Source: Candidatus Culexmicrobium cathedralense (GTDB lineage Archaea; Thermoproteota; Methanomethylicia; Culexarchaeales; Culexmicrobiaceae). From it: 64,000 bases of DNA. Position numbers and translations under genes: made by a program. The notes below the pieces were generated by a model. The model ran no database searches. It saw nothing but the letters and a program-made list of their open reading frames with translations, and had not been told where the DNA came from. Position 1 is the stretch's first letter. The number at the start of each line of letters is the position of its first letter. Positions 1-64,000 of the stretch are shown piece after piece. The DNA is taken from positions 480,001 to 544,000 of the forward strand of contig JANZKC010000001.1 of the NCBI GenBank assembly GCA_025061115.1, written 5' to 3'.

Positions 1-1
1 A

Positions 2-262
2 AGCGATAGAGTCGTCATATTCGACATGCCAACTCAAATGCTAGCAAAGCTGTTTGAAAACGAAAGCGCCACATCAACTGCCATTCTAACCAAAAACCTG
101 CTAGAGGTAGTCAAAGCAGAAAAGCGCGGAGAAATAGCATTCACCTCAAGAAACTTCGGCTATAAGGGCCGCTGGAAAGTCGAAAAAGTGGCTTTGGAAA
201 CAGGATTCAAAGCAAGATTGAAGCGAATCATAATAAAGATAATTGAATTACTAAACATTTAA
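2..262 (+). CDS. Hypothetical protein, 3' part (runs off window start)
   Basis: Frame is open from base 2 (AGC GAT AGA GTC...) through the ORF-track ATG at 26; codon style matches other + genes; converges on the next gene. Confidence 0.6.
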   Translation, partial: SDRVVIFDMPTQMLAKLFENESATSTAILTKNLLEVVKAEKRGEIAFTSRNFGYKGRWKVEKVALETGFKARLKRIIIKIIELLNI

Positions 263-901
263 TATTTCAAGCAGATCTGCAACACTTTCAATAACCACGT
301 CAGCACCACACTTCACGAGCTTCTCAGCAGGCATCAATCCAGTAAGCACCCCAACAACAAGCTTTGCACCCACCTCCTTACCGGAAATAATGTCAGCCCA
401 ATAATCTCCAACCACAACACACTCTTCGATGGAAACCCCTAAAAGCTCAGCTGCTCTACGCAAAATACGCTTCTTCGAGAAAAGTTCACCATCCAAAAAG
501 TTCTTGCCAGTTACAATGCAATCCACGTAGGCTTCCATACCATACATTCTAAGCTCCCTCCAGACCTCCAGCTCATCAACAGCCCTACCAGTAACCACTG
601 CCACTTTAAAGCCGCGCCTCTTCAAAGCCCTCAAGACTTCAATAGCTCCTGGAATTGGAGAATCCAATGGAGAGAAAAGCTCATTATACCTCTTCAGAAA
701 AATCCTCCAAAAAACCTCTCTAGAAATGCTTTTAGGAACAAATTCGTCGAGAGCATCATCAGCATAATACTTGACGAAAACGCTCCACTCAAGCTCCTTC
801 TCACCATAATCCCTAAGGAGCCTATTCAAAACCTCGAAGAAGCGCCTCAACGTATACACAAGAGTCTGATCCAAATCGAAGATCACAGCCTTCATGCACA
901 T
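251..901 (-). CDS. HAD-superfamily hydrolase (phosphoglycolate phosphatase-like)
   Basis: Motif I FDLDQTL, motif II VVTG, motif IV VGDYWAD; real start probably ATG at 895. Confidence 0.9.
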   Translation of the reverse strand: MCMKAVIFDLDQTLVYTLRRFFEVLNRLLRDYGEKELEWSVFVKYYADDALDEFVPKSISREVFWRIFLKRYNELFSPLDSPIPGAIEVLRALKRRGFKVAVVTGRAVDELEVWRELRMYGMEAYVDCIVTGKNFLDGELFSKKRILRRAAELLGVSIEECVVVGDYWADIISGKEVGAKLVVGVLTGLMPAEKLVKCGADVVIESVADLLEILNV

Positions 902-962
902 AACCTCAAAGCAAAATTTTTCAAAAAATACGGAAATTTAAGTTTAGCTCTTCGGTGAAAAC

Positions 963-1277
963 ATGAAGGACAAATGGCAAACAGGAATCCTAGTAATATG
1001 CTGGCTTAAGAATCCCAGCAAACTAACAAGAAGAAAAGTCATCTCTGCACTCATAGATGAGCAAACTGGAAATTTAAAATTCCTAAAAGCAGTGAAGTCA
1101 AACCTAGTGATCTACGCCGCTAGGAACATGAAGTCAAATGAAGTTGAAAAAAGAGCTGAAAAAGCACTGACACTGAAATTTAAGGTTCCAGTTAAAGTTG
1201 AAGCCCTACCAACATTAACGCTAACCAAAGCACTTAATGAAGCCCTAATAGCTTATAAGGAGCTAAAATCTAGGTGA
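963..1277 (+). CDS. Hypothetical protein
   Basis: 104 aa, GGTGA SD upstream, overlaps next ORF. Confidence 0.65.
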   Translation: MKDKWQTGILVICWLKNPSKLTRRKVISALIDEQTGNLKFLKAVKSNLVIYAARNMKSNEVEKRAEKALTLKFKVPVKVEALPTLTLTKALNEALIAYKELKSR

Positions 1278-1534
1278 AACTGGGAAATGAAATGCCAACA
1301 ATAATAGTAAATTCAAAGTACTGTAAGGGCTGCGGAATATGCGTTGAAATGTGCCCCGCAAAGGTATTCGAACTTTCCAAGGAAATTAATGAAAAAGGCT
1401 ACCACCAAGCAATACCAGTGAAACAGGACAAATGCACGCTATGCCACCTATGTGAACTCTACTGCCCAGACCAAGCAATCACCATAATAGGAGAGGGAGA
1501 AATTGAAAGAGGAGGAGCTAAAGCAACTCGCTGA
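1274..1534 (+). CDS. 2x[4Fe-4S] ferredoxin (KorD/delta-subunit-like)
   Basis: CKGCGICVEMCP and CTLCHLCELYCPDQAI; likely start ATG 1292. Confidence 0.9.
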   Translation: MKLGNEMPTIIVNSKYCKGCGICVEMCPAKVFELSKEINEKGYHQAIPVKQDKCTLCHLCELYCPDQAITIIGEGEIERGGAKATR

Positions 1535-2048
1535 AGCCAAGAAAACCCTAACAAGCCTAATAAAGAAACTTGAAAAGGAACTTGAACTACTTCAAGCATG
1601 CATATCCATAGTCGACCAAGCACTCATCAAAAGAAGCTTCACAACCGCAGAAAAACTGATTGAGCGCGAAAAGCCCAAGAAGGAAATCGTTGAATTAGAG
1701 TGGAAGGAACTCCCCCCAATAGCTTACCGCATAGGTAGAAGCGAGGTAACCCTAGCAAGAGTATATGAAAAAGACAAAGACTTACGAATTGTCCCAAAAA
1801 TAAAATTCAACATCAACACACCTCCCTTCGAGTCATTCCTCATCAAAAGAGTACTGGAAAAAATGAAGGAAAAAGATGCTGAATTAGCACTACCACCAGA
1901 CAAGGCCATCGACTTTGAAGTTAAACTTGACGGAGACATAATAAAGGAGTTAATCATCAAAAACATTATGGACGAAGACAGAAAAGTAAGCATTAGAAAC
2001 GCTGCAAAATGGACCTTCGCCAGAATGTATGAAAAGCTTTTGAGGTGA
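1503..2048 (+). CDS. Conserved hypothetical archaeal protein with N-terminal coiled coil
   Basis: 181 aa, overlaps both neighbours, native codon style. Confidence 0.7.
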   Translation: MKEEELKQLAEAKKTLTSLIKKLEKELELLQACISIVDQALIKRSFTTAEKLIEREKPKKEIVELEWKELPPIAYRIGRSEVTLARVYEKDKDLRIVPKIKFNINTPPFESFLIKRVLEKMKEKDAELALPPDKAIDFEVKLDGDIIKELIIKNIMDEDRKVSIRNAAKWTFARMYEKLLR

Positions 2049-3109
2049 AATCCATGCTCCCAACATTAAAGCAAAATGAAATGTATCTAAAGGCCATTGA
2101 AACGCCAAAACACTTGGAAAGAGCTCTAAACCAGCTAGAAATTCAAGGCATGGTTGAGGGAGAAGTAGATAACATCGTCATAGCTGGAATGGGCGGATCT
2201 GGAGTTATAGGAAACATAATTCTAGACTGGCTTGAAGACAGCTCCCCAATTCCAATAATCACTTGGAAGAACTACGGTCTACCCGCATGGGCAGACACCA
2301 AAACATATGTTCTAGCAATAAGCTACTCAGGAAATACCGAAGAAGTAATATCAGCAGTAGCAGAGGCCCTGAAAAGAAAATGCAAATTAACACTCATAAC
2401 AAGCAATGGAATCCTCGAGAACCTCGCATCCTCAAGGAAAATACCAATAATAAGAATACCAAAAGGATACCAACCGAGAGAAGCCCTACCATACCTACTA
2501 ACAGCAGCAATAATCGCACTAGACAACCTCGAAATCATAGGAAATTGGCGCGAGGAAATGCAAAAAACCATAGAAACGCTGAAGCGCATAAAAGAAGAAC
2601 TTGAAAACAAACCTGAAATAGCAAGGCAAATTGCAGAGAAAATAAAAGACCACCAAGCAATCATATACGCTTACAAGCCCTTAAGAGGAGCAGCCCTAAG
2701 ATTTAAGCAACAACTAAATGAAAACGGCAAAAGCTGGGCTAAAGTAGAAATCATCCCCGAAGCAGGACACAACGAAATAGTAGGATGGAGAGCCGAGAAA
2801 AACTCGCTAACAAACTTAAAAGCCATATTCATTAGGGATGTATTTGAAAGCAAGATGATGAACGCAAGAATAAGTGCATTTAAAGAGGAAATTGAAAGGG
2901 CTGGAGTTGAGGCAATCGACATCAAGGCTAGGGGGCGAGAAGTATTAAGCAGAATAATGTCGGTCATCTACCTGTGCGATCTAACCTCAATATACCTAGC
3001 TTTAATAAAGGGAGTTGACCCATCAAACATCGAGCCAATCAAAAACTTAAAGGAAAAAATCAAATCCACGGGGTATCTGCAGGAGCTCATGAAGCAGTTA
3101 GAATATTGA
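2045..3109 (+). CDS. Bifunctional phosphoglucose/phosphomannose isomerase
   Basis: SIS motifs GMGGSG, SYSGNTEE, QPR, ENGK, PEAGHNEI. Confidence 0.92.
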   Translation: MKSMLPTLKQNEMYLKAIETPKHLERALNQLEIQGMVEGEVDNIVIAGMGGSGVIGNIILDWLEDSSPIPIITWKNYGLPAWADTKTYVLAISYSGNTEEVISAVAEALKRKCKLTLITSNGILENLASSRKIPIIRIPKGYQPREALPYLLTAAIIALDNLEIIGNWREEMQKTIETLKRIKEELENKPEIARQIAEKIKDHQAIIYAYKPLRGAALRFKQQLNENGKSWAKVEIIPEAGHNEIVGWRAEKNSLTNLKAIFIRDVFESKMMNARISAFKEEIERAGVEAIDIKARGREVLSRIMSVIYLCDLTSIYLALIKGVDPSNIEPIKNLKEKIKSTGYLQELMKQLEY

Positions 3110-3127
3110 TAGCCATAAATATTAATC

Positions 3128-3135
3128 TTTATAAA
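3128..3135 (+). promoter_or_regulatory. TATA box of gap
   Basis: TTTATAAA about 30 nt upstream of ATG 3167; GGTGA SD at 3158-3162. Confidence 0.6.
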
Positions 3136-3166
3136 TATAACTTAGCAAAACTATAATGGTGATTAC

Positions 3167-4201
3167 ATGCCAAAGCCAATAGTAAAGGTAGGCGTAAATG
3201 GCTATGGAGTTATAGGTAAGCGCGTCGCCGACGCAATATCAATTCAAGACGATATGAAGCTAATCGGAATCTCAGACATAGCTTCCGACTGGAGAGTGAA
3301 AATGGCAGCTAAAAAGAATTACTCAATCTACTGCTCTATCCCCGAAAAAATCGAGGAAATGAAGAATGCGGGAATCGAAGTTGAAGGAACGCTTGAAGAC
3401 CTACTAAAGCAAGTCGACGTAATAATTGACTGCACCCCCAAAAACATTGGAGCCAAAAACAAGTCCATATACGAGAAATTCGGAGTCAAAGCAGTGTTTC
3501 AGGGAGGAGAAAAGCATGAAGTTGCAGGAGTAAGCTTCGTTGCCCAGTGCAACTATGAAGAAGCACTTGGAAAACAATTCGTAAGAGTAGTAAGCTGCAA
3601 TACAACCGCCCTATGCAGAGTGCTGGGAGCAATTAAAAATGAAATTGGAATTAAAAAGGCAAGAGCATTCATAGTGAGAAGAGCAGTAGACGTATGGGAA
3701 AGCGGCAAAAGTGGCATAATGAACACCGTAGTACCCACAATGGGAATAAGCCACCACGCCCCAGACGTTAAAACCGTCCTCCACGACTTAGACATAGTAA
3801 GCATGGCAGTTAAAGCATCCCACAACCTATTCCACCTCCACTTCTGCCTAGTTGAAGCGGAAAAGAACGTTGAAGCTGGAGAGGTCATAGAGGCTTTAGA
3901 AAAAGCTCCAAGAATAGCATTTGTCAGCACACAAGATGGAATCGATGGACTGCACGCAGTTTTCGAACTAGGACGAGACCTAGGTAGAAGCCGCGGAGAC
4001 ATCTACGAAATACCAGTTTGGAGAGACAGCATCACAGTAATTGGAAATGAAGTATACGTAGCTTGGAGCACTCCCAATGAAAGCAATGTAATTCCAGAAA
4101 ATGTGGATGCAGTTAGAGCCATAATGGAAGTAGAGGAGGATTGGCGCAAAAGCGTTGAGAAAACCGATAAAGCGCTAGGAATAATTAAGAAGTTCTACTA
4201 A
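3167..4201 (+). CDS. gap: Glyceraldehyde-3-phosphate dehydrogenase, archaeal type II
   Basis: NGYGVIGKRVADA, catalytic VVSCNTT, QGGEK, VIPENVDA. Confidence 0.95.
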   Translation: MPKPIVKVGVNGYGVIGKRVADAISIQDDMKLIGISDIASDWRVKMAAKKNYSIYCSIPEKIEEMKNAGIEVEGTLEDLLKQVDVIIDCTPKNIGAKNKSIYEKFGVKAVFQGGEKHEVAGVSFVAQCNYEEALGKQFVRVVSCNTTALCRVLGAIKNEIGIKKARAFIVRRAVDVWESGKSGIMNTVVPTMGISHHAPDVKTVLHDLDIVSMAVKASHNLFHLHFCLVEAEKNVEAGEVIEALEKAPRIAFVSTQDGIDGLHAVFELGRDLGRSRGDIYEIPVWRDSITVIGNEVYVAWSTPNESNVIPENVDAVRAIMEVEEDWRKSVEKTDKALGIIKKFY

Positions 4202-4274
4202 ATATCTTAATTCCCAATTTTTCACTTAAGCAAGATTTAATTCTCCGGACATTAAAGTGATTTAGTGATCAGCC

Positions 4275-6056
4275 TTGGAATACTCGGCAATCGTAGATGT
4301 TTATGAAAAAATTGAAGCAACTACAAAAAGGCTTGAAATGACAGATTTACTTGTAAGCCTACTAAGCAAAACCCCGAAAGAAATCATAGACAAGGTGATT
4401 TACTTAACCCAAGGAAAGCTCTACCCAGATTACGTAGGTATTGAGCTTGGAGTTGCAGAAAAGCTTGCAATGCGTGCACTAGCACTAGCAACTGGATTAC
4501 CATTAAGGGAAATTGAAAGCGAGCTCAAAAGAACAGGGGATATTGGAACAGCGGCAGAAATATCCTTAAAGCGTAGGAAAACTAAAACTTTAATGGAGTT
4601 TTTCGGAGCCCCAGCCAAAGTTGAAAGGCTATCAGTCCAAAACGTCTACAGCACACTTGAAAGAATAGCCAAAGCGGCAGGCGAGGGATCTCAAGAAACA
4701 AAAATAAAACTACTAGTAAGCCTGTTGCGAAGAGCCTCGCCAAAGGAAGCCAAGTACCTGCTTAGAACGGTTACTGGAAAATTGAGGCTAGGAATAGCTG
4801 ACATGACAATACTGGATGCACTGGCAATAGCATTTTGCAAAACCAAGGAGGTAAGGCCAATTATTGAAAGAGCCTACAACATATCTTCGGATTTAGGTGC
4901 AGTAGCTAAAGCACTAGCATATGAAGGAATTGAGGGCGTAAAGAAGTTTAAGATAACCGTTGGAAGGCCAATTAGGCCCATGCTCGCTGAAAGGTTATCT
5001 TCACCCCAAGAAATTCTCGAAAAGCTCGGCGGAAAATGCGCTGCAGAGTACAAGTACGATGGGGAGAGAATACAGGCACACAAGAAAGCTGATGAAGTGA
5101 TTCTCTTCTCAAGAAGACTCGAAAACATCACCCATCACTATCCAGACGCCTGCGAACTCATAAGAAGCAATATTAAAGCTGAAGAGGCAATAGTGGAGGG
5201 CGAATGCGTAGCAATAAATCCGGAGACTGGCGAAATGCAGCCATTTCAGGAATTAATGCACAGAAGAAGGAAGTACGGAATTGAGGAAGCCATGAAGCTA
5301 TATCCAGTTACGCTGTTCATGTTCGACGCCCTATACGTTGATGGAGAAGACTTAACCCTAAAACCATATCCGCAAAGGAGGGAAATTCTAAGTAAAATAG
5401 TTGAAGAAGGAGAGAGAATTAAGCTTTCAAACTTCAGGATAGTCGATAACGCTAAAGAATTAGAAGAATTCTTCCTCGAGGCAGTGGAAGAAGGATGTGA
5501 AGGCCTCGTCTGCAAATCCCTAAATCCAGACTCAATTTATCAGGCAGGCTCAAGAGGGTGGCTTTGGATCAAGTACAAGAGAGACTACAAGTCCGAAATG
5601 ACGGACACCGTCGACCTAGTGGTGGTGGGAGCATTCTGGGGTAAAGGTAGAAGAGCAGGAACCTATGGAGCACTATTAATGGCAGCCTACGACCCAAGCG
5701 CAGATATGTTCCGAACCATATGCAAAGTAGGCAGCGGATTCACCGATGAAGACTTAAGGAAGCTGCCAGAAATCCTTGAACCATACAGGATACCCCACAT
5801 CCATCCAAGAGTCGACTCAAAAATAGAGGCAGACGTGTGGTTTGTGCCTGCAGTGGTGCTTGAAATAATAGGAGCAGAAATCACGCTAAGCCCACTTCAC
5901 ACATGCGGGTTAAATGCAATAAGAGAGGGAGCAGGACTCGCAATAAGATTCCCGAGATTCACAGGCAGGTATAGAACCGACAAGAAACCTGAAGACGCAA
6001 CGACAATCAAAGAAATAATTGAAATGTACAAAGCACAGCTCAAGAAATTCGCGTAG
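4275..6056 (+). CDS. lig: ATP-dependent DNA ligase
   Basis: EYKYDGER (adenylated Lys), EGLVCK, WIKYK, RFPRF. Confidence 0.97.
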   Translation: MEYSAIVDVYEKIEATTKRLEMTDLLVSLLSKTPKEIIDKVIYLTQGKLYPDYVGIELGVAEKLAMRALALATGLPLREIESELKRTGDIGTAAEISLKRRKTKTLMEFFGAPAKVERLSVQNVYSTLERIAKAAGEGSQETKIKLLVSLLRRASPKEAKYLLRTVTGKLRLGIADMTILDALAIAFCKTKEVRPIIERAYNISSDLGAVAKALAYEGIEGVKKFKITVGRPIRPMLAERLSSPQEILEKLGGKCAAEYKYDGERIQAHKKADEVILFSRRLENITHHYPDACELIRSNIKAEEAIVEGECVAINPETGEMQPFQELMHRRRKYGIEEAMKLYPVTLFMFDALYVDGEDLTLKPYPQRREILSKIVEEGERIKLSNFRIVDNAKELEEFFLEAVEEGCEGLVCKSLNPDSIYQAGSRGWLWIKYKRDYKSEMTDTVDLVVVGAFWGKGRRAGTYGALLMAAYDPSADMFRTICKVGSGFTDEDLRKLPEILEPYRIPHIHPRVDSKIEADVWFVPAVVLEIIGAEITLSPLHTCGLNAIREGAGLAIRFPRFTGRYRTDKKPEDATTIKEIIEMYKAQLKKFA

Positions 6057-6058
6057 TA

Positions 6059-7738
6059 GTGGAGAACAAAATGAAAAAAAGAAGAGATCAGTGGTGGAGG
6101 CAATACCTAGCATACCTAGACAACAGCCCCCAATCAGTAAGAAGACTAGTTGAAAAGCTCACCCCCAAACATCCAATTCAAGTTAAAGAGAAAGTCTACA
6201 TAGAGAAAAACTACCAGTTATGGCCATTCCAAGAAGAAATCCTGCGCAAACTCCTCCGCCACAAGAAGGCGCTCATACTAGGACTCCCAACAGGACTAGG
6301 TAAAACCTTCGTTGCAGGAGCATATTTAGATGAAGTATCTAAGCCCCATGGAATAAGGGTCCTCTTCCTAGTACCATCAGTTCCACTAGGAGTGCAGCAA
6401 ACAATATTTGCTAGGAAGAGGCTGAAAGTTGAAAGTGCATACTTCATTTCAGGCGCAATACCGCCAGACAAGAGAAAAGCCCTGAAAGTCTGGAATGCAG
6501 GGTTCGTAGTAACCACACCACAAACCTTCGCAAACGACCACCTCTACGCCTTCGAGCCAATGCTAAAGGAAGCAAGAGAAATGAGAAACCCAATACCCTA
6601 CCTAGCTGAAGTACTAAGCGACGCCGAATTCAAATTCCCATACGACGTAGTTGTAGCAGACGAGTGCCAGAGATACATTGGAGAGACGGACGGCTACTCG
6701 ATACTTCTAGTAGCTGCAGCATGCAAAGTTGCCATTCTAGCTCTAAGCGCAACCCCCCACCTACACGCTCCTCACAGACTTGAAGAGCTCCAAAAGATCT
6801 TTGATAAGATACAGGTCTTCTCAGTCGAGGAACCCAGCATAAGCAAGTACATTCCAAGCAGAGTACTCTACGTTGTGAGAATACCAACTCCAGAGGACCT
6901 ACTAGAGGTTTATAGGGGATTAGATGCAGTGATAGGTAAGATCGAGAAAGCCATCAAGGACAAGTACGGGGCAAGCCACTTAAAGACAAACTGCAACGAA
7001 CATCAACTCTGCAGAAAGCGCATGGTAATCAAATTATTGAAGTTTAGAATGGTGGAGGATGGAGCCAGCAGCGTCCTAAGATACGCCACATGGAGACTTA
7101 AAGAGCTCAAAGAGCCGCTTGAAGAGCTAAACGGCAAAAGCATAATCAAGGCATACAGAGAGGCCTTGAAAAAGTGCTTCAACCACAAAATGAACGTAGC
7201 CGCAAAAATTTTGGAGAGAGAAATCTACGACAAAGCGATAATATTTGCAGAGGCGGTCGAAGCTGTAAAGCAAATGGGAAGACAACTTCAAAAGACGTAT
7301 GGAGTAGATAACGTTGCAATTCTAATCGGCAAAGGACACATGACCTTAGAGCAGCAAGCATCAGCACTAATGCAGTTCAGGGAGAAAGCTAAAATTCTAG
7401 TAGCATCATCCGTCGGCGAAGAAGGCCTAGATATACCCACGGCAGATATAGAGATTTGGATAGACCCGCCGAGCAGTCCGAGAAAGTGGATTCAGAGGTT
7501 TGGCAGAGTATTAAGGCAGCCCTCAGGAAGGAAAGTAGCTAGAATCTACGCTCTAATATCCATGAGAACACATGAAAAAAATAAGCTGCTAAGCGTGATG
7601 AAAAAGGCGGAGAGAATCTATGGATTCACGCAGAAAGTCGTCTATGAAGACCTTGACAAAATTGAAAGTGGGCAGAGAACCCTAACAAGCTTCCTAGGCA
7701 AATCATTTAACCAATCAAAAACACGCGAGAGCCAATAG
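6059..7738 (+). CDS. SF2 helicase, Hef/FANCM-like helicase domain without nuclease
   Basis: PTGLGKT, DECQ, LSATP, GEEGLDIP, QRFGR; C-terminal PIP-like QRTLTSFL. Confidence 0.85.
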   Translation: MENKMKKRRDQWWRQYLAYLDNSPQSVRRLVEKLTPKHPIQVKEKVYIEKNYQLWPFQEEILRKLLRHKKALILGLPTGLGKTFVAGAYLDEVSKPHGIRVLFLVPSVPLGVQQTIFARKRLKVESAYFISGAIPPDKRKALKVWNAGFVVTTPQTFANDHLYAFEPMLKEAREMRNPIPYLAEVLSDAEFKFPYDVVVADECQRYIGETDGYSILLVAAACKVAILALSATPHLHAPHRLEELQKIFDKIQVFSVEEPSISKYIPSRVLYVVRIPTPEDLLEVYRGLDAVIGKIEKAIKDKYGASHLKTNCNEHQLCRKRMVIKLLKFRMVEDGASSVLRYATWRLKELKEPLEELNGKSIIKAYREALKKCFNHKMNVAAKILEREIYDKAIIFAEAVEAVKQMGRQLQKTYGVDNVAILIGKGHMTLEQQASALMQFREKAKILVASSVGEEGLDIPTADIEIWIDPPSSPRKWIQRFGRVLRQPSGRKVARIYALISMRTHEKNKLLSVMKKAERIYGFTQKVVYEDLDKIESGQRTLTSFLGKSFNQSKTRESQ

Positions 7739-7991
7739 CCTGCCCGGGAAGAGGCCTTCTAAATCTAGCTATAACAACCCCCTTATTCCCATGCGTTTTG
7801 AGAATGCTCCCAATAACCTTCAACCCACCACTACTTCGCCAAACAACCTTCCTACCAATAAGCCTGGAGGCAGAGCTTTTTGAATGGAAATTCCTGAACT
7901 TCAAGTAAACGTAATTGGTATACTGCCTCTTCAAGCCCCGCCTATAACCCAAAATTACTCCATCAAGCCCAACAACCGCCATGAACACCAC
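7707..7991 (-). CDS. rpl35ae: 50S ribosomal protein L35Ae (eL33)
   Basis: GYRRG, HGNKGVVIARF, LPGQAIG. Confidence 0.92.
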   Translation of the reverse strand: MVFMAVVGLDGVILGYRRGLKRQYTNYVYLKFRNFHSKSSASRLIGRKVVWRSSGGLKVIGSILKTHGNKGVVIARFRRPLPGQAIGSRVFLIG

Positions 7992-8067
7992 CCACAGCAG
8001 TTGAGGGGCAGAAAAGAGTTAAACAAACTTCCTTATCAATATTACTGGCAAACTAAGCCAGCTTAAC

Positions 8068-8967
8068 CTACATGTAAACTCTAGTTCCTATGGGATCAAC
8101 TTCAGACACTAAGATGCCCTCGCACGGAAAGAAGTCCAGCAATAAGTCAACGAACCTAACTACGTCATCACTTCGAACGAGGGCATAAACTGTTTTACCG
8201 TCAAAGCTAAAGCCATAAGCCAGCGGACTCAACTTGCCAAGCTCAATTAAAACTTCACTTGAACCCTTAAAGTTGCACATCATCTTGACAGTAAAGGTCT
8301 TCGCCAACTCCAAAATTTCCTCAAAACTCAATTTTGGAAGCTTGCTTTCTAAATCCTCGCACTCCATAGTCATGGCATCCCAGCTGAACTTTCTAAATAC
8401 AACCTGAGCTGTAGCAGGACCTCCAATTACAATCTTCAAGTCCTCAGGTCCCGCTAACTTAACATACCTAGCCCTGCTGGGGGGAGCAGCGTTCACAAGT
8501 AAAGTCACTCCTCCAACAAGTTGGGGAAGAGAAGAGCCGCACCCAATTTCATACTCAATCTCCACGCTGTGGGCAATATCCCCAACAATTTCAGGACTTA
8601 AGTTAAGATTAAGTGCCTTGTGAACTGCAGCTAAAGCGGAAATCACCGATGCCGTTGCAACGCTTAAACCAAGATTTAGTGGCACTTCAAAATTGAAATC
8701 GAGCACGCCCCTAACGCCATTAAGTTCCGATGCTTCCGCCATGCGCTTAACAGCCTCTTCAATCCAGGGAAGATTCAGCTGCCTCTTACCATAAACCATG
8801 TTCAGCTTAACGCAATTGGAAGGCTGAACTCTAGCTAAGCAGGAAACACCTCTTAAAAGGCAAAGGCCAGCTCCAACAAATCCACACTCCTCAATGCGAG
8901 AAGACCTCTTGAAGCTGAAGAGCAGCGGGATAAACGATGGAGTGAAAGCCTTGCCAACATACTTCAA
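8068..8967 (-). CDS. GHMP-fold protein, pantoate kinase-like, motifs degenerate
   Basis: Layout KAFTP...GAGL...P.xxGL...IAHSVEI matches archaeal pantoate kinase, but catalytic motifs are altered. Confidence 0.65.
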   Translation of the reverse strand: MKYVGKAFTPSFIPLLFSFKRSSRIEECGFVGAGLCLLRGVSCLARVQPSNCVKLNMVYGKRQLNLPWIEEAVKRMAEASELNGVRGVLDFNFEVPLNLGLSVATASVISALAAVHKALNLNLSPEIVGDIAHSVEIEYEIGCGSSLPQLVGGVTLLVNAAPPSRARYVKLAGPEDLKIVIGGPATAQVVFRKFSWDAMTMECEDLESKLPKLSFEEILELAKTFTVKMMCNFKGSSEVLIELGKLSPLAYGFSFDGKTVYALVRSDDVVRFVDLLLDFFPCEGILVSEVDPIGTRVYM

Positions 8968-8968
8968 A

Positions 8969-10192
8969 TTACTTCCCCCAAGCTAGATTAACTGCAAGCT
9001 CAGCTGCACGCTTAGCCCCATCCATCTTCAGCGCTAATTCTTGAAGTAATTTAACACTCCTCTTAACTTTTCCGCAAGTCAACAGGTATTCTATTGACTC
9101 TAAAACCGAGCTCACTGTAAGCTCATCATACATCAACACTCTAGCAACCCCCAAAGCCTGAGAAGTAATAGCATTACTTATCCTCTCAGTATGCCCCCTA
9201 GCAGGTATTAGGAGCATGGGAACTCCAAAGCAAATGCCCTCCAAAATGCTCGTGTGCCCAGCATGATTAATATTGACGTCGCAGGCCTTCAAGTAGGCAT
9301 GATAGTCGTCAACCCAACTTAAAACCCTAAATCTACCATCATCAAAAAACACTGGAGCCCCCGTTGGATTCGATAAAGTTAAAACCACCTGATAGCCTTC
9401 ATCACACAAAATTCTAAAAGCCTTAACGAGCACCTTCGCCAAAAAGTGCTTTTCAAAGCCAACTCCGCTTATTGAAGCAAAAACAATTGGAGCTCCAACA
9501 TTCAACTTCAAACTTCTCCTCAGCTCAGCCCTACTTGGAAGCTCTTCAGGTCTAACTCCAATTATTGGACCTATAAACTCGACTTTATCCTCAATGAACT
9601 CAATGCTCTCAACATGCCTCCGGCAAATCGCAAATTTCTCCTCAAGGTCTGGAATCAAAATCCTACTGGAAAACCTCCACATCGAGGCTAATACTTGAGA
9701 TATCATCCTTTCCGCAATAGTCTTAACAACTCTTATTGATGGCGTCATCGGCCTAGTCCTAGGAATTATTAAAGCAATCTGATTCGTCACCAGCAAGGAA
9801 GGCTTACCCAAAATCTTAGATGCAATAACGGTTGAAAGGCGTGAGTCCGAAATAACCACATCTGGATCAAACCTTGAAATGAACTTGAGCTCCAAAGCCA
9901 CCTGCTTCCATAGGGTCTTTAGGTGCTTAGCTCCGCGGCTCATGGTTTGCTTGAAGTCGAAGGTGCCATCAGGCTTTTGAAAGTAATTTATAGAGGGGAC
10001 CTGGCAAACTGGATAGTTCTCTCTAGCCACCAGCGACACTGCAGAGCCATAGGTGGAGAAGAGAATTACTGGCTTTACATCGAGCTTCTCAGCTAAATCA
10101 ACAATCCTTCTACCTATGCGAAGAGACCTACTAGCATGCCCAAGCCCCAATCCACATGGAGCAATGTAGACCTTTATGAGCTCCATCAACAT
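8969..10192 (-). CDS. GT-B glycosyltransferase (GT28/MurG-like)
   Basis: GLGHASR, PDVVISD, HAGHTSILE, GHTE. Confidence 0.85.
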   Translation of the reverse strand: MLMELIKVYIAPCGLGLGHASRSLRIGRRIVDLAEKLDVKPVILFSTYGSAVSLVARENYPVCQVPSINYFQKPDGTFDFKQTMSRGAKHLKTLWKQVALELKFISRFDPDVVISDSRLSTVIASKILGKPSLLVTNQIALIIPRTRPMTPSIRVVKTIAERMISQVLASMWRFSSRILIPDLEEKFAICRRHVESIEFIEDKVEFIGPIIGVRPEELPSRAELRRSLKLNVGAPIVFASISGVGFEKHFLAKVLVKAFRILCDEGYQVVLTLSNPTGAPVFFDDGRFRVLSWVDDYHAYLKACDVNINHAGHTSILEGICFGVPMLLIPARGHTERISNAITSQALGVARVLMYDELTVSSVLESIEYLLTCGKVKRSVKLLQELALKMDGAKRAAELAVNLAWGK

Positions 10193-10839
10193 TACCTTGA
10201 AGCGCTATGCCAATGAAGCTCCTTCTTTATCACTTCACCTCCAGGCTCCAGCTCCTCAAAGATTTCAGCTTGAAACCTATAAATCCTTGTTTCCTCCTCA
10301 AGCCAAGCGTCCGGCATCAATCCAGCTTTAATGCAGCAGTTGCTCAAGAATTCCTCCGGCGTCCAATTCCACTCAACAGCAACTTGAGGTAGCAACAGTC
10401 CCTTGAACAACCCTCTCTCAACAATTAATCCATCAATTCCAATCCTAATTTTTGAGGGATAATTTCTTGGGTGGTCAACCTTAATTAGCTCTGGAACAGT
10501 TAGCACGCTCACCTCAAATGTTACGGAGCTAAGCTCATGAATCTCCAATGGCCTAAACCTTGGATCAGCAGTTGCAGCACTTATGGCAGATTCAATTGTA
10601 GCTTCCACAAGTGGCATAATTGGCATTGGAAAGCCTATGCAGCCCCTAAGCCGCTTCACCCTCTCCCTTTCAATCATCATCACTAGATTAATTGTAACGA
10701 AAACCCCCCTCTTCTCCTTCAACTTCTCCGGCACATTATTGGGCGGCTTAATCTGCATTCCTCTCTTCAAATACTCCTCAACAGCTCTCCTCGCAAGCTT
10801 AACTAGAAATTTTCCCTCCTCAAGATTTAAAGAGCACAT
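10192..10839 (-). CDS. AMMECR1-domain protein (TIGR00296-type)
   Basis: GVFVT, LRGCIG, DPRF, GLLLPQV, CIKAG. Confidence 0.93.
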   Translation of the reverse strand: MCSLNLEEGKFLVKLARRAVEEYLKRGMQIKPPNNVPEKLKEKRGVFVTINLVMMIERERVKRLRGCIGFPMPIMPLVEATIESAISAATADPRFRPLEIHELSSVTFEVSVLTVPELIKVDHPRNYPSKIRIGIDGLIVERGLFKGLLLPQVAVEWNWTPEEFLSNCCIKAGLMPDAWLEEETRIYRFQAEIFEELEPGGEVIKKELHWHSASR

Positions 10840-10858
10840 GCGAGCACACCGCCTTTCA

Positions 10859-11371
10859 CTAATAGTTTATGCCCTTAAGTGAAATAAGGTCCTTAGGATA
10901 CTTAACCTCAACTACTAAATTCACCACATCAGCCCTATCTATCAACTCCGGCGGAGCATATCTTCCAGTTAATACAACGTGCGTTTCCTCAGGAATCTTT
11001 GAAAGCAGCGAAAGCACGTCTTCAACTGAAATTAAATTAGCAGCTACAGCCAAATTCACCTCATCTAGAATGAGCAGGAAAGGCTTCTTTTCAATAGCTA
11101 TTTTCTCCGCAAAAATAAGGGCCTCCTTAGCCAAACGCCTATCCTCTTCACTTGGCTTTTTCAGATCAACCCAATCCGGCCTGCCAAACTGATATATTTC
11201 ATACTCTGGGCTCAACCTATCCTTCACAATGTACTCGCCGACATCTTTCCTCCCCTTCATGAATTGAATAACAACCACTTTAAGGCCGTGTCCAATGCAC
11301 CTCAAAGCTAAGCCAAGGGCACTAGTAGTTTTTCCAGCTCCAGTTCCAGTATAAAGGAATATGAAGCCCAT
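10859..11371 (-). CDS. cobO: Cob(I)yrinate/cobalamin adenosyltransferase (CobO/BtuR type)
   Basis: YTGTGAGKTTSALG, QFMKG, LDE, VLTGR. Confidence 0.9.
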   Translation of the reverse strand: MGFIFLYTGTGAGKTTSALGLALRCIGHGLKVVVIQFMKGRKDVGEYIVKDRLSPEYEIYQFGRPDWVDLKKPSEEDRRLAKEALIFAEKIAIEKKPFLLILDEVNLAVAANLISVEDVLSLLSKIPEETHVVLTGRYAPPELIDRADVVNLVVEVKYPKDLISLKGINY

Positions 11372-11381
11372 AATTAATCAC

Positions 11382-14300
11382 CTAAATCCTACAAACTCCC
11401 TTCGGGCATGAACCCGTATCCTCCGGGCCTAGCTCAATAACGCCTCGAGGCTTCTTCTTTGTCGGCTTCCCAATGTAAAGCACCTGCTCGCCCTTACTTC
11501 CATACCTATAAACGGTAATTCCCTTGCACTTCAACTCGTATGCTAGAATGAAAGCTCTCTTGACATCTTCAGGAGAAGCTTCATAACGCAAGTTAATGGT
11601 TTTAGACACAGCATTGTCGGTGAACTCTTGAAATGCAGCTTGCATCCTGACGTGCCAGTCAACATCAATATCCAACGCAGTTACGAAAATCCTCTTAATG
11701 TCTTCAGGCATGCCCTCCACGTACCTTATGGAGCCAACTCTGGCTATCTCCCGCATAAGTTCATCGCTATAGAGCCCTCGCTCCTTCAAGAACTCTTCAA
11801 AGACAGAGTTGACCTCAAATAAGCTCACTCCACCTAGAACTCTCCTAAAGAATGCCAAGGCAAATAGGGGCTCAATTCCACTTGAAGTTCCAGCTATTAT
11901 GCTAATGGTTCCAGTTGGAGCTATAGTAGTGGTCGTAGCATTCCTAATGCCATACTTTTTAATTTTAGCCCTAAGGTCATCCCACTTCAAAGTATACTGC
12001 TTCTCCTCATCATCAGCCTCAAAGGGGAAGCGCGGTTGATCGCCATCATATATTGAACCCTTAAATGCTGGAAAGCTGCCCCTCACCTTAGCCAAGTTTA
12101 TGGACTCAACCTTGCTGTAGTAATTTATGTACTCCATAATTCTCCTAGCTAAATTAAGCGCCTCCTCAGAGTCGTAAGGTATTTGAAGCTTAAATAGAAG
12201 CTCAGCCCAACCCATAACGCCAAGCCCAATTTTCCTAGTTAAAAGCGTCTTCTCCTCAACTTGCGGCAGCGGATAGTTATTCGCATCTATTACATTGTCC
12301 AGAAAGTGAACTGCAATTCTAACCACTTCCCTCAACTTCTTCCAATCAATTTCATATCTCCCATCCCTCCTACGCTTAACCATAAGTGAAAGATTCACCG
12401 AGCCTAGATTGCAAGATTCAAAGGGCAGTAAGGGCTGTTCTCCGCAATTGTGAACGATAAATCCATTTGCAATGAAGGAGTGGGTGAGAGGTTCTGTCAC
12501 ATCATAAACTGGCTCTTCACCAACATACTCAATCTTCTGCACCGTAACCTCGAACCTGCCACGATAGAATTTAGACTGAGATCTCCTGTGAAATTCTGAA
12601 ATCTTCCTCTCATCGCTAAATCCAATCTTTTCAATAAACCGTTCCCTACTGTCCCTTGAAATTACAAGTTCATAATAGTCTCCACCAACATATCTCCTCA
12701 CCTTCCCTTCTGAGTCGATGTATGCGGAGACTCTCTTCTTCGACCTTTTACGCTCATAGATTTTAGACTTTATTCCGAAGTTCAGCAATAATAATTGTAC
12801 ATCCTTCAGCAATCTTAGGGACGTTGAAGACAATCTTATTGATGACCCCTCTTCAGCCTTTCCTTGAACAGAGCCATCAGCAGTGAACAACCCTCTCAAA
12901 AAGCCTCTTACAGCAAATTCCGGAGCCATGAAGATACTCCATGGAACTCGCTTCTCCTCAGCCTTCCACTCGCCTACACCTAACTTCTTGAAGAACTCTA
13001 TGAATGCCTTGGCGTGATATGATAGATGATAAGTACCATTCCTACGCTTAACCGGCTTGACGCAGCCATACCACTTCGAAATTATCTCTCGAGCCCTCTT
13101 AAGCAAGTCTAATTTTTGACTTGAGAAGGTAAATCCAACTCTATCTTTCCTGAGCCACCCGCCCCCTATAAGTAGGCCAATGACGAAGCCGAGGTCTTCA
13201 GACCACTCTTTTGGCAAGTTTAGCTTCTTCCTCTTGGTCAGGTTATTTAACTTGTCAATTTCCTCCTTTATTGGTAGTTCAATTGAGTTAGAGAAGCATC
13301 CGCAACTTTGAATTAGCAGAGTGTCGTCCTCTTTCAATTCGCCTAGCTTCTTCCATCCACTTGGAGTTAAGAACATGTGGTCTATAGTTGCTTTAATCTC
13401 ATAACCTTCCCTTGTTATGAGCCTATAAACTGGCTTTATTCCGGTAAATACGTACCTAGTGGGCTTTGATTTTACGATGCCTCTGCTTTTAATAGCTCTT
13501 AAATCGACGATTAATGAGGTTGAAAGTGACTTGGGATTATTTCTAGTTAAATTCTCAATTGGTATCAAACCTTTTTCAGTGACTACTAATGTATCTCCAG
13601 TTACACATGGGTTAGTACTCTCTATTTCGCCGAGTTGAGGCGTTGGATTATGCTTGTTGATTCGGTCGATGAATACTAGGCCTGGATCTCCTGTTCTCCA
13701 AGCATTATAAACAATCATGTCGAAAAGGTATTTTGCATTTATCTTGCCTTGAGGCTCGCCTGTCCTCGGATTGATCAAGTTTATTTCCTTCTCCTCCTCA
13801 ACAGCCTTCATAAATTCATCCGTAACCGCTACCGAGATATTGAAGTTTGTCAGCACACCCTCCTTAGTCTTAGCATAAATGAAATCCATAATATCGGGGT
13901 GATCAACCCTTAAAATACCCATATTAGCACCGCGACGCTTATTATGAACTAAGATTCCATTTGCGACGAAACACCCTGATATTGTTTCTATGTCCATCGT
14001 ATATTTTCGATCTTCCTTTATTTCGACAACTCTTGTGTAGTAATATTTTGGATCACACAATTTGACTAACCTTTCATCTTCCTTAAGAAATGGAAATTCT
14101 TCTAAAAGTTTAATTAGGCGCTTACGAGTTAGATTTCTCCTATGTTTTTCATTCCTTGTAATGTAATGATAAATCGCTCTAAAGAATTTTTGATTAGCAC
14201 CACGCTTAGACCTTCCCTTGCCGCAACCTCTTCCAACAAAGCTATAATGAGACATCAGTATTCTTTCCGCATTTGGTATGACATCCACGTACTCAAACTT

Positions 14301-17300
14301 CTTTTCATGGAATCTCCTCAACAGCTTTTCATTTTTCTTCTCGGTTAGGAAGCCTATATGCTCAATGAATAACTTTATGCTTCTTTCAGGAATTATGGTC
14401 AGGTGATATATTGGTGATCTGCCGAACCTATTTTCACCCTTCTCATACTTCTTAATGGAGGAGACTATTCCTAAGCTTAAAAGCAACTGTTGAACTTCTC
14501 TGACTAATCTTTCTGATGACACTTGAAGCCTTGGATAACCATCTTCATGAACATCCCCATCACCCTCAAACAGCCCCCGCAAGAAGCCATAAGCAACTTC
14601 TTTTGATGACGTAAATATTTCTCTAGGTATGAAAGCTTCCCGAGAATTCTTTTTAATCCAATTCATGGACTTGAAAAATCTCTGCAAATCTACTGAGTAA
14701 AAAACCAAGTCAACATAACCTTCTTTTCTTCGCTTATAACCAACCTTTAAGTTGAAAACTTTCAGCATTAAGTCCTCTATTATCTTTTCAAGTTCCTTAT
14801 CATCATTTGAAACTGAGAAAATAAGTCTACCATCAGCGCTGATACAGCCATCAGACATATACAGACCAAGAATTTCAGCAAGTTCAGGAGTGATTCTTTC
14901 TGGAATTCTTATCTTATTTGCATTAAAATGCTGTTTTTCAATTCTTAGAAGAGGCGCATCTGGAAGATCAGGATGACCTCCAAGTACAACAACCAGCCAG
15001 TCACCAACCCTTATGTCTTGAGCCTCTTTCCATATTATTTCTCCTTCTTGAGAAACAACCGCAACTTTATGATTATACGTTACATCAAGTTCTAGACCAA
15101 GATCAGTTTTAATTTTCAAAACATCAGCCACACCATTATCCGCCGCCAAGAAAGCATGAATGAAAGCGTCTCCATCAAAGACAAGGTAATTAGTTGGATT
15201 TTCAGAGTGTGATGGGCAGTCAAGTAATTCAGCTAATGGCAGTATACCTTTATTCGTCCTAACCAAACTATCAACAGCTATACATCCACCCTGCTTAATG
15301 ACGTCGGTTGCAACGTCAAATATCCTCATGAAGCTTACCGGGCCGGATGCAACGCCCATAGTAGTTCTAACCACGTCGCCCTTCGGCCTGAGCCTTGAAA
15401 ATGAGAAGCCAGTGTTATGAACTATCATGAAGCCATTCTGTCCAGCTAGATATGTTTCGGTTTCATCAACCGTTAAGTCATACATAACCACCTTATCAGT
15501 ACCATGCAATCTTTCAATGCGTATAATAGGGACAGAATGTAACATTGCGTGTAACATAGTTCTTATCTTTTCAGCATCACTGAAGAATCCATTCCTCTCT
15601 AGGGCATCAGCTAGCTTAGTCATTAACATTTCAAATTTAACGGCACTGATCCCATGTCCCCACATCCATCTGTGAACCCATATCTTTGCGCCTCCGAGGA
15701 TCAATGGCTTCCTGTGCAATGAGGATACATTTATTCCCAATTTTTCTAAGAAGCCTCTAATCGTCTCAAAACTTAATTTTACACTTCTCCTATACGATGA
15801 CTTTCCAACTACTTTAAGCAATAAACTTGCTTTACGCTTTATACTCATTCTAGATGCAATCTCCCTGGCAAAATATGAAAATTCAGGTGAGCTCTCAACG
15901 CAAATTACGTAAAGTTCCTTCTTCTCTTTAGATCTCTTCGGCTTTCTAACTCTAAATCTTATCTTTAATCCCAGAGCAGTTAGCAGCAGTGCTAATTGCC
16001 TCATAACGCTATGTGAAGTACAAGTAATGCATAACCTCGCCCTATCCTTAGAAACTTCACCTTCAGCATCTATGAAACCAGCTATAAATGACAGAACAAC
16101 GCTCAAAGGCGACTTAAATATCTGCTCAGGTATCCTCCAAGCATCACCGTCAGTTGCTCTTAGATTTCTTAAAACGAAATCAATGACTCTCTTATCACAT
16201 GTTTGAAAAATCCACATGTCACATCTTTTCTCTTTGTAAATGCAGCCAACATCATCATTGAAGACTTCACTTAAAATGCTCTTGAGAAGTTCGAGAGGTT
16301 CCCTTTCACGATCGAAAGCTCTCACCCTATGCGGTTCAGCGCAACCGTCACCAATCAAGTACCCTATGGCCCACGCCAACTTCTCGGATAATTTGAAACC
16401 ATCAATTTTTTGATATTCAGTGAAAATCCAGTTGCTTGGTTTAGGTGGAAGTAGCAGTAAGTCCCCTTCCTTAAGTTCATCAGCCCTCTTTTCTACAATT
16501 TCGCCCCTCTCATTTACAACAATAAATGGATGCCATTCACTTACAACAACTTCTAAGCCATTTCCAGCTTTAATCTTAAGTAACTTATTTCGAGGAAGAA
16601 TGTACTTCCATACTCTTGTAACTTTTCTAAAGTTAACTCTATTATCGGTTTTATCGTAAGTCAAAACTCTAATGTCAAGATTTGAAACATCAATTGAAAC
16701 GGTCTCATCCGAATTTTTCAAATGTACTGGTATGAGGGGTTCAACAATGTTTTCAATTGGAGCTATTCCACAAACATTAGTGTAAATGTAGGTTCCCTTA
16801 GCTACACAACCACCTCCGCTCTTGTGAATTAAGGCGGCGTATTTTAGTGCATCGAATATGCTCTCTATAGAGTCTTCTACTGGAATTACGAAGCAGGCCG
16901 ACAATTGACCTAAGGGTGCACCTGCATTCATTAAGGTGGGAGAGTTTGGCAGGAAGTACTTGTTAACCATGATCTTGTAGAATGTATCTATGACGTCTTC
17001 GTAGAGCTCATCCCACTTCTCGTCAAGAAATCTGAGTAAGTCATTAAATGAAACCTTCATCTTACCCTCTTTGCCAAGCCTATTGTAAACTCTCTTCAGC
17101 ATTTCGAAGTCATACTCGTTTATAACAGCCCTCTTAAGCTTATAAGTAGGCTCTTCGGCTTGCCTCTTAGGCTGCCTACCAGCCTTATCGTAAACTTCAC
17201 TGTAGTAGAAAATGTCTACCAAGCCTACATGCCTAGCAACTCTCATGAACATTTGCTTTGGTGTTTCAATAACCTTGCCAGATTCGTCTTTAAGTAAATA

Positions 17301-17684
17301 TCTATTCTTCAAGACTGTTACAGCGTTTACAGACAACTTCATGTCGTCAACTACGCCAAGCATCTTCTTAATTTCCCTAATTTCACTCCTCTGCTGCCTG
17401 TAGAGAATGTAAGCTTTAGCCACTTCATAGAGACCATTTTTAACAAGTACTTTCTCCACAATGTCTTGAATCTCCTCTACGTGAGGAATCTTCTTATCCC
17501 CAAATTCAGACTCCAAAATTGCGACAACTTCATCAGTTAGCTTTGCAGCTAACTTCCTAGAGCCTGTTCCAACAGACTCCATAGCCTTCCAAATAGCTCT
17601 CTCAATTCTTTCCCTATCGAAAGCTACAACTCTTCCATCTCTCTTGATGACTTTTGATACTTTAGAATGCACATTAATCACCAC
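11382..17684 (-). CDS. nrdJ: Class II adenosylcobalamin-dependent ribonucleotide reductase precursor with 3 inteins (about 800 aa after removing them)
   Basis: N-terminal ATP cone (VIKRDG), PNSPTLMNAG, LSACFV, GGG|TG, QGG|KRRGANM, TNP|CGEQPL, SCNLGS, TIAPTG, C-terminal CPKGVC. Confidence 0.97.
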   Translation of the reverse strand: MVINVHSKVSKVIKRDGRVVAFDRERIERAIWKAMESVGTGSRKLAAKLTDEVVAILESEFGDKKIPHVEEIQDIVEKVLVKNGLYEVAKAYILYRQQRSEIREIKKMLGVVDDMKLSVNAVTVLKNRYLLKDESGKVIETPKQMFMRVARHVGLVDIFYYSEVYDKAGRQPKRQAEEPTYKLKRAVINEYDFEMLKRVYNRLGKEGKMKVSFNDLLRFLDEKWDELYEDVIDTFYKIMVNKYFLPNSPTLMNAGAPLGQLSACFVIPVEDSIESIFDALKYAALIHKSGGGCVAKGTYIYTNVCGIAPIENIVEPLIPVHLKNSDETVSIDVSNLDIRVLTYDKTDNRVNFRKVTRVWKYILPRNKLLKIKAGNGLEVVVSEWHPFIVVNERGEIVEKRADELKEGDLLLLPPKPSNWIFTEYQKIDGFKLSEKLAWAIGYLIGDGCAEPHRVRAFDREREPLELLKSILSEVFNDDVGCIYKEKRCDMWIFQTCDKRVIDFVLRNLRATDGDAWRIPEQIFKSPLSVVLSFIAGFIDAEGEVSKDRARLCITCTSHSVMRQLALLLTALGLKIRFRVRKPKRSKEKKELYVICVESSPEFSYFAREIASRMSIKRKASLLLKVVGKSSYRRSVKLSFETIRGFLEKLGINVSSLHRKPLILGGAKIWVHRWMWGHGISAVKFEMLMTKLADALERNGFFSDAEKIRTMLHAMLHSVPIIRIERLHGTDKVVMYDLTVDETETYLAGQNGFMIVHNTGFSFSRLRPKGDVVRTTMGVASGPVSFMRIFDVATDVIKQGGCIAVDSLVRTNKGILPLAELLDCPSHSENPTNYLVFDGDAFIHAFLAADNGVADVLKIKTDLGLELDVTYNHKVAVVSQEGEIIWKEAQDIRVGDWLVVVLGGHPDLPDAPLLRIEKQHFNANKIRIPERITPELAEILGLYMSDGCISADGRLIFSVSNDDKELEKIIEDLMLKVFNLKVGYKRRKEGYVDLVFYSVDLQRFFKSMNWIKKNSREAFIPREIFTSSKEVAYGFLRGLFEGDGDVHEDGYPRLQVSSERLVREVQQLLLSLGIVSSIKKYEKGENRFGRSPIYHLTIIPERSIKLFIEHIGFLTEKKNEKLLRRFHEKKFEYVDVIPNAERILMSHYSFVGRGCGKGRSKRGANQKFFRAIYHYITRNEKHRRNLTRKRLIKLLEEFPFLKEDERLVKLCDPKYYYTRVVEIKEDRKYTMDIETISGCFVANGILVHNKRRGANMGILRVDHPDIMDFIYAKTKEGVLTNFNISVAVTDEFMKAVEEEKEINLINPRTGEPQGKINAKYLFDMIVYNAWRTGDPGLVFIDRINKHNPTPQLGEIESTNPCVTGDTLVVTEKGLIPIENLTRNNPKSLSTSLIVDLRAIKSRGIVKSKPTRYVFTGIKPVYRLITREGYEIKATIDHMFLTPSGWKKLGELKEDDTLLIQSCGCFSNSIELPIKEEIDKLNNLTKRKKLNLPKEWSEDLGFVIGLLIGGGWLRKDRVGFTFSSQKLDLLKRAREIISKWYGCVKPVKRRNGTYHLSYHAKAFIEFFKKLGVGEWKAEEKRVPWSIFMAPEFAVRGFLRGLFTADGSVQGKAEEGSSIRLSSTSLRLLKDVQLLLLNFGIKSKIYERKRSKKRVSAYIDSEGKVRRYVGGDYYELVISRDSRERFIEKIGFSDERKISEFHRRSQSKFYRGRFEVTVQKIEYVGEEPVYDVTEPLTHSFIANGFIVHNCGEQPLLPFESCNLGSVNLSLMVKRRRDGRYEIDWKKLREVVRIAVHFLDNVIDANNYPLPQVEEKTLLTRKIGLGVMGWAELLFKLQIPYDSEEALNLARRIMEYINYYSKVESINLAKVRGSFPAFKGSIYDGDQPRFPFEADDEEKQYTLKWDDLRAKIKKYGIRNATTTTIAPTGTISIIAGTSSGIEPLFALAFFRRVLGGVSLFEVNSVFEEFLKERGLYSDELMREIARVGSIRYVEGMPEDIKRIFVTALDIDVDWHVRMQAAFQEFTDNAVSKTINLRYEASPEDVKRAFILAYELKCKGITVYRYGSKGEQVLYIGKPTKKKPRGVIELGPEDTGSCPKGVCRI
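12447..13607 (-). mobile_element. Intein 3 (387 aa) in nrdJ, inserted before the thiyl-radical Cys; LAGLIDADG domain
   Basis: NP|CVTGDT ... TIDH ... VYDVTEPLTHSFIANGFIVHN|CGEQ. Confidence 0.95.
13941..15284 (-). mobile_element. Intein 2 (448 aa) in nrdJ loop 2; LAGLIDADG domain; non-canonical +1 Lys
   Basis: KQGG|CIAVDS ... TYNH ... LGLYMSDG ... LRGLFEGDG ... ANGILVHN|KRRGANM. Confidence 0.93.
15414..16808 (-). mobile_element. Intein 1 (465 aa) in nrdJ; LAGLIDADG domain
   Basis: SGGG|CVAKGT ... SEWHPF ... IGYLIGDG ... IAGFIDAEG ... MYDLTV ... IVHN|TGFSFS. Confidence 0.95.
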
Positions 17685-17695
17685 TCACAACTAAT

Positions 17696-18238
17696 TCAAT
17701 AATAGCTAAACTCTACTTCTAAGCTTTTTGTGCTTTCATGCCTAGCCAGCCGCCTAGCCTTCAGAAGCCTAGCCTTAATGGACTTCCAGTGCTTGCCAAT
17801 CCAGTAAAGCTTACCACAATGACTACAAATCCAAAAGCGATCATTATCTGAAGGTATACTGAGTGAAGTTATCTTCAAAAACTCCTCTCGACTAATCGCC
17901 TTGAGCGGATGATTGCATACTGGGCATCGAGTATTTTCAAAGTCAACCTCAATTTTAATCAAGCCAATAGCAGCAAGTTGAGCTAAGTCCTCCTCTAAAT
18001 TAGCTCCTCTAAGCATTAGAACCTCCACGCCAGCAAACTTAGCTCTCCTATACAATTCGAAGTCTTTAGTCAGCAATACTCGACAGCTGTTTTTGGCGAG
18101 TTCAACAAGTTTCTCATCAGACAAGTCCTTGCAGTATTCGACGTCATAGCCTAAGAGCCTAAGCCACCTAGCTAACTTGCCGAGCATGCCATCAGCAATA
18201 AACTTGCTTTGCCTTGACGACTCTCCCTGCAGGCTCAA
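17696..18238 (-). CDS. Mut7-C RNase (PIN-like) domain protein with Zn ribbon
   Basis: FIADGMLGKLARWLRLLGYD, LLTKD, RCPVCN...CSHCGKLYW.G.HW. Confidence 0.9.
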   Translation of the reverse strand: MSLQGESSRQSKFIADGMLGKLARWLRLLGYDVEYCKDLSDEKLVELAKNSCRVLLTKDFELYRRAKFAGVEVLMLRGANLEEDLAQLAAIGLIKIEVDFENTRCPVCNHPLKAISREEFLKITSLSIPSDNDRFWICSHCGKLYWIGKHWKSIKARLLKARRLARHESTKSLEVEFSYY

Positions 18239-19544
18239 TCACCTCTCCGCGCTCAGCAACCAAAACGCCAGAAACGAAAGTAGCTATTGGCATGCCCACA
18301 ACTCTAAACCCCTCAAATGGGCTGTACTTAGCCTTAGACTTAAAGGTTGCTGGATCAACAACGTACTCCCTACTTAAATCCAATATGACGATGTCAGCGT
18401 CGAATCCAGCTTCTATTCTACCCTTACCCTCCAACTTGAAAATGCGTGATGGAGACTCACACATCAGCTCCACCAACCTTCTAAGCGATATTCGCCCCAT
18501 CGAAACAGCATTTAACATTAAGGGAAGAATTGTCTCCAGCCCAGGAATTCCAGGCCTAACATGCCAAACGTCGGTTGAAGACTTCTCCTCAATTGTGTGA
18601 GGAGCATGATCACTTGCAATCAAATCAACCAGACCATTAATCACTCCACCCCATAGAGCCTCCAAGTCCTCCTTGGACCGTAGAGGAGGCTCCATAACCG
18701 CAAAGCCACCGAACTTTTCTACAGCACTGGAAGTCAAGTATAAGTGGTGGGGAGTTACTTCACACGACGCATAAGCCCTATTATTCGAAATAATCCTCAA
18801 CCCATCGCCCGTACTTACGTGAGCGAAGTGCACTTTTAACCCAACATGCCTAGCAATCTTAATTGCTCTTTCAATAGCTTTAACCTCAGCTTCAGGGGGA
18901 TGGGATTTTAGGAAAGCATCAAAATCTCCAATACCGCGTCTCTTAAACTCCTCCTCAAATTCGGATACAGTTAAGCGATCCTCAGCATGAATCGAAACCG
19001 GAACTCCAAACTTCTTAACTTCATTAAAAGCCCCTTCAATTGCACTATCATCATCAACGTCCAGGGAGCCAATCTGCCTACTCAAATTCAACTTAAAGCC
19101 AACAGCGCCTACACGTACAATATCCCCAATTTCATCCAAATCTCTTGGAAAAGCACTGTAGAAGCCAACGTTAACGTATATCCTCCCATCAGCCAAAGCC
19201 ATTCTTTTAAGTAGTGCATCTGCCGAGTCAGTAACTGGCCTATTGTTAGGCATGTCCAGAACCGTAGTTACGCCTCCAACAGCTGCAGCCATCGTTCCAG
19301 TTTCAAATGTCTCCTTGTACGAGAGCTCTTGATCCCTCAAATGAACATGAACGTCAATTACCCCGGGAATAGCAATTTTCCCTGGAAAACTGTGTCTTTT
19401 AATTGATGGAGGCATCACTCCCTCCTTGCCCACCTTAACTATCTTTCCAGAATCAATCGCTATTGAAGCCTCAACGAGTTCTCCCTTAAAGTAAACCTTG
19501 CAGCCACTGATAATTAGGTCGACAACCCCCAATTCAAGCACCAC
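18192..19544 (-). CDS. pyrC: Dihydroorotase
   Basis: DVHVHLRD, DMPN, HAED, TPHHL, PPLR, SDHAPH. Confidence 0.92.
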   Translation of the reverse strand: MVLELGVVDLIISGCKVYFKGELVEASIAIDSGKIVKVGKEGVMPPSIKRHSFPGKIAIPGVIDVHVHLRDQELSYKETFETGTMAAAVGGVTTVLDMPNNRPVTDSADALLKRMALADGRIYVNVGFYSAFPRDLDEIGDIVRVGAVGFKLNLSRQIGSLDVDDDSAIEGAFNEVKKFGVPVSIHAEDRLTVSEFEEEFKRRGIGDFDAFLKSHPPEAEVKAIERAIKIARHVGLKVHFAHVSTGDGLRIISNNRAYASCEVTPHHLYLTSSAVEKFGGFAVMEPPLRSKEDLEALWGGVINGLVDLIASDHAPHTIEEKSSTDVWHVRPGIPGLETILPLMLNAVSMGRISLRRLVELMCESPSRIFKLEGKGRIEAGFDADIVILDLSREYVVDPATFKSKAKYSPFEGFRVVGMPIATFVSGVLVAERGEVIEPAGRVVKAKQVYC

Positions 19545-20334
19545 CTAAAGCCAAGAACTTTATGAAATCCCTCAACTGAACAACGCTCTTCAAATCACCC
19601 TTAAAGTCCGTAACCACCAGCCCCCTCAGTTGATTTTCAATAATCAATTTGGCTGCTTCACCTACGGTGGAGTCCTCCAAAACATGTGGAGGAGCGCGCC
19701 TCATAGCATCTGAAACAAAGAGGAATTTTATTCGCCTCCTCCTATGCTTCTCAGGCGTTCTCTCATGAAATAAGCGTAAAGCCTTGATCAAGTCCCAGTC
19801 CGACACTAAGCCAACTAATCGCCCATCATTATTTAAAACCGGCAAAGCCTGCAAACCACTCTCGATCATAGTAGCTCTTGCATGTAAAACTCTATCATCA
19901 GGTTTAAGCGCAACAAAATCACTTGAAGGAATAATTCTAACAGGAAAAGACTTGTCCAAGTAAAACTTTATCAAGTCCTCCTCAGTAACCAATCCAACCA
20001 GATCTCCACTATCGTCAACCACTGGCACTCCACAAACGTCTCCAAGGGCGATGAACTTAGCTGCTTCATAGATATCCGCATCAGGAGAAGTGGTCCGCAA
20101 ATTGATGCTCATGACGCTAGAGGCATAAAGGCTCGAAAAGGACATAAGCCTAACTCTTTCGCTCCAAATGCGCTCTAAAACATTTCTCAAAGTAATTAAT
20201 CCAATAAGCCTCTTTTCATCAGTTACGGCGATGCAACTAACACCTAAATCTTCCATCAAGTCCAGCACGTATGAAAGAGGCCTATCCTTATCGACTTGAG
20301 GCGGAGCTCTCATGTAATTCCTAACGAGGACCAT
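19534..20334 (-). CDS. CBS-domain protein (4 CBS)
   Basis: Repeated LPV..GxLVG.VT/S..D motifs. Confidence 0.88.
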   Translation of the reverse strand: MVLVRNYMRAPPQVDKDRPLSYVLDLMEDLGVSCIAVTDEKRLIGLITLRNVLERIWSERVRLMSFSSLYASSVMSINLRTTSPDADIYEAAKFIALGDVCGVPVVDDSGDLVGLVTEEDLIKFYLDKSFPVRIIPSSDFVALKPDDRVLHARATMIESGLQALPVLNNDGRLVGLVSDWDLIKALRLFHERTPEKHRRRRIKFLFVSDAMRRAPPHVLEDSTVGEAAKLIIENQLRGLVVTDFKGDLKSVVQLRDFIKFLALGGA

Positions 20335-20338
20335 GATG

Positions 20339-21211
20339 TCACCTCGAATCCATCTTCGCCATTGCCTTTACAATGTCAGTTTTAGTAATTATGCCAGTTA
20401 ATTCTCCATCCGAATTCACAACCGGCAACCCGCTTATTCCATTTCTAATCATAATTTCAGCAGCCTTGGCCGAATCCTCATCTTCAAGAATCGTAATTGG
20501 GTTAGATGTCATCATATCAGCTACTATTGGAATTCTAAAAATCTTAACTACTCTACTCACTTTGCCCTCGCTAGCAATTGCCTTGACGAACTTCAACCGC
20601 CTAGGGTGAGTCGTTAATGTTATGAAAGTCAGATCCGTCTTTGTAATTACACCAATAGGCACTTTACCATCAACCACCACAACTCTACTTATGCCATGCT
20701 CCTTCATCAACCTACCAACCCTATAAACTGTGTGAGCAGGATTAACCGTAACGACAGGAGTAGACATTATATCTGAAACCTTGAAGTAACCAGAATAGTA
20801 AAGCGCATAAGCCCTAGTCAAGTCGGTCTTGGTAACTATTCCGAGAAGTCTGCCTGAACTATCAGTGACGGGCAAACCGCTAATCTTCCTCTTAACCATA
20901 ATTCTAGCAGCATTCTTCAAGTAAGTTCTAGGTCCAATAGTTATTACTGGAGAAGACATAACCTCCTCCACCAATATTTCATCAATCGTCCTAGCAATCC
21001 TCCCTCCACTTTCCTCCCAAACCTTCATTGCAATGTTAGTTTCAGTTAAAATGCCAATAGGCTTTAGAGTTTCATCGACAACTACGAGCCTACTAATATC
21101 GTGGTGAAGCATTAAGTTTCTAGCCCTAGCAAGCGTGTCCTTAGGAGAAATGACGACTACTTGAGGAGTCATAACATCAGAAACTCTAAGTGTCAAAGTT
21201 AACCCCCACAT
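20339..21211 (-). CDS. CBS-domain protein (4 CBS)
   Basis: Four CBS repeats (ISRLVVV, ISGLPV, GIITKTD). Confidence 0.9.
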   Translation of the reverse strand: MWGLTLTLRVSDVMTPQVVVISPKDTLARARNLMLHHDISRLVVVDETLKPIGILTETNIAMKVWEESGGRIARTIDEILVEEVMSSPVITIGPRTYLKNAARIMVKRKISGLPVTDSSGRLLGIVTKTDLTRAYALYYSGYFKVSDIMSTPVVTVNPAHTVYRVGRLMKEHGISRVVVVDGKVPIGVITKTDLTFITLTTHPRRLKFVKAIASEGKVSRVVKIFRIPIVADMMTSNPITILEDEDSAKAAEIMIRNGISGLPVVNSDGELTGIITKTDIVKAMAKMDSR

Positions 21212-21255
21212 CTATATGGTTTTTAGAGATTAAAGTGTAATGTTAAATTAATGTT

Positions 21256-21816
21256 TTAAGTAGACCTGCAATCCGGACAGAGGAAGCGTCCATCAACCTC
21301 CAATAAGGAGTCAGACCACTCCCCACATTCATCACAATATCCAGCTAGGAGCTCCTCACCCACGTAAGCGCTTTCAGGTTCAGATATCCTTGCAGATTCA
21401 ATTAAAATTTCAATGATTTCCGGAGCTACCTTCAAAATGTCTCTCGCAGTGATTATTCCAACTAGCTTGCCTTCATCAATTACAACTAGCCTCCTAATGT
21501 TCTTCCTAGCCATAAGCCTTGCAGCTTCAGTTAGGCTCGTTTTAGGAGAAATAGTGATGAGCGGTGAAGACATTATCTCTGAAACTTTAACTTTAGATGG
21601 AACTCTACCTTCAGCGATTACTTGAATCGTCAAATCCCTCTCAGTTACAATGCCAATTGGACTGTTATCGCCGCTAGCAACTACAATTACACTTCCAATC
21701 TCATGATCCCTCATCAACTTAGCAACCACATCAACGGTAGTGCCCTGAGACACCGTAATTGGATTTTTAGTCATCACATCTTCAACGCGAATGCGCTCAA
21801 CCCTTGGATACGGCAA
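21256..21816 (-). CDS. CBS-pair protein with C-terminal Zn finger
   Basis: GIVTERD, GIITARD; C-terminal CDEC...CPDC. Confidence 0.88.
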   Translation of the reverse strand: MPYPRVERIRVEDVMTKNPITVSQGTTVDVVAKLMRDHEIGSVIVVASGDNSPIGIVTERDLTIQVIAEGRVPSKVKVSEIMSSPLITISPKTSLTEAARLMARKNIRRLVVIDEGKLVGIITARDILKVAPEIIEILIESARISEPESAYVGEELLAGYCDECGEWSDSLLEVDGRFLCPDCRST

Positions 21817-21865
21817 TTCAACACACCTTTACTGAAATAATATTTGAGCCCAGCTAAATAATACT

Positions 21866-23890
21866 TTACTTCTCCCTACTGGAGAGAATTCTAAATCCAC
21901 CCTTCGGCATGAAACTAGCAATGCCTGAAATAGAAAGCTTCTTCAAGCACGCTCTAACAGCTTCATCGCAATCATCCATAAGTAAATGCTTAACCTTCTT
22001 AGCAGCAACATCCCTACTAATAGAGCCCGGAGCAAGAACCACAAACTTTGAAGCCATCTTCCTAATTGCACTTGGAGGGCCGGCGACCAGCTGAGCAGCA
22101 TCACCCTCAAATTTAATTCCAATAGCAACTCTCAATGGAATGTCATGCAAGTAGTTGCGCTTCCCATACACCATAAATGCGCCCCTAGCCAAGTACTCGC
22201 CCGACGGAGGCCTTTTAGAAACTTGACTTCCATAAACCCAGTATGCTGAAGCAGCTTCCAAACCAGCAGTCCAAGCTCTGGAGTATGAAACTGCCAGTTG
22301 AGCAGCCTCCATAAGAGTCTGATTTGGTACAGGCTTACCCTCACACTTTACAATTACGGCCGGGCCGCCATGAATGTCTGCATGAATAAAAATGTCATCA
22401 GGTTTCATCCACTTCCTAACTAGCGCTTCATTCTGAGATGCATCTCTCCCACCAACAACCAGAAATTCATCAGATGAAATAAACCACCTAAAGTTCTCAT
22501 ACCACTTCCTCTTCCTGACAACTCCAATAACCTTAACCGGCTTAACTACAGCCTTCTTCAAGGCCTTTTCAACTTCAGATTCAATCTTCAATCTAACCTC
22601 CTCGATAGCAGCTCTAGCTCTCTCAGCCCTCCTAGAAAGATCCTTAGCCTCATCATAGAAAGCCGATGCATTAGCAGCAGCCGATTTAAGCACATTAAGC
22701 GGCAAAACTTCATCGCCAAACTTCAAATACAGCATCCTACTCTTAGGGTCAAAATCAATAATTGCACGAGCCAACATTTCATCTTCAATTTCGGAAATTC
22801 TTTCAGCAACCTCACCCCATGAAAATCCCGACCTCACGAGATCATTAACCAAGCTGATGGCTCTCTGAGCTAAATCCAAGTTTCTCATTATAAGATCAGC
22901 CCAAACCCTAAACTTTAAAGCCTCAGACTCAAGCTCCGAAAGCCTTTTCAACTGCCTATCCAAAATAACTTTAAACTTCCCCTCAACCTCCCTCCGCACC
23001 TTAGCCCTTAACTCATTCTCCTCAAATTTCACTAGCCTACTAAAGTACTCATCTAGAGCTTCATTGAAGCTCTCGAAGTACTCTGCCTTAAACCCATCAT
23101 ATAATTTAAAGTCTATTGGCGTAACTGAAACTATGCTGCCATCGTCATCCAATATTATTTGGGGATTTAAGCTGCCCTCCCTAATTGAATTCACCATATC
23201 TAGAAATTCGCATAAAATTAATTCAACTTCATCATCACTGAGCAACTTAGCTTTCCGACCCCTATCAATATTAGCTCTTGCACAAACTTCCTCAGCAAGC
23301 TCTCCTGAGAGATTTAATAATCTAGTTAAAGCCTGAACCACATTACCTCTAAAGCTTTTGAAGCTCTCTAAAATAGCCGACTTCTGCGCCTCAAGGGGAT
23401 TTAAACCTCTAAGAGGAGGAAAAGCGTATAATTCACCTGGAATTAAGCTCCTATCCCTCATCCTCAAACGCTTAAGTGCAGCGCGAATTCTAAGAGAGCT
23501 GTCGGCTACGATCAAATTCCCATTGCCAACCAGCTCCAAAATGAGAAGTAAGTGACCATCCATTTTGGTATTAACTTTAATAATGAGAACCCTATCAAAG
23601 TCGTATTGATTGAGCTCAACCACCCTCATCCTATTAAAATTCTTCCTGATAAACGTGCAGAGCGGCGAGGGCATCCTAGGCTTCTCAAAGTCAAACTTCG
23701 TTAGATGAATTCTCCGGCCGGCTTCAAACACCAAGTTTAGAGTTTCCTCACCTCTAAACTTGAATAGGAAGAAGTTCTCAGACAAGTGATACGCGTTGTT
23801 AAAGTAGGAGCTTATAAGCTTAGGCTTCAACTCCTCCGCAACGCACATCAAGTCTAAGGCATTCATCTCCCGCTTAACCTTAAAGTTCAC
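21866..23890 (-). CDS. rqcH: Ribosome rescue protein RqcH/NEMF (NFACT family)
   Basis: DFDRV, ELVGNGN, coiled coil, KWYENFRWF, GGRDASQNE, HADIHG, SGEYL.RGAFM. Confidence 0.92.
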   Translation of the reverse strand: MNFKVKREMNALDLMCVAEELKPKLISSYFNNAYHLSENFFLFKFRGEETLNLVFEAGRRIHLTKFDFEKPRMPSPLCTFIRKNFNRMRVVELNQYDFDRVLIIKVNTKMDGHLLLILELVGNGNLIVADSSLRIRAALKRLRMRDRSLIPGELYAFPPLRGLNPLEAQKSAILESFKSFRGNVVQALTRLLNLSGELAEEVCARANIDRGRKAKLLSDDEVELILCEFLDMVNSIREGSLNPQIILDDDGSIVSVTPIDFKLYDGFKAEYFESFNEALDEYFSRLVKFEENELRAKVRREVEGKFKVILDRQLKRLSELESEALKFRVWADLIMRNLDLAQRAISLVNDLVRSGFSWGEVAERISEIEDEMLARAIIDFDPKSRMLYLKFGDEVLPLNVLKSAAANASAFYDEAKDLSRRAERARAAIEEVRLKIESEVEKALKKAVVKPVKVIGVVRKRKWYENFRWFISSDEFLVVGGRDASQNEALVRKWMKPDDIFIHADIHGGPAVIVKCEGKPVPNQTLMEAAQLAVSYSRAWTAGLEAASAYWVYGSQVSKRPPSGEYLARGAFMVYGKRNYLHDIPLRVAIGIKFEGDAAQLVAGPPSAIRKMASKFVVLAPGSISRDVAAKKVKHLLMDDCDEAVRACLKKLSISGIASFMPKGGFRILSSREK

Positions 23891-23947
23891 AGCTCTTCAC
23901 CAGCGATAAGCTTATGAGAATGGTATAATCACGTAAATTTAAGCGCT

Positions 23948-24241
23948 ATGGATGGTGAATGGATGAACCCCGCAACCAAAGTTTATCTGCTTAGAGGAAT
24001 TCTAGGACTCATCGCCTCAACCATATGCATAGCCCTTAACTTAACTGGAACTCTAGGATTAGCAGTAGGAATATTCCTCTACGGATTCTCATTTCCAATC
24101 ATGAAGCACGTAATGAAGCTGAGCGAATTGGACTTCAAAGGGCCAGAAGAAATATACTTCAACGGCTTAGCGCCATTCCTCGCACTATGGATAATTCCAT
24201 GGGTAATAATCTACAACTTCCTCTACGCTGCAAAGCCATAA
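23948..24241 (+). CDS. Small 3-TM membrane protein, EMC6/Rab5ip-like
   Basis: Three hydrophobic segments; Y..R...G near the N-terminus and G...F...W...W...YN at the C-terminus. Confidence 0.6.
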   Translation: MDGEWMNPATKVYLLRGILGLIASTICIALNLTGTLGLAVGIFLYGFSFPIMKHVMKLSELDFKGPEEIYFNGLAPFLALWIIPWVIIYNFLYAAKP

Positions 24242-24242
24242 A

Positions 24243-24878
24243 CTAAAAATCTTTTCTAAAAGTACTGCACTTGATAAGCAATTCTTCATCCTCGACTATT
24301 TCATTAGACTTCAAATACTCGATCAATCCAGGAGCTACTAGAGGGGAGCCATCAACAAGAGGGTAAGCGTAGGGGAGGTAAATTTCATGGTGCTCTCCAT
24401 CTTTAATTGTAAATCCAACTTGAATGGGAACTTCACTTAATTCCGCTCCCCCATAAACTTTAAGAGCAACGTAAACTGCCCCATCAATGGAAAATTGATG
24501 GGGGCCAAGGCTCCTGGCAACGCACATAGGAAGCCTACTCGTCAAGAAATACCTCGTCCTACTCCTAGGAGGATAATCACCCAATATCCCGCCAACAATA
24601 ACTCCACGCCTACAACTAAAATCCCGCCGACAAAGAAGCGCGGGAGAATTTGGATCCAAAATTATGAAATCATCATGGCTAAAAACCCCTTCTCCAATTA
24701 ACTCCACAACGCTATTCCTCTCAACCCTCCCAAGCTCGCTAAGCTTCTCACATTCCCAATCACCTCTAACATTAGTGAAAATCAGATTATCCCAGCCGAC
24801 CATTTGAGAAACATGCCGGTACTCCAGCCAAAGCCACCTACTTAGAAACGGCTCCAAATGCTCTATAACAACCTCCAT
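24243..24878 (-). CDS. SPOUT methyltransferase, Sfm1/DUF431-like
   Basis: VIEHLE, LEYRH, LDP, GGILGDYPPR.RT, LGP.QFSIDGA, LPYAYP. Confidence 0.85.
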   Translation of the reverse strand: MEVVIEHLEPFLSRWLWLEYRHVSQMVGWDNLIFTNVRGDWECEKLSELGRVERNSVVELIGEGVFSHDDFIILDPNSPALLCRRDFSCRRGVIVGGILGDYPPRSRTRYFLTSRLPMCVARSLGPHQFSIDGAVYVALKVYGGAELSEVPIQVGFTIKDGEHHEIYLPYAYPLVDGSPLVAPGLIEYLKSNEIVEDEELLIKCSTFRKDF

Positions 24879-25283
24879 TCACCTTACACCCTTCATGGAC
24901 TTCTTAACTTGAATTATGGTATCTATGATCGTGAGCCAAGCATGAAGAAAGCCGGCCTCGAAGTCATCGATATTCTCCCTAGCCAAATCCTTCACAATAG
25001 ACTCCCTCATCCCAGCAAGAGAATTTAAATCAGCATTTCTAACTTTCCAAAAGAAAGTTATCGGCGCTCCCTCCCTGCCAGCTGCAATCATCCCCCTCGC
25101 AGCAACATAGCAGCCTTCACCCCAAACGCCCCTCCTCCTAATCTCATCTTTAACCTCATTTAGAAGCCTCTCAGCAGCACTATAATTTTCAAAGTACGAG
25201 TAGCGAGCTAATGTAGCTATGTGCTTTAGCACTGCCCTCCTACTCCTACTAATTATAGGCATCAAGCCACCCCATACAGGCAA
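24879..25283 (-). CDS. Hypothetical protein
   Basis: 134 aa, abuts downstream gene; helical; FEAGFLHAW motif. Confidence 0.65.
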   Translation of the reverse strand: MPVWGGLMPIISRSRRAVLKHIATLARYSYFENYSAAERLLNEVKDEIRRRGVWGEGCYVAARGMIAAGREGAPITFFWKVRNADLNSLAGMRESIVKDLARENIDDFEAGFLHAWLTIIDTIIQVKKSMKGVR

Positions 25284-25345
25284 GCACTTAATTTCCCATT
25301 AACTTTGAGCAGCATAACGTAATTAAATTATTTTCTTAATACTTT

Positions 25346-26770
25346 GTGCGGTGGAAGGCAATGACCACAGCGGAGCTGAAGGCCTTCTTCAACCCCAAAA
25401 GCATAGCCGTGATAGGCGCATCAAGAAATCCAGCTAAAATAGGATACCAACTGCTAAGGTCAATAATATTAGCCGGATACGAAGGGCCAGTTTACCCAGT
25501 AAACCCCAAAGCCAACGAAATAATGGGCCTAAAAGCATATCCAAGCGTGCTTGAAATCAAAGACGAAGTCGACCTCGCAGTCATAGCAGTACCAGCAAAG
25601 ATAGTTCCAAAGATAGCTGAGGAATGCGGCAGGAAAGGCGTGAAATGCATCATAGTAATTTCAGGGGGATTCAAGGAAGTAGGAGAGGAAGGAGCTAAAC
25701 TCGAAGAGGAAGTCGTGAAAATCGTTAAGAAGTACAACATGAGGTTGATGGGGCCGAACTGCATAGGAGTATATGATCCCCACACCAAAGTAGACACGCT
25801 CTTCCTACCGCCCGAGAGGGCTTTAAGGCCAAAAGCTGGAAAAATAGCATTCATCTCGCAGAGCGGAGCAATGGGAGTAGCATTTCTAGATTGGCTAGCC
25901 ATGGAGGAAATTGGAATAAGCGCCTTCATAAGCTATGGAAATAAGGCGGACGTCGACGAGATCGACCTGCTGGAATACCTGATGGAAGACGAGCAGACAA
26001 GAGTAATAACTATGTACATTGAAGAAATAAGCAAAGGCAGAGAGTTCATAGAAGTCGCAAGAAAGGTCTCAATGAAAAAGCCGATAGTAGCCATTAAAGC
26101 TGGAAGAACCCAAGCCGGAGCAAAAGCAGTATCATCCCACACAGGCGCACTAGCAGGCAAAGATGAAATCATACAAGCAGCATTCAAGAAAGCAGGCATA
26201 ATAAGAGCATACGAAACCCACGAGCTATTCGACTACGCAAGAGCCCTTGCCGCAGAGAAAATCGCGTGGGGAGATAATATTGCAATAGTAACGGATGGAG
26301 GAGGAGCAGGAGTGATGGCAACGGACAAGCTAACGGACAAAACTCGCGGAGCCGGACTAAAATTAGCAAAGCTCAGCGAGGAAACAATTGAAAAGCTCAA
26401 GGAAATATTACCTCCATACGCCATACCTCACAACCCAGTGGACCTAACTGGAAATGCAACGCCAGAAATGTACAGGGAAGCCCTAGAAGTAGTTTCCAAG
26501 GATGAAGGAGTAGATGGAATAGTAACCATAGTCCTAATACACCCCCCGGGAATGAATGAAAAAATCGTGGACGAAGTAAGCAAGGTATTTGAAAAGTCGG
26601 ATAAACCAATGCTAATTGCAGCTACAGGTGGGCCGCCAACCCAAAAAGTACTACTTGAATTCCAGAGGAGAGGCATTCCATCATACCCTGAAGTTGAAAG
26701 AGCAGTAAAAGCCATGGCAGCACTAGTCGAGAGAGGCAAATTTTTAAGAAAAACTATTTTTAAAACTTGA
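25346..26770 (+). CDS. acdA: ADP-forming acetate/acyl-CoA ligase, alpha subunit
   Basis: IAVIGAS, GPNCIG, SQSGA, SHTGALAG (phospho-His), NPVDLTG. Confidence 0.92.
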   Translation: MRWKAMTTAELKAFFNPKSIAVIGASRNPAKIGYQLLRSIILAGYEGPVYPVNPKANEIMGLKAYPSVLEIKDEVDLAVIAVPAKIVPKIAEECGRKGVKCIIVISGGFKEVGEEGAKLEEEVVKIVKKYNMRLMGPNCIGVYDPHTKVDTLFLPPERALRPKAGKIAFISQSGAMGVAFLDWLAMEEIGISAFISYGNKADVDEIDLLEYLMEDEQTRVITMYIEEISKGREFIEVARKVSMKKPIVAIKAGRTQAGAKAVSSHTGALAGKDEIIQAAFKKAGIIRAYETHELFDYARALAAEKIAWGDNIAIVTDGGGAGVMATDKLTDKTRGAGLKLAKLSEETIEKLKEILPPYAIPHNPVDLTGNATPEMYREALEVVSKDEGVDGIVTIVLIHPPGMNEKIVDEVSKVFEKSDKPMLIAATGGPPTQKVLLEFQRRGIPSYPEVERAVKAMAALVERGKFLRKTIFKT

Positions 26771-26840
26771 GTTTAACTTCATTAACGCTTATATTATGAA
26801 AAAAGGCATAATAAATTTGAATGCTCAGGAGGTCATTTAG

Positions 26841-27185
26841 TTGAAAGCCAGAGTAGCCTTTGAAACTAAGCAATACGTGATTGTACTGACAGATGAAAAG
26901 TTGGAAGTCGACTTAAAGGAAGGACCTAAGGCATTTCTGGAATACATGGTTGAAGAGCATAAGAGCCTTGAAAGAATATTGGGATGGGCTATGAAGCACT
27001 TATTCCCAAAAGACATATACGTTGAAAATATTGAGAGGGCATACCTAACACCGGAAGGAGAAGTAGTAGTTGAAGAAAAAACCCCCGAAGGAACAAAGGC
27101 AATCAAAATCCCAGAGCTAACAAAGGAGCAGGGAGAAATACTAGTAGATGCGATCAAAAAGTTGCTGGAAGAAAAGGGAAAGTAG
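26841..27185 (+). CDS. Hypothetical protein
   Basis: GGAGG SD before TTG, native codon style. Confidence 0.7.
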   Translation: MKARVAFETKQYVIVLTDEKLEVDLKEGPKAFLEYMVEEHKSLERILGWAMKHLFPKDIYVENIERAYLTPEGEVVVEEKTPEGTKAIKIPELTKEQGEILVDAIKKLLEEKGK

Positions 27186-27211
27186 CATAAGTCCACCCTC
27201 CAATTTCATTT

Positions 27212-27745
27212 TTATTTTACATTTCCACCATTTTTATCCGGCCTCCTCAACGACAATGGGCATTTAGAAGGCAAGCTAGCGTTAAAGAAATCAGCATACT
27301 TTAGAAGAGTTGAGCAGTACTTGTAACGTGAAATAAGTTCACAGTAATTGCTGCAGCTTAGCATTGCCAAGTCAACTAGGGAGGCCAAGTCACGCATTGA
27401 GACAAGCATTGGAGAGCCGTCAATCACGTGGCCGCACTTCAGACACTCATAATTTCCATCAACAAAAACAAGCTTCTCACCACAGTAGGGGCACTTCAAA
27501 GTAAATGGAGGCTTAGGAATCCTGCGCTTAGGAGGAAAAATTATTGGAGCAACAAAACTCGCAATGGATAAAGCCAACATAATCAAACCAACATAATACG
27601 CATAGCTTGGACTACCAACCCCACTTGAAACCCTAATTTCATAATCAACATAAACTATCAAGTAAACCCCCACAACCCCCAGCAGGGCTGCAAACACCAA
27701 GCTGAAGCGCCTAACACCCACCCTACTTAAAATCCAACCGCTCAA
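27212..27745 (-). CDS. Membrane protein (2 TM) with Zn ribbon and additional Cys cluster
   Basis: Two hydrophobic helices; CPYC...CLKC; CSNYC...C...C. Confidence 0.7.
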   Translation of the reverse strand: MSGWILSRVGVRRFSLVFAALLGVVGVYLIVYVDYEIRVSSGVGSPSYAYYVGLIMLALSIASFVAPIIFPPKRRIPKPPFTLKCPYCGEKLVFVDGNYECLKCGHVIDGSPMLVSMRDLASLVDLAMLSCSNYCELISRYKYCSTLLKYADFFNASLPSKCPLSLRRPDKNGGNVK

Positions 27746-27820
27746 TCAGCACACCATCAGATACTCACACAAATGTCCTATATAAAGGAATTAGCTCAAC
27801 ATAATATCCACTCATTCCAA

Positions 27821-27845
27821 ATAAATGCAAAGAAAAGGGGAGTTT
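27821..27845 (-). terminator. Probable U-rich terminator of the surface-protein gene
   Basis: Minus strand CCCCTTTTCTTTGCATTTAT just after the stop codon. Confidence 0.45.
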
Positions 27846-27857
27846 TAGCCGCCGCCC

Positions 27858-30800
27858 CTAAGTTGGGGTTGGCGGAGGAACTACCGCTACCCGCCGCCTC
27901 CTCCAAGCGTAGTACTCGTAAGCCACTAAGTAGACTATGATTGCAACCACTATTGGCAGGAGCACTACCTCGCCGAAGAACTCGGCAGTTCTAAATGGCC
28001 TGCCAAGAATCGTTGCAAATACGTCTAACCTGAACTCCTCGGTCATATCTCCAGTCAATGTTATTGACTTCTCATCTTCAATGCCTCTGTAATTGACGTG
28101 AATCGTGTAGCTTCCCTCTGGAAGCTCAACGGTAACTACACCTGACTCGTCAGTGACGACCTCCATCTCCACCGGCGAAATCGTCACAGTTGATGGGCCG
28201 AGGCCCTGCCCTCTAGCTCCCTTAACAACCACCGTTAACAGGTAGACGTTGGTTGAAGTGAAGTAGTATGTTCCAGTCTTATCGACATCTACAGAGTTTG
28301 GAGACACCGTTATTGGGCGGCCCATCCAAGTTACACTTACAACCTCCAGCGTACCAACTGGCACCTGCGTGAACAGTATCTCGCCGTTCTGGTCGGTTGT
28401 AGCTGAGTGCTCAGTGCCGTCCGGATACTTGACAGTGACGTCGGCAGCAGTCATAATTGTTCCTCTCTTAGTCTTTAAGTTGAACATCACGTCGTAGACC
28501 CTGCACTTAATTGGAAGCTCGACAATGTTCTTGTCAATGGTCATCTTGTAGTCGGTCAAGATGTCTATAACGCCATCAGTCCACTTCGCAGAAAGTATGT
28601 AGTCGCCCTTTGGCACGAGCAGAGCAGTGAACGTTCCGTCAACGCCAGTGTTGCCGCTAATCATGTAGTCAATGTCTCCTGCACCCACAAACGTGTAGAA
28701 CACTCCCTTCAAAGGCCTGTTAACGTCGTCGGTCAGCTTGATCGTCACATCATACACATCAGTGAATGCAGTGTAGAACACAGTTGGCGAAACAATCTTG
28801 TACTCGGTCATCTCCTTCTCATAGCTGTCATAAACGTTTACACCTAGCCATTGGGTCCTAATAGTATACTTGCCATCATCTGCTGCAAATGGCAGGTATA
28901 CATAGCCATGCTCGTCGACCCAGCCGAATGCTGCAACTGTGCCAGCGTCAGCATCACCGTAAGCTCTATACCTAACAGCATATACTAATGCCCTCTTGAC
29001 AGTTCCGAAATCATGATATAGCGGCCTACCGGTTGAACTTAGCATTTGGACACCAATGTAATAATCAAATGTTAGTTGTACTTGATGATCATCAGCTTTA
29101 CCCTCTTCAGCTAACTCTTTTACATCGACAGGTTTGTTAGCTTTTACGTCATCAGCGATCTTTGTCTTATTATAGATAGCTGATGGTAATTCGTCAGGCT
29201 TCGGCTCGTAGTAAGCCTTAAACAGGTACTTAGTTTCATTACCCCAGAATACTGTATCATCAAATCTTGCAACACCATTCTCATTAGTTGTAGATGAAGC
29301 TACGAATACATTAGCAGTGTCGCTTAGCGGAGATGTCCAATACACTTTAACCGTGTAACCTGCAAGTCCTTCGCCGCGCCAGTCTTTTACAACTGCAGTC
29401 ATATTGTAAGCTGCTAACTTAAAGTCGAATACCCTCGTAACGTTGTCATATGACCATACTTCGCCCCAACTAAACGGCATGAAGCCAGTGAAATTGTATA
29501 CGCCATAGTCACTCCAGTATGGCAAATCCTTAACCACTGGTTTGTCTTTGAATGTGCTTGAGCCATTAATGAATTCTCCACTCGTTGTCAAACAGCCAAC
29601 TGTAACATTTTCAGTTCCCGCTGGAGCATCCTTGGTTGTACCTGCAATAGTGTTAATAGTTATAGTGATTGGAGTTCCATTTACATCCTTTATACTCCAA
29701 ACTGGTATGTAAACAAGTGTTTCATCTGGAACTATTATCGTTATATTGTATACGTAAGCGTTCTCTCCTCTCGAGTAATCGTTGCCGCTGAATATTATAG
29801 CATATGCTTTGTCTTCAGGAATTACATTGCGATAATCTTCTGATGCATTTAGCCATGTCATGTTCAGCCCTAACCATGATACGTTGATCATTAAGTTGTA
29901 ACTGTTAATTATTTTGCTGTGTTTCCAGTCATATAGCTCAAATGTTACTGGGTATACTCTCATTTGTGCAGTTGCTACTGGATTTACAACGTCTGGGTCA
30001 GTTACTAATGGAACATGGACAGATCCTGTTCCGTTAAATACTCTTACTCCTGCCCAATATATTTCAAAGGTGTAGTTTTGTCCTCCAACGAAAAGGTGAC
30101 TTCCATTTATGCTATAGAACATTATTGAGTTATAAGCAGTAGTATTTCCGTAGGCTTCCTCGAAGTCGTGTACTGCTATTGATGCGTTTGCGTAGGGTAG
30201 GACTTCTGGCATTTCATTTCCAGTTATGTCGAGTAATTTGAGTATAAAGTCATAGATGTATACGTGGTGTGTTCCGGTATAGTTTTCTGCAGCTAATGTG
30301 AGCTTGTTTTCATATGGACCTACATATACATTGTCTTTGCCGCCGAAGTGCTTGTGCTTATCCTCGTGTGTATATGCTTTAATGGTTATTTCTATTCCTG
30401 CTGGTATTTGTGTGAAGTTTGCCCAACCATAGCCGTTTGTTGTGTTCCAGTCTTCGGTCCAAGTGCCAGTGTCGCCAGTTATTGTTGCGTTTCCTTCCCA
30501 GCTTAGCGTGACATTTATGCCTGCAATGCCATAGTCGTCAGTTCCCCACTTGACCATCCGTAGCTTAGCGTCTACGAAAGCGAACTTGAATGCAACTGCC
30601 TCGTAAATGTTGTCAGTTACATTGAATATGTCTGACATTCCATATGGCTTGACATGTAGGTTCTTGTATACTACACCTACATGCCAAACGCCACCTGGTA
30701 CCTGTATTAAGGTCAATGTGCCTGTTGCAGTAGCTGGAACTGTTGAGACTGCTCCAGATGGGTGTTCTAGAACTACTACTGCATTTGGAAGTGGGTTACC

Positions 30801-32345
30801 ATTTAGGTCAACCACTGTTAGGTGAGCATCATATACTTCACATACTAAATTGTAGGTTATTATTTGGTCATAATCATCTTTGACAATTTCTTCATCAACG
30901 TAGAAGTCAACCGCTCCATAAGTTGTGGAGGCATTTTCAACTGTAAATGTTACGGACTTAACTTTAACCCATGATGCTGGATCCTCTGGAGTTATTGACC
31001 AGTAAACTTCAATTTTAGTATCACCGAATGGAATGTAACCTGCAGCCTTTCTTCCTGTTAAAGTCACATATTTACTAGTTGGAGGATCTTCAGATACTAA
31101 TGGTGGCAGTTGGATGAGGCCTTCAGACTCATCGCTTCTAGTGTTAAATGATATGAGGTTTGGCCATGTAATTACAACTTTAGCGTTTAGTAGTTTGCCT
31201 GCAGTTGGTCTTTTATCGAGTAAAGTTACATTAAATGGCACTAGCTGGCAATATACTTTTAATCCGTCATCGCTGTAATCAGATGGGTCATCAAGTATTG
31301 TTGTATTTACTTGAATCTCGTGTGTTAGCCAGTATACAGTTAATACTGACGGTACATTTGGATATTGATCTATTGAAACTTCGCCATTTTCAGTTGCTAA
31401 TGCTGTTGCCAATAATTTTTCTGGATTTTCCTTATCGTTTAGTGAAACTTTCACTATGCTGTATCCTGACGTTGTTGATTTTAGTGGATTTCCTAACCAG
31501 TCGTATAGCGTTATGTATAGTGGATAAACATCTGTGGAAACGTTGAAGTATCCAACACCTTCACTTGGAATTTCGATGTCTGCCTCTGCACCCACTTCAG
31601 TTGGCTTGGATATCTTAAGTATAACGGCGTCTTCTTTAATGTCCCCTTCTGGAGAATATCCTTCTACAATTGTGCCGTCGAACTTATTTACATCCCGCAG
31701 TACAAGGTACTCATAGTCCCAGTATACTTTTAATGTCCAATTGCCTTTTGACCAACTTACATCAATTGGTATTCGAGCAGTTAGATTTAATGACTGATCG
31801 TCAGATACCAGATATCCGGATACAGAATATATCTTGTCTGTGTAATTGTAGTAGAATGTTACTTTATGATACTTTAGCGTTCTATCGCCGTAGTCTGTTG
31901 CTGTGAGGTTAACCTCCCAGACAGACGTATAAATGTTCGTTTCATTAATATTTGATAGTTCATTCCCATAGATGGTGCTGTTTTCATAAACTGTAAAAGC
32001 GTCAGTATAGGCTGGATCCCATTTCACTGTCATATTATACTTTGTACTAGTAGTATCTAGAAGTCCAGGAAGAGTTACATTCAGCCAACCTTTCTCGTTA
32101 GTCCTACCCGTGAATAGTATATAATGCTCATCCGCTTCGCCCGTTATATTCCAAACTTCCACGTATGCATTTTCAAGGGGTTTACCTGCTTGGTCAACGA
32201 AACACAATGCTAATAGCACTTCTTCGTCTTGTGCCTTCACAGTTGCAGCTGGTAATACGATTAGTATGCATGCTATTATGAGGAGGGCGGCGGTGTATTT
32301 TATGGCTTTATTCAATCCTCTTCTTCCTCCCGAATGGCATTTCAT
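27858..32345 (-). CDS. Large cell-surface / S-layer-like glycoprotein with repeated Ig-like (carboxypeptidase-regulatory-like) domains
   Basis: Signal peptide (...AATVKA|Q), repeats of D..G.PL..A.V and T...G, many N-x-S/T sequons, C-terminal TM followed by RRRR. Confidence 0.8.
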   Translation of the reverse strand: MKCHSGGRRGLNKAIKYTAALLIIACILIVLPAATVKAQDEEVLLALCFVDQAGKPLENAYVEVWNITGEADEHYILFTGRTNEKGWLNVTLPGLLDTTSTKYNMTVKWDPAYTDAFTVYENSTIYGNELSNINETNIYTSVWEVNLTATDYGDRTLKYHKVTFYYNYTDKIYSVSGYLVSDDQSLNLTARIPIDVSWSKGNWTLKVYWDYEYLVLRDVNKFDGTIVEGYSPEGDIKEDAVILKISKPTEVGAEADIEIPSEGVGYFNVSTDVYPLYITLYDWLGNPLKSTTSGYSIVKVSLNDKENPEKLLATALATENGEVSIDQYPNVPSVLTVYWLTHEIQVNTTILDDPSDYSDDGLKVYCQLVPFNVTLLDKRPTAGKLLNAKVVITWPNLISFNTRSDESEGLIQLPPLVSEDPPTSKYVTLTGRKAAGYIPFGDTKIEVYWSITPEDPASWVKVKSVTFTVENASTTYGAVDFYVDEEIVKDDYDQIITYNLVCEVYDAHLTVVDLNGNPLPNAVVVLEHPSGAVSTVPATATGTLTLIQVPGGVWHVGVVYKNLHVKPYGMSDIFNVTDNIYEAVAFKFAFVDAKLRMVKWGTDDYGIAGINVTLSWEGNATITGDTGTWTEDWNTTNGYGWANFTQIPAGIEITIKAYTHEDKHKHFGGKDNVYVGPYENKLTLAAENYTGTHHVYIYDFILKLLDITGNEMPEVLPYANASIAVHDFEEAYGNTTAYNSIMFYSINGSHLFVGGQNYTFEIYWAGVRVFNGTGSVHVPLVTDPDVVNPVATAQMRVYPVTFELYDWKHSKIINSYNLMINVSWLGLNMTWLNASEDYRNVIPEDKAYAIIFSGNDYSRGENAYVYNITIIVPDETLVYIPVWSIKDVNGTPITITINTIAGTTKDAPAGTENVTVGCLTTSGEFINGSSTFKDKPVVKDLPYWSDYGVYNFTGFMPFSWGEVWSYDNVTRVFDFKLAAYNMTAVVKDWRGEGLAGYTVKVYWTSPLSDTANVFVASSTTNENGVARFDDTVFWGNETKYLFKAYYEPKPDELPSAIYNKTKIADDVKANKPVDVKELAEEGKADDHQVQLTFDYYIGVQMLSSTGRPLYHDFGTVKRALVYAVRYRAYGDADAGTVAAFGWVDEHGYVYLPFAADDGKYTIRTQWLGVNVYDSYEKEMTEYKIVSPTVFYTAFTDVYDVTIKLTDDVNRPLKGVFYTFVGAGDIDYMISGNTGVDGTFTALLVPKGDYILSAKWTDGVIDILTDYKMTIDKNIVELPIKCRVYDVMFNLKTKRGTIMTAADVTVKYPDGTEHSATTDQNGEILFTQVPVGTLEVVSVTWMGRPITVSPNSVDVDKTGTYYFTSTNVYLLTVVVKGARGQGLGPSTVTISPVEMEVVTDESGVVTVELPEGSYTIHVNYRGIEDEKSITLTGDMTEEFRLDVFATILGRPFRTAEFFGEVVLLPIVVAIIVYLVAYEYYAWRRRRVAVVPPPTPT

Positions 32346-32397
32346 CTCATGCTGTTGTTTTACCTTTATACAGTAGGGAACTTTTAAGATTTATGAG

Positions 32398-32415
32398 GTT
32401 CTAGATTTCTAGAAC
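32398..32415. promoter_or_regulatory. Perfect palindrome GTTCTAGA-TT-TCTAGAAC, candidate operator
   Basis: 8-bp inverted repeat in the divergent surface-gene/cofE intergenic region. Confidence 0.4.
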
Positions 32416-32533
32416 TTTTGTTAAGGATGTTCAAATAAATTAGAATTTAGTTAATTGCGGTTAATTTCCATTGCTTTAATGCTTTTCTTTGCCAAGTGAT
32501 TGCGGCACGAAATATTAATTTAATAATTCTGCG

Positions 32534-33376
32534 TTGCCATCTAACTTGGTGACGGTGTTGGCTAGGGTTGTTGAAGTTATTGGGCTTCAGACCATTCCCG
32601 ACGTGAAGGCTGGTGATGACGTTGCTAAGTTCATTGTTGAGGCTGCCGAGCGTGAGGGCGTTGGCATTAAGGATGGCGATATAATTGTGGTTACTCATAA
32701 GATTATTAGTAAGGCTAATGGGCTTATAGTTGATCTCAGCACCGTTGAGCCTTCCCCGAGGGCTGTGGAGATTGCTGAGAGGACTGGTAAGGATCCGCGA
32801 TTTGTTGAGTTGATTTTGAGGGAGGCCAAGCGCATACTCGCAGTTAAGCCGCCGTATATCATTACTGAAACGCGGTTTGGTCATATTTGTCTCAACGCAG
32901 GCATTGACAGGTCGAATGTTTGTGGTAGGGAGGACATCTGCGCTTTGCTACCTAGGGACCCTGATGCTGAGGCGGCTAAGATTAGGGAGAAGATCATGAA
33001 GTTAACTGGAAAGAAGGTTGCTGTGATAATTAGTGACACCTATAGCAGGCCTCATCGATATGCTCAAATTGACATGGCCATCGGCGTGGCTGGGATGAAG
33101 CCAGTTAGGGATTATAAGCGTAAAGTAGATGCTTACGGCTACACGCTTAGGTTTAAGATGCAGGCTGTGGCGGATGAGCTTGCAGCTGCCGCAGAGCTTG
33201 TAATTGGGCAGACTACTGAGAAAATTCCAGTTGCAATCATTAGAGGCTACGAGTATGAGATGGATGAGGAGGGCTGCGCTAAGAGGATGAGCTTAATTAA
33301 GCTTGGATTTAGAGACATCTTTGAGGGAGTAAAGTTAATACCTGAAACGCCGGGTTTAGCGAGGAGAGCGCAGTAG
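32534..33376 (+). CDS. cofE: Coenzyme F420-0:L-glutamate ligase
   Basis: THKIISKA.G, NAGIDRSN, LLP.DPD, VIISDT, AVADELAAAA.LV.GQ. Confidence 0.9.
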   Translation: MPSNLVTVLARVVEVIGLQTIPDVKAGDDVAKFIVEAAEREGVGIKDGDIIVVTHKIISKANGLIVDLSTVEPSPRAVEIAERTGKDPRFVELILREAKRILAVKPPYIITETRFGHICLNAGIDRSNVCGREDICALLPRDPDAEAAKIREKIMKLTGKKVAVIISDTYSRPHRYAQIDMAIGVAGMKPVRDYKRKVDAYGYTLRFKMQAVADELAAAAELVIGQTTEKIPVAIIRGYEYEMDEEGCAKRMSLIKLGFRDIFEGVKLIPETPGLARRAQ

Positions 33377-33395
33377 TTTAATTTGAGGTGCAACC

Positions 33396-35294
33396 TTGTA
33401 CAGCATGGATCCAGTGGACGTTCTCATAGTTGCCGAGAAGCCTTCGGTTGCAGAGGCATTTGCAAAAGCGCTTGCTGGCAGAAATTACGTTGAAAGCCGC
33501 ATTAAGGGCATAAAGGTATTTAGATTTAAGCTTAATGGCAAGCGGTGGGCTTCCATAGGACTTAAGGGGCACCTATTCAACTTCGATTTTGAAAAGCAGT
33601 TTAATTCTTGGAGGCGCGTGGACCCAAAAGTGCTTTTCTTCACCAATCCAATTAGGGTGGTGGAGCCCACATCGAGAAGATATCTTGAAGCTTTGAAGGA
33701 AATTGCTAGGCATGCTGAGCTAATTTACCTAGCGCTCGACGCAGACACTGAGGGAGAGAGCATAGCATTTGAAGTTATGGATGTTGTGAGGTCGGTAAAT
33801 CCATATGCTGAATTCAAGCGGCTATGGTTTAACTCGACAGTTCCCGAGGAACTTAGGAGAGCCATTAGCAACCCTCAATCGCCGAACAGGCTTTTAGCTG
33901 AAAAGTGCTTTGCCAGAATGATCGTTGATCTGACGATTGGAGCAGCATTCACTAGATTCATAACAAGAGCAGTTGAAAAGAAAAGTCCAAGAGCACTTCC
34001 ATTCGGGCACTTCCTAAGCTACGGGCCATGCCAAAGCCCCACGCTATTCCTCGTAGTTCAGAGAGCGTGGGAAAGGGAGAAGTTTAAGCCGGAAAAGTTC
34101 TACGTGATCAAAGCTAAAGTCGAAATTTACGGAGCAATCTTCGAAGCAGAGCACGCTAAAGGTCAAATTAAGAGTAAAAGCGAAGCTGACGCAATATACT
34201 CTAAAATTAAAGGTGCGAAATACGCGACAGTAGAGAAGTTCAGGGCTACTAGGAGGGAGAAGAAGCCTCCAATACCACTAACAACCCTGGAACTTGAAAG
34301 CAGAGCAAGCAAATATCTAAACATTAGAGCGAAGCAAGCTCTAGATGTAGCTGAAGAGCTTTACAGGCATGGATACATAAGCTACCCGAGAACTGAAACC
34401 GAAATCTACAGCCCAAAGCTAAACTTGAAGGGCAAGGTTGAAATGCTCGCCAAGCACCCAATCTACGGAGATTACGCTCAAAAAATACTCAATGAAGGAA
34501 AAATTCGGCCAACGCGTGGAACTAGAGATGATAAGGCACATCCTCCAATCCACCCAACAAGAGCGGCTGGGAAGGACGAGATCGTCAGGAGATTTGGAAG
34601 CCGAGGCTGGAGAATTTACGACTTAATTGTAAGGCACTTTCTAGCCACGCTAAGCAGCCCTGCAACCATAGAGAGCAGAAGGGCGGACCTAAACATTAAT
34701 GGAGAGAAGTTCATCATCAGAGGATTAACAGTAGCTGATGAAGGCTACCTCAAAATATATCCGTTCGAAAAGCCCAAGGAAGACTACCTACCAGAGCTTG
34801 AAAAAGGAAATGAGCTGAAGGTAATTAGCATTGAAGTTAAAGAGGGAGAAACAAGTCCACCGCCATTCCTGTCAGAGGCGGAGCTTCTAAAGCTCATGGA
34901 TAAGTACGGAATAGGCACAGATGCAACCAAGCAAGACCACATACACACGAACATAAAGCGAGGATACTTCTACATTGAAAAAAAGAGATGCATACCCACA
35001 CCACTCGGAAAAACGCTGATCGAAGCACTATACAAAACGGTTCCTGAAGTCGTTAAACCCGAAGTCAGAGGATTCATGGAGAAAATGTTCAGTGAAATAG
35101 CATTAGGTAAGAGAAGCATGAACGAAGTCGTTGAAAGTGCAAGAAAATACTTTCTAGAAAAATATGAAATATTGAGGGAGCACGAAGGCGAATTAGCACT
35201 TAAAGTCACTCCATCAATAAGCGAAAGCATAGCAATAGCTCGCAAAAGCATAAGACGCGGAAGAAGGAGATGGAGAAGGCGTAGGAGAAAGTAA
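33396..35294 (+). CDS. topA: Type IA DNA topoisomerase (TopA/Top3)
   Basis: AEKPSVA, DADTEGE, SYGPCQSP, ISYPRT (catalytic Tyr), AHPPIHP, GIGTDAT; Arg-rich tail. Confidence 0.95.
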   Translation: MYSMDPVDVLIVAEKPSVAEAFAKALAGRNYVESRIKGIKVFRFKLNGKRWASIGLKGHLFNFDFEKQFNSWRRVDPKVLFFTNPIRVVEPTSRRYLEALKEIARHAELIYLALDADTEGESIAFEVMDVVRSVNPYAEFKRLWFNSTVPEELRRAISNPQSPNRLLAEKCFARMIVDLTIGAAFTRFITRAVEKKSPRALPFGHFLSYGPCQSPTLFLVVQRAWEREKFKPEKFYVIKAKVEIYGAIFEAEHAKGQIKSKSEADAIYSKIKGAKYATVEKFRATRREKKPPIPLTTLELESRASKYLNIRAKQALDVAEELYRHGYISYPRTETEIYSPKLNLKGKVEMLAKHPIYGDYAQKILNEGKIRPTRGTRDDKAHPPIHPTRAAGKDEIVRRFGSRGWRIYDLIVRHFLATLSSPATIESRRADLNINGEKFIIRGLTVADEGYLKIYPFEKPKEDYLPELEKGNELKVISIEVKEGETSPPPFLSEAELLKLMDKYGIGTDATKQDHIHTNIKRGYFYIEKKRCIPTPLGKTLIEALYKTVPEVVKPEVRGFMEKMFSEIALGKRSMNEVVESARKYFLEKYEILREHEGELALKVTPSISESIAIARKSIRRGRRRWRRRRRK

Positions 35295-35358
35295 CTCGCT
35301 TATTAAGTTGATAGCACTTTCCAAAATAACAATACGTTAGAGTTAAATAATTCTCAAA

Positions 35359-36687
35359 TTGAAATTTTCAAGGCAAGTCCAAGCGCATTGGAGGTGGTTC
35401 AACTCGCCAGAATATGATGCTGTGATAGTCGGCGCAGGCATCTTAGGATTATCAACCGCATATCACATTAAGAGAAGGCTTCCCGAAGGAAAAATCCTTG
35501 TTATAGACAAGCTAAGCGGCCCAGGCCGTGGAAATACTGCTAAAAGTGCCGGAATGTTTAGGTGCTTCTTCTACTCTCGAACCAACTTCTACCTAGCCGA
35601 CTCATCAATAGAATTTTATAGGCACGTCCAGGAAAGCGGGTTCAACCTAGGATTAAAATGGATAGGGTACCTCTGGCTTTTCAGCGAAGATCAGTTCAAA
35701 AAGCTAAAGCCAATTTTAAGTGAAATGGAAAAGCGAGGAGCAGAATATAGAATTTACAGCAGAGAAGAGCTGGAAAACAAGCTTGAATTAAACGTCAAAG
35801 CAGCTGAAACTGAAGAAGGAAAGTTCATGAACCTAGAGAACGTAGAGTTAGGGCTGTTCGTACCTAAAGCTGGAAAAATCGACGTTGACAGGCTGGTGGA
35901 ATATTATGAAACCGAATTTAAGCGAATGGGCGGAGAAGTGCGCTATGGAGTAACCGCTGAAGAGATAGTTGTAGAGCCGAAAGTTAAGCTAGAAATTCCA
36001 GGTGAACCGCACTTCTGGCAGGAATGCAGGGTTGTGGGAGTTAAAGCGAATGGAAAGCTAATTAGAGCTAAGAAAACCATAGTTGCAGCAGGGGTGTGGG
36101 CAAGCAAGCTCCTCAACCCAATAGGAGTAGATTCATACTCAAAGCCCAAGAAAAGGCAAATTTTCGTGATAAAAGCCGATCGAGAAGAACTTAAAAAGCT
36201 AATTCGCAGCAAGGGATTCAACAAGTACAACTCAATGCCATTCACAATACTACCCAACCCAAGGGTCTTCATTAAGCCCGACCTTGACGAAGAAACCTTC
36301 TGGCTAGGCTATGCCGACGACTTCAACAGGCCATTCAAATTAGAGGAGGACCCGCAGCCAGAGGATAACTACTACAGATACGGCATTTACCCAGTTCTAA
36401 CAGCCTACTTCCCCCAATTCACTGGAACCCAGCTAATCAACGCTTGGGCCGGCCAATACGCAATAAACACCCTAGACCACCAGCCAGTAGTATTCGAGGA
36501 AAACAGCTTAATCGTCGTCGGAGCAGCTAGTGGAAGCGGAATAATGAAGGCAGACGCCATAGGAAGAATAGCAGCGGCAGTTTACTTCGAAGAAGAGGAA
36601 GCCGAGCTGTATGGAGAGAGGTGGTTCAAGGTAAGCGACCTAGGAATAAAGGAGAGGCAAATCGAAGTAGAGAAATTCGTGATTTAA
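35359..36687 (+). CDS. FAD-dependent oxidoreductase (DAO/sarcosine oxidase beta family)
   Basis: VGAGILG, T.KSAG, AAGVW, WAGQY, SGSGIMKA. Confidence 0.85.
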   Translation: MKFSRQVQAHWRWFNSPEYDAVIVGAGILGLSTAYHIKRRLPEGKILVIDKLSGPGRGNTAKSAGMFRCFFYSRTNFYLADSSIEFYRHVQESGFNLGLKWIGYLWLFSEDQFKKLKPILSEMEKRGAEYRIYSREELENKLELNVKAAETEEGKFMNLENVELGLFVPKAGKIDVDRLVEYYETEFKRMGGEVRYGVTAEEIVVEPKVKLEIPGEPHFWQECRVVGVKANGKLIRAKKTIVAAGVWASKLLNPIGVDSYSKPKKRQIFVIKADREELKKLIRSKGFNKYNSMPFTILPNPRVFIKPDLDEETFWLGYADDFNRPFKLEEDPQPEDNYYRYGIYPVLTAYFPQFTGTQLINAWAGQYAINTLDHQPVVFEENSLIVVGAASGSGIMKADAIGRIAAAVYFEEEEAELYGERWFKVSDLGIKERQIEVEKFVI

Positions 36688-36692
36688 ATTCA

Positions 36693-36749
36693 GCCTCAGG
36701 AGACCGTCGTGTCTTCACAGCTCAAGTAGTCTCTTCCATCATCATCGGC
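36693..36749 (-). ncRNA. Box C/D methylation-guide sRNA
   Basis: Minus strand: GCC-G-ATGATGA(C)-TGGAAGAGACTAC-TTGA(D')-GCT-GTGAAGA(C')-CACGACGGTCTC-CTGA(D)-GGC; terminal GCC/GGC stem. Confidence 0.88.
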
Positions 36750-36804
36750 AACATAAATATTGCAAAGCACGGTAATAACTTTAGCTGAGAAAGAGGGTTA
36801 GACG

Positions 36805-37254
36805 TTGTCTAATAATAGTGTCAACATTATTATTAGGTTAATTAAGGAGGCCTACGAGGCCCTCTTCGAAGCCTGGGAGGCCCTAAGAAGAGGCGAAAAT
36901 CAAAAAGCAGTTAGAATGTCCATAAAGACAATTGAAAAATCAGTTAACGCCGTCAAAATAACGCTAAGAGGGGTCCTCGGGGCAAGCGGAAACCTGATGG
37001 AAAGCGCGGACACCATAATAAAAGCTATGGAAGGAATTAAGAGCTTGGAAAAAAGGAGGTTAGCGAGAGTACACCTGATAGAGGCTTTATGGTTAAACCC
37101 CAAGGTAATTCAAATTTGTGAACAAGGCATGTATGACCTCAAGCCTAAAAACATCTTGAAGGAATTGGAAGCTAGAGCTGCTGTTGAACATGCATCAGAA
37201 GTATATTACTGGGCCGACTCAGTAACTTTCAAGCTGGTTAGGAAGAAAACTTGA
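36805..37254 (+). CDS. HEPN-like helical protein
   Basis: N-terminus A.EAL..A...L..G....A......IEKSV.A resembles the HEPN N-terminal helices; C-terminal EA..AVE.A..V. Confidence 0.5.
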   Translation: MSNNSVNIIIRLIKEAYEALFEAWEALRRGENQKAVRMSIKTIEKSVNAVKITLRGVLGASGNLMESADTIIKAMEGIKSLEKRRLARVHLIEALWLNPKVIQICEQGMYDLKPKNILKELEARAAVEHASEVYYWADSVTFKLVRKKT

Positions 37255-37259
37255 AAGTG

Positions 37260-40013
37260 TCATCGACGCTGTTTCCTTGTGAAGGGAAGCGGCCTCATGA
37301 AAATCTCTGGCAGCACAAACCACGCTCCACTGGCGAGCAGTATGCATAGCGCCCAATCGTAGAGGGTTAATGGAACGGTGTCAAAGATCAGCTGCATGGG
37401 TGGGGCGTAAACTAGCATTATGGTTAACAGTATACCTACAACGTCCGCAATAACCAGTGCCTTATTTGTCAGGAAGCCTATACGGTACACCGAGTGCTTT
37501 TCAGACCTACAGTTGAAAACAACGAAAAGCTCAAAGAGCACTGCCTGGACAAAGGCAAGAGTCCTAGCCTCAACTACGCTATCCTTAAGCAAGTACATTC
37601 CAAGAAGGTAAGCTGCCATGGTGCCAACGAATTGAAGCAAAGCTGAAACCAATATGAACAGCTCCATTCCGCTCAAGATTCCCTCTCTAGGGCTTCTCGG
37701 AGGGCGCTCCATTATGTCCTCGTCAGGCGGATCTACGCCCAATGCTACGGCTGGACCCCCATCAGTAACAAGGTTTAGCCATAAAATCTGGAGAGGAAGC
37801 AAGGCAGGCGGCAAACCAGCAAGTATGCATGTGGTTATTACAGCTATCTCATCGAAGTTGCATGCCAATAGGAATCTTACGAACTTCCTAATATTATCGT
37901 AAATTGCCCTCCCATCCCTCACAGCCCTCACTATCGTTGCAAAATTGTCGTCAGCCAAAATCATGTCAGAGGCTTCCTTGGCTACATCCGTACCCTTAAT
38001 GCCCATAGCAACTCCAATGTCAGCCAGCTTGAGGGCTGGAGCATCATTAACTCCATCGCCGGTCATCGCAACTACGTGGCCTCTCCTCTTAAGAGCTCTA
38101 ACAATTCTAACTTTATGCTCCGGCGAAACCCTCGCGAAAATCGGCACCTTCTCAACATTTTCAGTCAATTCCTCATCCGACATTTTATCGAGGTCAGCTC
38201 CAGTTAAGACCTTGAAGTTATCGCCCTCAACCAAGCCGATCTCCTTAGCAACTGCAATTGCAGTAAGCTTATGATCTCCAGTTATCATCACAACTCTTAT
38301 TCCGGCTTTCCTGCACTGCTTAATAGCATCCTTAACCTCATCCCTTGGAGGGTCGATCATTCCAGCTAAGCCCACGAAAACAAGCTCGGTTTCAACCTGA
38401 TCCGACTCAATAAACTCGAATTGAGCTGGAAGCTCCCTATAAGCCATCGCTAAAACTCTCAATGCGCCCTCAGCCATCTCCCTAAAGATTCTCAGAATCC
38501 TCTCCTTATCAGCGTCGGTTATAGGCCTAACGGAGCCATTTTCAAAAATGAATTTCGACCTTTCAAGTATAACTTCAGGCGCTCCCTTAACGTAAGCTAT
38601 GAGCTTGCCATCCCTACTTTCATGGATAGTAGTCATCCTCTTCCTGCTCGACTCGAAGGGAATTTCATGTCTTTTAGGGTATTCTTTCAATAGCCTGTGC
38701 TTCCAAAGCCCAGCCTTGGCTGCAGCAACCACAAGCGCGCCCTCAGTTGGATCTCCGAGAACCTTCCACTCCCCATTCTCCTTAACCAGATCAGCGTGAC
38801 TGCAAAGAAGCCCAATTCTAAGCAGAAGCTCCAAATGCGGATCTTCAAGCGGATTCACATTTACTCCATCAACGAGAAATTCGCCCTCAACTTGATATCC
38901 AGCCCCAGTAACCTCAACGAGCTTACCATTAACGTAAATTTTCCTTACAGTCATTTCATTCTTAGTCATCGTTCCAGTCTTATCAGCGCAAATAACGGTT
39001 GTGCAGCCTAGAGTTTCAACTGAGGCCAGCCTCCTAACAATGGCATTCCTCTTAGCCATGTCCTTAACTCCAAGAGCAAGCGTGATTGTAACTACTGCAG
39101 GCAAGCCCTCTGGAACAGCCGAAACAGCCAATCCAACGGAGGTCATAAACATTAGAATGGGGTCGACCCGCCTGAATAAGCCTAAAGCGAAAGTGACGAT
39201 GCACAAAATGATGATTAAAGCTCCAATGCGCTTTCCAAATTGATTCAACTTGCGCATTAAGGGAGTTTCTTCCTTCTCAACCTCCTGAACCATAGCTGCA
39301 ATCTTACCCATCTCAGTGTTCATTCCAGTTGAAACCACAACGGCCTCGCCATAGCCGGTTGACACCAAGGTGCCCATAAACACCATGTTCTTCCTATCAG
39401 CCACCGGAGTGTCGTCAGGAAGTATGATTGCAGCGTTCTTCCTAACTGGCACGGACTCGCCGGTCAGCATTGCTTCATCAACCTTCAAGTCAGTGCAAGT
39501 AATCAGCCTTGCATCGGCAGGCACTCTATCTCCAGGCTCAAGCACAATTACATCTCCAGGAACAAGCTCCCTTGCAAGCACAGTGAACTCACGTCCACCC
39601 CTTCGAACTCTAGCCCTTGGAGCAGCCAACTTCTTAAGCGCCTCAAGCGCTCGCTCAGCCCTATACTCCTGAATAAACCCCAAAACGGCATTCAAGATCA
39701 CAATGGCCATTATCGCCATGGAGTCAACGTGCTCTCCAATTGCAGCCGAAATAATTGAAGCAACGATCAGTAGTGCAACCAGGAAGTTCTTAAACTGATC
39801 AATGAAAAGTCTAATAGGAGATACCCTGGCCCTTTCGACGAGCTCATTGAAGCCGTATTTCTCAAGCCTAGATTTAGCTTCAACGTCACTTAACCCTTCA
39901 GCAGTTGTACTAAGTGCCCTAAACACTTCATCAATGCTCATTGAATGCCAAGGCTTACCTTTAGCCACAATATTTCCCCGCCGCAACTCGCCTACAACAG
40001 GCTCAAACTTCAT
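37260..40013 (-). CDS. P-type ATPase, type IIA (Ca2+-transporting-like)
   Basis: LTGES, PEGL, DKTGT, KGAPE, DPPR, TGDGVND, LWLNLVTDG. Confidence 0.95.
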   Translation of the reverse strand: MKFEPVVGELRRGNIVAKGKPWHSMSIDEVFRALSTTAEGLSDVEAKSRLEKYGFNELVERARVSPIRLFIDQFKNFLVALLIVASIISAAIGEHVDSMAIMAIVILNAVLGFIQEYRAERALEALKKLAAPRARVRRGGREFTVLARELVPGDVIVLEPGDRVPADARLITCTDLKVDEAMLTGESVPVRKNAAIILPDDTPVADRKNMVFMGTLVSTGYGEAVVVSTGMNTEMGKIAAMVQEVEKEETPLMRKLNQFGKRIGALIIILCIVTFALGLFRRVDPILMFMTSVGLAVSAVPEGLPAVVTITLALGVKDMAKRNAIVRRLASVETLGCTTVICADKTGTMTKNEMTVRKIYVNGKLVEVTGAGYQVEGEFLVDGVNVNPLEDPHLELLLRIGLLCSHADLVKENGEWKVLGDPTEGALVVAAAKAGLWKHRLLKEYPKRHEIPFESSRKRMTTIHESRDGKLIAYVKGAPEVILERSKFIFENGSVRPITDADKERILRIFREMAEGALRVLAMAYRELPAQFEFIESDQVETELVFVGLAGMIDPPRDEVKDAIKQCRKAGIRVVMITGDHKLTAIAVAKEIGLVEGDNFKVLTGADLDKMSDEELTENVEKVPIFARVSPEHKVRIVRALKRRGHVVAMTGDGVNDAPALKLADIGVAMGIKGTDVAKEASDMILADDNFATIVRAVRDGRAIYDNIRKFVRFLLACNFDEIAVITTCILAGLPPALLPLQILWLNLVTDGGPAVALGVDPPDEDIMERPPRSPREGILSGMELFILVSALLQFVGTMAAYLLGMYLLKDSVVEARTLAFVQAVLFELFVVFNCRSEKHSVYRIGFLTNKALVIADVVGILLTIMLVYAPPMQLIFDTVPLTLYDWALCILLASGAWFVLPEIFMRPLPFTRKQRR

Positions 40014-40130
40014 TATTAAAGTAATCTATTTAATGTTTCACTCACTCTTAAAAGCTGAAGCACCTAAAACCTTTTCGAATTGATTTAATAGCCTGAAAAA
40101 CGAAAGTAAATTGAAGCGGGGAGAGCCACA

Positions 40131-40982
40131 ATGCCAATAGAGCTTAAGGAGGGTGAACAACTAGTAGAGGAAATAAAGCCCCATCCGCTGGCATTCATCG
40201 ACCTGTACTTGATATTCATATATCTCCTCGCAATAAGCGTAGCATTCCACATCTATGGAGATGAGATTGCGAGGGCAGCTGCCAGCATGCCAATAATAGG
40301 TTTGCTTGTGCAAGTAGAAGAGTATTTAACCCTAACTTCATGGGCGCTATGCATAGTAATTCCGTTCCTAGCAGTATCAATATTAAAGGTTAGGTGGAGA
40401 TGGCTGTTTTTCAGCTTAATTATCGTAGCTCTAGGTGTAGCCATGAAGTTTAAGCTAAACCTGCCAGAGTACACCTCAACCGCACTCTTCGGAATAGCCG
40501 GACTATCACTAATTAACGCGTACAGAAAGGGGCACACCTACTACATTACAAATCAGAGAATAGTGACAGAGCTCAAATTCATAAAGCACAAGCAGAGAGA
40601 AATAAGCTACAGCAGGCTGACGGACATAATAGTGGCAAAAGGAGTTATAGGCAGAATATTCAACGTTGGAACCATAATACCCATAACTCCATCTGGAATG
40701 GGGCTTGGAGAAGACTTCGCTTTAGCCGGCGTAGGAATGCCAGGAAAAGCGGCCGCAGGAGTGACGATTGGAGTTGCTGGAGGAAAGGCCGTGAAAGTAC
40801 CCAGAGGCAGAAGTCCATACGTGCTATTTGGAGTGAAGAACCCCCTTAGAATCAAAGAATTAATTTCAAAATATGCTTGGGAGCGCGAAGAATCAACCAT
40901 CCTGAGGAAAATATCTGAAGACATAGAAAAGCTGGTGGAGAAAGTCGATAAGGAAAGTGGAAGCGTAGATGAAAACGCTTAA
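40131..40982 (+). CDS. Membrane protein with bacterial PH (bPH_2) domain
   Basis: N-terminal TM helices; YYITNQRI...I.Y.....I...GVIGRIFNVGTI. Confidence 0.75.
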   Translation: MPIELKEGEQLVEEIKPHPLAFIDLYLIFIYLLAISVAFHIYGDEIARAAASMPIIGLLVQVEEYLTLTSWALCIVIPFLAVSILKVRWRWLFFSLIIVALGVAMKFKLNLPEYTSTALFGIAGLSLINAYRKGHTYYITNQRIVTELKFIKHKQREISYSRLTDIIVAKGVIGRIFNVGTIIPITPSGMGLGEDFALAGVGMPGKAAAGVTIGVAGGKAVKVPRGRSPYVLFGVKNPLRIKELISKYAWEREESTILRKISEDIEKLVEKVDKESGSVDENA

Positions 40983-41163
40983 AAACCAACCATAACCGAA
41001 TGCCGCCAAAGCTCTTCCAGTTACCATTTTACCCACTGATCGCCATAAAGGAATGGGTGTTAAGCATCCAAGTCATTTCGAAATCACCCTCTCAAGACTA
41101 ATTAAATGAGGGGGAAGCGCAGCTTGATAGTACCCCTTAAAAGGTCATTCAACCATAGCTGAC

Positions 41164-41598
41164 ATGGGTGAAAGCATGGTTGCAATATCCCAAACTGGTA
41201 GGTTTATCGTTGCTAGATTGCCGAAAGATGGAGACCTAATGGAGGAAATATTGAAAGTAGCAAAAGAACTCGACATTTCAGGAGGATGCCTAATGATAAT
41301 AGGAGCCCTCTCAAAAGCAGTGTTCGGCATATACACCGGGAAGGAGTACAAGAAGATCGAGCTTCAAGGCCCGCTCGAAATACTATCATGCATAGGAAAC
41401 ATCGCAGAGGCCGATGGAGAGAAGGTGGTGCACGCCCACATAACAGTGTCAGACTCCCAAGGCAGGGCATTTGGAGGACACCTACTAAAGGGATGCATAA
41501 TCCACCCAACCGCAGAGCTAGTGATCATTGAAGGAGAAAACTTGAAGCTCAAAAGAAAACTGGATCCAGAAACTGGATTAAAGCTCCTATCAACTTAA
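41164..41598 (+). CDS. PPC/DUF296 domain protein
   Basis: IGAL, EILSCIGN, HAHITV, GGHL. Confidence 0.9.
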   Translation: MGESMVAISQTGRFIVARLPKDGDLMEEILKVAKELDISGGCLMIIGALSKAVFGIYTGKEYKKIELQGPLEILSCIGNIAEADGEKVVHAHITVSDSQGRAFGGHLLKGCIIHPTAELVIIEGENLKLKRKLDPETGLKLLST

Positions 41599-42107
41599 CT
41601 GCTCCCCTTAAAAGTCGACAAGGCGCCGAGAAGGAACATCACGATAGTCTTGGGATAGCCAGTCCTATCGATCAAATCATCAACATCAAGTTCAGGGCTT
41701 TCCCTGAGCAACTCAACTATCCTAACAGCCATGTCGCAGAACGCATCCAAAGCCCTACTTGAATATTGCTTAGCGAAGCTTAGAGCGGAAATAGCAGCAT
41801 CAGGTAAACTTTCAGAGGAGCTAACTCCATCAACTGAAATTACGCCTTGAGAATCAAATCTAATCGCCTTAAACCTCTTACTTTCCATCCAATCTCCCCT
41901 CTCCACTTCGATGAGAACCATGAACTTTCCGCGATAGTTGCGAAGCATGTACTTCTTGGCAGCGCCGAAAAGCGAAACTCTTCTTAACGCGCCATTAACC
42001 CTCTTCACCAGCAGAACCTCACCATCATCAACATTGTAGGCGAGAAAGTACCCCTCATCAAGAAACTTAAAGAGGTCGGCAAGCGTACTTATGGATTCAC
42101 ACGACAA
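41595..42107 (-). CDS. Hypothetical protein, possible C-terminal HTH
   Basis: 170 aa; IVELLRESPELDVDDLIDRTGYP resembles an HTH. Confidence 0.6.
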   Translation of the reverse strand: MSCESISTLADLFKFLDEGYFLAYNVDDGEVLLVKRVNGALRRVSLFGAAKKYMLRNYRGKFMVLIEVERGDWMESKRFKAIRFDSQGVISVDGVSSSESLPDAAISALSFAKQYSSRALDAFCDMAVRIVELLRESPELDVDDLIDRTGYPKTIVMFLLGALSTFKGSS

Positions 42108-42229
42108 GCTACAGCCCTCACAGGAAAATCAGAAGCACCAACTTAAAAATAGCTCGGATTAAGCGAAAAAGAAATAATCATTGGCTTTCAACCTAATGGC
42201 AGACTTACGCTTTACTGCGGTGGACGGAA

Positions 42230-43231
42230 ATGGGAAAGACATGCTACTACTCATTTTCCTCAAATTTACTTCCAAGCCTCTTCAACCTACTATCAGAAGA
42301 ATATACCATCATAGGGCCGGTGGAGAAAAACGGCAAAACAATATTCAGCCAAGTTGAAAGCTACAAGCAAGTTAAGCTGAACTACATTAGAACAATACTT
42401 CCACCCAAAAAGTATCTTCAGCCTCCCCGCGAAGAGCTCATGCGCTTTAGATACGGGGAAAGTCAAGTCGAAGTCATTGAAGAGGCGCCTCAAGGCAAAA
42501 TGGCGTTTTTCTGCCTTCACCCATGCGATGCAAATGCCCTAATAGTCCTAGACAGAATATACGGCGAGGACTTTCAAGACGATTACTACTTCAAGAGGAG
42601 GAAAAACTCATTCATAGTCGTGCTTGACTGCGCAGAAGGCGACGAATACTGCTTCTGCGAAAGCGTTGGGGCAGATAAGCCATGGGAGGGCTCATATGAC
42701 CTATACATCACCCCAATAGAGCTCGACAAAGCAGCCATAAAAGCAGGTTCAAGAAAGGGGTTAGAAATCATAAGAAAGCTGGGCCTAAAGAAAACCGAGC
42801 CGCCAAAAGTAACTGGCAAGAAAAACCTCCAAAAGCTATCAGCCAAAGACATTGAGGCTCTCGAAGAAAAAATCGACAGTCCAGCGTGGAAGAACGAAGC
42901 AAAGCCATGCCTATCCTGCGGAACGTGCACCCAAGTTTGCCCAACATGCGCGTGCTTCGACGTAATGGACATGTTTACAACTCCCCTCAAGAACGGCGTG
43001 CGATTTAGAACTTGGGATTCATGCATCTACTCCGAATTCACCAGAATAGCTGGAGGAGTAGTCTTCAGAAAAAATAAAGTTGACAGGTTCAAGCATCGCT
43101 ACTACCATAAATTCGTCTTCATCAAGAAAAAACACGGATTTTATGGGTGCGTCGGCTGCGGCAGATGCATTGAAGAATGCGTCAGAAAAATAAATCCAGT
43201 CGAGGTGATCAGGAGAATTGCAAAAAGCTAG
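42230..43231 (+). CDS. hydB: Group 3b [NiFe] hydrogenase (sulfhydrogenase) beta subunit
   Basis: LPPKKY, HPCD, CLSCGTCTQVCPTCAC, WDSC, CVGCGRC. Confidence 0.9.
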   Translation: MGKTCYYSFSSNLLPSLFNLLSEEYTIIGPVEKNGKTIFSQVESYKQVKLNYIRTILPPKKYLQPPREELMRFRYGESQVEVIEEAPQGKMAFFCLHPCDANALIVLDRIYGEDFQDDYYFKRRKNSFIVVLDCAEGDEYCFCESVGADKPWEGSYDLYITPIELDKAAIKAGSRKGLEIIRKLGLKKTEPPKVTGKKNLQKLSAKDIEALEEKIDSPAWKNEAKPCLSCGTCTQVCPTCACFDVMDMFTTPLKNGVRFRTWDSCIYSEFTRIAGGVVFRKNKVDRFKHRYYHKFVFIKKKHGFYGCVGCGRCIEECVRKINPVEVIRRIAKS

Positions 43232-44054
43232 GGCAAGGAGCCTATACACCCCACGCCCGGCAAGAATAGCTGAAATAATCGACGAAGCCCCGGGGATAAA
43301 GACCTTCAAATTAGAATTCACTGACAATCTCCACGAAAAATTCGAGTACACTCCTGGGCAGTTCATTCAGCTTTCAGTCTACGGATTCGGCGAAGCCCCA
43401 TTCGCAATATCATCGCCTACAAGCTTAACCGAAGCAATAGAAGTTACAGTGAAAGCCGTTGGAAGAGTAACTAGAGCCCTATTCAACCTGGATGTTGGAA
43501 GCCCAGTCGGCGTGAGAGGACCATATGGAAATGGATTTCCAATAAAACTGCTTGAGGGAAGAAACGTAATTCTCGTAGGAGGAGGAACAGGGCTGAGCCC
43601 CCTAAGACCCCTAATATGGCATCTATGCAGCAATAGAAGCAAATTCGAAAGGGTAGTTCTCCTATACGGAGCGAGAAGCCCAAAAGACCTGCTATTCCGA
43701 AGAGAGTATGGCGAGTGGGATAAAAGCATCGAAATTCACTTGACGGTTGATTTCGCAGATGAAGCATGGGGAGGCAGCGTAGGGGTGGTAACCGACCTAA
43801 TAGACATCGTGAAAATACCAGTAAAAAACGCAATAGCAATTGTGTGCGGCCCGCCAATCATGATGAAATTCACAGCTCTAAAGCTAATGAAACTTGGATT
43901 TAAAAAACATCAAATATATGTCAGCTTGGAAAGGCAAATGAAGTGCGGAGTCGGCAAGTGCGGGCACTGCATGCTCTCAAATGGAAAGTACGTCTGCATT
44001 GATGGCCCAGTCTTCAGGCTCGATGAAATACCATTCAAGGAGGTTGAAAGTTGA
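43218..44054 (+). CDS. hydG: Sulfhydrogenase gamma subunit (FAD/NAD(P)-binding)
   Basis: PGQF, GEAPF, RGPYGNGF, GGGTG, CGPP, CGVGKCGHC, CIDGPVF. Confidence 0.9.
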   Translation: MQKARARSLYTPRPARIAEIIDEAPGIKTFKLEFTDNLHEKFEYTPGQFIQLSVYGFGEAPFAISSPTSLTEAIEVTVKAVGRVTRALFNLDVGSPVGVRGPYGNGFPIKLLEGRNVILVGGGTGLSPLRPLIWHLCSNRSKFERVVLLYGARSPKDLLFRREYGEWDKSIEIHLTVDFADEAWGGSVGVVTDLIDIVKIPVKNAIAIVCGPPIMMKFTALKLMKLGFKKHQIYVSLERQMKCGVGKCGHCMLSNGKYVCIDGPVFRLDEIPFKEVES

Positions 44055-44812
44055 AGGGCAAAGTGAAAATTAACTTCTACAGCTTAGCTGGCTGCGAGGG
44101 ATGCGCAACCCAACTAATAAACTTGATTTTCAAAAGACCTGACATACTACAATACATCGACTTCAAGCACTTCAGGCTAATAGGAGTAAGGGAGTCAAGA
44201 GCATGCGACATAGCCCTAGTAGATGGCTCCATAACAAATCGCAACGACGAAAAGAGAATCATGGATATTCGAAGAAAAGCAAGGACTCTAATCGCAGTGG
44301 GCACGTGCGCAGTGCTGGGAGGCGTTCAAACGGCAATTAATGAATTAAATGTAGATGAAGCTCTCAGCAAAACCTACAGGAAAATTCCTAAAGCGGTAAA
44401 AATAAACAAAGTTAAGCCCCTAAGGGAAGTAGTCGAAGTCGACTACGAAATTCCAGGATGCCCCCCTGAAGTTGAAGAACTGGAAAAACTGCTAATAGAA
44501 CTAATATCTGGAGCAGCCTTCAAGCTAAGCGAGAAATCCGTGTGCTTCGAGTGCAAATTGAGAGAGACCCCCTGCCTCCTCGATAAAGGGATAATGTGCC
44601 TTGGACCAATAACTAAAGGTGGATGTAATGCTAAGTGCCCAGCACTTGGAGCTCCATGTCGAGGCTGCAGGGGATTATTTGAAGACAGCGAAATTGAAGA
44701 ACTCATACGCACAGCCATAGAGAAGGGAATTAAACCCTCCGAAATCGAAGGCAAACTTTCAATCTTCATGATTAAGGAGGCTAAAAGGCTTGATAAGGCA
44801 ATTGAAAGGTAA
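44051..44812 (+). CDS. hydD: Sulfhydrogenase delta (small) subunit
   Basis: GCEGC, GTCA..GG, PGCPP, CFEC, CLGP.T.GGC.A.CP...C.GC.G. Confidence 0.92.
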   Translation: MKGKVKINFYSLAGCEGCATQLINLIFKRPDILQYIDFKHFRLIGVRESRACDIALVDGSITNRNDEKRIMDIRRKARTLIAVGTCAVLGGVQTAINELNVDEALSKTYRKIPKAVKINKVKPLREVVEVDYEIPGCPPEVEELEKLLIELISGAAFKLSEKSVCFECKLRETPCLLDKGIMCLGPITKGGCNAKCPALGAPCRGCRGLFEDSEIEELIRTAIEKGIKPSEIEGKLSIFMIKEAKRLDKAIER

Positions 44813-46058
44813 GGAGATCCTAAGAATAGAGGGTCATGGAGAATTAGTTGTAAAGATAAGCGAAGAAGGCATCGAGAAGGTGGAGTTCAGGGTACTTGAG
44901 CCCTCAAGGCTATTCGAAGCATTCATGGTAAACAAGCCAGCCAAGGAAGCGCCATACATTTGCAGCAGAATCTGCGGCCTATGCGGCTACTCCCACGCAA
45001 TGTGCTCAGCCAAAGCAATTGAAAACGCACTAAACATGGAAGTTCCAGAGGAAGCTTCAGCTCTAAGAGAAGCAATAATGATGCTAAGCACTGCAGACAG
45101 CCACCTACTACACGTATTCGCATTATCCCTACCGGACTTCATCAAGGTAAAAACCTTCATTGAAGCTGCATCAAAGCTTCCAAGGCAATTTAAGGAGGCA
45201 TTCGAAATCAAAAATGCGATCTGCCGCACCCTAGCGAGAATATGCGGCAGCTCAATTCACCCAGTAAACGTAGTTCCAGGCGGATTTACATCTAAAATTG
45301 AAAGAAAAACTCTAATTGAAATTTCAAGGGAACTTGAAAGGGAAGCATCAAAAGCAAAGCAACTAGCAGAAGAAGTAATTGCACTATTACTCCCAAAAGA
45401 GCAGCTCGAAAGGAAAGGCGATTATGGAGCGCTCAGCGGCTACAACTACCCATTCTACATTGGAGAAAGCGCAGTAATAGGCGGAGAAGAAATTCCAGCA
45501 CCTAAATTCAAGGAGAATGTCCGAGAAATAGAAGTTGACTACTCAACAAGCAAGAAAGCACTATTCAAAGGCAAAAACTACATGGTCGGAGCGCTTGCAA
45601 GACTAAACACGCACTACAGCCAACTAAGCGAAAATGCAAGGGAAATCGCAGACCAGCTGGAATTGAAAATCCCAACTACAAATCCATACTTAATACCAGC
45701 AGCGCAGCTCATTGAAGTCGTAAACTGCCTCGAAAAAGCATCCGAAACCATGGAGAAGCTGCCACCCATAAAACCAGCTGAAAAACTAAGCGAAAAATCA
45801 GGAATGGGAAGCGCAATCGTTGAAGCTCCAAGAGGGCTACTATACCATGAATATAGGATTGAAAGCGGAAAATTGGCGGAGGCCGACATAATAACTCCAA
45901 CCGTACAAAACATCCCAGATATGGAGGAGGCCGTCAAGCAAGTAGCTGAAAAGTTCATAAACTGCAGCCTAAACAGCATCAAGGAGAAGTGCGAAGCAGT
46001 TTTAAGGTGCTACGACCCCTGCCTATCATGCTCCACCCACGTCATTAAGTTAAAGTGA
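44790..46058 (+). CDS. hydA: Sulfhydrogenase alpha (large, NiFe) subunit
   Basis: RIEGHG, L1 RICGLC, EAPRG, L2 DPCLSCSTH followed by a short C-terminal extension VIKLK. Confidence 0.93.
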   Translation: MIRQLKGKEILRIEGHGELVVKISEEGIEKVEFRVLEPSRLFEAFMVNKPAKEAPYICSRICGLCGYSHAMCSAKAIENALNMEVPEEASALREAIMMLSTADSHLLHVFALSLPDFIKVKTFIEAASKLPRQFKEAFEIKNAICRTLARICGSSIHPVNVVPGGFTSKIERKTLIEISRELEREASKAKQLAEEVIALLLPKEQLERKGDYGALSGYNYPFYIGESAVIGGEEIPAPKFKENVREIEVDYSTSKKALFKGKNYMVGALARLNTHYSQLSENAREIADQLELKIPTTNPYLIPAAQLIEVVNCLEKASETMEKLPPIKPAEKLSEKSGMGSAIVEAPRGLLYHEYRIESGKLAEADIITPTVQNIPDMEEAVKQVAEKFINCSLNSIKEKCEAVLRCYDPCLSCSTHVIKLK

Positions 46059-46098
46059 AAGTAAGTTAAATTAGCTTCAAATCACCTAAGTTAATTGA

Positions 46099-46152
46099 CC
46101 GATGAAGAGTACTTCCGGCGCGGAGAGGTGAAGAAAACTTACCCGGCTGAGG
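46099..46152 (+). ncRNA. Box C/D methylation-guide sRNA
   Basis: CC-G-ATGAAGA(C)-GTACTTCCGGCG-CGGA(D')-GAG-GTGAAGA(C')-AAACTTACCCGG-CTGA(D)-GG; two 12-nt guides. Confidence 0.82.
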
Positions 46153-47148
46153 CTAATCCCCCAAAAACTTCGCTTCAACGCCCAATTTTTTCCTAACCCA
46201 ATCCGCAAATGGCTTAGCAAAATACCCAACCGCATATACAGCACTAGGCTTGGACTCCTCAATGTAACTAACGAGCTGAGGGAAGTCCGCATGGCTGCTA
46301 AGCGGGAAAGTTGCATCAAAGTTCTTGAATGGATATAGGAGCGCCCAGCCAGTCGATATAGCTTTAAGCATGTCATACTTCTCCGCAATTCTAAGTGTAG
46401 CCTTACTTGAAACGACTGCTGGAAGCGCATGGCTTTTAAGAGCTTCAAGCCCCTCCCCAGACGACATGCCAATACAGTTGAAATTGAAGCCGAATTCCCT
46501 GTAAACCCTATTTACCCTCTCAATTTGATCGTCAACTAGAACTTCAACATCAAGCCAGCTATTCATCAATGCAATGAGCTCCTGCGCCTTACCAATGGGG
46601 TATGCGAGGAAAGCTGGAGCCAAACCGGACTTTAACGAAGACTCGACGAAGTCAGCAATTTCCATATAAACCTCATGCCTATCTGGAAAAGCCATTTTCG
46701 GATGCCCATAGGTTGCATCTATGATTAGCTCCTCACACTCCAAAGGCTTAGCAGGCTTAGTTATTAGAGTCTCCTCCAAATTCAAGTCACCAGTATAAAC
46801 CATCGTCGAAGACCTATGCTTGAAGAGAAATTGAGAAGACCCCAAAATATGGCCTGAATCATAAACTTCAACATCCAAATTGCCGATAGAGAAGCGCTGA
46901 GAATCAAGAAACGCAGGAAAAACGTTGGCCAGCTTCCTACCGCTCTGAGCCTCATAAAGCCTAATGGTCAAGTAGGAGGCAATTTTAGGCTTTCTCGACC
47001 TAAAGCCGGCAATGTGATCTCCATGCGCATGACTTATCAGAATGAAGTCGCCCTCAGCAGACCGGGACATGGGGTCAAGTGAGAATGAGAAGTCCTCAAG
47101 TATGAGGAGGATTCCCCTGAACCAGAATAAGCTCCAAGGCCTACGCAT
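46153..47148 (-). CDS. Metallo-beta-lactamase/beta-CASP nuclease
   Basis: SHAHGDH, GHILGS, YTGD, DATYG, GKAQE, LSSHADF. Confidence 0.88.
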   Translation of the reverse strand: MRRPWSLFWFRGILLILEDFSFSLDPMSRSAEGDFILISHAHGDHIAGFRSRKPKIASYLTIRLYEAQSGRKLANVFPAFLDSQRFSIGNLDVEVYDSGHILGSSQFLFKHRSSTMVYTGDLNLEETLITKPAKPLECEELIIDATYGHPKMAFPDRHEVYMEIADFVESSLKSGLAPAFLAYPIGKAQELIALMNSWLDVEVLVDDQIERVNRVYREFGFNFNCIGMSSGEGLEALKSHALPAVVSSKATLRIAEKYDMLKAISTGWALLYPFKNFDATFPLSSHADFPQLVSYIEESKPSAVYAVGYFAKPFADWVRKKLGVEAKFLGD

Positions 47149-47190
47149 AACTGCACATAACTAGTTGTAAAGGTAAAATATGCTTTTCAG

Positions 47191-47559
47191 CTACTTCCCC
47201 TTAAACAAGTCGCTGAGAGGCTTGCGCTCCCCCTTCTTCTCATAGTAAATTCTGATTGGCATGCGAACAGGAAGACCAAGATCCAGAAACAGCCTATAAA
47301 GCGCATATCCATCAATAGGCTCCTTGATCCTCCCCTCCTCAACAAACCTCGCTAAAGCTTCAACTACCTTCCTAGTAGCCTCAGGATACTGCGCCTCAGC
47401 AGCCTTCAGGACATCCCTAGCCCTTCCAACAAGCATTTTGCTCAAAATTTCCATCGGATCTCTCCGCTTCTGCTCACTCCTCTTGGAAGCCATTAACCTA
47501 CGTAGCCTAGCTAGCTTTCTCAACTTGAGCAGCTCTAGCTCCAAGTCCTCGTCGACCAT
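47191..47559 (-). CDS. PDCD5/TFAR19-like DNA-binding protein paralog
   Basis: DEDLELELLK.RKL, RARDVL..A..QYP, I...IDG..L. Confidence 0.65.
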   Translation of the reverse strand: MVDEDLELELLKLRKLARLRRLMASKRSEQKRRDPMEILSKMLVGRARDVLKAAEAQYPEATRKVVEALARFVEEGRIKEPIDGYALYRLFLDLGLPVRMPIRIYYEKKGERKPLSDLFKGK

Positions 47560-47588
47560 TCACTTACACCCGAAGTTTAATTGCAGCA

Positions 47589-48320
47589 CTAGCCCATATT
47601 CTTATCGTTCATGAATAGCGCTTTAATGCCCAAAGCCAGTGCAACCCTAGGAATAAGCGTTGGAACCCAGTACTTGGATTTGAGGAAAGCAGCATCCCTC
47701 ATGGAGAAGCCTATGCAGTCCATCACAACCAAGCTGACGTTTTCACCCTTAAACTTCAATGCAATTTCCTCTAAAACGCTAAACCTTTCACTCTCTGAAA
47801 TGTAGGGCGAAACGCTTTCAACCACGATTTTCCCGCACTTCACCCTAGACCACTTGGCATACCCCATCTTGACTTGAAGGCTGGATGGCATTATGACTCC
47901 GAGAACTTGATCAGCTGAAATCGACGACTCAACCAAACCCCTCAATATTGGCTCAGGCCTTACTAGCGGAACTTTAACCTTAAATGGTGGAAAAGTCCCT
48001 GAGCAGAGCAAGCCAATAGCATTGACGCCCAAGTCCTCCAAAAATCCAATCTTACCCTGCAGAAGCGGAATCAACCTATCCTTTGAAATCCTGACCTCCC
48101 TACCATCCCTAAGCCTGCTCACGTAAACCGTCTCACCAGCTTTGGGCGCAAGATCACCTATTTCCTCGGCAGTTAGGTCGTCGAGAGCCCCAGCCTCAAC
48201 AACTTGAAAATCCCTGCCGAGAATTGCCATTATCTCCGGAACAACATCAACCCTTGGAGATTGCCCAATAGTTAGCATTCCAACTCTCCAGACCATGCCC
48301 ACCACACACCTAACTAGCAC
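47589..48320 (-). CDS. AroM family protein
   Basis: TIGQSPR.D, GALD, SRLRDG, LLCSG.F, MDCIG. Confidence 0.88.
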   Translation of the reverse strand: MLVRCVVGMVWRVGMLTIGQSPRVDVVPEIMAILGRDFQVVEAGALDDLTAEEIGDLAPKAGETVYVSRLRDGREVRISKDRLIPLLQGKIGFLEDLGVNAIGLLCSGTFPPFKVKVPLVRPEPILRGLVESSISADQVLGVIMPSSLQVKMGYAKWSRVKCGKIVVESVSPYISESERFSVLEEIALKFKGENVSLVVMDCIGFSMRDAAFLKSKYWVPTLIPRVALALGIKALFMNDKNMG

Positions 48321-48425
48321 AACTCAACAAGATAACGGTTTTCCAAATTCATACTAATTCCGAAAAACTCGAATCAAATTCTTTATCTGCGCAGAGCACA
48401 TAACTTGACGTGAGGGCTGAACACC

Positions 48426-50393
48426 ATGAGAAAGCTAAAAGTTGAAGATTTCTCCAAAATAGTCCACGTAGCAGATCCCCAACTATCCCCAGATGGCAAA
48501 AAACTTGCACTTGTCACCGTAAGGCCAATGCTGGAGGAAAACAGGTACCAATACGAAATACTGGTTTATGACGTGGATACCGGCGATGCCCTTTACTCAA
48601 TATCCTCAAAGGAAGGCGACCAAACGCCAAAGTGGAGCCCAAGCGGCAAAAAGCTGCTATTCACATCCAGAAGGGGATTTAAGGAGGAGGATAAGGGCAA
48701 CGCAATATACCTTTCAGTACTAGCTGGGGAGCCAAGGCTAATTGCAAAGAAGAAGGAGGGATTCAGCCAAGCACGATTCCTCAATGAAAGCGAATTAATA
48801 GCCATATCCCCAACGCCAGTAAGGAAGATTGACGAAGACGGCGACTACGTCGAAATACGGGACATTCAGCCATGGTTCGACGGCTTAGGGTTCATCGACG
48901 AATATAGGAGGCAAGTCTACCTAATAGACGTGGAGTCAGGCCTATACAGACAGTTAACCACAAGCGAAAATGATGTCATATACGCTGCACCTTCAAATTC
49001 AGGCGATAAAATAGCATACATTAAAAGGGTTGACAAGAGAAAACCCATGATCACAGAAGTAAGAGTACTAGACATCAAGACAGGCGAGGACTTCCAAATC
49101 GTCGAGCCCAAATACAGCTTCATGAGCGTCGAGTGGAGCCCAAACGATGAATACCTAGCACTTCACGGAAACGACATGAAAAGAGGGCTTGCAAGCCACA
49201 ATCACATATGGATCACCTCAAGCACCACCCCAGCCAAGCCAGTAAACTTGACTGAAAAACTCAATAGAAACACGAGGCCAGCAATATCATGCGACATGCT
49301 CGGACCCTACAGAGCCTACTCCCCGCCTCAATGGCTAGAAGACGCCATTTACTTCATAGTTAACGATGGAGGGCGAGGCTGCCTGTGGAAAGTAGATTTA
49401 AGCGGCGAGCTCGAATGCATCTTGAAAGGCGAGTACGCAATATACAACTTCAGCATAGCAAGAAAAAGCAATAGAATAGCGCTACTAAAGGTCGACGCTG
49501 AAACTCCGCCTGAAATCTACATCCACGAAAAGGGAAGCTTAAGGAAATTTACGCACTTCAACGACTGGCTTAAAAATGAAGTCAAGTTCTCCCAGCCCCA
49601 CCACATGAAAGTTAAAGTCAGCGACGGAGCTGAAGTGGACGCCTGGTACTTGGAGCCAGTGGAGAAGAAGAAAGGCGAAAAGCACCCTGTAGTCGTATTC
49701 ATTCACGGCGGACCAAAGGCAGCATATGGGCCAGTGCTAAACTTCATGCACCAACTAATGGCTGCAAATGGATACTACGTGCTCTACTCAAACCCGAGAG
49801 GAAGCGACGGCTACACCGAAGAATTCGCAGACATACGAGGACATTACGGCGAAAGAGACTACAAGGACATAATGGAAGTCGTCGAATCATTCCTTAAAAG
49901 CGTTGAAGATGCAGATCCAGGAAGGCTTGGAGTAACGGGAATAAGCTACGGCGGATTCATGACAAACTGGATCGTAACTCAAACCGACAAGTTCAGAGCA
50001 GCAGTATCCGAAAATGGAATAGCCGACTGGATAACGGACTTCTGGGCAAGCGACATAGGATACTACTTCGACCCAGACCAAATAGGCGGCACCCCAATGG
50101 AAAACATAGACGGCTACATTAGGCAAAGCCCAGTATACCATGTTAAAAACGTTAAGACCCCAATCCTCCTAATCCACAGCATGGAGGACTACAGGTGCTT
50201 CATAGATCAGTCAACAGCCTTCCACATTGCTTTAAAGCTCTACGGCAAAGAATCTAGACTCATAGTATTCAAGAAGGGAAGCCACGGGCACAGCATCCTT
50301 GCAAAACCCAGACACAGGAAGAAGAGATATGAAATAGTATTGAAGTACTTCGATGAAAAGCTAGGCAAAAGCCGGAGGGAAAACTCAAAATAA
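48426..50393 (+). CDS. S9 family peptidase (acylaminoacyl peptidase-like)
   Basis: Beta-propeller repeats (SPDG, WSP), HGGP, NPRGS.GY, GISYGG, EDYRC, SHGH. Confidence 0.93.
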   Translation: MRKLKVEDFSKIVHVADPQLSPDGKKLALVTVRPMLEENRYQYEILVYDVDTGDALYSISSKEGDQTPKWSPSGKKLLFTSRRGFKEEDKGNAIYLSVLAGEPRLIAKKKEGFSQARFLNESELIAISPTPVRKIDEDGDYVEIRDIQPWFDGLGFIDEYRRQVYLIDVESGLYRQLTTSENDVIYAAPSNSGDKIAYIKRVDKRKPMITEVRVLDIKTGEDFQIVEPKYSFMSVEWSPNDEYLALHGNDMKRGLASHNHIWITSSTTPAKPVNLTEKLNRNTRPAISCDMLGPYRAYSPPQWLEDAIYFIVNDGGRGCLWKVDLSGELECILKGEYAIYNFSIARKSNRIALLKVDAETPPEIYIHEKGSLRKFTHFNDWLKNEVKFSQPHHMKVKVSDGAEVDAWYLEPVEKKKGEKHPVVVFIHGGPKAAYGPVLNFMHQLMAANGYYVLYSNPRGSDGYTEEFADIRGHYGERDYKDIMEVVESFLKSVEDADPGRLGVTGISYGGFMTNWIVTQTDKFRAAVSENGIADWITDFWASDIGYYFDPDQIGGTPMENIDGYIRQSPVYHVKNVKTPILLIHSMEDYRCFIDQSTAFHIALKLYGKESRLIVFKKGSHGHSILAKPRHRKKRYEIVLKYFDEKLGKSRRENSK

Positions 50394-50532
50394 CAACATG
50401 CAGCGAAGCTCAACCCAATTCCAAGCGGCACCGAGGTAAAAGCGAGAGAAATAGGTTCAACAGCCCAGTAACCATAGCTCCGAAACCCAGTAAAACTTAT
50501 TAGTCCTAAATCGGGTTTAACAGCTGAGAGCC

Positions 50533-50700
50533 TTGACGATTAAAATATATTGTGAACGATGCGGATTCACGTTCTACCGAGGCGATGAACTAACAAACCC
50601 TCAAGACATTATAAGAAGATATGGCGGGAGATGCCCACGCTGCTATAAGCCATTAAAGCTAGTTCCAAGCAAGGTGGCCATAAAAACATCAGAAGACTAG
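50533..50700 (+). CDS. Small Zn-ribbon protein, 55 aa (not in ORF track)
   Basis: TTG start; MTIKIYCERCGFTFYRGDELTNPQDIIRRYGGRCPRCYKPLKLVPSKVAIKTSED; two CxxC. Confidence 0.75.
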   Translation: MTIKIYCERCGFTFYRGDELTNPQDIIRRYGGRCPRCYKPLKLVPSKVAIKTSED

Positions 50701-51905
50701 CCGGGGCCAATGTGCCCACGGCGGGTTTGAGCAATCACAAAGCGAAGCCCAGCATCTTCAAGCAATTTCTTTGCCCTTTTCATCTCTGCGAAGCTCGGCC
50801 ACGCAATATCCCTCCTCCTAAACTCAGGCCTGTAATCTAAGAGGCAAACTTGAACTCCCGGATCCATCCTGGATATCTCAACTCCAATGCTGAAGAGCTC
50901 ATCATCAGTCATCCAGGCCGGATTATAAGGTATGCCAATCCCCAAAAACACGCGATCCGAATACTCATCCAATATGTACTTCACTGCACTCCAGGCAGTC
51001 TTCAAGTAATACTCAGCTAAACGCCTATCCTCAATTCCAGTTACATTCATGAAAGTCTCCAACCTCAACGCCTTCAAGTCAGCCCCAATATCAGTAACTC
51101 CGAATTCAATCAAATCATCAACATAATCCCTAGTCAATAGGGATGTATTAGTATCCAAGTGAAGTCTAGCCTTTTCATCCGGATTCAACTGCTTAAGCTC
51201 CTTGAAAAACTCCAGCAGCCACCTCCTATTCAAAGTGGGCTCACCACCCGATATCGCCATCCTATCAACACCAAAAGTTCTCCTAAGCATGGAGAGCTTT
51301 TCAGCAGCCTCCCTCGGTGAAAGAGGACTGAAGTTATTCCCATAAGTTATAACCCAATTTTGACATTGAGGGCAGCGGAAATTGCAGCCGTGAGCAAAGC
51401 AGGCGACTTCAATATAGCTCCCCCTAACCTTCAAGTGCCAAGGAGTGCCAACGCCGCCAACCGAATGAGGGGTAAATCCGGAAACTATCCTCACAGGCTC
51501 AAAAAAGCCCTCCAAATCCACCTTCAATCCATCTCTAACAGGCGTGGTGCATAACTGCCTTGGAAACCCATTTACTAGAGCAGCACAAGCATAGCAGCCG
51601 CCAGTCTCACATGGAGCATAAATATCACCTCCACCAGGCAATTTAGAAAAGCTATAGCCCAACAGCTGGAGAGCCAGCTTCAACGTGATCCTCTCTGGAA
51701 CCTGAAACTTCTCGCCATTAACAACTATGGTAACATTCCGCCTCTCCGAAAAATCCCTAACCCGCATAATAGCCTCATTAGGGCAGCCTAAAAGGCAAAC
51801 TTGACAGTCCACGCATTGATCTCTTCCGGGGCAGTCGATATGCCAAGTGCAGAAGCCGCAGCTTTCACACCTATCATAATTCACTACGCACTTGTAAAAC
51901 TCCAA
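50697..51905 (-). CDS. Radical SAM protein (PFL-activase-like) with N-terminal Fe-S domains
   Basis: CNFRCPQC, SGGEP, LDTN; N-terminal CESCGFC, CVDCQVCLLGCP and CETGGCYAC. Confidence 0.88.
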   Translation of the reverse strand: MEFYKCVVNYDRCESCGFCTWHIDCPGRDQCVDCQVCLLGCPNEAIMRVRDFSERRNVTIVVNGEKFQVPERITLKLALQLLGYSFSKLPGGGDIYAPCETGGCYACAALVNGFPRQLCTTPVRDGLKVDLEGFFEPVRIVSGFTPHSVGGVGTPWHLKVRGSYIEVACFAHGCNFRCPQCQNWVITYGNNFSPLSPREAAEKLSMLRRTFGVDRMAISGGEPTLNRRWLLEFFKELKQLNPDEKARLHLDTNTSLLTRDYVDDLIEFGVTDIGADLKALRLETFMNVTGIEDRRLAEYYLKTAWSAVKYILDEYSDRVFLGIGIPYNPAWMTDDELFSIGVEISRMDPGVQVCLLDYRPEFRRRDIAWPSFAEMKRAKKLLEDAGLRFVIAQTRRGHIGPG

Positions 51906-51968
51906 TCCAGCTCACCTAAACTCAATAATAATGTCCGCTTGCAGACCAATGAACTTGACGGCGGGACC

Positions 51969-51976
51969 TTTATAAA
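51969..51976 (+). promoter_or_regulatory. TATA box of rgy
   Basis: TTTATAAA about 30 nt upstream of ATG 52006. Confidence 0.55.
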
Positions 51977-52005
51977 TAAGTAAAAAGGGTAAGAGCCATG
52001 AGATT

Positions 52006-55000
52006 ATGAGAGAAAGGCTACATGCAGTGTTCAAGGAAGGATGCCCAAACTGCGGGGGAGAAATAGCAGATATAAGGCTTAAAAACAAGCTGCCATGCAG
52101 GTTTTGCATCCCCCTACCCGACGACGGGTTGATAGAAAAAATATCCAAGTTAAATGAAGTTGAAAGGCTCAAGTTCATCTTGAACCTACTTAAAAAGTTC
52201 AAGACCCTAAAGAATTATGGAAGCCTAGCTGCGCTGGAGGAGGAAGTTGCATCAGTAAATGAGCTATTTGAAAGGGCAACTGGAAGTAGGCTTTGGAGCG
52301 CGCAGAGAACGTGGTGTAGGAGAGCTTTAAGCGGGAAAAGCTTCGCGATAATCGCACCCACGGGCATGGGGAAAACCGTATTTGGAATAATTCTCTCAAT
52401 CTACTTCGCTTCGAAAGGGAAGAAGGCCTACATCCTCCTCCCCACATCGCTACTAGCCTACCAAGTTTCCTCCAAAGTTAAGAACTTCATAGAAAAATTA
52501 AAGTTAAACATCAAGGCGGTGGAGTACCACTCAATACTAACTAGAAGCAAAGCTAGAAAAGCACTTGAAGAAATAGCTGAAGGAGATTACGACATATTAA
52601 TAACAACCTCATACTTCCTGCCAAGGCACTTCGAAAAAATATCCAAGCAAAAATTCGACTTGATATTCGTAGACGACGTAGACTCGTTCATGAGAACATC
52701 AAAAAACGTCGACAAAGTCCTAGTTCTCCTAGGATTAAAGCAAGAAATCATAGAGCTTGGATTTCAAGCAATGAACTTGAGATCAAAGCTCAGAAAGCTT
52801 CTTAGAATGAGAAGAGCTCGCCAGGAAGACCTTAACCTGGTAAGGGAAGAGCTAATTAAAGTTGAAAATGAAATTGAAGATTACAAGAAAAATGAAAAAA
52901 TCGGATTACTCATAGTTTCAGGAGCATCCATAAGGACTAGAAGAACCAAGCGAGTCAAGCTGTTCAAGGAACTGCTCGGATTCGAGCTAGGAGGAAAAGC
53001 TGAAGGAATTAGGAACATAATTGACATGCACGTTAAGGCGGAAAGAGTCTTAGACAAAGTAGTGGAGCTAGTGAAAGAGCTCGGCGGAGGAGGACTAGTA
53101 TTTGTGCCAATGGACAAGGGAGCAGCCTACGTCAAAAGGGTGGCTGAAGCACTTGAAGCACAAGGCGTGAAGGCAGCCACCTATGAGAGAGCCAGAGGCA
53201 AAATCCTAGAAAGGTACAGGGCCGGAGAGTACGATGTGCTTGTCGGAATAGCGTCCTATAGAAGTCCACTGGCAAGAGGAATAGACCTACCTGAAAGAGT
53301 GAGATATGCAATTTTCGCCGGAGTGCCGAAGATAAAGATAAGCCTAGACATAGATGAGTTTAGGCCGTCAAAGGCAATAATACTTCTAGCAAATTTAAGG
53401 GACTTCGTTGAAACGCAAAGGGAAGTAGACTCAATAGACAAGTACATCGCAGATCTAAGAAGATTTTCAGGAATGCTGAGAAGAGATGAAATTGAAAAGA
53501 TAGTGGAGAGCATAAAGGCAGGCGAAAAGCTAGAAGGATTCCTTGGAAGAGTTCAGCAGCTATTCATGGAGGTCATAAGGTTCCTGCGAAGCTTATTAAG
53601 CAGAGATGACATTAGGAGGAAAATAAGGGAAAGCCCATACTTAACAATGGAAGGCGAATCAAAGCCAGTAATAGTCGTGCCAGATGCAGTTGGATTCCTG
53701 CAAGCTTCAGGTAGAACTTCAAGAATGTATGCAGGAGGAGTCTCCAAGGGGCTAGCGATAATAGTCATAGACAACGAAAAGGCGTTCAACGGGCTAGTAA
53801 GGGAGCTTAAATGGTACGTAGAGGACGTGAAGTTCACGGAGCTAACTCCAGAAAAACTCAGAAAGGCAATTCGCAAAGTCGATGAGGATAGGGAGATAAT
53901 AAGAAAGCTCCGCGAAGGCAGAGTACTGCCAGAATTCAAAGACGTTGTCAAGACAGCGCTACTAGTAGTAGAATCCCCAAGCAAAGCCCGAACAATAGCA
54001 AGATTCTTCGGAAAGCCATTTAAGAGGGAAATCAATGGAGTAACGATCTTCGAAATAAGCACTGGAGACTACATACTAAGCATAACTGCAAGCAAGGGCC
54101 ACATCTTCGACCTCGTAACCAAGGAGGGATTCCACGGAGTAAAACCAATAAATGGAACATTCATCCCAGTATACTCAACCATCAAGAGATGCAAGTTATG
54201 CAACGAGCAGTTCTCAGACCCAATCGATAAGTGCCCATTCTGCGGAGGACCGCTAGAAGACAAGGGCAAAGTAGTTCAAGTCCTAAGGGACATAGCCAGA
54301 GAGGTTGACATGCTCCTAATAGGAACGGATGCTGACGCTGAAGGAGAAAAAATTGGGTGGGACATAGCTCAAGCACTATCCCCATACACTGGAGAAATCA
54401 AGAGAATAGAGTTCCACGAAGTAACTAGAAGAGCGCTAATTGAAGCGCTTAGAAAACCAAGAGACATCAACATAAGGCTAGTTGAAGCACAAATACTGAG
54501 GAGAATAGAAGACAGGTGGATAGGATTCGAGCTAAGCGGAAAAGTTCAGGGCAAATTCAAGAGAAGAGACCTTTCGGCAGGAAGAGTGCAAACACCAGTG
54601 CTAGGATGGATAGTGGAGAGAACCGAAAAGTCCAAAAAAAGCCTAATGGAGCACCTCGAAATCACCCTGGAAAACGGGCTTAAGGTAACCCACATCATCC
54701 CAAAAATGAGGAAAAAGGAGCTAAACAAGCTAATCGAAAAAATTCGGAAATCCACATGTAAAGTGCTGAGCGTCAAACGCGAAGAAGTGGAAGTAAATCC
54801 CCCACCACCATTCTCGACAGATGAAATGCTCAGGGAAGCATCGAGAAGACTGAGGTTAGGAGTTAAGGAAGCCATGGCCCTAGCTCAAGACCTATTCGAA
54901 GTAGGCCTCATAACGTACCACAGAACCGACAGCATCAGAGTATCGGGAATAGGAATGAAGATAGCTAAAGACTACATAACCGACAAGTGGGGAGAAAAAT

Positions 55001-55695
55001 ACGCAAAGCCAAGAGCGTGGGGAAAGGAAGGAGCGCACGAGTGCATTAGGCCTACAAGGCCCATAGACGCTGGAAGACTCAAAAACCTAATAGCCCTAGG
55101 AATAATTAGGCTAGCTAAGAGACTCACCCCCAAGCACCTCGCCCTATACAATCTAATATTCAACAGATTCATAGCCAGCCAAATGGCCCCAGCAAAGATG
55201 GTTAAGCAAGAAGCTGAAATCAAGATCTTAAACTGGAAATTGAAGTCCGAGGGGTACACTAAGGTGATAGAGGCAGGATTCACTCTAATTCGGCCACCCC
55301 AGCTAATTCCAGAGCTAAAGCCAAGCAAGCTGAAAGTGGATAAAGTTAGGCACTGGAGAGCTCCAACACTACCTCTATTCACGGAGGGCGAAGTGATCAA
55401 GCTAATGAAGGATAGAGGCATTGGAAGGCCCTCAACGTACGCTAAAATACTCTCAACCCTACTGGAGAGGAGATACGTGATATTAACGCCGAGAAGAAAG
55501 CTCGTTGCAACCAAGCTTGGAAAAACAGTTTACGAATACCTGAAAAGATCATTCGAGAAGTATGTCTCGGAGGACACGACGAGGAAGCTTGAAAGAATGA
55601 TGGACGAAGTGGAGCATGGAGAAATAGATTACATGAAAGTACTGAAGGAGCTACACAGCGAAATCAAGCAAATAGCCATATCAACGCACGACTAG
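52006..55695 (+). CDS. rgy: Reverse gyrase
   Basis: N-terminal CPNC Zn finger, APTGMGKT, DDVD, QASGRTSR, VESPSKA, second Zn finger, SAGRVQTP, ITYHRTD, GIGRPSTY. Confidence 0.98.
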   Translation: MRERLHAVFKEGCPNCGGEIADIRLKNKLPCRFCIPLPDDGLIEKISKLNEVERLKFILNLLKKFKTLKNYGSLAALEEEVASVNELFERATGSRLWSAQRTWCRRALSGKSFAIIAPTGMGKTVFGIILSIYFASKGKKAYILLPTSLLAYQVSSKVKNFIEKLKLNIKAVEYHSILTRSKARKALEEIAEGDYDILITTSYFLPRHFEKISKQKFDLIFVDDVDSFMRTSKNVDKVLVLLGLKQEIIELGFQAMNLRSKLRKLLRMRRARQEDLNLVREELIKVENEIEDYKKNEKIGLLIVSGASIRTRRTKRVKLFKELLGFELGGKAEGIRNIIDMHVKAERVLDKVVELVKELGGGGLVFVPMDKGAAYVKRVAEALEAQGVKAATYERARGKILERYRAGEYDVLVGIASYRSPLARGIDLPERVRYAIFAGVPKIKISLDIDEFRPSKAIILLANLRDFVETQREVDSIDKYIADLRRFSGMLRRDEIEKIVESIKAGEKLEGFLGRVQQLFMEVIRFLRSLLSRDDIRRKIRESPYLTMEGESKPVIVVPDAVGFLQASGRTSRMYAGGVSKGLAIIVIDNEKAFNGLVRELKWYVEDVKFTELTPEKLRKAIRKVDEDREIIRKLREGRVLPEFKDVVKTALLVVESPSKARTIARFFGKPFKREINGVTIFEISTGDYILSITASKGHIFDLVTKEGFHGVKPINGTFIPVYSTIKRCKLCNEQFSDPIDKCPFCGGPLEDKGKVVQVLRDIAREVDMLLIGTDADAEGEKIGWDIAQALSPYTGEIKRIEFHEVTRRALIEALRKPRDINIRLVEAQILRRIEDRWIGFELSGKVQGKFKRRDLSAGRVQTPVLGWIVERTEKSKKSLMEHLEITLENGLKVTHIIPKMRKKELNKLIEKIRKSTCKVLSVKREEVEVNPPPPFSTDEMLREASRRLRLGVKEAMALAQDLFEVGLITYHRTDSIRVSGIGMKIAKDYITDKWGEKYAKPRAWGKEGAHECIRPTRPIDAGRLKNLIALGIIRLAKRLTPKHLALYNLIFNRFIASQMAPAKMVKQEAEIKILNWKLKSEGYTKVIEAGFTLIRPPQLIPELKPSKLKVDKVRHWRAPTLPLFTEGEVIKLMKDRGIGRPSTYAKILSTLLERRYVILTPRRKLVATKLGKTVYEYLKRSFEKYVSEDTTRKLERMMDEVEHGEIDYMKVLKELHSEIKQIAISTHD

Positions 55696-56501
55696 CGCTT
55701 ACCGCCTAGAAATCTAGTTAACTTGTAGTCCTTAGACCTGGATTCAACAACCTTCGCGCAAATTTTAGGGTCAAGCCTCTTAAACTCCAATCCAAGAGAC
55801 TTAAGCATAGCCAAAACCCCTCTATGAAGGCCTGGAGCAGTCAGAATCCCCCTAACCTCCCTAAACGGGCTCCTCCTCCTAATCTCCTCAACATACCTGG
55901 CAAGCTGGATAACTGCATCCTTATCTGCAGGCCTGCGCTTCAACTCGACGACGACAAATCTGCCAGCGGAATCTATGCCGTACAGGTCTATGAAGCCCGG
56001 CTCAACAGGCTTCTCATAACTTATAACCTTAAATCCCTCCTCAAGCAAGCTCGGCTTAAGCACGATCGCCCTCTGCATATCATGCTCAGAAGCGTAAAGA
56101 GCAAATTCACCCTCATCAACCAAATCCAAAGCCGACGAGAAGTATACGGCTTTAAAGAAGACGTCAACCACCTCGTGCGGGCTCTTTCTAACAGCTCTAA
56201 TTCTCAACAATCCATCCTTGGTCAAGTCTACGTGAAAAATGCAGCCTGGAGGCTGCCAATTAACGGGGCTCACATCCCAAGGCCTGTGAACTTGAATCGA
56301 CCCATCAACCTTCAAGATAACTATCCTTTCACCAAAATCCAAGGTCGAGGAGGCTCTACCCTTATAATCAACTCGGCACAACCCCACAATTAAAGCAACC
56401 TTCCTACGCTCAATAGCACTCCTAATGAAAACGACGGCTTCACCCAAGGGCGGGTCGATAATAACCTCAGCAGGGCTCCTCTTGCTCGGCAATTCAATCA
56501 C
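55692..56501 (-). CDS. nucS: Mismatch endonuclease NucS/EndoMS
   Basis: Y.GRASS.L, K.DGS..VH, PVNWQP, GFID, VVELKR, QLARY. Confidence 0.93.
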   Translation of the reverse strand: MIELPSKRSPAEVIIDPPLGEAVVFIRSAIERRKVALIVGLCRVDYKGRASSTLDFGERIVILKVDGSIQVHRPWDVSPVNWQPPGCIFHVDLTKDGLLRIRAVRKSPHEVVDVFFKAVYFSSALDLVDEGEFALYASEHDMQRAIVLKPSLLEEGFKVISYEKPVEPGFIDLYGIDSAGRFVVVELKRRPADKDAVIQLARYVEEIRRRSPFREVRGILTAPGLHRGVLAMLKSLGLEFKRLDPKICAKVVESRSKDYKLTRFLGGKR

Positions 56502-56549
56502 GACTAAATATCTAGATCATAGAAATTTAAAGGTGGAGGCTGCCAATCG

Positions 56550-57146
56550 ATGATTAAAAGGCAGGTAAAAGTCAAGTACGACACGACCGCCCCATCCTAC
56601 GACGAGCTATACGGCGAAGAGCAGAAGAGAAAGTACAATGCTATTTTCAAGGAATTCGGCAGCATAAAGGGCAAGAAGGTGCTGGATGCTGGCTGCGGAA
56701 CAGGCATCCTAATGGAGCAAATATCCCCTAAGTGCAATTACGTAGTTGGAGTCGACATATCCAGTGGAATGCTCAAAATAGCTAAAAGGAAATTAAAGGG
56801 AAAAGCAAATGCGTCACTAATATTAGCGGATGTAGAGAACCTTCCAGTCAAAAGACGGCAATTCGACCTCGCACTAGCAATAACACTAATACAGAACACT
56901 CCAAACCCCCAAAGGGCCCTAAAGGAACTGAGGGAAGCCCTAAGTGAGAATGGAACGCTAATATTCACTGGCATGAAAAAGCTCTTCACACCAAACAGCC
57001 TAAAAAAGCTCGCAGCTCAATCTCAGCTCAAAATAATGAAGCTGATAAATGAAAAGGGAGTTGCAGATGTAATCTGCATATGCAAAAGCACTTCAGGCGA
57101 GGTTGAAAGCCACATTAGCCTAGAAGCCCACTTAAATCACCATTAG
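56550..57146 (+). CDS. Class I SAM-dependent methyltransferase
   Basis: VLDAGCGTG, GVDIS..ML, ADVENLP. Confidence 0.88.
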   Translation: MIKRQVKVKYDTTAPSYDELYGEEQKRKYNAIFKEFGSIKGKKVLDAGCGTGILMEQISPKCNYVVGVDISSGMLKIAKRKLKGKANASLILADVENLPVKRRQFDLALAITLIQNTPNPQRALKELREALSENGTLIFTGMKKLFTPNSLKKLAAQSQLKIMKLINEKGVADVICICKSTSGEVESHISLEAHLNHH

Positions 57147-58280
57147 CTCTATCGGGTACTCATCCAACACTTCAGCACCATCATCCGTCACCACCACATC
57201 ACGCTCAACTCTAACTCCACCAACCTCTGGAACGTATATTCCCGGCTCAACAGTAACGACCATCCCAGGCTTAAGCACAGTTTTATCAGTCGAAGACAAC
57301 CTGGGAGATTCATGAACGCTCAGCCCAATCCCATGGCCAGTTGAGTGGATGAAGTATTCCCCGAATCCAGCATCAACAATAACTTTCCTGGCAGCCCTAT
57401 CAACTTCGGCACAAGAGACCCCAGGCCTAATCGATGAAATTGCAGCTTCAAGCGCTTCAACGACCACCTCATACATTCTCAGCTGCTTACTTGAGGGGTA
57501 GCCTACAACCGCCACTCGAGTCAAGTCGCCATAATACCAATTGCAAGCCGCTACGAAATCGAGCACCACAAGCTCTCCACGGCCAATCGCCTTGGAGGAC
57601 GCCCTGCCATGAGGCAAGGCCGATCGAAATCCCGAAGCCACAATCGGCATCTTAAAAACTCCAGTACCTCCGGAGGCAATCATAACTTTGAGAGCCTCAG
57701 CAGCAACCTCCACTTCAGTAACTCCAGCTTTAATCACGTCAGCTGCAGCACTAAAAGCCCTGGAAATTATCTTCGTAGCTCTCCTAATATTCTCAACTTC
57801 AAGCTCATCCTTCACTTGCCTAAACCCCAACACTAAACCTGAAACATCCCTAAACTCGGCCTCAGGCAGCTTCCTAAAAAGCCTCTCAGAAAAGCTCCTA
57901 GACAAGTGATCAGCTTCAAAGCCTATGACTGACGATGAAAAGCCATGCTCAGAAATTACTTGACATACCGCATCGAGGAGGCTTGAGCTCCTAAAAACCT
58001 GCGGCGGCGGATTAGAAACATCGTACGGCAGGTACGCTAAAACCTCATCAGACCAAGTCTCAGCTTTCGCTCGCTCATACTCCAGAAATGAACACACGGT
58101 TACAACTTTCCCCTCGGAAGTCAGAAGCGCAGCTGCGTAGTCTATTAGGTTTCCAGCTACGTAGCATAGATTTTCATTCGAAAAGAAGACTGCAACATCA
58201 ACACCGAAGTCCTTCATCGCATTTGCCAAGCGCTTAATTCTCGCAGGCTTCTCCACCCAAATCACCGCGAACAGTATCAA
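57132..58280 (-). CDS. Xaa-Pro peptidase (M24B)
   Basis: LPHG, LD...GDLTR, HSTGHGIGL.VHE, EPGIY, GVRVE. Confidence 0.92.
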   Translation of the reverse strand: MILFAVIWVEKPARIKRLANAMKDFGVDVAVFFSNENLCYVAGNLIDYAAALLTSEGKVVTVCSFLEYERAKAETWSDEVLAYLPYDVSNPPPQVFRSSSLLDAVCQVISEHGFSSSVIGFEADHLSRSFSERLFRKLPEAEFRDVSGLVLGFRQVKDELEVENIRRATKIISRAFSAAADVIKAGVTEVEVAAEALKVMIASGGTGVFKMPIVASGFRSALPHGRASSKAIGRGELVVLDFVAACNWYYGDLTRVAVVGYPSSKQLRMYEVVVEALEAAISSIRPGVSCAEVDRAARKVIVDAGFGEYFIHSTGHGIGLSVHESPRLSSTDKTVLKPGMVVTVEPGIYVPEVGGVRVERDVVVTDDGAEVLDEYPIELMVI

Positions 58281-58282
58281 GC

Positions 58283-59125
58283 TTAAGCTAGTAAATTCTT
58301 TTGCGCCCGAAATTCAACTTCAAATACTTGGAAGCCCAAAGAAAGAAGCTCACTGACGATCACATCGTGCTCAGCATCAACTGAAATGTAGATTTCCTTT
58401 AAGCCATGTTTCTTAGATTCATCTCTCAAAGCGCCGACCAACTCGCGCGCGGCCAAAGCATCATTAACATCTCTCACCGCCGCATAATCAACGTAAAGGT
58501 CACCCTCATCAACGCTGTATTCTAAGTAGCAGGCAATTCCATCATCATCGTAAATGGAAAGAGGCTTACCTCCAACCTCTCCATTCAATTTGCTGTCAAA
58601 CTGCCACGTCAACTCATTCCACCAAACCAGCGGCTTTAACTCGCCAATAAGCCTCGAATCACCCCCACATACGCGCCTGAAGCTTGATGCTTGAACGCAA
58701 ACCCTTAACCTACTAACTTCAGCCTTCAAGTTAAAAGTAAAATTAGTAACGGTGTAGCCTCTCTTCAAGTAGAAGTTCAAGGCGCCAACATCCCCTGACT
58801 TAACGCTAAGCTCAACAACCTTAGCGCCTCGCTTCAACAGCTCCTGCTCAGCACTCTTCAGCAAAGCCGACCCAACACCTCTACCTCTAAATGCAGGGTG
58901 AACAGCCAACTCATCAATGTATCCAGTGGACGAGGCGCAGGAATACGCTATTACGTAGCCAGCAACTTCATTTTCAACTTTCGCAATGAGAACTAACGCT
59001 CCTGGCTGCTTCCTCCTATTAAGCTGCACCAGCCTTCGATACCACTGCTCGCCCTCTTCATCAATAAATGGCGCTGACCTCCTCTGAATTTCCAGCAGAT
59101 AAGGAACTTCACTGGGCTCTGCCAA
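58283..59125 (-). CDS. GNAT N-acetyltransferase (second, degenerate GNAT domain C-terminally)
   Basis: LAVHPAFRGRGVGSALL, A.NFY.KRGY. Confidence 0.85.
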   Translation of the reverse strand: MAEPSEVPYLLEIQRRSAPFIDEEGEQWYRRLVQLNRRKQPGALVLIAKVENEVAGYVIAYSCASSTGYIDELAVHPAFRGRGVGSALLKSAEQELLKRGAKVVELSVKSGDVGALNFYLKRGYTVTNFTFNLKAEVSRLRVCVQASSFRRVCGGDSRLIGELKPLVWWNELTWQFDSKLNGEVGGKPLSIYDDDGIACYLEYSVDEGDLYVDYAAVRDVNDALAARELVGALRDESKKHGLKEIYISVDAEHDVIVSELLSLGFQVFEVEFRAQKNLLA

Positions 59126-59363
59126 TCCAATTAAAATGCGCTTAAAACCACCATTAAATTGCGTTAGTCAAGAAATCATAGCTCCCGCCAGCATTTAACC
59201 CGCTAAATCGACACCTAAGCTAGACTGATAGTCCAGACGGCAGTATTTAAGTGCTGCGCTCATCATCCAAACTCCAGAAAGTTAGAAGCCGCAAGTAAAT
59301 GGAAAATTATAAATAATCATGCGCTAAGCTAATTGACGAGTTAAGCAAAAGCGAGGGAAAAGC

Positions 59364-59600
59364 TTGAGAAGCCAGCTACCCCTAAGACTGTTGAACCGCG
59401 CTGTAAATAGCAGGGTTCACGTAAAATTGAAGAGCGGGCACGAATATGCGGGAATTCTAGAAAGGTGCGATAACTGCATGAACCTAATATTAGTAGAGGC
59501 AGAGGAACTCAACAACGGAGACCCAGTTGCAAGATACGGAAAAATATTGATTAGAGGAAACAACATCCTCTACATAAGGCTTGAAATGCCCATAGTTTAA
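59364..59600 (+). CDS. Sm-like archaeal protein (SmAP/Lsm)
   Basis: VKLKSG..Y.G.L...D.CMNL.L, ILIRGNNI. Confidence 0.92.
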   Translation: MRSQLPLRLLNRAVNSRVHVKLKSGHEYAGILERCDNCMNLILVEAEELNNGDPVARYGKILIRGNNILYIRLEMPIV

Positions 59601-59610
59601 GCCTACCGAC

Positions 59611-60039
59611 CTACAGAGCCTCAGCCACCTCAGTTATAATTCCCTCAATCGGAAGCCCATACTTGCTAAGCTTATTCTCAACCACAGGTCTCACTACATC
59701 ATAGTAATTACTGTAAACGCACCACAACTCCACTCTATCCAACTTCTGGCAGCCAACAAGGTACTTTACCCGCTCCCCTAAAACATCACTCTCAATCTCC
59801 ACCACGCCGTCCTCAGGAAAACCCTCAGGCTTAAACTCGTAAATGTCACATGAAGGGTACTCGTCGCTCTCGGAGGAGTACTCGTATATGACAAGGCCAT
59901 CGGTAAATCTCACAGTCACAGTTCTATTGTAAAAATCGACTATGAACCATATTGCATCAGGCTTAAACCTTTCAAGCATCTCCTCACACTTACTCCAACT
60001 AGCAATCGACGCAAGCAGCATATACATCTCCCATAACAT
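59611..60039 (-). CDS. Hypothetical acidic protein
   Basis: 142 aa, native minus-strand codon style. Confidence 0.6.
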   Translation of the reverse strand: MLWEMYMLLASIASWSKCEEMLERFKPDAIWFIVDFYNRTVTVRFTDGLVIYEYSSESDEYPSCDIYEFKPEGFPEDGVVEIESDVLGERVKYLVGCQKLDRVELWCVYSNYYDVVRPVVENKLSKYGLPIEGIITEVAEAL

Positions 60040-60134
60040 TTACTTACCTAATTCAAACTTAAAACAATTGGCATTCAAGCGAATGACAAACCTTAAATTC
60101 ATAACTTATAAGGTTAAGCTTCAGAAAAGTAGGT

Positions 60135-61364
60135 GTGCAAAAAATGGACAAAAAAGGGCGCATAAATATCGAATTGCTATGTCAAAAGCCAGTTGAGGAG
60201 CTTAATACGGAAATCGTTGAGAGGAAGGGGCTTGGACATCCCGACTACATTGCAGATGCATCGGCTGAAAGCGTAAGCTTAGCTCTCTCACAATACTACT
60301 TAAAGGAGTTTGGAACGATACTCCACCACAATGTCGATAAGGGATTGGTGGTAGGGGGGAGAGCAAGCCCATCATTTGGGGGAGGCTACGTCGAGGAACC
60401 AATATACGTGATAATTGCCGGCAGAGCGGCAAACGAAGTAATCAAGGAAAAGGAGATAACGAGGATACCTGTAGGATGCATTGCAGTAAACGCCATTAGG
60501 CAATTCATCAAGGAAAACTTTAGATTCCTCGATCCAGACGAGCACATGATAATAGACTACAAGATAAGGCCAGGGTCAGTGGATTTAGTGAGCATTTTCC
60601 AGTTTGGCAGAAAAATGCCATTAGCCAACGACACCTCCTTCGGCGTATGCTTCGCCCCACTAACCCAAACGGAAAGACTCGTTCTCGAAACCGAGAAGTA
60701 TCTAAATTCGAAGGAGCTGAAGAAGGAGCTGCCGGAGGTAGGCGAAGACATAAAGGTCATGGGCCTCCGAAGGGATAAGGAGATAGAGCTAACAATAGCT
60801 GCAGCCATGATAAGCAAGTTAATTCCAGACTTGGATCACTACATGAGCGTGAAGGAAGAAGTGAAAAGGAGAATTGAGGACTTAGCTGCAAAAATCACCG
60901 ACTACCCAGTTAACGTTAAAGTTAATGCAGCCGACAAGCCCGATAAAGGCATCATCTACATAACCGTAACCGGAACTTCAGCTGAAAGTGGAGATGACGG
61001 AAACACAGGCAGAGGAAACAGGGTTAATGGCCTAATAACTCCATGCAGGCCGATGTCCATGGAGGCAACCGCAGGCAAAAACCCAGTCAGCCATGTAGGC
61101 AAAATATACAACGTAATGGCCAAAATCCTAGCCAACAAAATATACGAAGAAGTCAATGGAATCAAGGAAGTATACGTGAAAATTTTGGGGCAAATAGGCA
61201 GGCCAATAGATGACCCCCTACACGTAGATGTGCAAATGATACTCCAACCCGGGTACAGCTTATCATCAGTGAGGGGAGATGTGGAAGGCATAGTGGATGA
61301 AGAAATGGCCAACGTAACTAAAATCACAGAGCTAGTACTCCAGCGCAAAGTCGAGATCTTTTAG
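60135..61364 (+). CDS. mat: Archaeal S-adenosylmethionine synthetase
   Basis: [44 protein letters not shown]; likely start ATG 60144. Confidence 0.96.
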
Positions 61365-63407
61365 CGACTCCAAGCGCTCCCTCCGATACTCTTCGAAAAG
61401 GGACTTGATTCTAGATGTCTCTCTATCCTCAGCCATGCGCATCAACCTAGCCTTAATTTCACTAGCCAACTTATCCAGCAAAATCCTGTCAGCCAACGGG
61501 TGCTCATCAATCCAAGTCAATTCAACTTCATCAGCGGAAATGAAAGGAATGACATTTTCCTCTAAAAGGTTTAGGACGTGAGCAGGCGGCCGCCTACTTC
61601 CAACAATGCACTTGACGCCAATCTTGGATAGCTCCTTTACAGCTTCAGGGTCGGCTAAGCTCAAATCATGAACGTATATGGCATCGCCCTTACGCACGTT
61701 AAGGCACTTCAAGCTCTTCAAAGCATCGTCCTTGGATAAGTTCCTGAAGGGCTTAAGGGGAATAAGCTCCCCCCTCAGCAACTTATTGAAAGCACCCCTC
61801 CACTCACTTAACTTTCTCTCCAATTCATCACGCTTCCTGCCAACTTCATTAAGCATGGAAGTAAGCTGGCTTATCCTCGACTCCAAAGCAGCAACTTCTC
61901 TCTCCTTCTTAATCTTCATCGTCATCTCAACTTGAAGCAACTCAATTGTCCGCTCCAACTCCCTAACCTTCTTCTCAAGCTCCTCTATCCTAGACGCCAA
62001 TTGCTCCCTCTGAGCAAGAAGAGCTTTAACTCTCCTCCTTTCAGCCTTCAACTTCTCCTTCAATTCTCGAACTTCATCCCTCTCAACGGGTTGCTTAACC
62101 TCAACCTTAGGTGGCGGCGGCTCCTCCACCTTAGGCGTAAGCTTCTCAATTGCATCCCTAATGCTATAACCCTTAATGATCAAAGCCCTAAGCTCCTTCG
62201 AGGAAACAGCAGCGCCAGCCTCACGGGCATGAGCTTCAGCCTGCTCAAACTTATTCCGAAAGTTCATGAAGGCCTTCAATGCAGCAGCCAACGCATCCCT
62301 CTTATGGGAGTCAAGCGACCCCCTAACATCCAGCTTAAACTCGTCAAAGTAGCGCTTTATGATCTCCTGCTTCTCAGACACAGTCAAACTTTGAGGAGGA
62401 TAGAAAGTTGGAGCGCGCAGCATCGACGCCAACTTCTCAACAAAGGAAGGAGGAGGATTCACATCCGTAGCTATAAGTATTGGGTGCCCATGCTCCATTA
62501 ACGCGCTTATCAGCTGACTCCTACTCAAATGCCGCTTACTCATGAGCAAAACTAGGCGGCCAAACAAGTTAATAGCAGCAACTCCAGTAACAACTCCCGG
62601 GTCAACCCCTACGATCAAGTAATCCCTAGCCGAGGAACCCAATGGCTCCTCGCCGCTAATTGGCGCGAAGGTCAACTTGCGGGACGGCTCCCGCTTAACT
62701 AAAACTCTCACGTCGCTGCTCTTCATGGACTTAACTACACCCTTAAGCTCATCCCTAGGCGCATAAACGATGAATAAGCAGCTGTCAAAGCCGTGCTTAC
62801 CCTTTCTAACAAACAAGTCATAGTCAAATCCATGCGAGTCCAAGGACTCCTTAATCTCCCTAGCAACCCTCAAAACAGAAGTCCTAATTTTACGCTCAAA
62901 TCGATCCTCACTCATCCCACCCTCCCCTGGAACTCTCCGCCTACACACAACAATTCTCGTCTCACCTTTAACCAGGCAAGCAACATAGCCAACGCCTCGA
63001 AGCGCAAGCCTAGCAGACAACTCAGCAGCTTTAACTGGAGAAAGCTTGCCTCCGGCGAACAAGCCATGAGCGCGTGCAAGGTATTTGAGAGGCTTAAATC
63101 CATATAGAGGGGAGCCAGTTACTTGAACAAGCTTAACTTCAGCAGGTAATAAAGAGAGGAACTTCACCAACTTACTAGGAGATGAAGCAAGCTCAAAGAC
63201 ATTATCAACTGCAAGAATTTTAGGCTTAAACTTCCACACAAGCTTAACTAGCCTCCGCCTACTAACATCTTCATGCCTCTCAACTACCTCACCATCACCT
63301 CTAATAACCACCACAGCGTACCTAGGCTGCCTTAAACCTGAAGGCGAACACATTGCCATTAAGTCTATACCCATAACTAAATCTTGATCACTAGCCAACA
63401 GAGACAC
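61332..63407 (-). CDS. DUF460 protein (RNase H-like fold plus coiled coil)
   Basis: [32 protein letters not shown], long coiled coil. Confidence 0.85.
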
Positions 63408-63445
63408 CGCTAAAAATAATTGCAGCGGATTTACTTAAAGTTGGC

Positions 63446-64000
63446 TCAACCAGTTACAGCCGACAAAGCTTCCCTGAAGTCAACTTCAATTCGAAATCTC
63501 CGCTTAAAAAACCTAACAATGTTCTTTACGTCCCGCTCCAAAAGCATGTACGCGCTTGGGTGAGAAGCATAGACGAATTGAGGCCAATCAATTATGAGAG
63601 GCTCAATTTCAGGAGTGACAATCACGTTGTACTCACTTAAATCTCCATGGACAATTCCAGCCTCCCTAAAGCTTCTCCTAATGTCAGCCAAAACCTCCTC
63701 AAGAAAACCTTCAGGATCCGGCAGGACGTCGCAAACGTAGAGGGGGTCGCCGTCTATGAAGCTCATAACCACCACATGCCTATTCCACGCAATTGGCTTG
63801 GGAACTCGAACCCCCCTAGAATAGAGGACTACTAGCGCTTCATACTCCCTCTTAGCAGCCATCTTAGCTTGAATAAGCCATGAAGCCTTATCGCGATCAG
63901 CGATGTAAGTCCTAACCCTTCTAGTCTTTCTAAAACTAACCCTGCCAAGCCTATGAAACTTGACTGCAACCCTCTCCCCAGCAGGAGTAATCGCGTCATA
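63446..64000 (-). CDS. rio2: RIO2 serine/threonine kinase, 3' part (runs off window end)
   Basis: Frame open to 64000: VKFHRLGRVSFRK (RIO2 signature), HGDLSEYN, IIDWPQ. Confidence 0.9.
   Translation of the reverse strand, partial: YDAITPAGERVAVKFHRLGRVSFRKTRRVRTYIADRDKASWLIQAKMAAKREYEALVVLYSRGVRVPKPIAWNRHVVVMSFIDGDPLYVCDVLPDPEGFLEEVLADIRRSFREAGIVHGDLSEYNVIVTPEIEPLIIDWPQFVYASHPSAYMLLERDVKNIVRFFKRRFRIEVDFREALSAVTG

What the first reader, a model, noticed from the sequence alone, without database searches (positions are those of the whole stretch)
13929..15296. Intein inserted between Gly-Gly and Lys: no Cys/Ser/Thr at +1, so non-canonical splicing, an isopeptide link or a split RNR
Seen: minus-strand DNA reads ...GGT GGA|TGT ATA... 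and ...GTT CAT AAT|AAG CGT CGC GGT GCT AAT ATG, i.e. IKQGG|C...VHN|KRRGANM. The Lys codon is at 13938-13940. Cys1, block B TxxH, the terminal His-Asn and both LAGLIDADG motifs are intact. Removing the intein restores QGGKRRGANM, a normal intein-less NrdJ loop 2 (specificity loop). Known: all standard splicing classes need a +1 Cys/Ser/Thr for transesterification; bacterial intein-like domains lacking it were proposed to ligate by aminolysis. Inference, if the enzyme is functional: (a) Asn cyclisation frees the Lys alpha-amine, which attacks the Gly~Cys1 thioester; (b) the Lys epsilon-amine attacks it, leaving a ubiquitin-like Gly-Gly-epsilon-Lys isopeptide in loop 2; or (c) double cleavage gives a two-chain RNR. 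Any of these would be unusual for a mobile, endonuclease-bearing intein.
Basis: partly seen in the sequence, partly recalled or inferred. Interest (0 to 1): 0.85.

Follow-up and report, generated by a model that had tools for sequence, protein, structure and literature searches.

The report
Intein clade lacking the +1 nucleophile
A self-excising protein insert (intein) sits in the specificity loop of a B12-dependent ribonucleotide reductase, followed by lysine where known inteins need Cys, Ser or Thr; it belongs to a large, old family built the same way, which points to an undescribed route of protein splicing.

Summary
The 2100-aa nrdJ ORF (window 11382-17684, minus strand) carries three inteins. 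The second (13941-15284, 448 aa) lies exactly between QGG and KRRGANMG. It has Cys1, TYNH, both LAGLIDADG motifs and a terminal His-Asn, and it is followed by Lys (AAG, 13938-13940).

This is not an assembly error. Contigs from four sequencing runs agree, and a genome of another genus has the same intein (84% identical with its flanks; 81% over the intein alone) with Lys coded by AAA.

It is also not a one-off. All 120 best database hits have an intein at this site: +1 is K in 83, R in 16, I in 12, M in 1 and T in 8. Forty-five species-representative genomes show HN|K/R/I. In trees, the 79 non-nucleophile inteins form one well-supported group, set apart from Thr/Ser-type inteins at the same site. 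Cys1, His-Asn and the block B Thr are present in 79 of 79.

In 9 of 9 unrelated carrier genomes tested, three of them complete, this NrdJ is the only ribonucleotide reductase (RNR) detected. The insert must therefore be processed productively.

R, I, V and M at +1 rule out the Lys epsilon-amine as the family's nucleophile. The best reading is ligation by the freed alpha-amine, as proposed for type A BIL domains. A nicked two-chain RNR is the main rival. No description was found in nine literature searches.

The parts
11382..17684 (-). nrdJ ORF (2100 aa): ATP-cone, RNR all-alpha domain and RNR barrel, interrupted by three inteins
13941..15284 (-). Intein 2 (448 aa), the finding: HINT splicing domain with a nested LAGLIDADG homing endonuclease, inserted in loop 2 between QGG and KRRGANMG
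   Evidence: AlphaFold2 model: pLDDT 89.4, pTM 0.90. Best fold match is the TliVMA intein 7qss, E 1.5e-27, TM 0.71/0.74
15282..15284 (-). Cys1 (TGT), the N-terminal nucleophile; follows Gly-Gly
   Evidence: Cys1 in 120 of 120 hits and 79 of 79 clade representatives
15258..15260 (-). Arg9 in block A, a clade-specific residue
   Evidence: R in 72 of 79 non-nucleophile representatives; the commonest residues in the 36 Thr/Ser-type representatives are S 16, F 6, N 5
15069..15080 (-). Block B, T69-Y-N-H72
   Evidence: T69 in 79 of 79; H72 in 71 of 79 (E 7, Q 1)
14844..14882 (-). LAGLIDADG motif 1 (LAEILGLYMSDGC; Asp145)
   Evidence: D145 in 99% of 112
14553..14591 (-). LAGLIDADG motif 2 (YGFLRGLFEGDGD; Asp242)
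   Evidence: D242 in 98% of 112
13941..14006 (-). Blocks F and G, KYTMDIETISGCFVANGILVHN: block F Asp431 is present, the usual block F His is missing (Gly437), residues before His-Asn are Leu445-Val446, then His447-Asn448
13938..13940 (-). +1 residue Lys (AAG), the native loop 2 residue of the host enzyme; not a Cys, Ser or Thr
15414..16808 (-). Intein 1 (465 aa), canonical: GGG|C...HN|T
12447..13607 (-). Intein 3 (387 aa), canonical: NP|C...HN|C
10859..11371 (-). Gene directly downstream of nrdJ: ATP:corrinoid adenosyltransferase (CobA/CobO/BtuR), which makes the adenosylcobalamin cofactor
   Evidence: PF02572, E 8.7e-47

Best explanation
Intein 2 belongs to an old, widespread group of mobile LAGLIDADG inteins, probably of single origin, in loop 2 of class II ribonucleotide reductase. 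These inteins have given up the +1 Cys/Ser/Thr and are still processed productively.

Shown: the insert is real. The +1 residue is whatever the host loop has (K, R, I, V or M). Cys1, the block B Thr and the terminal His-Asn are kept without exception. The reading frame after the intein is under strong purifying selection. In several genomes this NrdJ is the only RNR detected.

Inferred mechanism: Cys1 makes the Gly~Cys thioester by an N-S acyl shift. Asn448 cyclises without a branched intermediate and frees the alpha-amine of the +1 residue. That amine, held next to the thioester by the HINT active site and the already folded RNR barrel, attacks it directly. The result is a normal Gly-Lys peptide bond and an intact loop 2. 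This is the route proposed for type A bacterial intein-like (BIL) domains, here in a true intein of an essential enzyme. The active-site changes specific to this group fit a reaction with no branch to form or resolve: Arg9 gained, Ser/Thr before His-Asn replaced by Val, and the block F His lost.
For: - **Real and not an error.** Searches give the sequence. Contigs of 4 of 4 runs agree at the Lys codon. G002, a genome of another genus, has the same intein (84% identical over the 528-aa query with flanks; 81% over the intein alone) with HN|K coded by AAA.
- **A family trait.** All 120 best hits (one is the window's own protein) have Cys1 and HN at this site; +1 is K 83, R 16, I 12, M 1, T 8. Among 80 genome-contig loci, 45 show HN|K (27), R (15) or I (3); 4 are cut before the junction and 31 are distant inteins that were not examined. 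The 50%-identity representatives add a Val at +1.
- **One origin.** The 79 non-nucleophile representatives form one side of a branch in FastTree (122 rows, support 99) and in IQ-TREE quick (56-row subset, SH-aLRT 99). The Thr/Ser inteins of the same site lie outside it.
- **Chemistry retained.** C1, T69, H447 and N448 are each present in 79 of 79.
- **Selection.** Between G000 and G002, the intein has pN 0.109 against pS 0.744, and the extein after it has pN 0.073 against pS 0.778.
- **Needed for life.** In 9 of 9 unrelated carriers (G061-G069, three of them complete genomes) there is no NrdD match, and all RNR-barrel matches lie in the one intein-bearing ORF. The control genomes gave the expected matches.
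- **Chemical precedent.** The review PMC4031507 (passages) describes type A BILs as having Cys1 and His-Asn and no +1 nucleophile, with the free amino group of the C-terminal fragment attacking the N-terminal thioester.
- **Context.** The adenosylcobalamin-making enzyme is encoded directly downstream.
Against: - No experiment supports ligation; it is inferred.
- The same review says cleavage products dominate for type A BILs, and one BIL did not splice until its +1 Tyr was changed to Cys. PMC7664689 says BILs give mainly cleaved products.
- From recall, not from any call: +1 Ala mutants of standard inteins cleave rather than splice.
- This genome and G002 both have NrdD, so NrdJ function is not forced here.
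- Six of the nine sole-RNR genomes are incomplete MAGs. Two of the three complete ones are DPANN archaea, which might obtain deoxynucleotides from a host.
- Every conservation argument fits a cleavage-only outcome equally well.
- Eight of 79 members lack the block B His, and 21 of 79 lack the block F Asp. Some members may therefore be decaying or may work differently.
- The trees are quick methods, the outgroup rows are not monophyletic, and the root is not inferred.
Confidence: 0.5

Rival explanations
1. Cleavage without ligation. The thioester at Gly~Cys1 is hydrolysed and Asn448 cyclises. The intein leaves, and NrdJ works as two chains (about 336 and 465 extein residues here) held together by the barrel they folded in, with a nick in loop 2.
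For: This outcome needs exactly the residues that are conserved: C1, T69, H447 and N448 in 79 of 79. It does not depend on the +1 side chain. BIL domains lacking a +1 nucleophile give mainly cleaved products (passages in PMC4031507, and PMC7664689). The sole-RNR and selection results fit it as well as they fit ligation.
Against: Loop 2 carries the allosteric specificity signal (recalled knowledge of class II RNR, not from a call), and new charged ends in its middle would be expected to disturb it. If a covalent link were dispensable, genes split at this point might be expected; I did not search for them. Loop 2 residues remain as strictly conserved in carriers as in intein-less relatives.
Confidence: 0.3
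2. A Lys side-chain route. The epsilon-amine of the +1 Lys attacks the thioester and leaves a Gly-Gly-epsilon-Lys isopeptide branch in loop 2.
For: Lys is the commonest +1 residue: 83 of 120 and 118 of 205. The amine is chemically competent.
Against: Within the same monophyletic group, +1 is R in 33, I in 15, V in 1 and M in 1 of 205. None of these offers such an amine, yet they keep the same active site. The product would be a branched, nicked loop.
Confidence: 0.03
3. Processing by some other route: a helper factor, a nucleophile outside the +1 position, or a conditional intein that only acts when loop 2 or the cofactor is engaged.
For: The active site is remodelled in ways no described class shows: Arg9 in 72 of 79, Val446 in 69 of 79 in place of Ser/Thr, no block F His, and a relaxed block B His. 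No Cys, Ser or Thr lies in the next ten extein residues, so the standard route is excluded.
Against: No candidate factor or residue was identified. Intein reactions are normally autonomous.
Confidence: 0.1
4. The intein is dead or never leaves. The precursor is inactive, or it works with the insert in place, and in this genome NrdD supplies deoxynucleotides.
For: G000 has NrdD (E 6.1e-149), and G002 has it too.
Against: The extein after the intein is under strong purifying selection (pN 0.073 against pS 0.778). The catalytic residues are invariant across a group that has diverged to about 45% identity. Nine of nine other carriers tested have no other RNR. The same-genus genome G001 lacks the insert at an otherwise identical site, the usual pattern for a mobile, removable element.
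Confidence: 0.07

Closest known systems
Class 1 LAGLIDADG inteins at the same NrdJ loop 2 site with Thr or Ser at +1 (for example hits P0044, P0129, P0137)
   Same: Same host protein and same insertion point (QGG|C...HN|x-RRGA). Same architecture and similar length. Identity to intein 2 is 27-38%. They share Cys1, T69, A441, H447 and N448.
   Different: They have Thr or Ser at +1 and usually Ser or Thr just before His-Asn (34 of 36). Twenty-three of 36 have His at the block F position, and 36 of 36 have the block B His. The window's group has K/R/I/V/M at +1, Val before His-Asn, no block F His and Arg9, and it forms a separate group in the trees.
Type A bacterial intein-like (BIL) domains (Amitai 2003, Dassa 2004 and Aranko 2013, known to me only as cited in PMC4031507)
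   Same: N-terminal Cys, C-terminal His-Asn and no +1 nucleophile. The proposed chemistry is a thioester, then Asn cyclisation, then attack by the free alpha-amine.
   Different: From recall, BILs are small domains without an endonuclease, found in variable bacterial proteins rather than in conserved sites of essential enzymes. The review says cleavage products dominate for type A BILs. The window's element is a 448-aa mobile intein that groups with RNR inteins. Pfam assigns the ORF to Intein_splicing; the Pretoxin HINT family is not among its 8 hits.
Class 2 (Ala1) and class 3 (block F Cys) inteins
   Same: They are natural inteins that depart from the four-step class 1 route, each from a single origin (PMC4031507).
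   Different: Those classes lack the N-terminal nucleophile and keep the +1 nucleophile. Here it is the reverse: Cys1 is kept and the +1 nucleophile is missing. The class 3 block F Cys is absent, since that position is Asp431, and the residue before His-Asn is Val446.
Solved endonuclease-bearing archaeal inteins: TliVMA (7qss), PhoVMA (7qst), PI-PfuI (1dq3), PI-PkoII (2cw7)
   Same: Same fold by sequence (E 9.9e-13 to 9.2e-05) and by model (7qss E 1.5e-27, TM 0.71/0.74).
   Different: Different hosts or sites. Sequence identity is only 16-22% in the structural alignments.

Membership tests
Intein (general) | In-frame insert at a conserved site of a host protein, absent from orthologues, with the host sequence continuous once it is removed | tested here: met
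   21 of 21 loci of relatives without the insert read KQGG-KRRGA. The same-genus genome G001 lacks it.
Intein (general) | HINT splicing fold, here with a nested LAGLIDADG endonuclease | tested here: met
   Pfam Intein_splicing and LAGLIDADG_3. Model pLDDT 89.4. Best fold matches are endonuclease-bearing inteins.
Class 1 intein | Cys or Ser at position 1 | tested here: met
   Cys1; 120 of 120 relatives.
Class 1 intein | Block B Thr-x-x-His | tested here: met
   TYNH at 15069-15080. In the group, T is present in 79 of 79 and H in 71 of 79.
Class 1 intein | C-terminal His-Asn (block G) | tested here: met
   HN at 13941-13946; 120 of 120.
Class 1 intein | Cys, Ser or Thr as the first C-extein residue, needed for the branched intermediate | tested here: not met
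   Lys here. K/R/I/V/M in all 79 representatives of the group. There is no Cys, Ser or Thr in KRRGANMGIL.
Class 1 intein | Demonstrated excision with extein ligation | not testable with these tools
   Needs expression and mass spectrometry.
Class 2 intein | No nucleophile at position 1 (Ala1); the +1 Cys attacks the N-terminal junction directly | tested here: not met
   Cys1 is present and the +1 nucleophile is absent.
Class 3 intein | Block F Cys as the initiating nucleophile, with the Trp/Cys/Thr signature and a +1 nucleophile | tested here: not met
   The block F position is Asp431, the residue before His-Asn is Val446, and +1 is Lys. I placed the signature positions from recall.
Type A BIL domain | N-terminal Cys, C-terminal His-Asn, no +1 nucleophile | tested here: met
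   The definition comes from passages of PMC4031507.
Type A BIL domain | Descent from the BIL lineage: a small domain without an endonuclease in variable bacterial proteins | tested here: not met
   448 aa with an intact LAGLIDADG domain in a conserved enzyme site. It groups with RNR inteins. No BIL sequences were included in the tree, so this rests on architecture and context.
Class II ribonucleotide reductase (NrdJ), the host | ATP-cone, RNR all-alpha domain and RNR barrel domains | tested here: met
   PF03477, PF00317 and PF02867 (E 6.1e-136). B12 dependence is inferred from names given to homologues and from NCBIfam PRK08332.

The most novel reading that the evidence does not exclude
A fourth mechanistic class of true inteins. 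These are mobile, endonuclease-bearing inteins of a single origin that splice an essential enzyme without any side-chain nucleophile on the C-extein. They join Gly to K, R, I, V or M through the alpha-amine after Asn cyclisation. If so, natural scarless protein splicing does not require Cys/Ser/Thr at the junction, and this group (Arg9, Leu-Val-His-Asn, no block F His) shows how an intein active site achieves that.
Probability: 0.5. Interest if true: 0.92.

Novelty: new variant of a known kind. Interest (0 to 1): 0.87.

Why it matters
The reviews I read in passages state that inteins fall into three classes (PMC7664689) and that only BIL domains lack the +1 nucleophile (PMC4031507). Here a whole group of bona fide inteins lacks it. 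Forty-five species-representative genomes carry it (Asgard and DPANN archaea, Thermoplasmata, Methanoperedens, Chloroflexota and others), in addition to the window's genome and G002. In several of them the host enzyme is the only source of deoxynucleotides.

Either outcome would be new. If the exteins are ligated, inteins can splice without a junction nucleophile, which would remove the main sequence constraint on intein-based protein ligation. If they are not, an essential allosteric enzyme works with its specificity loop cut.

The question is directly testable with one expression construct and a mass spectrometer. The Thr/Ser-type sister inteins at the same site provide a natural control.

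Tried and rejected
- **Sequencing or assembly error (ACG read as AAG).** Rejected. Four of 4 runs agree, G002 uses AAA, and the trait is shared by the whole family.
- **Misplaced junction.** Rejected. The insert ends share no residues with the flanks, and intein-less relatives read QGG-K.
- **Lys epsilon-amine as the family's nucleophile.** Rejected because R, I, V and M occur at +1.
- **Class 2, class 3 or BIL membership.** Tested and not met (see Membership tests).
- **Second RNR piece on contig C11 of the same bin.** It is only 57% identical to the window's extein and is cut at the contig end before loop 2. With bin contamination at 7.65%, it says nothing about this gene.
- **Structure prediction and fold search.** They confirm an ordinary endonuclease-bearing intein fold. 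They give no coordinates to me and so no information on the mechanism.
- **Literature.** Nine searches and passages of four papers gave no description of inteins lacking a +1 nucleophile. That covers only the held library. Dassa 2004 and Aranko 2013 were seen only as citations. The supplementary intein tables of PMC4760082 are closed and may list members of this group. The InBase registry could not be consulted.
- **Not done.** I did not search for NrdJ genes naturally split at loop 2, tabulate the +1-position residue across all intein-less NrdJ, run a careful (bootstrapped) tree or an AU test, or examine loci L086-L116 (24-31% identical inteins).
- **RNA runs.** No run on record as RNA held the stretch, so expression was not examined.

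Full report
**What is there.** The minus strand of window 11382-17684 is one 2100-aa ORF. Pfam finds an ATP-cone, the RNR all-alpha domain and the RNR barrel (E 6.1e-136), and three stretches each of Intein_splicing and LAGLIDADG_3. The junctions are as follows:
- Intein 1: window 15414-16808, GGG|C...HN|T.
- Intein 2: window 13941-15284, 448 aa, QGG|C...VHN|K.
- Intein 3: window 12447-13607, NP|C...HN|C.

Inteins 1 and 3 are canonical and serve as internal controls for how the junctions were read. Intein 2 has Cys1, block B TYNH, two LAGLIDADG motifs with their acidic residues, and a terminal His-Asn. The next codon is AAG, Lys, at 13938-13940. No Cys, Ser or Thr occurs in the following ten residues, KRRGANMGIL.

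**Not an error, and the Lys belongs to the host.** I searched the genome's 60 relatives with the intein plus 40 flanking residues on each side. Only G000 and G002, a different genus of the same family, gave a full-length match; G002 is 84% identical.
- G002 reads ...LLVHN|KRRGANMG with the Lys coded AAA.
- Twenty-one of 21 loci of relatives without an insert here read KQGG-KRRGA. These include the same-genus genome G001.
- Contigs from four sequencing runs cover the codon without a difference. One run may be the source of this DNA. The other three differ from the window at other positions, so they are different strains.
- Loose ends in that call come from other organisms' intein-less alleles, which read QGG followed by K, V or T.

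**A family trait.**
- *Word-indexed protein search (residues 785-1265 of the ORF).* It gave 1930 hits, and the best 120 cover the whole region. All 120 have an intein at the same point, beginning with Cys and ending in His-Asn. One of them is the window's own protein. The +1 residue is K in 83, R in 16, I in 12, M in 1 and T in 8. The eight with Thr are the most distant ones, at 36-38% identity.
- *Full HMMER search of 50%-identity representatives.* It gave 203 proteins at E up to 1e-30. Among the best 150, members above roughly 40% identity have K, R, I or V at +1. A more distant set at the same site (27-38%) has T or S.
- *Scan of species-representative genomes with a 10-sequence alignment.* It returned 80 loci:
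  - 45 show HN|K (27), R (15) or I (3) followed by RRGA;
  - 4 are cut before the junction;
  - 31 are 24-31% identical inteins that I did not examine.
- *Carriers named in the records.* These are Heimdall-, Hod-, Hermod- and Promethearchaeota; Micr-, Aenigmat-, Woese- and Nanoarchaeota; Thermoplasmata; Methanoperedens; Hydrothermarchaeales; Nitrososphaeria; and some bacteria (Chloroflexota, Patescibacteria, Acidobacteria, Actinomycetota).

**One origin.** I collected 205 loop 2 inteins (K 118, R 33, T 27, I 15, S 10, M 1, V 1) and thinned them to 115 representatives. In a FastTree of these plus 7 inteins from other sites, the 79 non-nucleophile rows form one side of a branch with support 99. 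An IQ-TREE quick run on a 56-row subset gives the same result with SH-aLRT 99.

There are caveats. Both are fast methods, the outgroup rows are not monophyletic, and the root is not inferred. "Clade" therefore assumes that the root lies among the Thr/Ser and other-site inteins. Path lengths inside the group exceed one change per site, so the group is old.

One further protein, P0128, nests inside the group (support 98). Its junction is shifted by one residue (KQG|C...HN|SFRRGA), so it has Ser at +1. This looks like a secondary return to a nucleophile.

**What changed in the active site.** Across the 79 representatives, C1, T69, H447 and N448 are each 79 of 79. The differences from the 36 Thr/Ser-type inteins of the same site are these:

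| Position (window intein 2) | Non-nucleophile group (79) | Thr/Ser-type group (36) |
|---|---|---|
| 9 (block A) | Arg in 72 | commonest S 16, F 6, N 5 |
| 445-446 (before His-Asn) | Leu in 75, Val in 69 | Val in 29; Ser 25 plus Thr 9 |
| 437 (block F His position) | commonest G 25, E 16, A 11 | His in 23 |
| 72 (block B His) | His in 71 (E 7, Q 1) | His in 36 |
| 431 (block F Asp) | Asp in 58 (E 17, H 4) | Asp in 36 |

I read this as an active site retuned for a reaction that has no branched intermediate. That is inference.

**Is the host enzyme still needed?**
- Between G000 and G002, synonymous sites are saturated (pS 0.74-0.78). Non-synonymous change is low both in the intein (pN 0.109) and in the 465-aa extein after it (pN 0.073).
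- This genome and G002 also have a class III RNR (NrdD), so here the argument is not compelling on its own.
- In nine other carriers reached through their loci, no NrdD match was found, and all RNR-barrel matches lie within the single intein-bearing ORF. The same searches gave the expected matches in 6 and 12 of 14 control genomes.
- The nine carriers are:
  - three complete genomes: a Heimdallarchaeum of 3.1 Mb, a Micrarchaeota chromosome of 1.6 Mb and Nanoarchaeota YN1 of 0.8 Mb;
  - six MAGs.
- The limits are that MAGs are incomplete and DPANN archaea may take deoxynucleotides from hosts. The complete Heimdallarchaeum genome is the strongest case.
- In the window, the gene directly downstream of nrdJ encodes the corrinoid adenosyltransferase that makes the cofactor.

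**Mechanism.** The retained residues show that thioester formation at Gly~Cys1 and Asn cyclisation are both under selection. Indifference to the +1 side chain rules out any side-chain nucleophile, including the Lys epsilon-amine. Two outcomes remain.

I favour direct attack of the newly freed alpha-amine on the thioester (confidence 0.5), for three reasons:
- It restores loop 2.
- It is the route proposed for type A BIL domains (passages of PMC4031507).
- Both ends are held close together by the HINT fold and the folded barrel.

The main rival is cleavage at both junctions, giving a two-chain NrdJ with a nick in loop 2 (0.3). It is favoured by the statements that BILs mostly cleave. Nothing computed here separates the two.

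**Structure.** The AlphaFold2 model (pLDDT 89.4, pTM 0.90) matches solved endonuclease-bearing inteins best: TliVMA 7qss at E 1.5e-27, then PI-PfuI and PI-PkoII. The sequence search of the PDB agrees. The fold is ordinary.

**Comparison and novelty.** The element works like a type A BIL, but by architecture, context and tree position it is an intein of the RNR loop 2 lineage. It fails the one class 1 feature tested and not met, the +1 nucleophile. It also fails the class 2 and class 3 definitions.
- Passages I read state that inteins are grouped in three classes and that BIL domains are the HINT members lacking the +1 residue.
- Nine full-text searches found no description of such inteins.
- The library is partial and supplements are closed, and I could not consult the intein registry. 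Prior listing without comment cannot be excluded.

**Verdict.** It is a new variant of a known kind, with a clear and cheap decisive experiment.

Noticed in passing
window 15414-16808 and 12447-13607 (minus strand): The same nrdJ carries two further inteins with canonical junctions (GGG|C...HN|T and NP|C...HN|C). G002 lacks the third one, and G001 lacks the loop 2 one, so the three inserts vary independently among close relatives.
   Followed up: partly
window 10859-11371 (minus strand): An ATP:corrinoid adenosyltransferase gene (PF02572, E 8.7e-47) lies 10 bases downstream of nrdJ, followed by an AMMECR1-family gene and a glycosyltransferase gene. It is possibly one operon linking cofactor activation to the reductase.
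   Followed up: no
G000:C11:4858-5847 (locus L002): A second class II RNR barrel fragment at a contig end, only 57% identical to the window's extein. With bin contamination at 7.65%, it is probably from another organism.
   Followed up: partly
protein P0128: A member of the non-nucleophile group whose junction is shifted by one residue (KQG|C...HN|SFRRGA), so Ser follows His-Asn. This looks like a secondary regain of a nucleophile.
   Followed up: partly
clade representatives, intein positions 72 and 431: Eight of 79 members have Glu or Gln in place of the block B His, and 21 of 79 lack the block F Asp, although both are 36 of 36 in the Thr/Ser-type sisters. This may reflect relaxed constraint or a different catalytic set-up.
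   Followed up: no
proteins P0133 and locus L081: Two members (384 and 379 aa) have lost about 60-80 residues of the C-terminal part of the endonuclease region (positions about 323-411) but keep Cys1 and His-Asn. The splicing part outlives the endonuclease.
   Followed up: partly
G002:C50:116-4861: In G002 the NrdD match is split into three pieces within one 1737-aa open frame, which suggests inteins in the class III reductase too. In G000 the NrdD frame is 763 aa.
   Followed up: no
window 13891-13931, loose ends: Contigs from other organisms in the same vent and sediment samples match only the conserved stretch after the junction. They run on into intein-less loop 2 sequence with K, V or T at the position in question. 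Empty target sites therefore coexist with the intein in these communities.
   Followed up: no
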